The notes beneath the pieces are model-generated. The model did no database searches. It was not told where the DNA came from and was given only the letters and a program-made list of their open reading frames with translations. 64,000 nt of DNA from Squalus acanthias. Its lineage: Eukaryota. Positions within the stretch are counted from its first letter, which is position 1. Each line of letters begins with the position of its first letter. This document shows, piece by piece, positions 1 through 64,000 of the stretch. The DNA lies in the NCBI GenBank assembly GCA_030390025.1, contig CM059431.1:97218001-97282000 (forward strand). Reading direction: 5' to 3'. The translations under genes were made by a program, and so were the position numbers.

Positions 1-11
1 CAGAGAACAGG

Positions 12-767
12 ATGGAGATGGTGGAAAACACACCAAGTACAGTGGAAAAGAACAAAGACAGCAGAGGGCAGCACGGGTCGAGGGCAGAGTCGAGCCATAA
101 TACGGTTCAGGTCTCCCTAAAGAATCTGGTGTCCATGGGGGGAGAGGAGGCGGGAGCAGGGTGCGTGGTAAATGTAAGTACTCCAAAGAAAGATGGGGAG
201 TCGGACATCTCGGTGAGCAGGAGGGGCCAAGACAAGGAGAGGGTGCAAGAGGCAGGAGCCTTAAAGGGGCAGCAGGATGGGAGCGGCGAGACAAAGACGC
301 CAGAAGGGAGCAATATAGGTGCGCCATTGTCCCAGAGAGAGAAGGATCAGGGAGCAAGGGTCAGCGGTGGAGATGAGATCGAAGGAAGCAGCATTGTTGG
401 AGAAACCGCGATAGCAGGAAGACTCTCTATGGGAGATGATGTATCTGACGGGGAGCAGGATTATGTATCTGACGGGGAGCAGGAACAGAAGGTTACAGAA
501 GAGCTCAAGAGTGAGGAATTAGAGGGGGACAGAGACATGGAAGTGGGGGGTGGGGTGGCATCATGTGGAAAGGGAAAGGTTAGTGAGGGGCAGAAGGAGG
601 GAGAAGGGGCAGCTCCTTGACCCAAACTTAATGCAAGGAAGAGGCTGAAACAGCAGGGAAGGTTCAAACAGGAGGTGAAAAAGAACCGAAGGCTGCAGGA
701 AAAAGCAACAGCTGGCCGAAAAGTTGGGAAGGAGCATGAGAGGAGGGAAGGGCCAGAGATTAAATGA
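12..767 (+). pseudogene. Tx1 ORF1 C-terminal portion (E/G/K-rich), premature TGA at 618-620
   Basis: ORF 12..620 continues in the same frame to TGA 765-767, immediately before ORF2. Contains a 24-bp tandem duplication at ~437-485. Confidence 0.6.
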
Positions 768-2564
768 TGGGGAGATTATCAGGCATACTTCCCTTATTCG
801 GAGCCATGATTACATTGGTCTCGATTAATGTGAACGGACTGAGGGGTGAGAAGAAATTGCAGCAGTTGTTGCAGTTTTAAAGGCACTGACTTGTTGTGTC
901 TGCAAGAAACCTTTTGGGATGAGGATATCCTAGAAAGAGTTCGGAAGGTTTGGAAGGGAGAGGTGTTTGTAAGTTGTGCAAACAATAACCGTAGAGGGGT
1001 GGCTGTACTGGTGAGTCCGTCCATAAAAGAGAATGTTGCCTTGGTGGACAAGGACACTGAGGGGAGATTTTTAAGGCTAAGAGTAAAAATGGAGGAATTT
1101 AATTGCGATCTCTTTAATATCTATGCACCGAATGACCATTGCAAGCGTCGTGAGTTTTTTCAGGGGTTATTCACTGAAGTAGCAGAGGTGGAAAATCCTT
1201 GTATAGTGGGGGATTTTAATGTATTTTTATCTCGGATGGACATTTCAGCCCAGATGACCTTTAAGGATGATAACTCCAGAGGGATGATTGTAAAAATGAT
1301 GGCAAATTTAAATTTGAGAGACTTATGGAGGGACCGGAACCCCATAAAAAGGGAGTTCTCCAGAACAGGTTGGGTGGGTGATGTTTTAAAACAGAGCCGA
1401 ATAGATTTTGTGTTAATACGGGAAGGGTTAAGTTCTGAGGTGATGGAGATTTATTACAAAAAAGTATATTTTAGTGACCACTTGGCTTTGGTTCTTAGAA
1501 TTAGGAACAGCAGAGTTAAGATCGGTTCAGGGGTGTGGATTTTAAACAATCAATGCATGAAAGAAATTGCTTATAAAGAAGGGATTTTAAATATAATAAA
1601 GAATGCTCAGAAGGAACCTTTGTTCTTGAAAGAAAGAAGAGTTTGGTGGGACAATTTCAAATATGAGGTAAAAGTTTTTTCGGTACATTATGGGAAAAAG
1701 AGAGCGGCAGCTAACTGGTGTCGAGAAAAGAATATAAACAAAAGGTTTACGGATGTCTGTAAAGCAGTTGACGGAGGGGATAAGGGAGCTGAGACTAAGT
1801 TCCGGGTGTTAAAGGAAGAGTGGGAATTATTGCAAGCTGAAAAATGCAAGGGGGCCATTCTCCGTGCAAAGGCTAAAGATGCATTGGAGGGCGAAAGATG
1901 CACGAGATATTTTCTAGAGCAAGAGAAGCTGCGACAGAGATTATCATTAATTGGAGAGTTGAAGGTTGGGGAGAAGATCATGAATGAAAGTGGGGAGATT
2001 TTAGAGGCGGCTAGCAGCTTTTATCAAGAGTTATATACAAAAGAAGACATTTCCAATTTGGCGTTGGAGAAGGTTAGTGCTTTTATTGAAGAGGGTTTAA
2101 AGGAGGATGAGAGAAGCATGTGTGACAAAGAAGTAGGATCAGCGGAAATAAAAGTTGCAATAAGTGGAATGAAGGGGGGAAAAGCCCAGGGTCCGATAGA
2201 CTAAGTGCAGAATTTTATAAAGAATTTTTTGAGATTTTAAGTCCATTGCTCTTAGAGGTTTTGATTAAAATTGAGGGAAGCCTGGCCCCATGTATGAGGA
2301 GAGGTGTCATAAGCTTATCTTATAAAAATAAAGGGGATAGAAGAGATCTGAAGAATTGGAGGCCCATCACATTATTAAATGTGGATTATAAGATCTTGGC
2401 GAGGGTTATGGCAAATCGTATGAAGGAGGTGTGGCCGCGGATAGTTTTGCCCTCTCAGTCCTATGGAGTCATAGGCCGGGACATCGCAGACTCTGTGATC
2501 TCAATTCGAGATGCGATTGAGCTCATGGAAGAGAGTGGGAGGGAGGCTCATGTATTAAAGATAG

Positions 2565-2845
2565 TCCAAAAATGTGCGGGTTAGGTTGATTTGGCTATGA
2601 TAAATTGACCCTTAGTGTTAGGGGGGTATTAAATATGTGGGGTTATGGGGATAGGATGGGATATGTTAGGGGGAATTAAATACGTGGGGTTACGGGGGTA
2701 GGGTGGGATATGTGTACTGTGGGGATTAAAGCAGGGACAGGGTACTGGATTTGGATGATCAGCCATGATCGTATTGAATGGTGGAGCAGGCTCGACGGGC
2801 CGAATGGCCTACTCCTGCTCCTAGATTCTATGTTTCTATGTTTCT
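2565..2845 (+). mobile_element. 5'-truncated V-SINE (HE1-like) with CR1-derived 3' tail, inserted in the Tx1 RT
   Basis: Starts with V-domain-like TCCAAAAATGTGCGGGTTAGGTTGATTTGGCTATGATAAATTG. Ends with the CR1-type tail GGCCGAATGGCCTACTCCTGCTCC and (TTCTATGT)n. Splits the codons ATA G|AT CAA. Confidence 0.75.
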
Positions 2846-3931
2846 ATCAAGAGAAAGCCTTTGATAGGGTCTCTCGTGAGTTTTTATTGATGGTTTTGGA
2901 AGCATTTGGTTTCGGGGGAAATTTCATTGAGTGGATAAGGATTTTTTATTCAAACATATTTAGCTGTGTTAAATGTAATGGTTTTTTATCCAAGTATTTT
3001 CCGATACTGAGGTCAGTGAGACAGGGTTGTCCCCTATCCCCATTGGTAGCAGAACCATTAGGTTACATGATGCGAAAGAAACAAGGTGTAGTTGGGATTG
3101 CGGTTCCCAGTTCCGGGCTGGTGTCGGTGATACACCAGTATGCAGATGACACAACCTTAACATTGAGAAATGGGGAGTCAGTGAGGAAAGCTATGGACAT
3201 AGTGGAGGAGTATTGTAGAGCTTCAGGAGCCAGAGTGAATTATAGTAAGTCCCAATGCCTGGTTGCAGGAAGGGGTAGGGGGGAATGGTTGGAGGAAAGT
3301 CCCTTTAAGGTGGTGGAGGTTTTGGAAGTTCTGGGGGTGCATATGGGGTGCAAGAAAGACAGGGATGAAGTGGATCGATTAAATTGGGAACCAAAGGTTG
3401 TGAAAATTAAAAAGATTTTGGGAAGATGGGAAAGAAGGTGGTTGAAAGTGCAAGGAAGAGCGACAGTGGTGTCCACTCTCCTGCTATCTAAGCTATGGTA
3501 CTTATTGACGGTGGAGGATATTCCTGAGTGGGCGGAAAAGTCCATCCGAGAGGCTTGTGTGAGGTTTTTATGGAAAGGGAAACCAGCCTTGGTTGCTTAC
3601 AATACCATCATTGGACGGAGAAATCAGGGAGGACTCAATTTCCCAGATATTGATTTGAAGAAAAAATCCTTTAGAATCAAATGGGTGAAGAGATTTCTTC
3701 AGAAGTCAAATACAAGTTTTTGGAAGAGTTGTTTCGAGCATTTTTTTAAATGAAGTGGGATAGGAGGGCAGGGGATATTGTATATGGAATACAATAATAT
3801 GTTTTTGAAATTGATTAAACCTCTCCCTAGGTTTTATAAGCCATGATGCGGAGATGCCGGTGTTGGACTGGGGTGGACAAAAATGAGAAGTCGCACAACA
3901 CCAGGTTATAGTCCAACAGTTTTATTTGAAA

Positions 3932-3968
3932 TCACAAGCTTTTGGAGCGCTGCTCCTTCGTCAGGTGA
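3932..3968 (-). ncRNA. Minimal hammerhead motif, mutated (GAAA to AAAA, G12)
   Basis: Mirror copy of 3978-4014 with a CpG-type transition in the conserved GAAA. Confidence 0.7.
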
Positions 3969-3977
3969 AGTGGCACT

Positions 3978-4014
3978 TCACCTGACGAAGGAGCAGCGCT
4001 CCGAAAGCTTGTGA
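3978..4014 (+). ncRNA. Minimal type I hammerhead ribozyme motif, intact core
   Basis: TCAC-CTGACGA-A-GGAGC-agc-GCTCC-GAAA-GC-TT-GTGA: stem I TCAC/GTGA, 5-bp stem II, palindromic AGCT stem III. Confidence 0.8.
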
Positions 4015-5280
4015 TTTCAAATAAAACTGTTGGACTATAACCTGGTGTTGTGCGACTTCTCATTTAGGTTTTATAAGGGGGTTGTAGAGACTTGGGCCCA
4101 ATTTTTAAAAAGTGTGCAGTTTATGCCCAAGGTTGCTGAGGAATTTTTAGAACAGCCCTTATTTTTGAACAGGTGGGCCAACATTGAAGGAGAGGTATTA
4201 TTTAATCAAGCTTTTATAAAAGCTGGTATTATACGTGTGAAAGATGTATTATACGAGGTAATTCCAGGTTGGTTGCCGGAAGCGATAGTGAGGGACATGG
4301 TGTGGGAGGAGGATCAGGAGGTAGAGGAAAAAGCAATAGGGATCATGTATGAGAAGATTGTGAGGGCAATGCCACAGGATTGGATGGAAGAAATAAATGC
4401 GGAAATCTCCAAAGGAAGTAAAATGCGTCCCGCTTTGCCAAGCTTTCTGCTGGAGAAAGGGGGAGAGTTGGTCTAACTTGACAACTGTAATACTCGAGAT
4501 TTCTATGAGGTATTTAGGGAATGGAGATTCAAGACACCTGCTGGTCAGGAGTTTTGGCAGAGTATATACCCACAGCTGGACTTCAACAGAATTTGGAAGG
4601 GAGTGTGGGTGAATTTTAAATGTCCAGAGTGGATTGAACTGGATTTCAAATTGGCTCATAACCGGATTTTTACCATGACGGTCTTGTGTAAGATTGGACG
4701 AGTGGAGGGGACAACTTGCCCAGTGTGTGGGACGCGGGCTGAGACTCTGTCTCATTTACTGGTGTTATGTCTGCAGTTAAATGATTTTAAGTACGATGTT
4801 CGACAGTTGTGTGAAGTTTTTTTGCTGGGTGGGGACCGAAGAGCGAGAATGGGAATCCCGTGGGACTCAATTTTGAGATGGGGATTTCAGGAGAGTCTGC
4901 CCGAGTCTAGTGGAGCGGCAATTAATTTAATGTTCAGTTTGGCTAGATTCGTGATTGTGCAAAGAAGGAATGCTCTGTTTTTTAAGGGGAGGAGAGTCCA
5001 TCTAAAAGAGTATTTTAAATATAAGCTAAAAGATCATTAGAAGGCTTTGTGGATGTTTTATTCAGAAAGGAATTTAAAGATAGTATTTTACGATCAATTT
5101 TTAAAGTACAATCGATTAATATATGTTACGGGAGACAAATTAAACTTCAGGTTTTGATGGTAATATATGGTGGAGGAATGGCTGTGCAGAGCGGCGGAAT
5201 TGATTTGTATGATACAATGGAATGAACACGATGTTGTAAATGTTCTTAATGTTCAATAAATAATATAATAATTAAAAAAA

Positions 5281-6467
5281 ACTCACTTCTGAATCAGAAG
5301 GTCATGGGTTCAAGCCCTACTCCAGAGACTTGCGTGCAAAATCTAGGCTGATACTCCCAGTGCTGTAGTGAGGGAGTGCTACACTGTCAGAGGTGCCGTC
5401 TTTTGGATCAGACATTAAACCAAGGCCTCATCTGCCTTCTCAGGTGGACGTAAATATCCCAGGGCACTATTTGAAGAAGAGCAAGGGAGTTCTCCCCGGT
5501 GTCCTGGCCAATATTTATCCCTCTACCAACATAACTAAAAAACACATTGGCCCAGAAATTGATCTCGCTCTGTTCCCGCGGGGGTAAGGCTTCCCCGCGA
5601 TCTCTCACTCCGCGTTGGCTTTTTCAGATCCAGCTCGCACGAACTTGATGTTCCAGACATCAGCTGGGCAGTGCTTGCGTATCTCACCGGCGTAGTGAAT
5701 TCGTGCGAGCTGTGGGATCACGTGACTCAGTTAGAGCCAATGGCAGCACACCATCTTCCATTCATAAGTTTCACTTCCGTGCTGTGAAATCTATGAATCT
5801 TACACCCCCCCAAAATAACAGCTAAACCTCAATTAAATTTTTTTAAAAACCATCACATTAATAAAATAAGTATAGTTAAATAAATTAACCATTTTAAATA
5901 AAAAATTAAATTTTTGAAAAAATTTAAAATCTTTTAAAAAGTTATAAAAATAAACTTACCTGTCTTTAAAGTCTCTAAAAAAGATATACCTGTTAAAAAA
6001 AATTCAAAAAAATACTTAATTCACTACTTACCTTGTTAAAAGTGGGTCTTACTCCTCCTTTTTCCATTTCTAAAATCTTCCGTCCTTACCTGCGCGTCCA
6101 AAGCACAAAGTGCACAGCGTGCGCGCAGCCTGTAGCGCGCACGCGATGCACCGAGGAACCGCCCCCTTTTCAAAAGACCAAGTGCCGGTTTTCAGCGCAT
6201 GCGCAGGGCATGCAGAAAACCGGCAATTGGAGAGAGAATACGTGAGAGTACGCAGTGCGTACTCTCGCGCAGCGGGATGAATTTTTGGCCCATTATCTGA
6301 TCATTTATTTAATTGTTGTTTGTGGGAGCTTGCTGAGCACAAATTGGCTGCCGCGTTTCCTACATTACAGCAGTGTCTACACTTCAAAAAGTACCTCATT
6401 GGTGGTAAAGCGCTTTCGGACATCCTGAAGTCATGAAAGGTGCTACAGAAATGCAAGATCTTTCTTT
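5281..6467 (+). mobile_element. tRNA-derived Deu-core SINE (SacSINE1-like); head cut by the Tx1, body split by a MITE
   Basis: B-box GGTTCAAGCCC; core GAAGAAGAGCAAGGGAGTTCTCCCCGGTGTCCTGGCCAATATTTATCC; tail GAAATGCAAG..TCTTTCTTT. Homologous to 11727-12113. Confidence 0.8.
5549..6291. mobile_element. PIF/Harbinger-type MITE (family M1, copy 1)
   Basis: Imperfect TIRs GGCCCAGAAATT...AATTTTTGGCCC; 3-bp TSD ATT (5546-5548, 6292-6294); interrupts the SINE; diverged relative in opposite orientation at 42171-42933. Confidence 0.8.
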
Positions 6468-7345
6468 AGATCTTAACCTGAGGGGGAGGTTGAGAGACTG
6501 GTAAATATAAATGAAGGGTTAATCGTTGTTAACAAAAGGCTAGAAGGGAATGTTATTCAGGGTAAGGAGACAAATGTAAATATAGTTTAACAAGCAATTA
6601 AAGAGATTATTAGGATATTGACAAATTGGATTGTTTTTATAGTAAATGTCAACTGGTGTATCAGAAACAAAGTTCACGTGGGCGATAGAGATGGGTATTG
6701 CTGTACTGATCAAATAAAAAACTAGTGAACACCTGGGGATGGGACAGATTTTACACAGTTATATTTAGAATGGATAGAATAACTAAGTTAGGATTGCTTG
6801 GAAGAGATTTAGCTTTGGCTGATGGGAGATCTGAGCCAGTTTGGGTGGATATCTGCAACACAAAGCGTAGGAAATTAATAATTGGGATTTGCTATCGACT
6901 GCCGGACAAGAGGAGGAAATTGATATGGAATTATTTGAACAAATAAAGACTGCATCAAGGAAAGGGAGGGTGATAATTATAGTGGATTTTAATTACCCTA
7001 ATTTGAAATGGAATGAGGTAGACTAATCTTCCAAAGGTCAGTGATGCAGTCAGACCCTGACTGCTTCCCGACACAACATTTTAAAACAGACTTGATTTCA
7101 TATTCAGCAGACAGCCTGAGATAGTGGAGAATTTAGCAGTGGGGAATATAGTAGCACTGATGGTTATATCACTGCACTTCACGCTGTGACATGAGGAAGT
7201 ACAGGGGCTAAAAAAATATACTGAAATGTAACAAAGCTGATTTTCAAGCTATGGGTAAAATTGGAAAACAAAATGGGAGGGGCAAGCACCAAAGGAAAGG
7301 GAAAGACTTTAAACTGATGCCCGTTGATATCTCGAAGCATTCCTC

Positions 7346-8258
7346 AGGGTAGATTTTTGTCTTCGCCCGCGCAGTACTCTGGTGAGCAGATCTCCTGCCT
7401 GTTATAGAACCCGCTCGATTGGAATCTATGGGGGAGAAATTCCCCTGGTTTGCGCCTCCCATTAGCACCTGCAGGGGGCACTAACAGGGTGCTAAGGGGT
7501 TACTGACCGGGAGCGGCGAATTCACCGGCGCCTGCGAACTTCCCTGGCAGATTTGCGCTGGCATTAATACTTACCGCCTCGCTCTCTTGCACCCCGAAGA
7601 TCGTAATGTGATCCGGTGTGCAGCGCCCCGTTAGCGCCCTGGAAGTGATATTCGCTCCCGCCTCCTGCAGCATTCCCGGGCGTCAATAACGGCAGCTGCA
7701 GGAGGTGTTGTCACCTCGGCTGGCTGCTTGGGGAGCGATATTTAAAGGCAGTGCTGGCCAGATAGGGCAAAATTTATTTATGTCCCCATTCTGGTGCCTC
7801 CTGCTTTCTTTTGCCCCCGTGATTGCTCAGCCCTGCACTCTCAGAGTGCTTGGGGCTGCAATGCGCGCTGCGCAGGTGCCGTCGCCCAACAGACACAGCC
7901 TGAAGATTCATTCAAAGCAGCATTGGCCCTTCTCTTTCAGGGAGGGAAGGAGCCTGTAAAGATGGCAGCGCTGCCCTGAACATTGCTCAGCGCTCTGCCG
8001 ATGCCCCCCTCTCACTCCTTTTAGCGCTCTAAGGGAAGTGGTCGTGCTTGATTTAGCGCTCCACTTCCCTCTTGGAGCGCTAAAGCAGAAATTCCCAGCA
8101 GCAGCAGATCTTTTTCGCCTGCCGATACTTTTGCGCTCCCTGAAAAGTTATCACCCCAAATGGGGCACTACGCAATTTCTAGCCCTATAGTTCTATAATG
8201 GGGTAGCGATCTGCTCAACCAGATTACTGCCCGGGCCGAGAAGACAAATATTTACCCC
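7346..8258. mobile_element. Palindromic MITE with ~65-bp TIRs, hosting a nested MITE
   Basis: 7346-7410 (GGGTAGATTTTTGTCTTC...GAGCAGATC...TTATAGAAC) is the imperfect reverse complement of 8190-8258. Confidence 0.7.
7430..8185. mobile_element. GC-rich PIF/Harbinger-type MITE nested in the palindromic MITE
   Basis: TIRs GGGGGAGAAATT...AATTTCTAGCCC; 3-bp TSD TAT (7427-7429, 8186-8188). Confidence 0.7.
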
Positions 8259-8435
8259 ATTTTATCTTTCTTTTGACAGTTTTCTCTCTTATTCTTTCCC
8301 ATTCTCTAATGTTTTATCTTCTTGTCTTGTGTTTTAATCTGATTCCTTTCTCATCTCTCTCTATGACTATCTCATTCTGGTTCTGTCTCTATTTGTCTCC
8401 AATTATTTCTCACTCTTTGTGAAAATATCTACTTC

Positions 8436-8940
8436 CCCCTATTTTCTGTCACCTCTCTCCGTCTCCCAATACCTCTCTCCATCTCCCAATACCTCTCTCC
8501 GTCTCCCAATACCTCTCTCCATCTCCCAATACCTCTCTCCGTCTCCCAATATCTGTCCATCTTCCAATACCTCTGTCCATCTCCCAATAGCTCTGTCCAT
8601 CTCCCACTATCTCTCCCAATACCTCTGTCCATCTCCCAATATCTCTCCCAATATCTCTGTCTGTCTCCCAATACCTCTGTCCATCTCCCAATAGCTCTGT
8701 CCGTCTCCCAATATCTCTCCCAATATCTCTGTCTCCCAATATCTGTCCGTCTCCAATACCTCTGTCCGTCTCCCAATACCTCTGTCCATCTCCCAATAGC
8801 TCTGTCCGTCTCCCAATAGCTCTGTCCGTCTCCCAATATCTCTCCCAATATCTCTGTCTCCCAATATCTGTCTGTCTCCCAATACCTCTGTCCGTCTCCC
8901 AATATCTCTCCCAATATCTCTCTCTGTCTCCCAATATCTC
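8436..8940. repeat. Pyrimidine-rich minisatellite, ~20-bp unit CTCCCAATACCTCTGTCCRT with shorter variants
   Basis: Directly visible tandem units; explains the stop-free WETDR/GDGQ ORFs. Confidence 0.95.
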
Positions 8941-10631
8941 CAGTTGACACGGGTGATGGCAGGATCAGAACTCTCTTCCGCAAACGGCAATTGATGCTAG
9001 GTCATTTGTTAATTTTACATATAATAAATACCCACACTAGCACATATCCTGTGGTACTGCTCAGTGAGTCAGAGGTGATGCTGTTTTATAACAATATCAA
9101 CAAAGTGTGAGACGGAAAGTGTTACAGGAAGTAGTTGTGATATTTAGAGGAAGTCCGCACTGTATGTAAGACTGTATAAATAGGTTATTTGGAAAGAGTA
9201 AAATGAATCATGCTCTTATACCAATAGAATCATATTGAACATAGACATCAATGGTTCAATGGTGTTAAAAAAAATAACAGAAAGGAAAATTAGAAAGATT
9301 TTAAAAGGAGGTTAAATTAAAATATTTGGACAAAAATGTAAAAACAAATCCTGGAAAAATTGTATGGTGATAGTCTGAGAAATAAAACCAGTTTGGGGCG
9401 AGCACAGAGCCCAGAATGTATTGAAGAACAAGAGGGAATCCCGGACAGTGAAAGATGAGATTGCAGGGGAGGAATTGCATTGGAAATTTGAAATATTTCT
9501 TGCAACATTTTTCACTTTAAAAAGATGTCGGTAAATTCTGTCTGTCAGTCGCAGAGATATAAGAGTTATCTATATTCATAGAGAAGGTAGAGATGGGTAA
9601 TGAAATGGTTATTAAAAGCTGGAGGACTTGAATATTCATGAGATGGAATGTATCCAGGAGTGCTTAAGGACACAAAGGGAGAAGTAGAGATTTTTCACAA
9701 CTCATCAAACCCAGGGGTAGTACCAGAAGATTGGAGGACAGTTAAATGTTGTCAAGTTGTAATGTTGGATAGTACACACCAGTCAGTATTAATGAACAAA
9801 GGTTCCAGGGCTAATTAAACGGGCTTGTTCCCCCATGCCTTTGCTGTTTCCACATTGCAGCTGAATCAAATTCCTGGACAAAGAACAGGCAGAGACCCTC
9901 ATGCGATTCAATATATTTACATCTCCCTCCTCAAAAGAAAAGCAAACCCTTGCATCAAAACAAGCGATAGCGTGAAGGGTAAATGTGCCAATTTTGGTGT
10001 GTATGCCACAGTGGATCACATGCCGGGTGTGCATTTTGGAATATTGGATAGTCACTCCACACATCTCCATCCGTTTAGTTCTGAGCAGGTACCCAATCAC
10101 AATAATGTAATTTTTTAAGTCTGATTAGCTGCACCCAATGAGATACCACCAGCCATGTGTACAGGCAGTGTCACAGATACCCAGCAATGATTGAACTGTC
10201 TTTACAGGCTTTGGGTCAGCAGAGAGCCAGATGCAGAGATGTGCAATATACTGCAAGGATCCTCTGCAGCTAACAGGCACCATCAGGCTGGCATAGACCG
10301 TGACAGCCTAACCCAGCTTCCACCTCTTTCCAAGCACACTGCAATGCTAACAGGGCCATAGTCCTTACAGCCACCTCATGCAACAATATCAGATAGGCTC
10401 GGGCGCTGGATCACTCCATCACGTGCTCGCAGATTCGGGAATGCACCGCGGGTTTTCTTTCATTTTATTTTGGTTTGTTACTTCTTCTGCACTCTCCTCC
10501 TTCAATTTTTGCAAAGGTTGCCATTCAGTCCCTCAAGCCTATTCAGCCATTCAATTAGATCATGTACCTAAACTCCATTTATCCGCCTTTTCTCCATATC
10601 CCTTGATACCTTACCCAACAAAAATCTATCG

Positions 10632-11091
10632 CCACAAAAGCAAAATACTGTGGATGCTGGAAATCTGAAATAAAAACAGAAAATGCTGAAATACTCAGCA
10701 GGTCAGGCAGCATCTGTGGAGAGAGAAACAGTTAACGTTTCAGGTCAATGACCTTTCGTCAGAACTGGAAAAAGTTAGAGATGTAACAGATTTTAAGCAA
10801 GTGCAGAGGCAGGGAAAGCGGGGAAGGGAGGAAAGAATAAAAGGGATGGTCTGTGATAGGGTGGAAGGCAGGAGAGATTAAATGACAAAGGGGATGATGG
10901 CACAAAGATCAAACACGAGAAGGGAAACAGAAAGCAATGAAGATGAACACGGTAAAAGAGACAAACGGAAATCCCGTCGGAGAGAAGAGCAGAACTTCTT
11001 CAAGGTGGGCATTCCTGGAAGAGAAGTGGCAGTGAATTAAACACTAACACAAAAGTAAAATACTGCGAATGCTGGAAATCTGAAATGAAAA
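10632..11091 (-). mobile_element. Internally deleted Penelope-like element with direct pLTR ends
   Basis: CACAAAAG.AAAATACTG.G.ATGCTGGAAATCTGAAAT occurs at 10633 and again at 11048. Homologous to the pLTR at 56825-57240. TSD CTATCG (10626-10631, 11092-11097). Confidence 0.8.
10729..10767 (-). ncRNA. Minimal type I hammerhead ribozyme motif, intact core
   Basis: Minus strand: CAGTT-CTGACGA-A-AGGTC-att-GACCT-GAAA-CG-TT-AACTG. Confidence 0.85.
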
Positions 11092-34819: not shown

Positions 34820-37800
34820 TTTCTGCCCTGAAATGGGTATGATTCAGAATGGCTTTCCAAAATCTCTTCTTACAGGAAGGAGCTCATTTATGCCCAAGAC
34901 ACCAAAGGATAACAATCATGTTACAAATTGATATATTGGTTTAATTACTGGATTGTTTCTAATCAATTAACTAGGGTATTTTATCTAAGCACTTGAAATT
35001 AGTTTGTCAGTAGAATGGTACGGCACGAAAAGAACCTTTTGTGGTCGGAAACTGAGAGCTACAGTATCAATAAATTGACTCTTTCCATCCAGATCGGGCA
35101 CTATAATCTGCCCCGTTCAAATTTATTTAGACCTTGTAGGAATTTCATGTGTCAATGTGCCATTATTAGACAACTTTAATTAGGCGTGTGTGCCTGCTGC
35201 TGCTAACAAGTATTTAATTAACTTCAGCCCAGGGTAATTAGCTTTAGATGGCTGATGATTTCATGTCTCACCTTCTGTAGACACTAGCCAGGGTTTTGCA
35301 GCTTGTCCTGCTGACAGGGTAATGGATAGGATCTCTCGGAAACATAATGTCAAGGCTGACTAGTCTAATCAAAGGAAGACGATAAAAGAGAAAATAATGA
35401 CTGTCGGGTCTTGGTCCGAAAGTGCAACAGAAAGACCACAGATCAGATGGATGAGCACAATAGACTGCTAAAAAGAAAGAAGGAGGGAGGGGGGCAGATG
35501 TGATTTAGCTTGTAGTAAAAAGTAATAGATGAAGACAGGGAAGGTTAGGTGCTAACCGGGGCTAAGGAGGGGATTACAGGACTTGTAAAGAAGTGCTAAA
35601 GAGAGAGGAGAGTGAGAAAGCCGACAGAGAGAGTGTTTGGAAGAGCCAGTTACAGCGTGTCGACTCCTCGGGATTTGAAGCAAACCAGTGGGGAAATGTT
35701 ACACACTGTGGGGCCAGTGTCCAGCAATAGGCCACAAGCCAGCAAAATCATAAAATCATTCATCTGTTGGTCAAAGAGAGATTACAGCTACCCCGAAACA
35801 AACAGATCTGCGTTTCCCAACACGCCAGCGGAGCTAACAAAACCAAAGAGCGAGTCAGAAATGTTGAATCCTTTAAAATGGTCAAACTATCCAATTTGCT
35901 TTCAAAATTAAACATGGAAATAAATTGGATTGTAAACCACCAGATAGTTTTAAAAAAAATCTGCAAGTCAGGTTGGGCTGGATGCCCTGCATCAAAAAAA
36001 CTGTCAGAAATCTGCTTTCTTTAATTCTTGACAATTCCCCATCTGATCTCTGTGCTGAGATGGTTGGGCCTTTTGTGTGTCTGTAAGGGACTGCAAACAT
36101 TAAATAAATTCCAGGGTAATGATAACATACGGTAGTGCGGGAGCCGCTAGAGCAGAGCCACAGCAGACCCTGGGCGCGGGCAGCCAAACACATTAACCGT
36201 CTCCTCCCTTCCCAGTACTGCTCAGGGAGCCTTACACCGTTTGTTGTATTTTAGCGAACTTTAATCACACAAGTTTAAAGAAGACGTGTCTGTTTAGGAA
36301 CTTTATGTGTTAAAAAAACAAAATAAAGATTAGTTACTGATTGAAAACCCTGCTACAATAATCTGCACTGTTCACAATAATCCATAGGAATATTTCTATC
36401 AAGATTTAAATTATGTTTAAACTTAAATGTCATTTGTTTTTTTTCCACAGTTGAAATAGTCCATTCTGGCGCCTAGTGCTTTACACATCTAACAGTCAAG
36501 GGAGATAATTTAACGTAATTAATTGGCAAAATCTATTTCTGCCTGGGTCTGCAGCAGAATAGTATATTCCTGCTATTTCCAAAGTTTTAAAATCTCTAAC
36601 TTCCTGACCCCGTTCCGTGTAATAATGCACTCGCCAGTCGCAGAAACTGCTCCGTTTATAATTCCAGATTCACAGGCTGAGTTTTCTGTGCCAAGTCTTT
36701 ATTTTTGTATTTTCATATTAACTGTTGTTTTCAGTTTAATTTATGTTGAACATTATTAAGAGTTGTTGTATTATAAGCAACAATAGTGAGCTTTGCAGTC
36801 CTACCGAGGACACAGTTCAGGATATGCACCCCTGTAAAATAATTATCTATTTTAATTACACAATTTTTGTTTAGCAAATATGGAATGCAATTACCAAGGA
36901 TACACTGTTTACCGATTAATGAGAGAGTTGGCAAAAAGACAAAATGTTTTTTCTCTTTACAGCATATTTACATAAATTAGCATTAGCAATCAGTCAGCGG
37001 ATAGTCCCACAGTGAACAATAGGCTTGACTCGCATGTTCTAAAGGATTTGAAATCAGACTGCTTCGTTTCCCTCACTATATAAAGTTCCAAAATCTGATA
37101 GGACATGCAGAAGTTTTTGGAAGGGCCCTCGCTTTTTCCCTAAACTGCAATTTGCAATTTATTTAGACCCTGCCGTGGTGATTGCTACTTATGACAGCAA
37201 TTGCGTTGTCAAGTTCTCTTGGTGAGTAAGTGCCTTGATATGTCATGCCAAGGCTTGTCAGTCGCTATCCAGTTTTTGCATGTGAACAGGTCAGCTCCGC
37301 ATGGTTCGGCATATCATTTTCAACTGACAAATCCATTAGGGTTATTCATTTTGCTGATGACGTCTTCACTAGTGGAGAGAGAGAAATAAAAGAGAGCTCC
37401 ACCTAATCAGATACCAGATGCAATTTGCTATCATGCTCTAAATAGAATTCACTTCCCTTTTCTAGAATAATTTAACCATAGTTACAGGGGATTTTTTTCC
37501 AAGGGAACTGGGCAAGTGAATTAAATGCTAGTTTTTCATATCTATCTGAAGGAAATGCTTCTTTTTACCAGCCTTGTTATAGAGGTTATAAACCCCAACC
37601 TCCTTCCTGACAAGTTTTAGTGACTACCCTCAAAGCACAGTACTTAGGAGTCTAGATATCAAGCTGATATGCTATAAAGACGGTTCTCATTTTAAAGAAC
37701 TCGAACTTACCACTTCAGTTCCTCCAAATCCCATCTAATTCCAAACATCCAACCCAAAATCCCAGGTCTTAAACCGAGGCCCGTGGACGAGGACATGCAG

Positions 37801-39770
37801 GGGGTGAATTTCAGACTCTCGCCGGAGCTGGTAGAAGTGGACGCGCCACCTCGACAGATAGGGACTAATGCTCCGTCTTTCCCTTTCACTCGGGCCGGTT
37901 CCAGTTTATACAATAAGCCACTGAACCCATTGTTAATGTTCAACCTTTCCCCATAGCCGAAGTGTAAATGAGGTGGGAACTACAAAAGTATGGACAGGGA
38001 TTAGCAGGCAACACAAAGACACTTCCAAAAGAGTGGGCCGACGAGCTCACAATCTGGTTTGGTTTCCTTGCAGCCTGATTGAGATTTATGGAGCGACAGA
38101 GCAATATTACGGCTAACAGTGATACGAACACTATCGACATCATCCTGAAGGAATAACCAAATATAAAAATGTTTAGCTTTTGTGTGTAAATAGTCAGTAT
38201 TAATATTAATGTGACTCCGAACCCTGCTGCACGCTCCCAAAAATACACTACGGTCAGAGGTTGCATTGTGAGTTAATGCGTTTCATTTATCAACTGTCTC
38301 CGGAGCACCTGTAACTAAAATTAACAGACTAACTAGCCCTTCAAACTCCACCGGGAATCTATCCCGTTCCTTCACAGAGCAGTTAGTTTTTGTTAAAAAT
38401 CCATAACTCGGCCTGTTTTGACAAAACAGGGGACCGAAGAACAACAAGGTGGAAGGGAGCACACTCAGTGTCTGCCTTTCTTGTACATTTCTGCAAAGCA
38501 GAGGCCCAGTAATCCAGTTCATATCTTTAATCTCACCAGTTAAACCAGCGGCTGAGGCAGGAGCTGTTTCCATTAATTTCTTTTGTCAATGGGAAATGAC
38601 TGATAGATATCTATGAAATTTTGCAAATAAAAGAATCGGCCTGTATAAAGGAAAAGAGTCGAATTTCTTTTCATAAAATACTTAATTACTGTGTTAGTAG
38701 TTAGTCACCTTAAAAAAAGAGAAGCAATTTGATCAGTTTGGGGGTATTTAGCAAGGTAAAGCTCTCTCTCTGCCGGTTCCACTGACCCTGCTGACATGTA
38801 AAACAATCCATGACAGTCCCGGACTGGCCGCCCTGTCACTGAGAAAGAGCTTTGCTGTCGCGCAGGTAAGTTGCCCCGCAGCGGGAGGTTTATCCGTCAG
38901 GCCCGCAGTGAATCCTGAAGGCCCTGACAGCTGGATCTTTTGTTTCATCTATTCCACTAACTCCGGGATCCTTTTTCTCCGTTTTAATTTCAACAGGTGG
39001 CAGTCTTTGAATTGACCGAAGTACAAAGATGCATTCATCGCTGAAGTAGCACTATCAAAGTGTTGCCATACAGTTCTCTGGTCAATTCGTGGCACAACTC
39101 CCAGGGAAAGCCTAGCCAAAAATACAAAGATTTATTCACAATCATCAAAGATGTGTATCATTTAGTAACACTCATTAAATGATTAAGTGCAACTTATTTG
39201 AATTACCGGGTTCTGCGGGGCTCTCAAAGGGAGTCTGTGCATCGCTGGGAACCAGATATATAATACCCCGAGCATTTTCATGGGAAAGGTTTGTTTCTGA
39301 CAGATATTTCAGTTCCTGCCAGAATAAAGAAACTTCACCTCCTTCCTCACTTAACCCCTGAATTACTTGATTCAGTTTTTGATGTGTGTGTACAGGAGAC
39401 GGGGTGTTGTCACCGTTTGCTTTCCCCCTAGACTCCGAACCATTTATTACAGTAATAGCCAAGGCTTCCCTCCCTCCCCCCATCGAACTCTTATAGTCTG
39501 GGCTGAATGCACCTTCCACAGTGAAAGGCCGGTGAGTGGAGAGAATGTAATCACAGCCATTAGTGGAAGCTCTCCTCACAGCACAAGCTGCACTTTCCAC
39601 AGCGAGCTGATGAACAGAAACTATTTCAAATCGCAGCCTGAATTTAAAAAAACCTGCAAGTGAAAAGGCAATTAGCGAACACTTGAAGGACACGCAAGAA
39701 GCTCCATTACTAAAGAGAGTTTTCTCGTAGCTTCCAATCTAAATTACTAATCATTTTCAGCAATCTCTGA
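34820..39770. promoter_or_regulatory. Transposon-free unique region, candidate conserved regulatory island
   Basis: About 5 kb without recognisable repeats in an otherwise TE-saturated window; TAAT/TGACAG-rich blocks and CpG-retaining patches. Inference only. Confidence 0.4.
38866..38996 (+). other. Candidate 131-bp U2-type intron of a non-coding or 5'-UTR transcript
   Basis: CAG|GTAAGT donor, CTAAC branch point 38957-38961, AG-free pyrimidine tract, CAACAG|G acceptor. Confidence 0.45.
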
Positions 39771-39777
39771 ATGCAGC

Positions 39778-40215
39778 AAAACATAGAATTACATAGAATC
39801 TACAGCACAGAAACAGGCCATTCGGCCCAACTGGTCCGTGCCGGTGTTTATGCTCCACTCGAGCCTCCCACCCCTCTCCATCTCACCCCATCATCATATC
39901 CTTCTATTCCTTTCTCCCTCATGTGTTTATCTAGCTTCCCCTTAAATGCATCTATACTAATCGCCTCAACCACTCCCTGTGGCAGCGAGTTCCACATTCT
40001 CACCACTCTCTGGGGAAAGAAGTTTCTCCTGAATTCCCTATTGGATTGATTAGTGACTATCTTGTATTTATGGCCCCGAGTTCTGGTCTCCCCCACAAGT
40101 GGAAACATCTTATCTACATCTACCTATCAAACCCCTTCATAATTGTAAAGACCTCTATCAGGTCACCTCTCAGCCTTCTCTTGTCTAAAGAGCCCCAGCC
40201 TGTTCAGTCTTTCAG
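39778..40215 (-). mobile_element. CR1 3' fragment
   Basis: MFPLVGETRTRGH..RRNFFPQRVV..WNSLP; tail (CATAGAAT)n on the plus strand. Confidence 0.9.
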
Positions 40216-42170
40216 CATACGCTTTGAATATCAATAAAAAAAGCTAATAATGCGTACGTTCCTTATTCCCTTGACTGACGGGACGGAGCCCAGCATATGG
40301 AAGATTGCCACCTTCCGAGATAACTCCCGTCAACTTTGAATCCGGCTACTGTATTTCAATTAATGAGTGTCATAGCTCTTCAGCCTGAGACTATGTGAGT
40401 ACAGAGTAAAGGCTCCGGCAACAAACCCAAGCCCCTGGTTAAATACTAACAGAAGCCGCCTAAAACAATGGGACTACTGTACTGTGAACAGTCAAGCAGT
40501 TTAATTACTCGCTCCTCAACAAACTGTTCCCAAGATACACGAATCCTGCTTTAAATAGAAAACGCCGAGTGCTATCAGCAGCTCGACTTCTCACCGCCAG
40601 TCTCCCCAGAAAACCACTCATTTACATCAAAACCCTTACATTCTTCGAACCATTAAAATGTAAACATGTTCCTCCCAATGATACTCATTTTCTACAAGTT
40701 TAACCCTGTGTAACTCGCAAGGCCTTTGTTGCTTAAAAACCACAGGATTTCAAGGTTATCTTCAAACTATATAGAAATATAAACCAGCTGTCAGCAACCA
40801 GCCTCCAGCACAATGCTTTACCCCATTCATGACATAATCTGGGAGGAAGTCCCAAGTTGTGAAATTTGAGAGCCTGTCTCTCAAAGTTAGAGAGCAGACA
40901 CACCTTCACTGAGTGTAAATCAGCTGTGTAGTTTCAGGAGTATCTGGTTTCTACCTTGCCTCACAAGATACTTCTCCACATTAGTTACTATCTCATTTGG
41001 TTTTCCCCCAATTCCCATGATATTGAATAAATGAAATGAGTCTAATCTGAGCAGTGGGAGGGCAGTACAGGCTATGATATGATGTCTATATTCGACTGAT
41101 TACAGCAAGTCCAGCCTAATGGAGTCTGATGGTGTAAAGCCGACAGTACATGACCCAATGAGAATGTGTAAAATTGATAGGTAACCTTTACTAATCTTCA
41201 CACGCTGTCAATCTGTGTACAGGGCGGAGAAGTAAGAGCGGCCCTAGCAGGTGGGAGTAATTGTAGGGATCACTCATCCCGCAGTTACACTGATCAACTG
41301 CCTGTCACATTCATTATCTGGTTAAACGGTGTGAACAGTTAATGACACGGCCCAGGATCCTGGTATCTTTTAACGGCTACCAGTTATTATGACAAGAGAT
41401 GGCTTTCATGCAGTTTAATTTCGCCACTAAATGTAAGAAGCCGTTTAATTTGAATAATGTAACTGAAATGTATTATTGCTCTCTGGAGGATAGATTAGTT
41501 CTGGCTTTATGTCTCATCCACCTCGTGCCTTCATTTCAATTAATAAGAAAACCCCAACAGCACCTTCACCTGTCCCAGCATTGGCCGGGAATCTTGGTTA
41601 TGGGATATAATCATAGGAGTGTCCGACTGTGGGTTATCATAGAATCTTACAGCACAGAAAGAGGCCATTTGGCCTGTCATGCCTGTGCCGGCTCTTTGAA
41701 AGAGCTATCCAAATTAGTCCCACACCCCAGTCTCCGCCCCCCCCCCCCATAACCCTGTAAATCTGTACTCTTCAAGTACATGCCCAATTGCCTTTTGAAA
41801 GTTCCTTTGGAATGTGATTCCAGCACACTTTCAGGCAGTGCGTTCCAGATCACAACAACCCTCTGTGTGAAGACATTTCTCCTCGTTTCCCTTCTAGTTC
41901 TTTAGCCAATTGTCTTAAATCTATGACCTCTGGTTACCAACCCACTTGCCAGAGGAAACGGTTTCTTCCTACTTGCTCTATCAAAACCTCTCATAATTTT
42001 GATTACCTCTATTAGGTCTCCCCTTAACCTTCTCTGCTCTAAGGAGAGCAATCCCAGCTTTTCCAATCTCTCCACATAACTGAACTCCCTCATACCTGGT
42101 AAACCTCCTCTGCACCGTCTTTAGCATCTTGACATCCTTCCTAAATTGTGGTGCCCAGATTGTACACAAT

Positions 42171-42933
42171 GAGCCAAAAATTCGGCCCTTCCCGCGTGAG
42201 TACACAGTGTGTACTCACCCGTATTGCTTTCCGAAGTGCCGGTTTCCTGCATGCACTGCGCATGCGCGGGAAACCGGAACTTCCGGTATGGTGAAGGGGG
42301 CGGTTCCTAGGTGAACCGCGTGCATGCTAGAGGCTGCGCGCACGTGGCACACTTAGATTTTTTTTCAGGTTTCTAAGCGAGGGTAAGTATTGAAGATACT
42401 ACGCTAATAAAAAGGAGGCGTAAGACCCCTTTTGAACAAGGTAAGTGGTTAATTAAGTATAATTTTAAATTTTTTTCAACAGGTTTATCTTTTTTAGATA
42501 CTTTAAAGAAAGGTAAGTTTATTTTTATAACTTTTAAAAAGTATTTTAATTTTTTCAAAAATTTAAATTTTTGTTTAAAGTGGTTAATTTATTTAACTAT
42601 AGTTATTTTATAAATGTGATGTTTTTTAAAAAAATTTATTTTAAGTTTAGCTGTTCTTTTGGGGCCGATTTCAATTCACAGATTTGACAGGTCTCCTGTC
42701 AAATCTATGAATGAAAGATGGTCTGCTGCCATTGGCTCTCCATGGCCCACGTGATCCCAGGGGTCGCATCGCACTAACTGCGCCCCTGGAACACGCAAGC
42801 ACTGCGCGCCGGCTCTTGGGAGAGGCCCAGGACCTGAAGTTCCCGTGGGCCCAAAACACAACGGCAGGCGCGGTGGGTAAGAGCGCGCGCGATCTTACCC
42901 CCGCGGCAAGCCAGCCACGTGAATTTCTGGGCC
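42171..42933. mobile_element. PIF/Harbinger-type MITE (family M1, copy 2, opposite orientation)
   Basis: TIRs GAGCCAAAAATTC...GAATTTCTGGGCC; TSD AAT (42168-42170, 42934-42936); removal restores CR1 CACAATATTCCAGC. Confidence 0.85.
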
Positions 42934-45065
42934 AATATTCCAGCTGAGGCCAAACCAGAGACTTATAAAAGTTTAGCATGACTTCCTTGTTTTTGTATTC
43001 AATGCTCCTATTTACAAAGCCAAGTATCCCATACGCTTTCTTACCCATCTTATCAACTTGCCCGGCCACCTTCAAAGATTTGTGAATATGCACCCCCAGG
43101 TCCCTCTGCTCTTGCACCTCCCCTCAAAATAGTACCATCTAGATTATCCTGCCTCTCCATGTTGTTCCTCCCAAAGTGCATCACTTCACACTTATCTGCA
43201 TTAAATTGCATCTGCCATGTGTCTGCTCATTTCACCAGTCGGTCTATGCCCACCTGAAGTCTGTTACTATCATGCACACTATTTACTACATTGCCAAGTT
43301 TTGTATCATCCACAAACTTCGAATTGTACTTGTATACCCAAGTCTAGGTTATTTATATATAACAAGAAAATCAATGGTCCCAATACCGACCCCTGGGGGA
43401 CCCCACTGCATACTTCTCTTCAGTCAGAAACCATCCGTTCACCACTACTCTCTGCCTCCTATTCATTAGTCAATTATGTACCCAAGTTACCACCGCCCCT
43501 TTAATACCATGTGCTTCTATTTTCCGAATAAGTCTGTTATGAGGTACTTTATCAAATGCCTTTTGAAAGTCCATATATACAACATCTACTGCACTACCTT
43601 CATCAACCCTTTCTGTTGCTCCATCAAAGAACTCAATCAGGTTAACAAATCCACGCTGGCTGTCCCTTATTAACCCATGATTCTACAAGTGAGAATTAAT
43701 TTTGTCCTTGACAGTGATCTCAAGTAGTTTTCTCACCACTGATGTTAGACTGATTGGCCTATAGTTACCAGGTTTATCCCTCTCCCCTTTTTTGAACAGG
43801 GGTGTAATGTTTGCAATTCTCCAGTCCTCTGGAACCACTCCCATATCCAAGGAGGATTGAAAGATTGTGATCAGAGCTTCTGCTATCTCCACCTTAACTT
43901 CCCTCAGCAACCTAGGATGCATCCTGTCTGGACTGGCTGACTTGTTAACTTTGAGTGATGCCAACCTATTTAGCACCTCCTTTCTATCTATTTTTATCCT
44001 ATCCAATATCTCTACTTCCCCCTCCTCTCCTCTAACATTCACTTCCTCCTCTTCTTTTGAGAAGACAGATACAAAGTATTCATTCAGTACCTCTGCCTCC
44101 ATAAGAAGATTTCCTTTTTTGTCCCTAATTGGCCCCACCATTCCTTTAACTTTCCTTTTACTTTTTGTATGTTTATAAAATATTTTTAGTTTCCCTTTTA
44201 TGTTACCCATTAATCTTTGCTCATACTCTCTCTTTGCCCTTGTATCCTTTCTCAATTTCCCCCTGCACTCTCTGTATTCTGCCTGGTTTTTGACTGTATT
44301 CTGTACCTGACATTTGTCATAAACCTTCTTTTTCTGCTTTACTCTATTTCCTTTGTCATCCAGGGAGCTCTAGCTTTGGATGCCCCATCTTTCCTCCTTC
44401 GGGTTTGTACCCGAACTATTTCCCTCTTGAAGGCCTGCCATTGCTCATTTACTGTTTTCCTGGACGATCTTTGTTTCCAGTCCATCTATGCATGATTCCT
44501 TCTCAAATCACTGAAACTGGTTCTCTTCCAGTTGGGTATTTTCACCTTTGATTTTACTTTTTCCCTTTCCACAACTGCTTTAAACCCAATTATATTATGA
44601 TCACTATTACCCAGATGCTCTCCCACTGAAACACACTCCACTTGCCCCACTTCATTCCCCAGCACTGCTTCCTTCCTCGTTGAGCTAAAAACACACAGAT
44701 CAAGAAAGTTCTCTCATACACATTTCAGGAATTCCTCTGTCTCCTTACCCTTTACTTTGTTTTTCCCCCAGTCTATATTGGGGTAATTGAAATCCCCTAC
44801 TATTACTGCTCTATTATTTTTACATTTCTCTGCAATTTGCCCACAGATTTGCTCCTCTATCTCCTTCTCACTATTTGGGGGTCTATAGTAAACACCCAGC
44901 AGTGTAACAGCTCATTTTCTGTTCCTTAATTCTAAACAAATAGATTCAGTCCTTTGAATCCTCTATCATCCCGCTATAGAACTGTAATGTCTTGATCAAT
45001 ACTGCTACCTCCCCTTTCTTGTTCTCTTCCCTATCCCTCCTGAATACAATGTAGCCAGGAATGTT

Positions 45066-45929
45066 TAGAATCATAGAATCATAGAAATTTACAGCACAGA
45101 AGGAGGCCATTTGGCCCATCGTGTCTGAGCCAGCCTAAAAAGAGCTATCCAGCCTAATCCCACTTTCCAGCTCTTGGTCCGTAGCCCTGTACGTTATGAC
45201 ACTTCAAGTGCATATCCAAGTACTTTTTAAATGTGCTGAGGGTTTCTGCCTCGACCGTTCTTTCAGGCAGTGAGTTACAGACCCCCACCACCCTCTGGGT
45301 GAAAAAAATTCTCCTCAACTCCCCTCTAATCCTTCGACCAATTACTTTAAATTTATGCCCCCTGCTTGACCTCTCTGCTAAGGGAAATAGGTCCTTCCTA
45401 TCCACTCTATCGAGGCCCCTCATAATTTAATACACCTCAATTAAATCTCCTTTCAGCCTCCTCTGTTCCAAAGAAACAATTACTGCACTATTATTTTTTA
45501 AATCTCCTTTCAGCATCCTCTGTTCCAGCCTAATTAATCTCTCCTCATAGCTAAAATACTCCTGTCCTGGCAACATCCTCGTAAATCTCCTCTGTACCCT
45601 CTCGAGTACGATCACATCCTTCCTGTAATGTGATGACCAGAACTTTACACAGTACTCCAGCTGTGGCCTATCTAGTGTTTTATACAGTTCAAGCATAACC
45701 TCCCTGCTCTTATATTCTATGCCTCGGCTAATAAAGGAAAGTATCCCGTATGCCTTTTTAACCACCTTATCTAACTGTCCTGCTACCTTCAGGGATCTGT
45801 GAACATGCACTCCAAGGTCCCTCTGATCTTCTACGTTTCTCAGTATCCCATCATTTATAGTGTATTCCCTTGCCATGTTTGCCCTCCCCAAATGCATTAA
45901 CTCACACTTCTTCAGATTGAATTCCATTT
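45066..45929 (-). mobile_element. 5'-truncated CR1 (family B) RT C-terminus and tail
   Basis: MEFN..KC..MHLG, RPQLEYCV; tail (ATTCTATG)n; local duplication of LEQR.LKGDL. Confidence 0.9.
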
Positions 45930-48900
45930 CGTGGGCTTTTTTTTGCAGAGGCCGGTGTCGGGAGCAGAGAGAGCGATGGTACAGTGAGTATTTAAACTCA
46001 CATGCTAGTCAGAGTAGAAATAGAAGGATATTTAAAAAATGAATACGTGGCTAGAGGAATGGTGCAAGGGGGAGGGATTCAAATTCCTGGGACATTGGAA
46101 CCAGTTCTGGGGGAGGTGGGACCAGTACAAACTGGACAGTTTGCACCTGGGCAGGACCAGGACTGATGTCCTAGGGGGAGTGTTTGCTAGTGCTGTTGGG
46201 GAGGGTTTAAACTAAAATGGCAGGGGGTTGGGAACCTGTGCAGTGAAACAGAGGAAAGGGAAGCAAGGATCGAAGCAAAAGACAGGAAGGAGAAAAGCAA
46301 AAGTGGAAGGCAGAGAAATCAAGGGTGTAAATCAAACAGGGCTACAATAAATAATAATTCTAAAAGGACTAAGAGTGTTAAAAAAACAAGCCTGAAGGCT
46401 TTGTGTCTTAATGCAAGGAGCATTCATAATAAGGTGGATGAATTAGCTGTGCAAATAAATGTAAACGGATATGATATAATTGGGATTATGGAGACATGGC
46501 TCCAGGGTGACCAAGGCTGGGAATTCAACATCCAGGGGTATTCAATATTCAGGAAGGACAGACAAAAAGGAAAAGGAGGTGTGGTAGCATTGCTGGTTAA
46601 AGAGATTAACACAATAGTAAGGAAGGATATTAGCTCTGATGATGTGGAATCTGTATGGGTAGAGCTGAGAAATACCAAGGGGCAGAAAACGTTAGTGGGA
46701 GTTGTAAACAGACCCCCAAACAGTAATGCTGAGGTTGGGGATGGCATTAAATGGGAAATTAGAAATGCGTGCAATAAGGGCACTTCAGTTATCATGGGTG
46801 ATTTTAATCTACATATAGTTTGGGCTAACCAAATTAGTAACAATACTGTGGAGGAGGAATTCCTAGAGTGTATACGAGATGGTTTCCTGGACCAATATGT
46901 CAAGGAACCAACTAGAGATCAGGCCATCTTAGACTGGGTATTATGTAATGAGAAAGGATTAATTAGCAATCTTGTTGTGTGAGGCCCCTTGGGGAGGATT
47001 GATCAGAATATGATAGAATTCTTCATTAAGATGGAGAGTGAAGTAGTTGACTGAGAGACTAGGGTCCTGAATTTAAATAAAGGAAACTACGATGGTATGA
47101 GGCGCGAGTTGGCTAGGATGGATTGGGGAGCGTTACTTAAAGGGTTGACGGTGGATAGGCAATGGCAAACATTTAAAGATCGCATGGATGAACTACATAA
47201 TTTGTTCATCCCTGTTTGGCATAAAAATAAAACAAAAAAGGTGACTCAACAATGGTTAACAAGGGAAATTAGGGATAGCACAAGATCCAAGGAGATGACA
47301 TATAAATTGGCCAGAAAAAGCAGCAAACTAGAGGAGCAGTTTAGGATTCACCAAAGGAGGACAAAGGGATCAATTAAGAGGGGGAAAATAGAAGATGAGA
47401 GTAAGCTTGCAGGGAACATAAAAACTGACTGTATAAGCTTCTATAGATATGTGAAGAGAAAAAGATGGGTGAAGTCAAGCGTAGGTCCCTTGCAGTCAGA
47501 ATCAGGGGAATTTATAATGGGGAACAAAGAAATAGCAGACCAATTAAATACATACTTTGGTTCTGCCTTCACAAAGGAGGACACAAATAAACTCCCAGAG
47601 ATGTCAGGGAACACAGGGTCTAATGAGAGGGAGGAATTGAATGAAATCAGTATTTGTAGGGAAATGGTGTTAGGGAAATTGACGGGATTGAAGGCCGATA
47701 AATCCCCAGGGCCTGATAATCTACATCCTAGGGTACTTAAGGAAGTAGCCCTAGAAATAGTAGATGCATTGCTGGTCATCTTTCAAAATTCTATAGACTC
47801 TGGAACAGTTCCCATGGATTGGAGGGTAGCTAATGTAACCCCACTATTTAAAAAAGGTGGTGGAGAAAAAACGGGGAATTATAGACTGGTAAGCCTAACA
47901 TCAGTAGTGGGCAAATTGCTAGAGTCCATTATAAAAGATGTAAAAGCAGAGCACTTGGAAAACAGTGACAGGATCGGGATTGGGAAAAGGGGAAGTGCAA
48001 TGAGATCTGGGAGTCCTTGTGCACCAGTCGCTGAAGGTAAGCATGTAAGGTTTCCAAAATTTGCAGATCCCCAAAACCTAAGGAAAAAGGACTTTGGAAC
48101 TACCTCAGAGTAATAAAAATGCATTTGGGCCTAACATAAGAAATTTAAGAGCAAAAACCAAGTTTTGACATTTTAAAAACATGTCTGGGCCTGTAAAGGG
48201 AGAAAAGGCTGCGAAGGAAGTTGGGTGACCTCTGCAAAAGCAATTTGGGGTATTGTAGTTAATTGCAATGTCTGGGGGACCGGGATGACCTCACTCAAAG
48301 CCCCAGCATGCATTAACATTTTGACAATAGACCCTGGGAGAAGATAGTCCCACCCAAAACAACAGGTCCCATCAAACCGATTACAGAACCCATTAAAGAC
48401 ATGCATAAAGCAAATATTCGATCGAAGTCCTAGGCCCAGTCAAGAAACCCAAACATGAGGACAATTCAAACTCCAATTAAACAACAGATCGACAGGATGG
48501 AGCTATCCTGAAACCACGTCACACATTTACAAAACCAGTTAACACGCAAGTAAAGTCGTTACTGTTAACGAGGTCTTACAATGATTTGATTTGGTTTTGA
48601 TAAGGCCACTTCAATTTAGTATAAGGCCCATCAAGCAGTTCAACAAAAAAAGCATTAACATCATTTCAAGTTCAACAGAAGGCAGTTCTGCAGTTTTGGA
48701 GTTCAATTTGAAAACCTGTTTTTCAGCAGATGTCAGTGCTGGAATTACAGAGTTCAGGAGAAGCAAGTTGGGCAGTTAAAGAAGACAGTTCAGTAAGAAG
48801 GGAGTTCTCCAGTTCTCCAGTAAAACAGTTCAAGTTCAACAAGCAGGCAGAAGGCAGTTTCCACAGTTCTGCAAGAAGGCAGTTCCACAGCTCGGAAGAA

Positions 48901-50083
48901 GACAGTTTAAACAGAAAGTAGTTCAACAAAGAAAGCCAACAGCTCCAGAAGTAGGCCGACACGCAAGAAGAGACCAGAGCGACCTCCTCAGTGACCATCG
49001 GACACCTCGCGGCAACAAGGGCCTTATGAAACCTTTTACTCAAAAGACTCTAAACCCTAACTCTCAACTGTCAAGGATTCGTTTGGTGAGCATTATCCCT
49101 GGTTCTCCAGAGTCCAACCTAGCTAGTGAAGTGGGATTGGGAGGGGTGAAGTATTCTTCTAATGTTATTTCCCTCGCATGTACCAAAGTGTTTCCCACCT
49201 TTAGAGTGTTAAGAGTGTTTGTGTTGTGTTTTACTTTCTTGAATAAAGATCGAAGTTCTTTCATCAAACTCAGTTGTCTGCTGCATCTTTTGTATCACAA
49301 CCCCCAAATAAGTCCAAGGTCTAGTACCAAGGGTGTGGAAGCGATTCGAACCATTCAGAAGTCAGAGGCAATGCTGACACAAAAACACCACCCCCTACAG
49401 CATGCAGGTGCAGCAGGCGGTTAAGAAGGCAAATGGTATGTTGGCCTTCATAGCAAGAGAATTCGAGTACAGGAGCAAGGATGTCTTGCAGCAGTTGTAC
49501 AAGGCCTTGGTGAGACCACACCTTGAGTATTGTGTGCAGTTTTGGTCGCCTTATCTGAGGAAGGATGTTCTTGCCATGGAGGGAGTGCAGCGAAGATTTA
49601 CCAGACTGATACCTGGGATGGCAGGAATGACGTATAAAGAGAAATTGGGTCGATTAGGCTTATATTCGCTAGAGTTTAGAAGAATGAGAGAGGATCTCAT
49701 TGAAACTTATAAAATTCTAACAGGACTAGACAGACTAGATGCAGGAAGGATGTTCCCGATGGCGGGGGAGTCCAGAACCAGAGGTCACAGTCTAAGGATA
49801 AGGGGTAAGACATTTAGGACTGAGATGAGGAGGAATTTGTTCACCCAGAGAGTGGTGAACCTGTGGAATTCTCTACCACAGAAGGCAGTTGAGGCCAATT
49901 CATTAAATATATTCAAGAAGGAGATAGATATATTTCTTAAGGCTAAAGGGATCAAGGGATATGGGGAGAAAGCAGGGACAGGGTACTGAATTTGGATGAT
50001 CAGCCATGATCTCATTAAATGGCGGAGCAGGCTCGAGGGGCCGAATGGCCTACTCCTGCTCCTATCTTCTATGCTTCTATGCT
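45930..50083 (+). mobile_element. CR1 family A copy with both ends, two internal deletions and a solo-LTR insertion
   Basis: 5' end matches 50084-50155 and jumps to late ORF1 at ~45992. APE 46401-46982. RT core deleted at ~47977. Tail CTATGCTTCTATGCTT at ~50069-50084. Confidence 0.92.
48044..49399 (+). mobile_element. Solo LTR (~1356 bp), Gypsy or ERV type undetermined
   Basis: TGTAAGG...CCCTACA inverted termini; GCA repeated on both sides; TATAA at ~48620; AATAAA at 49242; interrupts CR1 LKVS|MQVQ. Confidence 0.8.
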
Positions 50084-51360
50084 TCGCGGGCTTTTTTTCC
50101 AGAGGCCGGTGTCGGGAGCGGAGAGCGCGATGGTACAGTGAGTATTTAAACTCACTTTTGCGGGCTTATTTCACAGGCTTACCAATCTTGCAGACCGGCG
50201 GCGGCGTTCCAGAGCCATGTCACAATTCAAAAAGTGACGCGGGCAAGAGGAAGCAGCTGATTGGGTGAGTACGGCCAGGTGAGTATTTATACTACTCTAT
50301 TGTTTGACAGTTAAGGTTAATAGTTTATAAAGTTTAGAAGGTCTTAACTTTGTGGTTATAGTTTCTAAGGTCTCAGTTGTGTAACGGGGAGTGCTAGTAA
50401 ACAAGGGGCCTTGACTATATCATTTAATTGTAGTGTAATTTGTGGTATTGATTTGATTTAATTTAATTTAAATTAATTAAAGGGTAAGTCATGGCAGCAC
50501 AGCTCTGCCCCGTGGCATGCTCCTCCTGCACTATATGGGAAATCAGGGATACTTCCTGTGTCCCTGACGACCATGTGTGCGGGAAGTGTATTCAGCTGCA
50601 GCTACTGGCAGACCGCATTGTGGCGCTGGAGCTGTGATTGGATACATACTGGAGCATTCGCGATGCTGAGGACGTCGTGGATATCATGTTTAATGAGTTG
50701 GTCACACCGCAGGTAAAGGCTGCACAGGCAGGAAGGGAATGGGTGACCACCAGGCAGAGTGGTAGGCGCAGGCAGGTAGTACAGGGGTCTCCTGTGGCCA
50801 TCCCCCTCTCAAACAGATATACCGCTTTGGATATTGTTGAGGAGGATAGCTTATCGGGGGAAGGCAGCAGCAACCAACTTCCTGCCACCATGGGTGGTTC
50901 TGCTGCACAGGACGGGAGGAAAAAGAGCAGGAGAGCTATAGTGATAGGGGATTCTATTGTAAGGGGAATAGATAGGCGTTTCTGCGGCCGCAAACGAGAC
51001 TCCAGGATGGTATGTTGCCTCCCCGGTGCAAGGGTCAAGGATGTCTCGGAGCGGCTGCAGGGCATTCTGGAGGGGGAGGGTGAACAGCCAGTTGTCGTGG
51101 TGCATATAGGTACCAACGATATCGGTAAAAAATGGGATGAGGTCCTAAAAGCTGAATATAGGGAGTTAGGAGGTAAATTAAAAAATACGACCTCAAAGGT
51201 AGTAATCTCAGGATTGCTACCGGTGCCACGTACTAGTCAGAGTAGAAATAGAAGGATATTTCAGATGAATACGTGGCTAGAAGAATGGTGCAAGGGGGAG
51301 GGATTCAAATTCCTTGGACATTGGAGCCGGTTCTGGGGGAGGTGGGACCAGTACAAACTA
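50084..51360 (+). mobile_element. CR1 family A 5' UTR plus ORF1, truncated at its 3' side
   Basis: Directly follows the tail of the previous copy; contains ORF1. Confidence 0.9.
50491..51360 (+). pseudogene. CR1 ORF1: N-terminal CxxC..CxxC zinc finger, coiled coil, SGNH esterase-like domain; internal TGA at 50635-50637
   Basis: MAAQLCPVACSSC..HVCGKC; VIGDSIVRG, CLPGARVKD, VHIGTND. Confidence 0.88.
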
Positions 51361-51366
51361 TGGCAA

Positions 51367-53948
51367 ATAGAAACATAGAAACATAGAAGATAGGAGCAGG
51401 AGTAGGCCATTCGACCCCTCGAGCCTGTTCCGCCATTTAATGAGATCATGGTTGATCATCCAAATTCAGTACCCTGTCCCTGCTTTCTCCCCATATCCTT
51501 TGATACCTTTAGCCTTAAGAAATATATCTAACTCCTTCTTGAATATATTTAATGAGTTGGCCTCAACTGCCTTCTGTGGTAGAGAATTCCACAGGTTCAC
51601 CACTCTCTGGGTGAAGAAATTCCTCCTCATCTCAGTCCTAAATGGCTTACTCCTTATCCTTAGACTGTGATCCCTGGTTCTGGAACTTACTTCCTGCATC
51701 TAGTCTGTCTAGTCCTGTTAGAATTTTATAAGTTTCAATGAGATCCCCTCTCATTCTTCTAAACTCTAGCGAATATAAGCCTAATTGACCCAATCTCTCT
51801 TCATATGTCATTCCTGCCATCCCAGGTATCCGTCTGGTGAATCTTTGCTGCACTCCCTCCATGGCAAGAACATCCTTCCTCCGATAAGGCGACCAAAACT
51901 GCACACAATACTCAAGGTGTGGTCTCACCAAGGCCCTGTACAACTGCAGCAAGACATCTTTGCTCCTGTACTCGAATCCTCTCGCTATGTAGGCCAACAT
52001 ACCATTTGCCTTCTTAACCGCCTGCTGCAACTGCATGCTTACCTTCAGCGACTGGTGCACAAGGACACCCAGGTCTCGTTGCACTTCCCCTTTTCCCAAT
52101 CTATTGCCATTCAGATAATAATCTGTCTTCCTGTTTTTGCCACCAAAGTGGATAACCTTGCATTTATCCACATTGTACTGCATCTGCCATGCATCTGCCC
52201 AATCACCCAACCTGTCCAAATCATACTGGAGTTTCTCTGCATCCTCCTCACAGCACACACGCCCACCCAGCTTTGTGTCATCTGCAAACTTGGAGATATT
52301 ACATCTAGTTCCCTCGTCTAGATCATTAATATATATTGTGAATAGCTGGGGTCCTAGCACCAATCCCTGCGGTACCCCACTAGTCACTGCCTGCCACTCG
52401 GAAAAAGACCCGTTTATTCCAACTCTTTGCTTCCTGTCTGCCAACCAGTTCTCTATCCAAGTCAGTACCTTACCCCCAATCCCATGTGCTTTAACTTTGC
52501 ACGCTAATCTCTTATGCGGGACCTTATCGAAAGCCTTCTGAAAGTCCAAATACACCACATCCACTGGTTCTCCCTTATCTATCCGAACAGTTACATCCTC
52601 AAAAAATTCCAGTAGAATAGTCAAGCATGATTTACCTTTTGTAAATCCATGTTGACTTTGTCAGATCCTGTCACTGTTTTCCAAGTGCTCTGCTATTACA
52701 TCTTTTATAATGGACTCCAGGATTTTGCCCACTACCGATTTCAGGCTTATAATTCCCCATTTTCTCTCGACCACCTTTTTTAAATAGTGGGTTTACATTA
52801 GCTACCCTCCAATCCATGGGAACTATTCCAGAGTCTATAGAATTTTGGAAGATGACCAGCAATGCATCTACTATTTCTAGGGCCACTTCCTTAAGTACCC
52901 TAGCATGTAGATGATCAGGCCCTGGGGATTATCGGCCTTCAATCCCATCAATTTCCCTCACACCATTTCCCTACAAATACTGATTTCATTCAATTCCTCC
53001 CTCTCATTAGACCCTGTGTTCCCTGACATCTGTGGGAGGTTATTTGTGTCCTCCTTTGTGAAGGCAGAACCAAAGTATGTATTTAATTTGTCTGCCATTT
53101 CTTTGTTCCCCATTATAAATTCCCCTGATTCTGACTGCAAGGGACCTACGCTTGACTTCACCCATCTTTTTCTCTTCACATATCTATAGAAGCTTTTACA
53201 GTCAGTTTTTATGTTCCCTGAAAGCTTACTCTCATATTCTATTTTCCCCCTCTTAATTAATCCCTTTGTCCTCCTTTGCTGAATCCTAAACTGCTCCCAA
53301 TCCTCAGGTTTGCTGCTTTTTCTGGCCAATTTATATGTCCTCTCCTTGGATCTTATGCTATCCCTAATTTCCCTTGTTAGCCACGGTTGAGTCACCTTTT
53401 TTGTTTTATTTTTATGCCAAACAGGGATGAACAAATTCTGTATTTCATCCATGCGATCTTGAAATGTTTGCCATTGCCTATCCACCATCAACCCTTTAAG
53501 TAATGCTCCCCAATCCATCCTCGCCAACTCATGCCTCATACCATCATAGTTTCCTTTATTTAAATTCAGGACCCTAGTCTCTCAGTCAACTACTTCACTC
53601 TCCATCTTAATGAAGAATTCTATCATATTATGATCGCTCCTCCCCAAGGGGCCTTGCACAACAAGATTGCTAATCAATCCTTTCTCATTACATAATACCC
53701 AGTCTAAGATGGCCTGATCTCTAGTTGGTTCCTCGACATATTGGTCCAGGAAACCATCCCATATACACTCTAGGAATTGCTCCTCCACAGTATTGTTACT
53801 AATTTGGTTAGCCCAATATATATGTAGATTAAAGTCACCCATGATAACTGCTGTGCCCTTATTGCACGTGTCTCTAATTTCCATCCCCAACCTCAGCATG
53901 ACTGTTTGGGGGTCTGTATACAACTCCCACTAACATTTTCTGCCCCTT
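51367..53948 (-). mobile_element. CR1 family A copy, 5'-truncated within the endonuclease, inverted relative to its neighbours
   Basis: ORF pieces 53582-53923, 52958-53539, 51647-52624 and 51466-51699; tail (CTATGTTT)n. Confidence 0.93.
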
Positions 53949-54066
53949 TGCTTCCCGCCACTGATTTCCCATTCCTGCCCATGCTTCAGCCAGGTCTCCA
54001 CTATAGTTACTATATCATAACCCCATGTGAGAACTTGTGCCTGCAGCTCATCAACATTATTTGTAT

Positions 54067-54380
54067 CATGGGAACATAGGAACAGGAGGAGGCCATTTAG
54101 CCCCTTGAGCCTGTTCCGCCATTCAATGAGATCATGGCTAACTCCATATACCCGCCTTTGCCCCATATCCCTTAATACCTTTGGTTAACAAAAGTCTATC
54201 AATCTCAGATTTAAAATGAACAATTAACCCAGCATCAATTGCCATTTGTGGAGGAGAGTTCCAAACGTCTACCACCCTTTGTGTGCAGTAGAAGTGTTTC
54301 CTAACTTCACTCCTGAAAGGCCTGGTTCAATTTTAGAATATGCCCCGAGTCCCAGACTCCCCAACCAGCGGAAATCATTT
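54067..54380 (-). mobile_element. CR1 3' fragment
   Basis: GGAACATAGGAACAGGAGGAGGCCATTTAGCCCC tail module on the plus strand. Confidence 0.8.
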
Positions 54381-54445
54381 CTCATCATAGTGATCATAAT
54401 CATCCGACGCTCCTGCGATTATATCCTACAGCCCAACACTTGTAA

Positions 54446-54610
54446 ACAACAACAAAGTGCATCTATATAGCACCTTTACTGTAAAAAAAAAATCCCAAGA
54501 TGCTTTACGGAAGCATAATCAGACAAAAATTAACAACAAGCAATGTGACGAAAAACTTGGTTAAAGAGGTGGGTTTGAAGGAAGGTCTTAAAGGATGAGA
54601 GGAAGGTAGC
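54446..54610 (-). mobile_element. Probable L2-type LINE 3' fragment
   Basis: AACAACAAC..GCAT.TATATAGCACCTTT resembles the SINE tail and continues into a different, non-SINE sequence (FKTFLQTHLFNQVF on the minus strand). Confidence 0.5.
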
Positions 54611-55289
54611 GAGCTATAGTCATAAGCATGATTGTAGGTGCCTGTGCATGGCGCACTCACCTTCAATCTCTAATACCTGGTCTTAGTTGCTTGATACAGA
54701 CACCAGCCACCAAAAATGGTTAAAAAAAATGGACTTCCGCTTACTTGATTAAACAAAAATTTCTCTAACCATTTCATGTTTTTAATAGATTTATTCTAAT
54801 TGCAGAGGCTGTAATTCGATCCCTTAGTTGGAGGATTAATCCCGGCTGCAACAAACAGTTATTATATTCTCATTTAATTGTGTTTAAACTAGTTTTTGAT
54901 TGTACCTGAGATTGCTCGTTACCAGATCAGTAATGACAAATGTTGAAACAAAGTCCTTTCGAGTTCGCAGATTTTACATATACGTTTTTTTTGAAGGTGA
55001 ATGACAGAAATAATTTTCCCTACCCGTGAAATTGCACGAGAATAGCGGCATTGAAACAGAATGTGGAAGTTTGTAAATTAGCCTTGATGATTAGGGAGTG
55101 CCTGCTCAATCAGTTAACACCTGGGCTCCTGCACTGAACAAACAGTAATGCAATTCCTGTATCAAATCAAACATCTGTGAAGCACATGTTTTCTGTTTCA
55201 TTTTTTTGAGAAATTAAGAGCTTCAGATACGAGGGATTACTTCGGTAACGCGGACCGAAGACACAGTACTCAAGAATAAGTCATGGGTA

Positions 55290-55940
55290 AGTGGACATCC
55301 TTCAAAAACATTGCATGGGGCAAGCCCATATCTCAGGGCAGCGAAGATAAGTAAAAACACCCTGGGCTGGATCAACAGGAAAAGGAAGGGGAGATTAGGG
55401 ATTCTGTACAAGGTAGGAAACAGTTGGAGCATTGTGTGCAGGTTTGGGCATCCCATTATAAAAGGATATTGGAGCCATAGAAACGGTGTAATGATATTGA
55501 CTAGGATGGTACCAGGGCTGAGAGGATACAGTTATGATGAGAGACTTGAAAAAACTAGGGCTGAATTGAGTGGAGTTGAGATGGTTAAGGAGGATTGAAT
55601 AGAAGGGTTTAAAGATTTGAAAGGGTTGGAGAGGGAACTAGTGTAAGAGTATTTCTACTGGTCAGTGAAATAATAGCTGTAGGACATAAATTTAGGACAT
55701 TTGCTAAAAGCTTTAAGGGGAGAATTAGGATTATTAGAATTAGAATGCATTACTACAAGTGGCTATCAAACACGAAGCTATCACAGCATTTAACAGGGAA
55801 TTAGATAAACACTCGAAAAGGAAAAATATTAAAGGCCGTAGTGACAGAGAGGGAAATGGGATTAGAGTAGATAGCTTAGATAGGGAGCTGGCACTTGCAT
55901 GGGTCAAATGGCCATCCTTATGGGCAATAATTTCTATGTT
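55290..55940 (+). mobile_element. Old CR1 RT C-terminal/3' fragment
   Basis: TRMVPGLRGYSYDERLEK; FNRELDKH. Confidence 0.75.
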
Positions 55941-56921
55941 TATGATTGCGGAAAAACAAGAATTACAAAGGATGTAGAAGTAAGGGAAGGGGTGGCCTTT
56001 GAACTGAATGCAAGGTTATAGAGAAACAGGTAAGAGAAGAAATTGGGGTGACAAGAAAAAATGAAGATGGATACAAGAGCAGATGCAAAAATAAACTAAA
56101 AAAATACGATTAGGAGATAGATTGTAAATTGACAACTATTTAAAGATTTTTACCAAGGAGAAGAATAAGAAAGTGTCATCCACCATCAAACAGACATCAT
56201 GTGTGCTCCAGAATATCGATGTTAGGGAAGCAGAGGTTCTACACAGGTGGCAGAGGTCAAACCAATACATTTCCACAGTGTGCTGAGGGAGACAAGGGAA
56301 TCAATTCTAAATGACCAAATGCAGCTAACGGTCGTTTGTATCATCAAAAAGGGAGGCAGAGCCACAGATGGCACTAATGTCCCACACCTGGCCTTACACA
56401 CCCACACCTGTCCTTACACACTCACATCTGGCCTTGCACACTCACACCTGGCCCTTACACCCACACCTGGCCTTACACACCTACACCTGGCCTTACACAC
56501 TCACATCTGGCCTTGCACACCCACACCTGGCCCTTACACACCTACACCTGGCCTTACACACCTACACCTGGCCTTACACACCTACACCTGGCCTTACACA
56601 CCCATACCTGGCCTTACACACTCACACCTGGTCTTATACACCCACACCTGGACTCACACACTCACAATTGGCCCTCAGAACACACACCTGGCCTTATGCA
56701 CCCACACCTAGCCGTACACACCCACACCTGGCCTTACACACTCATGCCTGGCCCTCACACCCACACCTGGCCTTAAACACCCACACCTGAGCTTAAACAC
56801 CCACACCTGACTTTACAGACTCACGATAGCAAAATACTGCGGATGCTGGAAATCCAAAATAACAACAGAAAACGCTGGAAAAACTCAGCAGGCCAGGCAG
56901 CATCCATGGAGAGAGAAACAG

Positions 56922-56958
56922 AGTTAACGTTTCAGGTCGAAGACCTTTTGTCAGAACT
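56922..56958 (-). ncRNA. Minimal hammerhead motif, mutated (CTGACGA to CTGACAA, G8)
   Basis: Mirror copy of 58719-58755 with a CpG-type transition. Confidence 0.7.
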
Positions 56959-57318
56959 GGAAAAAAGCAGGAAATGAAATAGATTTAAAGCAAGTTTAAT
57001 GCTGGGTAAAGGGGGAGGGGATGAAAGAACAAAAGGGAAGGTCAGTGGTAGGATAGAAAGCAGGAGAGATTAAGAGACATTGAGAGACATTAAGAGATAT
57101 TCAAGGCAAGAGGAGGTGGTAATGTGACAGGTTGAGGCTAGATGAAGTGTGAAATGCGCTGGCAGAATGAAGGACAGCTGCCAGCTTCTGGGAGGGAAGA
57201 AAAAAGGCCAAACAAAAAGGTGGATGAAAAAAAAAATATATATATATCTGTGATGGGGGCCGGGGTTATGATCTGAAATTGTTGAACTCTATGTTGAGTC
57301 CAGAGGGCTGTAGAGTGC

Positions 57319-58410
57319 CTAAACGAAAGATGAGGTGCTGTTCCTCGAGCTTACGCTGAGCTTCCGTGGAACAGTGTAATAGGCCGAGGACGGTGAGGTC
57401 AGAGTGGGAGTGAACGGAGAATTAAAGTGACAGGCCACCGGGAGCTCAGGGTCCCCCTTACGGACTGAACGGAGGTGTTCCGCAAAGCGGTCACCCAATC
57501 TGCGTTTGGTCTCTCCATTGTAGAGGAGACCACATTGTGAGCAGCGAATACAGTATACTAAATTGCAGGAAGTACAAGTAAATCGCTGTTTCACCTGGAA
57601 GGGGTGTTTGGGGCCCTGGACAGTGGGAAGGGGGGAGGTATAAGGGCATGTGTTGCATCTCCTGCGCTTGCATGGGAAGGTGCCGGGCGAAGGGGAAGGG
57701 GTGCTGGGGGTGGTAGAGGAGTGGATTAGGGTGTCGCGGAGGGAGCGTTCCCTGTGGAATGCTGAAAGGGGAGGTGAGGGGAAGATGTGTTTGGTGGTGG
57801 GATCACGCTGGAGGTGGCGGAAATGGCGGAGGATGATCCGTTGAATGTGGAGGATGGTGGGGTGAAAGGTGAGGACAAGGGGAACTCTATCGTGGTTCCG
57901 GGAGGGAGGGGCAGGGGTGAGGGCAGAAGTGTAGGAGATAGAACGGACACGGTCGAGGGCCGTGTCAACCACAGTAGAGGTGAATCCTCGGTTGAGGAAA
58001 AAGGAAGACATGTCGGAAGCACTAGTATGGAAGGTGGCATCGTCGGAGCAGGTGCGGCAGAGATGGAGAAACTGGGAGAATGGAATAGAGTCCTTACAGG
58101 AGGCGGGGTGGGAGGAAGTGTAGTCCAGGTAGCTGTGGGAGTCAGTGGGCTTGTAGTGAATGTTTGTCAATAACCTATCCCCAGAGATGGAGACGGAGAA
58201 GTCGAGGAAGGGAAGGGAAGAGTCGGAGATGGACCATGTGAAGGTGAGGGAAGGGTGGAAATTGGAAGCATAGTGAATGAAATTTTCTAGTTCAGGGTGA
58301 GAGCAGGAGATGGCACCGATACAGTCATCAATGTACCGGAAAAAGAGGTGAGGGAGGGGACCCGAGTAGGACTGGAACAAAGAGTGTTCCACATATCCCA
58401 CGAAAAGGCA
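57319..58410 (-). pseudogene. Penelope RT C-terminal half plus GIY-YIG endonuclease (partial, frameshifted near the end)
   Basis: FRYIDD, LPFLD, YKPTDSHSYL..SSHP, CxxxxCxxC linker, NLVYCIRC..C..LYNGET.R.L..RF.EH. Confidence 0.92.
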
Positions 58411-58718
58411 TGGGTCCAAGCTATGCCTGCCTTTTAGTGGGATATTTTTTCATCCACCCTTTTGTTTGGCCTTTTTTCTTCCCTCCCAGAAGCTGGCAGC
58501 TGTCCTTCATTCCGCCAGCGCATTTCACACTTCATTTAGCCTCAACCTGTCACATTACCACCTCCTCTTGCCTTGAATATCTCTTAATGTCTCTCAATGT
58601 CTCTTAATCTCTCCTGCTTTCTATCCTACCACTGACCTTCCCTTTTGTTCTTTCATCCCCTCCCCCTTTTCCCGGCATTATACTTGCTTTAAATCTATTT
58701 CATTTCCTGCTTTTTTCC

Positions 58719-58755
58719 AGTTCTGACGAAAGGTCTTCGACCTGAAACGTTAACT
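58719..58755 (+). ncRNA. Minimal type I hammerhead ribozyme motif, intact core
   Basis: AGTT-CTGACGA-A-AGGTC-ttc-GACCT-GAAA-CG-TT-AACT. Confidence 0.85.
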
Positions 58756-61700
58756 CTGTTTCTCTCTCCACGGATGCTGCCTGGCCTGCTGAGTTCTTCC
58801 AGCGTTTTCTGTTGTTCTTACAGACTCACACCTGGCCTTACAGACTCACACCTGGCCTTACAGACTCACACCTGGCCTTACAGACTCACACCTGGCCTTA
58901 CAGACTCACACCTGGCCTTACATATCCACACCTGGCCTTACAGACTCACACCTGGCCTTACAGACTCACACCTGGCCTTACAGACTCACACCTGGCCTTA
59001 CACACTCACACCTGGCCTTACACACTCACACCTGGCCTTACACACTCACACCTGGCCTTACACTCTCACACCTGGCCTTACACACTCACACCAAGCCTTA
59101 CACATCCACACCTGGCCTTACACATCCACACCTGGCCTTACACACTCACACCTGGTCTTACACACTCACACCTGACCCTCACACCCACTCCGGGCCCTCA
59201 CACCCACAGCTGGCCTTACACACGCACACCTGGTCTTATACATCCACACCTGGCCATACACACCCAAACCTAGCCTTACACACCTACACCTGGCCCTCAC
59301 ACCTACACCTCGACTCACACACTCACATCTGGCCCTCAGACACACACCTGGCCTTACACACCCACATCTGGCCTTACACACACACCTGGCCTTACACATC
59401 CACACCTGGCATTACACCCCCACACCTGGCCTTACACATCCACACCTGGCTGTACACACCCACACCTGGCCGTACACACCCGCACCTGGCCCTCACACCC
59501 ACACCTGGCCTTACACACGCACACCTGGCCTTACACACGCACACCTGGCCTTACACACGCACACCTGGCCTTACACACGCCCACCTGGCCTTACACACCC
59601 ACACCCGGCCTTACACACCCACACCCGGCCTTACACACCCACACCCGGCCTTACACACCCACACCCGGCCTTACACACCCACACCCGGCCTTACACACCC
59701 ACACCCGGCCTTACACACCCACACCCGGCCTTACACACCCACACCCGGCCTTACACACCCACACCCGGCCTTACACACCCACACCCGGCCTTACACACCC
59801 ACACCCGGCCTTACACACCCACACCCGGCCTTACACACCCACACCCGGCCTTACACACCCACACCCGGCCTTACACACCCACACCCGGCCTTACACACCC
59901 ACACCCGGCCTTACACACCCACACCCGGCCTTACACACCCACACCCGGCCTTACACACCCACACCCGGCCTTACACACCCACACCCGGCCTTACACACCC
60001 ACACCCGGCCTTACACACCCACACCCGGCCTTACACACCCACACCCGGCCTTACACACCCACACCCGGCCTTACACACCCACACCCGGCCTTACACACCC
60101 ACACCCGGCCTTACACACCCACACCCGGCCTTACACACCCACACCCGGCCTTACACACCCACACCCGGCCTTACACACCCACACCCGGCCCTCACACCCA
60201 CACCCGGCCCTCACACCCACATCTGGCCTTACTCACCCACACCTGGCCCTCAGACCCAAAACTGGTCTTACACACCCACACCTGGACATACACACCCACA
60301 ACTGACCTTACACACCCACACCAGTCCATACACACACACCTGGCCCTCATACCCACACCTGACCATGCAACTCACACCTGGCCTTCAGACACATACCTGG
60401 CCTTACACACCCACACCTGTCCCTCAATCACACACCTGGCCTCACACACTCATGCCTGGCTCTCTCACCCACAGCTGACCTTACACACTCACACCTGGTC
60501 TTATGCATCCACACCTGGCCCTCACAACCACACCTGGCCTCGCACACTCACACCTGGCCCTCAGACACACACCTGACCTTACACACCCACACCTGGCCCT
60601 CAAACACACACCTGGCCTTACACACCCATACCTGGCCTTACACACCTACACCTGGCCTTACACACCCACACCTGGCCTTACACACCTACACCTGGCCTTA
60701 CACACCCACACCTGGCCCTCACACCCACACCTGGCCATGCAACTCACACCTGGCCTTCAGACACACACCTGGCCTTACACACTCACACCTGGCCCTCACA
60801 CACACACCTGGCCTTACACAAACACACCTGGCCCTCACACCCACATCTGGCTTTACACACTCACATCTGGCTGTACAAAACCACACCTGGCCTTACACAC
60901 TCACACCTGGCCTTACACATCCACAGCTGGCCTTACACACCCACACCTAACCTTACACACCCACACCTGGTTCTCACACTCACACCTGGCATTACACACC
61001 CACACCTGGCCTTACAGACTCACACCTGGCCCTTTCACCCACACCTGGCTTTACACACTCACACCTGGCCATCACACCACACCTGGCCTTACACACCCAA
61101 ACCTAGCCTTACACACCCACACGTGGCCCTCAGACCCAAAACTGGCCTTACACACCCACACGTGGCCTCGCACACTCACACCTGGCCCTCAGACACACAC
61201 CTGACCTTACACCCCACACCTGGCCCTGCACATCTACACCTGGACTTACACACCCACACCTGGCAGTACATAACCACAACTGGACTAAAACACCCACACC
61301 TGGCCCTCACACCAACACCTGGCCTCGCACACTCACACCTGGCCCTTTCACCCACACCTGGCTTTACACACTCACACCTGGCCATCACACCACACCTGGC
61401 CTCGCACACTCACATCTGGCCCTCAGACACACACCTGGCCGTACACAGCGACATCTGGCCCTCAGACACACACTTGGCCGTACACAGCGACATTTGGCCC
61501 TTTCACCCACACCTGGCTTTACACACTCACACCTGGCCATCACACCACACCTGGCCTCGCACACTCACATCTGGCCCTCAGACACACACCTGGCCATACA
61601 CAGCGACATCTGGCCCTCAGACACACACCTGGCCGTACACAGCGACATCTGGCCCTTTCACCCACACCTGGCTTTACACACTCACACCTGGCCATCACAC

Positions 61701-63013
61701 CACACCTGGCCTCGCACACTCACATCTGGCCCTCAGACACACACCTGGCCGTACACAGCGACATCTGGCCCTCAGACACACACTTGGCCGTACACAGCGA
61801 CATCTGGCCCTTTCACCCACACCTGGCCTCGCACACTCACACCTGGCCCTCAGATACACACCTGGCCTTACACACCCACACTTGGCCGTACACAACCACA
61901 CATGGCCTTACACACCCATACCTGACCTTACACACCCACACCTGTCCTTACACACCCACACCTGGCATTACATACCCACACCTGGCCGTACCAACCACAC
62001 CTGGCCTTACACACCCACACCTGGTTGTACCAACCACACCTGGCCTTACACATCCACACCTGGCTGTACACATCCAGACCTGGCCTTATACACCCACACC
62101 TGGCCATACAGATCCACACCTGGCTGTACAGGCCCATACCTGACCATACACTCCCACACCTGGTTTTATACACACCCACACCTGACTTTGCACATGCACA
62201 CCTGGCCTTACACACCCACACCTGGCCTTACACACCCACACCTGGCCCTCACACCCACACCTGGCCTTACACACCCACACCTGGCCCCCTGGCCCACACC
62301 TGGCCTTACACGCCCACACCTGGCCCTCTGACCCACACCTGGTCTTACACACCCACACCTGGCCCTCTGACCCACACCTGGCCTTACACACCCACACCTG
62401 GTCCACACACCCACACCTGGCCTCTTGTCTGTACTTCCGACGGTAATCTCTTCTTTCCGCTGTCAAAGAGATTCTGAATTTTTGAGCACATTAAATGTAG
62501 TATAAAGTATTACCTGTGGAATATTTTATAGAAGATATTAAATACAAATAAAATCCAATGGGAACCAGCCTAAAGAAGCTAAAGGGAACTGAGTGGAAAT
62601 TCTGCAGTGTTTATCTGAAGCCGATGAGTTCTGATTAGAGGCAGTCTGGTGGGTGTCCAATGACAGACGTGTGTCTGCTGGTTCTCAGTGAATAAGAAGC
62701 CGGCTGGTTGGCTGAGACGCACAACCACCACTGTCTGTGTTACAGTCAGAACAAAAAATAATATCTCTTCAAGAACTGATACCCCCTTGGCTGCTCCAGC
62801 TATTGTGACCGTTTCAGAAGAAACATCAAACTTAAGATGGAATCTGATTCAAATACATCAGCTTTAAACGTGATTCAGACTGAATCTGGCAGTCTAAAAT
62901 GATTTAATTCTCTCAGGGAAAATGATCTTGAGATGTTAGAGCAAAATTATATTGTTACATCTGCACACAGCACTCAATTTTTATTTAGCAGTGTCTACAC
63001 ACCGAATCCCCAC

Positions 63014-64000
63014 TTAGAAAGGAGCAGGAGTAGGCCATTCGGCCCCTCGAGCCTGCTCCGCCATTCAATAAGATCATGGCTGATCTTTTACCTCAACTCC
63101 ACTTTCCTGCACTATCCCCATATCCCTTGATTCCCTTAATATTCAAAAATCTATCGATCTCTGTCTTGAATATACTCAACGACTGAGCCTCTACAGCCCT
63201 CTGCGGTAGAGAATTTCAAAGATTCACCACCCTCTGAGTGAAGAAATTTCTCCTCATCTCAATCCTAAATGGCCGACCCCTTATTCTGAGACTGTGACCC
63301 CAGAGAATATAGGCCTAGTCTACTCAATCTCTCCTCATAGGACAATCCCCCCATCCCAGGAACTAGTCTGGTGAATCTTTGTTGCACTCCCTCTATGGCA
63401 AGTATATCCTTCCTTAGGTAAGGAGACCAAAACTGTACACAATACTCCAGGTGTGGTCTCACCAGGGCCCTATATAATTGCAGTAAGACGTCTTTACTCT
63501 TATACTCAAATCCTCTTGTAATAAAGGCCAACATACCATTTGTTTTCCTAATTGCTTGCTGTACTTTCAGTGATTCGTGTACAAGGACACCCAGGTCCCT
63601 CTGAACACCAACATTTCCAAAACTCTCACCATTTAAAAAATACTCTCTTTTCTATTTTTCCTACCAAAGTGGATAACTTCACATTTCTCCACATTATATT
63701 CCATTTGCCATGTTCTTGCCCACTCACTATATCCCCTTGAAGCCTCTTTGCATCCTCCTCACAACTTACATTCCCACCTAGCTTTGTATCATCAGCAAGC
63801 TTGGATATATTACATTTGGTCCCCTCATCCAAATCATTGATACAGATGGTGAATAGCTGAGGCCCAAGCACTGATCCTTGTGGTACCCCACTAGTTACAG
63901 CCTGCCAACCCGAAAATGACCCGTTTATTCCTACTCTCTGTTTTCTATCCGTTAACCAATCCTCAATCCATGCTAGTATATTACCCCAATCCCATGAGCC
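63014..64000 (-). mobile_element. CR1 RT/3' portion, cut by the window end
   Basis: [33 protein letters not shown] and the 3' module. Confidence 0.92.

Follow-up and report, generated by a model that had tools for sequence, protein, structure and literature searches.

The palindromic insert located at positions 3841–4065 of the window, by which is meant the whole 64-kb stretch analysed, is in our judgement fairly likely to be the smallest form of an ordinary endonuclease-positive PLE insertion, made anew at its landing site by reverse transcription up to the 5' end of the RNA. An earlier note on this DNA had placed two origins side by side, a dedicated non-autonomous MITE-like family and the minimal product of PLE integration; the connection to PLEs and the second of these origins are supported here, and the first is disfavoured. 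The anatomy of the insert, its target-site duplication (TSD), the empty site, the high copy number of the family, the clustering of its ends and the variety of the junctions are observed directly, and the features are listed in Table 1.

Table 1. Features of the palindromic insert, its host site and other PLE copies in the window
Feature	Position	Strand	Remarks
Decayed LINE ORF2 (AP endonuclease and RT), the host	843..5040	+	PF03372, PF00078; the insert breaks it downstream of the RT domain
Left TSD	3828..3840	+	13 bp, AT-rich; empty site in X8 contigs; LINE frame restored
PLE tail	3841..3880	-	40 bp, on one side only; covers both putative RT start sites; family 3' ends cluster at 3840-3843 and 3874-3886
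Only ATG of sense arm plus tail	3842..3844	-	flanked by A (-3) and G (+4); the PLE ORF may start here
Left arm	3881..3972	-	inverted pLTR segment, sense on the minus strand
Left minimal hammerhead	3932..3968	-	core G12 changed to A at 3943; predicted inactive
Centre base	3973	.	G; mismatches the commonest upstream family base in organism A
Right arm	3974..4065	+	direct pLTR segment lacking the tail; ends at the tail-base 3' end of the family, as does the second copy at 31824
Remnant of Inr-like motif	3974..3979	+	putative transcription start A3975 (mirror 3971); the lost upstream bases are taken from loose ends
Minimal type I hammerhead, intact	3978..4014	+	4-bp stem I, extra A after A9, 5-bp stem II closed by G-C, GAAA, palindromic AGCU replacing stem III
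Right TSD	4065..4077	+	T4065 shared with the right arm
Second copy of the same PLE family	31773..31824	+	52 bp, non-palindromic; 14-bp TSD (31759-31772 / 31825-31838); same 3' end as the right arm
Second PLE family	~56813-58829		12-bp TSD, extension on the left only, 375-bp inverted arms; inside a tandem-repeat array

The two arms are 92 nt each with a single mismatch (3943) and flank G3973, and because T4065 belongs to both the right arm and the TSD the insert measures 224 or 225 bp. The longest hairpin arm among 100 shuffles of the region 3000–5000 was 13 nt against the 92 nt observed, none of 200 shuffles was equally stable when folded (z = -25.9), and the probability of the 13-mer repeat at a given site is 7e-8, and a chance origin is therefore excluded. 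The longest open stretch in any frame of the insert is about 57 codons, in agreement with the absence of coding sequence given in the earlier note, and the arms of 92 bp about the single base 3973, the one-sided extension of 40 bp and the TSD of 13 bp that it had described were all recovered.

Excision of the insert together with one copy of the TSD restores the reading frame of the host LINE, and nine contigs of the public run X8 pass from position 3840 directly to the sequence of 4078 onward, which constitutes the empty site in related LINE copies; the 13-bp repeat is therefore a true target-site duplication. A class II MITE was rejected, the tail being present on one side only and the TSDs being 13 and 14 bp in two copies of the family. 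The window is rich in decayed LINEs, with an RVT_1 match in six and an AP endonuclease match in three of the 14 ORFs scanned, and the region 50638–51375 matches a GDSL esterase, a domain that some LINE ORF1 proteins possess as well.

A scan with the hammerhead core pattern matched the right arm only, where cleavage is predicted after position 4010, the site at which the earlier note had correctly placed it. The sole mismatch between the arms converts the core GAAA to AAAA in the arm that is sense on the minus strand (G12A). G12 of the hammerhead is the general base, and the left hammerhead should be inactive because the change removes it. The base at this position is intact in 91, 95, 89 and 100% of the depth in the four runs compared, and the change is therefore a private CpG-type mutation of this copy. 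The minimal hammerhead that had been claimed for each arm is thus present in the right arm, but the core pattern fails in the left one, and to speak of two hammerheads overstates what is there, as one of them carries G12A and the two lie on opposite strands and are never both sense in one transcript. On each strand a single hammerhead is in sense orientation and follows its own antisense arm, and the arrangement on opposite strands makes a dimer in cis within a single transcript impossible. The hairpin of the full insert (-170 to -180 kcal/mol) is predicted to bury the sense hammerhead, with a probability of the closing pair of stem II of about 1e-17 to 1e-19 against 0.14 in the isolated arm, which bears out the competition between hairpin and ribozyme fold that had been proposed. 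For the wild-type hammerhead a dimer-like fold gave -20.7 and the best cofold -30.5, energies that are uninformative since the model cannot score the catalytic core. The Rfam hammerhead models gave no match at gathering score in the 64-kb window, and the matches to MIR6425, SscA and mir-282 that appeared at a relaxed E-value were rejected, since all of them score far under the gathering threshold and are accounted for by the hairpin. The pLTR brings the hammerheads along as passengers.

Two further observations concern ribozymes. In run X1 one joint stops at 3935, which mirrors the base immediately past the predicted cut, and two contigs of run X15 go loose at 3934; this hints faintly at an origin of some copies from cleaved RNA. 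Elsewhere in the window, 32960–33034 matches the model of the HDV-like CPEB3 ribozyme with 35.9 bits against a gathering score of 35 bits, and is possibly an HDV-like ribozyme linked to a retroelement.

Contigs of four of the 24 listed public runs, two from organism A, one from organism D and one RNA-like, were aligned to positions 3700–3995, and runs X17–X20 (5–8% of words) were left out of this contig comparison. The family to which the arms belong has a very high copy number, with a summed depth in the millions in the DNA runs against about 7–30 for single-copy-like pieces; summed depth over-counts and has edge effects, and all depth figures are therefore rough. Among the 24 listed of the 445 loose-end rows, the 3' ends of the family cluster at the tail end (3840–3843) and at the tail base (3874–3886) in all four runs. 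In the three DNA runs, X1, X4 and X8, the loose ends show that the family sequence runs on upstream of 3972, and the arms are therefore pieces of a longer pLTR. The fourth run, X15, which is RNA-like and may be DNA, contains arm and tail and no centre-crossing contig, where hairpins may drop out and contigs indicate presence only. Exact-pattern scans of metagenome, viral and prokaryote collections gave no loci, and an autonomous ORF for RT and GIY-YIG with the same pLTR was not found in the 64-kb window or in the prokaryote, viral and metagenome collections.

Contigs that cross the centre have a summed depth of about 3,900 in X1, 12,600 in X4 and 680 in X8, which corresponds to 6.7, 4.4 and 0.09%, respectively, of the depth at 3972, and the centres of palindromes fall repeatedly within about 4 nt of 3973, with a depth hundreds of times that of single-copy pieces. 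The aligned stretch holds only this centre, which favours the detection of junctions near 3973 over that of symmetric centres at other places. At least five types of junction are found, namely the -4, -2, -1, +1 and same-length forms. The junction that is shorter by 4 nt makes up 79% (X1), 30% (X4) and 20% (X8) of the centre-crossing depth, and the other small indels, among the 12 listed of 15 indel rows, make up 8, 13 and 24%; same-length junctions are the remainder by subtraction and reach 57% in X4. Random centres, which the earlier note had regarded as the sign of independent truncations, are not what is seen, since the centres recur near 3973, but they do so with several different junctions. 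Ends at 3970–3971 are present also in two of the five joints between opposite strands and in four of the 11 rows of a further table of joints, and the remaining three joints between opposite strands are centred asymmetrically at unrelated places, with a low depth (21–33). Asymmetric inversions (3880/3971, 3883/3970, 3914/3948 and 3919/3956) are found as well.

Recurrence of the centre within a few nucleotides at such depth could be explained by a dedicated non-autonomous palindromic family, in which full-length transcripts of one or a few masters would be retrotransposed in trans with the help of a PLE protein, and non-autonomous derivatives of PLEs exist according to two reports (PMC8557442; bioRxiv 10.64898/2026.07.22.740005). 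The dominance of one junction in X1 makes a master-derived family possible, and both this dominance and the share of same-length junctions in X4 count against assembly anew, as a master copy could give both. We nevertheless regard a dedicated family as quite unlikely, since there are several types of junction, the centre is crossed by only a small part of the depth at 3972 in each of the DNA runs, the short arm stops at the generic 3' end of the family, which would be needless for a master copied through, the TATA-like motif described below is excluded from the element and the hammerhead is predicted not to fold in the full insert. A fixed centre is possible without a palindromic master because the junctions vary and the same 5' end-point occurs in joints that are not palindromic. 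It also seems improbable that a subset of the palindromes is self-propagating, with a master of fixed junction giving rise to a nearly perfect 92-bp hairpin RNA that is moved whole by a PLE protein and whose hammerhead is silenced by the mirror arm, although the present data leave the prevalence of one junction in X1 unaccounted for.

The recurring centre is probably the 5' end of the RNA, i.e. a transcription start, as judged from motifs in the family sequence. The sequence of the family across the centre, read by hand from the loose ends, is T/C-C-A(+1)-C-T-T-C, which fits the Inr consensus YYANWYY with the A at 3975. In the X4 consensus the TATA-like TATATATG is located at -30 to -23, the textbook position of a TATA box, and the X8 consensus, which is shorter, has TAAG at its end in that register. 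Both motifs were noticed after the fact, and the TATA motif is full in one of the three DNA runs, partial in one and absent from the X1 consensus, which agrees with that of X4 only to 0.56–0.61. A start in the pLTR has been described for PLE transcripts (PMC2377424; PMC6765202), and a TATA box together with a TCACT Inr has been reported from a pLTR in rotifer PLEs (PMC3846280). Two other causes of the centre were rejected, the hammerhead cut because it lies 36 nt downstream, and a splice acceptor because this place lacks the AG that the second PLE family has. An untemplated G is the mark of a capped 5' end in insertions of L1 and SVA (PMC4859970), and G3973 might perhaps be untemplated or derived from a cap, a suggestion that is weak because organism D has that base templated.

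If the RNA had no defined 5' end, the symmetry would have to come from a chance match between two random 5' truncations, or from stalling of the RT at the hammerhead. Such truncation or stalling agrees with the presence of other, asymmetric centres at single-copy depth and with an end-point directly 5' of hammerhead stem I, but an RT would be expected to halt after traversing the stems and not before, the same end-point is found in three DNA runs from two organisms and also in tandem joints, and promoter-like motifs lie upstream in register, and we consider this explanation very improbable. With a transcription start at the centre the TATA, being upstream, would be absent from the insert; the hairpin locks the hammerhead on both strands, and one of the cores has since mutated. 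For these reasons the insert was most likely dead on arrival and is probably inert.

We infer a start site at the centre, two priming events and not one, and a PLE protein as the mobilising agent. A putative GIY-YIG endonuclease would make a 13-nt staggered cut in AT-rich DNA, and the pLTR part of the PLE RNA would serve as template for the extension of both DNA ends, from 3841 at the tail end and from 4064/4065 at the tail base; these priming points would correspond to the two internal sites of RT start known from Poseidon_Ac. The two cDNA copies should halt at a common point about 90 and 131 nt upstream because the 5' end of the RNA would lie there, probably at a TATA–Inr start, and the two copies would then be joined head to head with small variation at the junction. 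Such a scheme would give a recurring centre, varied junctions and a tail on one side only, without the need for a palindromic master.

The arms carry the same alleles at all polymorphic sites, which fits equally well a single priming event, and the main rival of the two-primer scheme is for this reason one where the cDNA started at the tail end self-primes or turns at the 5' end of the RNA and itself serves as template for the second arm, the endonuclease then trimming the product at the tail base. The insertion would also in this case be made anew each time, and the difference lies only in the synthesis of the second arm. Arms that are equal in length and identical but for one CpG-type change are what such a turn should produce, self-priming has been proposed for palindromic junctions (PMC3846280) and resolution by the endonuclease for the tail (PMC8557442), and the short arm ends in ATT, the motif that the anole enzyme prefers to cut (PMC11167929). 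However, the junction loops of 1 nt should be hard to reconcile with self-priming, the asymmetric inversions occur too, and in vitro the RT starts at both tail boundaries and on either strand (PMC11167929), so that we hold a fold-back to be rather unlikely, and extension of both DNA ends is preferred.

Other PLE copies are present in the window, and the 52-bp copy and the second PLE family serve as local controls. In the non-palindromic 52-bp copy of the same family, bases 1–5 might represent a minute inverted segment initiated at the tail base, although five bases are too few for a judgement. The second PLE family has the same layout of TSD, tail and inverted arm as the palindromic insert, together with a partial RT/GIY-YIG-like ORF at 57322–58449 on the minus strand, which resembles PLE RT/GIY-YIG proteins in an Atlas search and has no match in Pfam, and a hammerhead core at 58723. 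Further fragments of this family are located at 10634–11092, with a hammerhead core at 10738–10762 on the minus strand, and no TSD of at least 8 nt was found at these fragments. At 58690–58722 and at 10763–10800 a pyrimidine tract with an AG two bases before the hammerhead core resembles a splice acceptor, and a splice acceptor at helix I has been described for Penelope of D. virilis (PMC4209133).

The element itself is ordinary and there is no evidence for a new ribozyme system, and the existence of a non-autonomous family does not follow from a fixed centre alone. Its value is that of a simple handle on PLE integration: if the centre is the transcription start, each copy of about 225 bp records both RT start sites, the geometry of the cut and the 5' end of the RNA, and hundreds of such copies in one genome could separate the two-primer scheme from a fold-back by sequence alone. 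From the palindromes a simple product can likewise be predicted for the in vitro system that exists for PAc. A link between the recurring centre and a start site was not found in the full-text literature searched, which lacks most subscription journals, Repbase entries and the figure supplements of PMC11167929, whose Fig. S2 on genomic ends may be relevant here.

The architecture of the insert is already in print. In PMC8557442, PLE insertions are described with an adjacent inverted, 5'-truncated copy and a tail of 30–40 bp at one end, and how PLEs make the inverted repeats and the one-sided tail is named as an open question there; head-to-head palindromic junctions and TSDs of 8–10 bp have been reported from PLEs as well (PMC3846280). 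Like these endonuclease-positive insertions of the Penelope/Poseidon type, the insert has a TSD, a one-sided tail of that length, an inverted 5'-truncated copy placed head to head and a palindromic junction, and the pLTR contains a hammerhead and TATA- and Inr-like motifs. It differs in having no ORF and no tandem copy, and in that both halves are cut to the same point, which gives a symmetric palindrome of 92-bp arms with a recurring centre.

Dual minimal hammerheads about 100–700 bp apart on opposite strands were reported in 2014, and scattered motifs were linked to truncated PLEs (PMC4209133). The minimal hammerheads of metazoan PLEs in that report share with the present ones a short helix I, an extra base between A9 and G10.1, the G10.1-C11.1 pair and a palindromic stand-in for helix III, whereas the cores are here only about 18 nt apart, one has G12A, and helix II has 5 bp compared with 7–8 bp in Schistosoma. 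The non-LTR retrozymes, as portrayed in bioRxiv 10.64898/2026.07.22.740005, are likewise non-coding, derived from PLEs and borne by vertebrates, with a type I hammerhead; an identity with them was rejected because retrozymes are head-to-tail tandems with two hammerheads on the same strand, while the copies here are head to head with one sense hammerhead per strand.

The closest parallel to the proposed priming is Poseidon_Ac of the green anole, in which, according to the text of PMC11167929, the tail is the sequence that two internal RT start sites enclose, cleavage and extension affect both strands of the DNA, the protein is predicted to be dimeric and insertion in vitro does not require the hammerhead. 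The insert resembles it in the two putative RT start sites that bound the tail, in the AT-rich target and in the hammerhead located just upstream, and differs from it in that the ORF of Poseidon_Ac starts inside the hammerhead, whereas the first ATG is here found at the tail end. Short symmetric palindromes or their centre are not described in that text.
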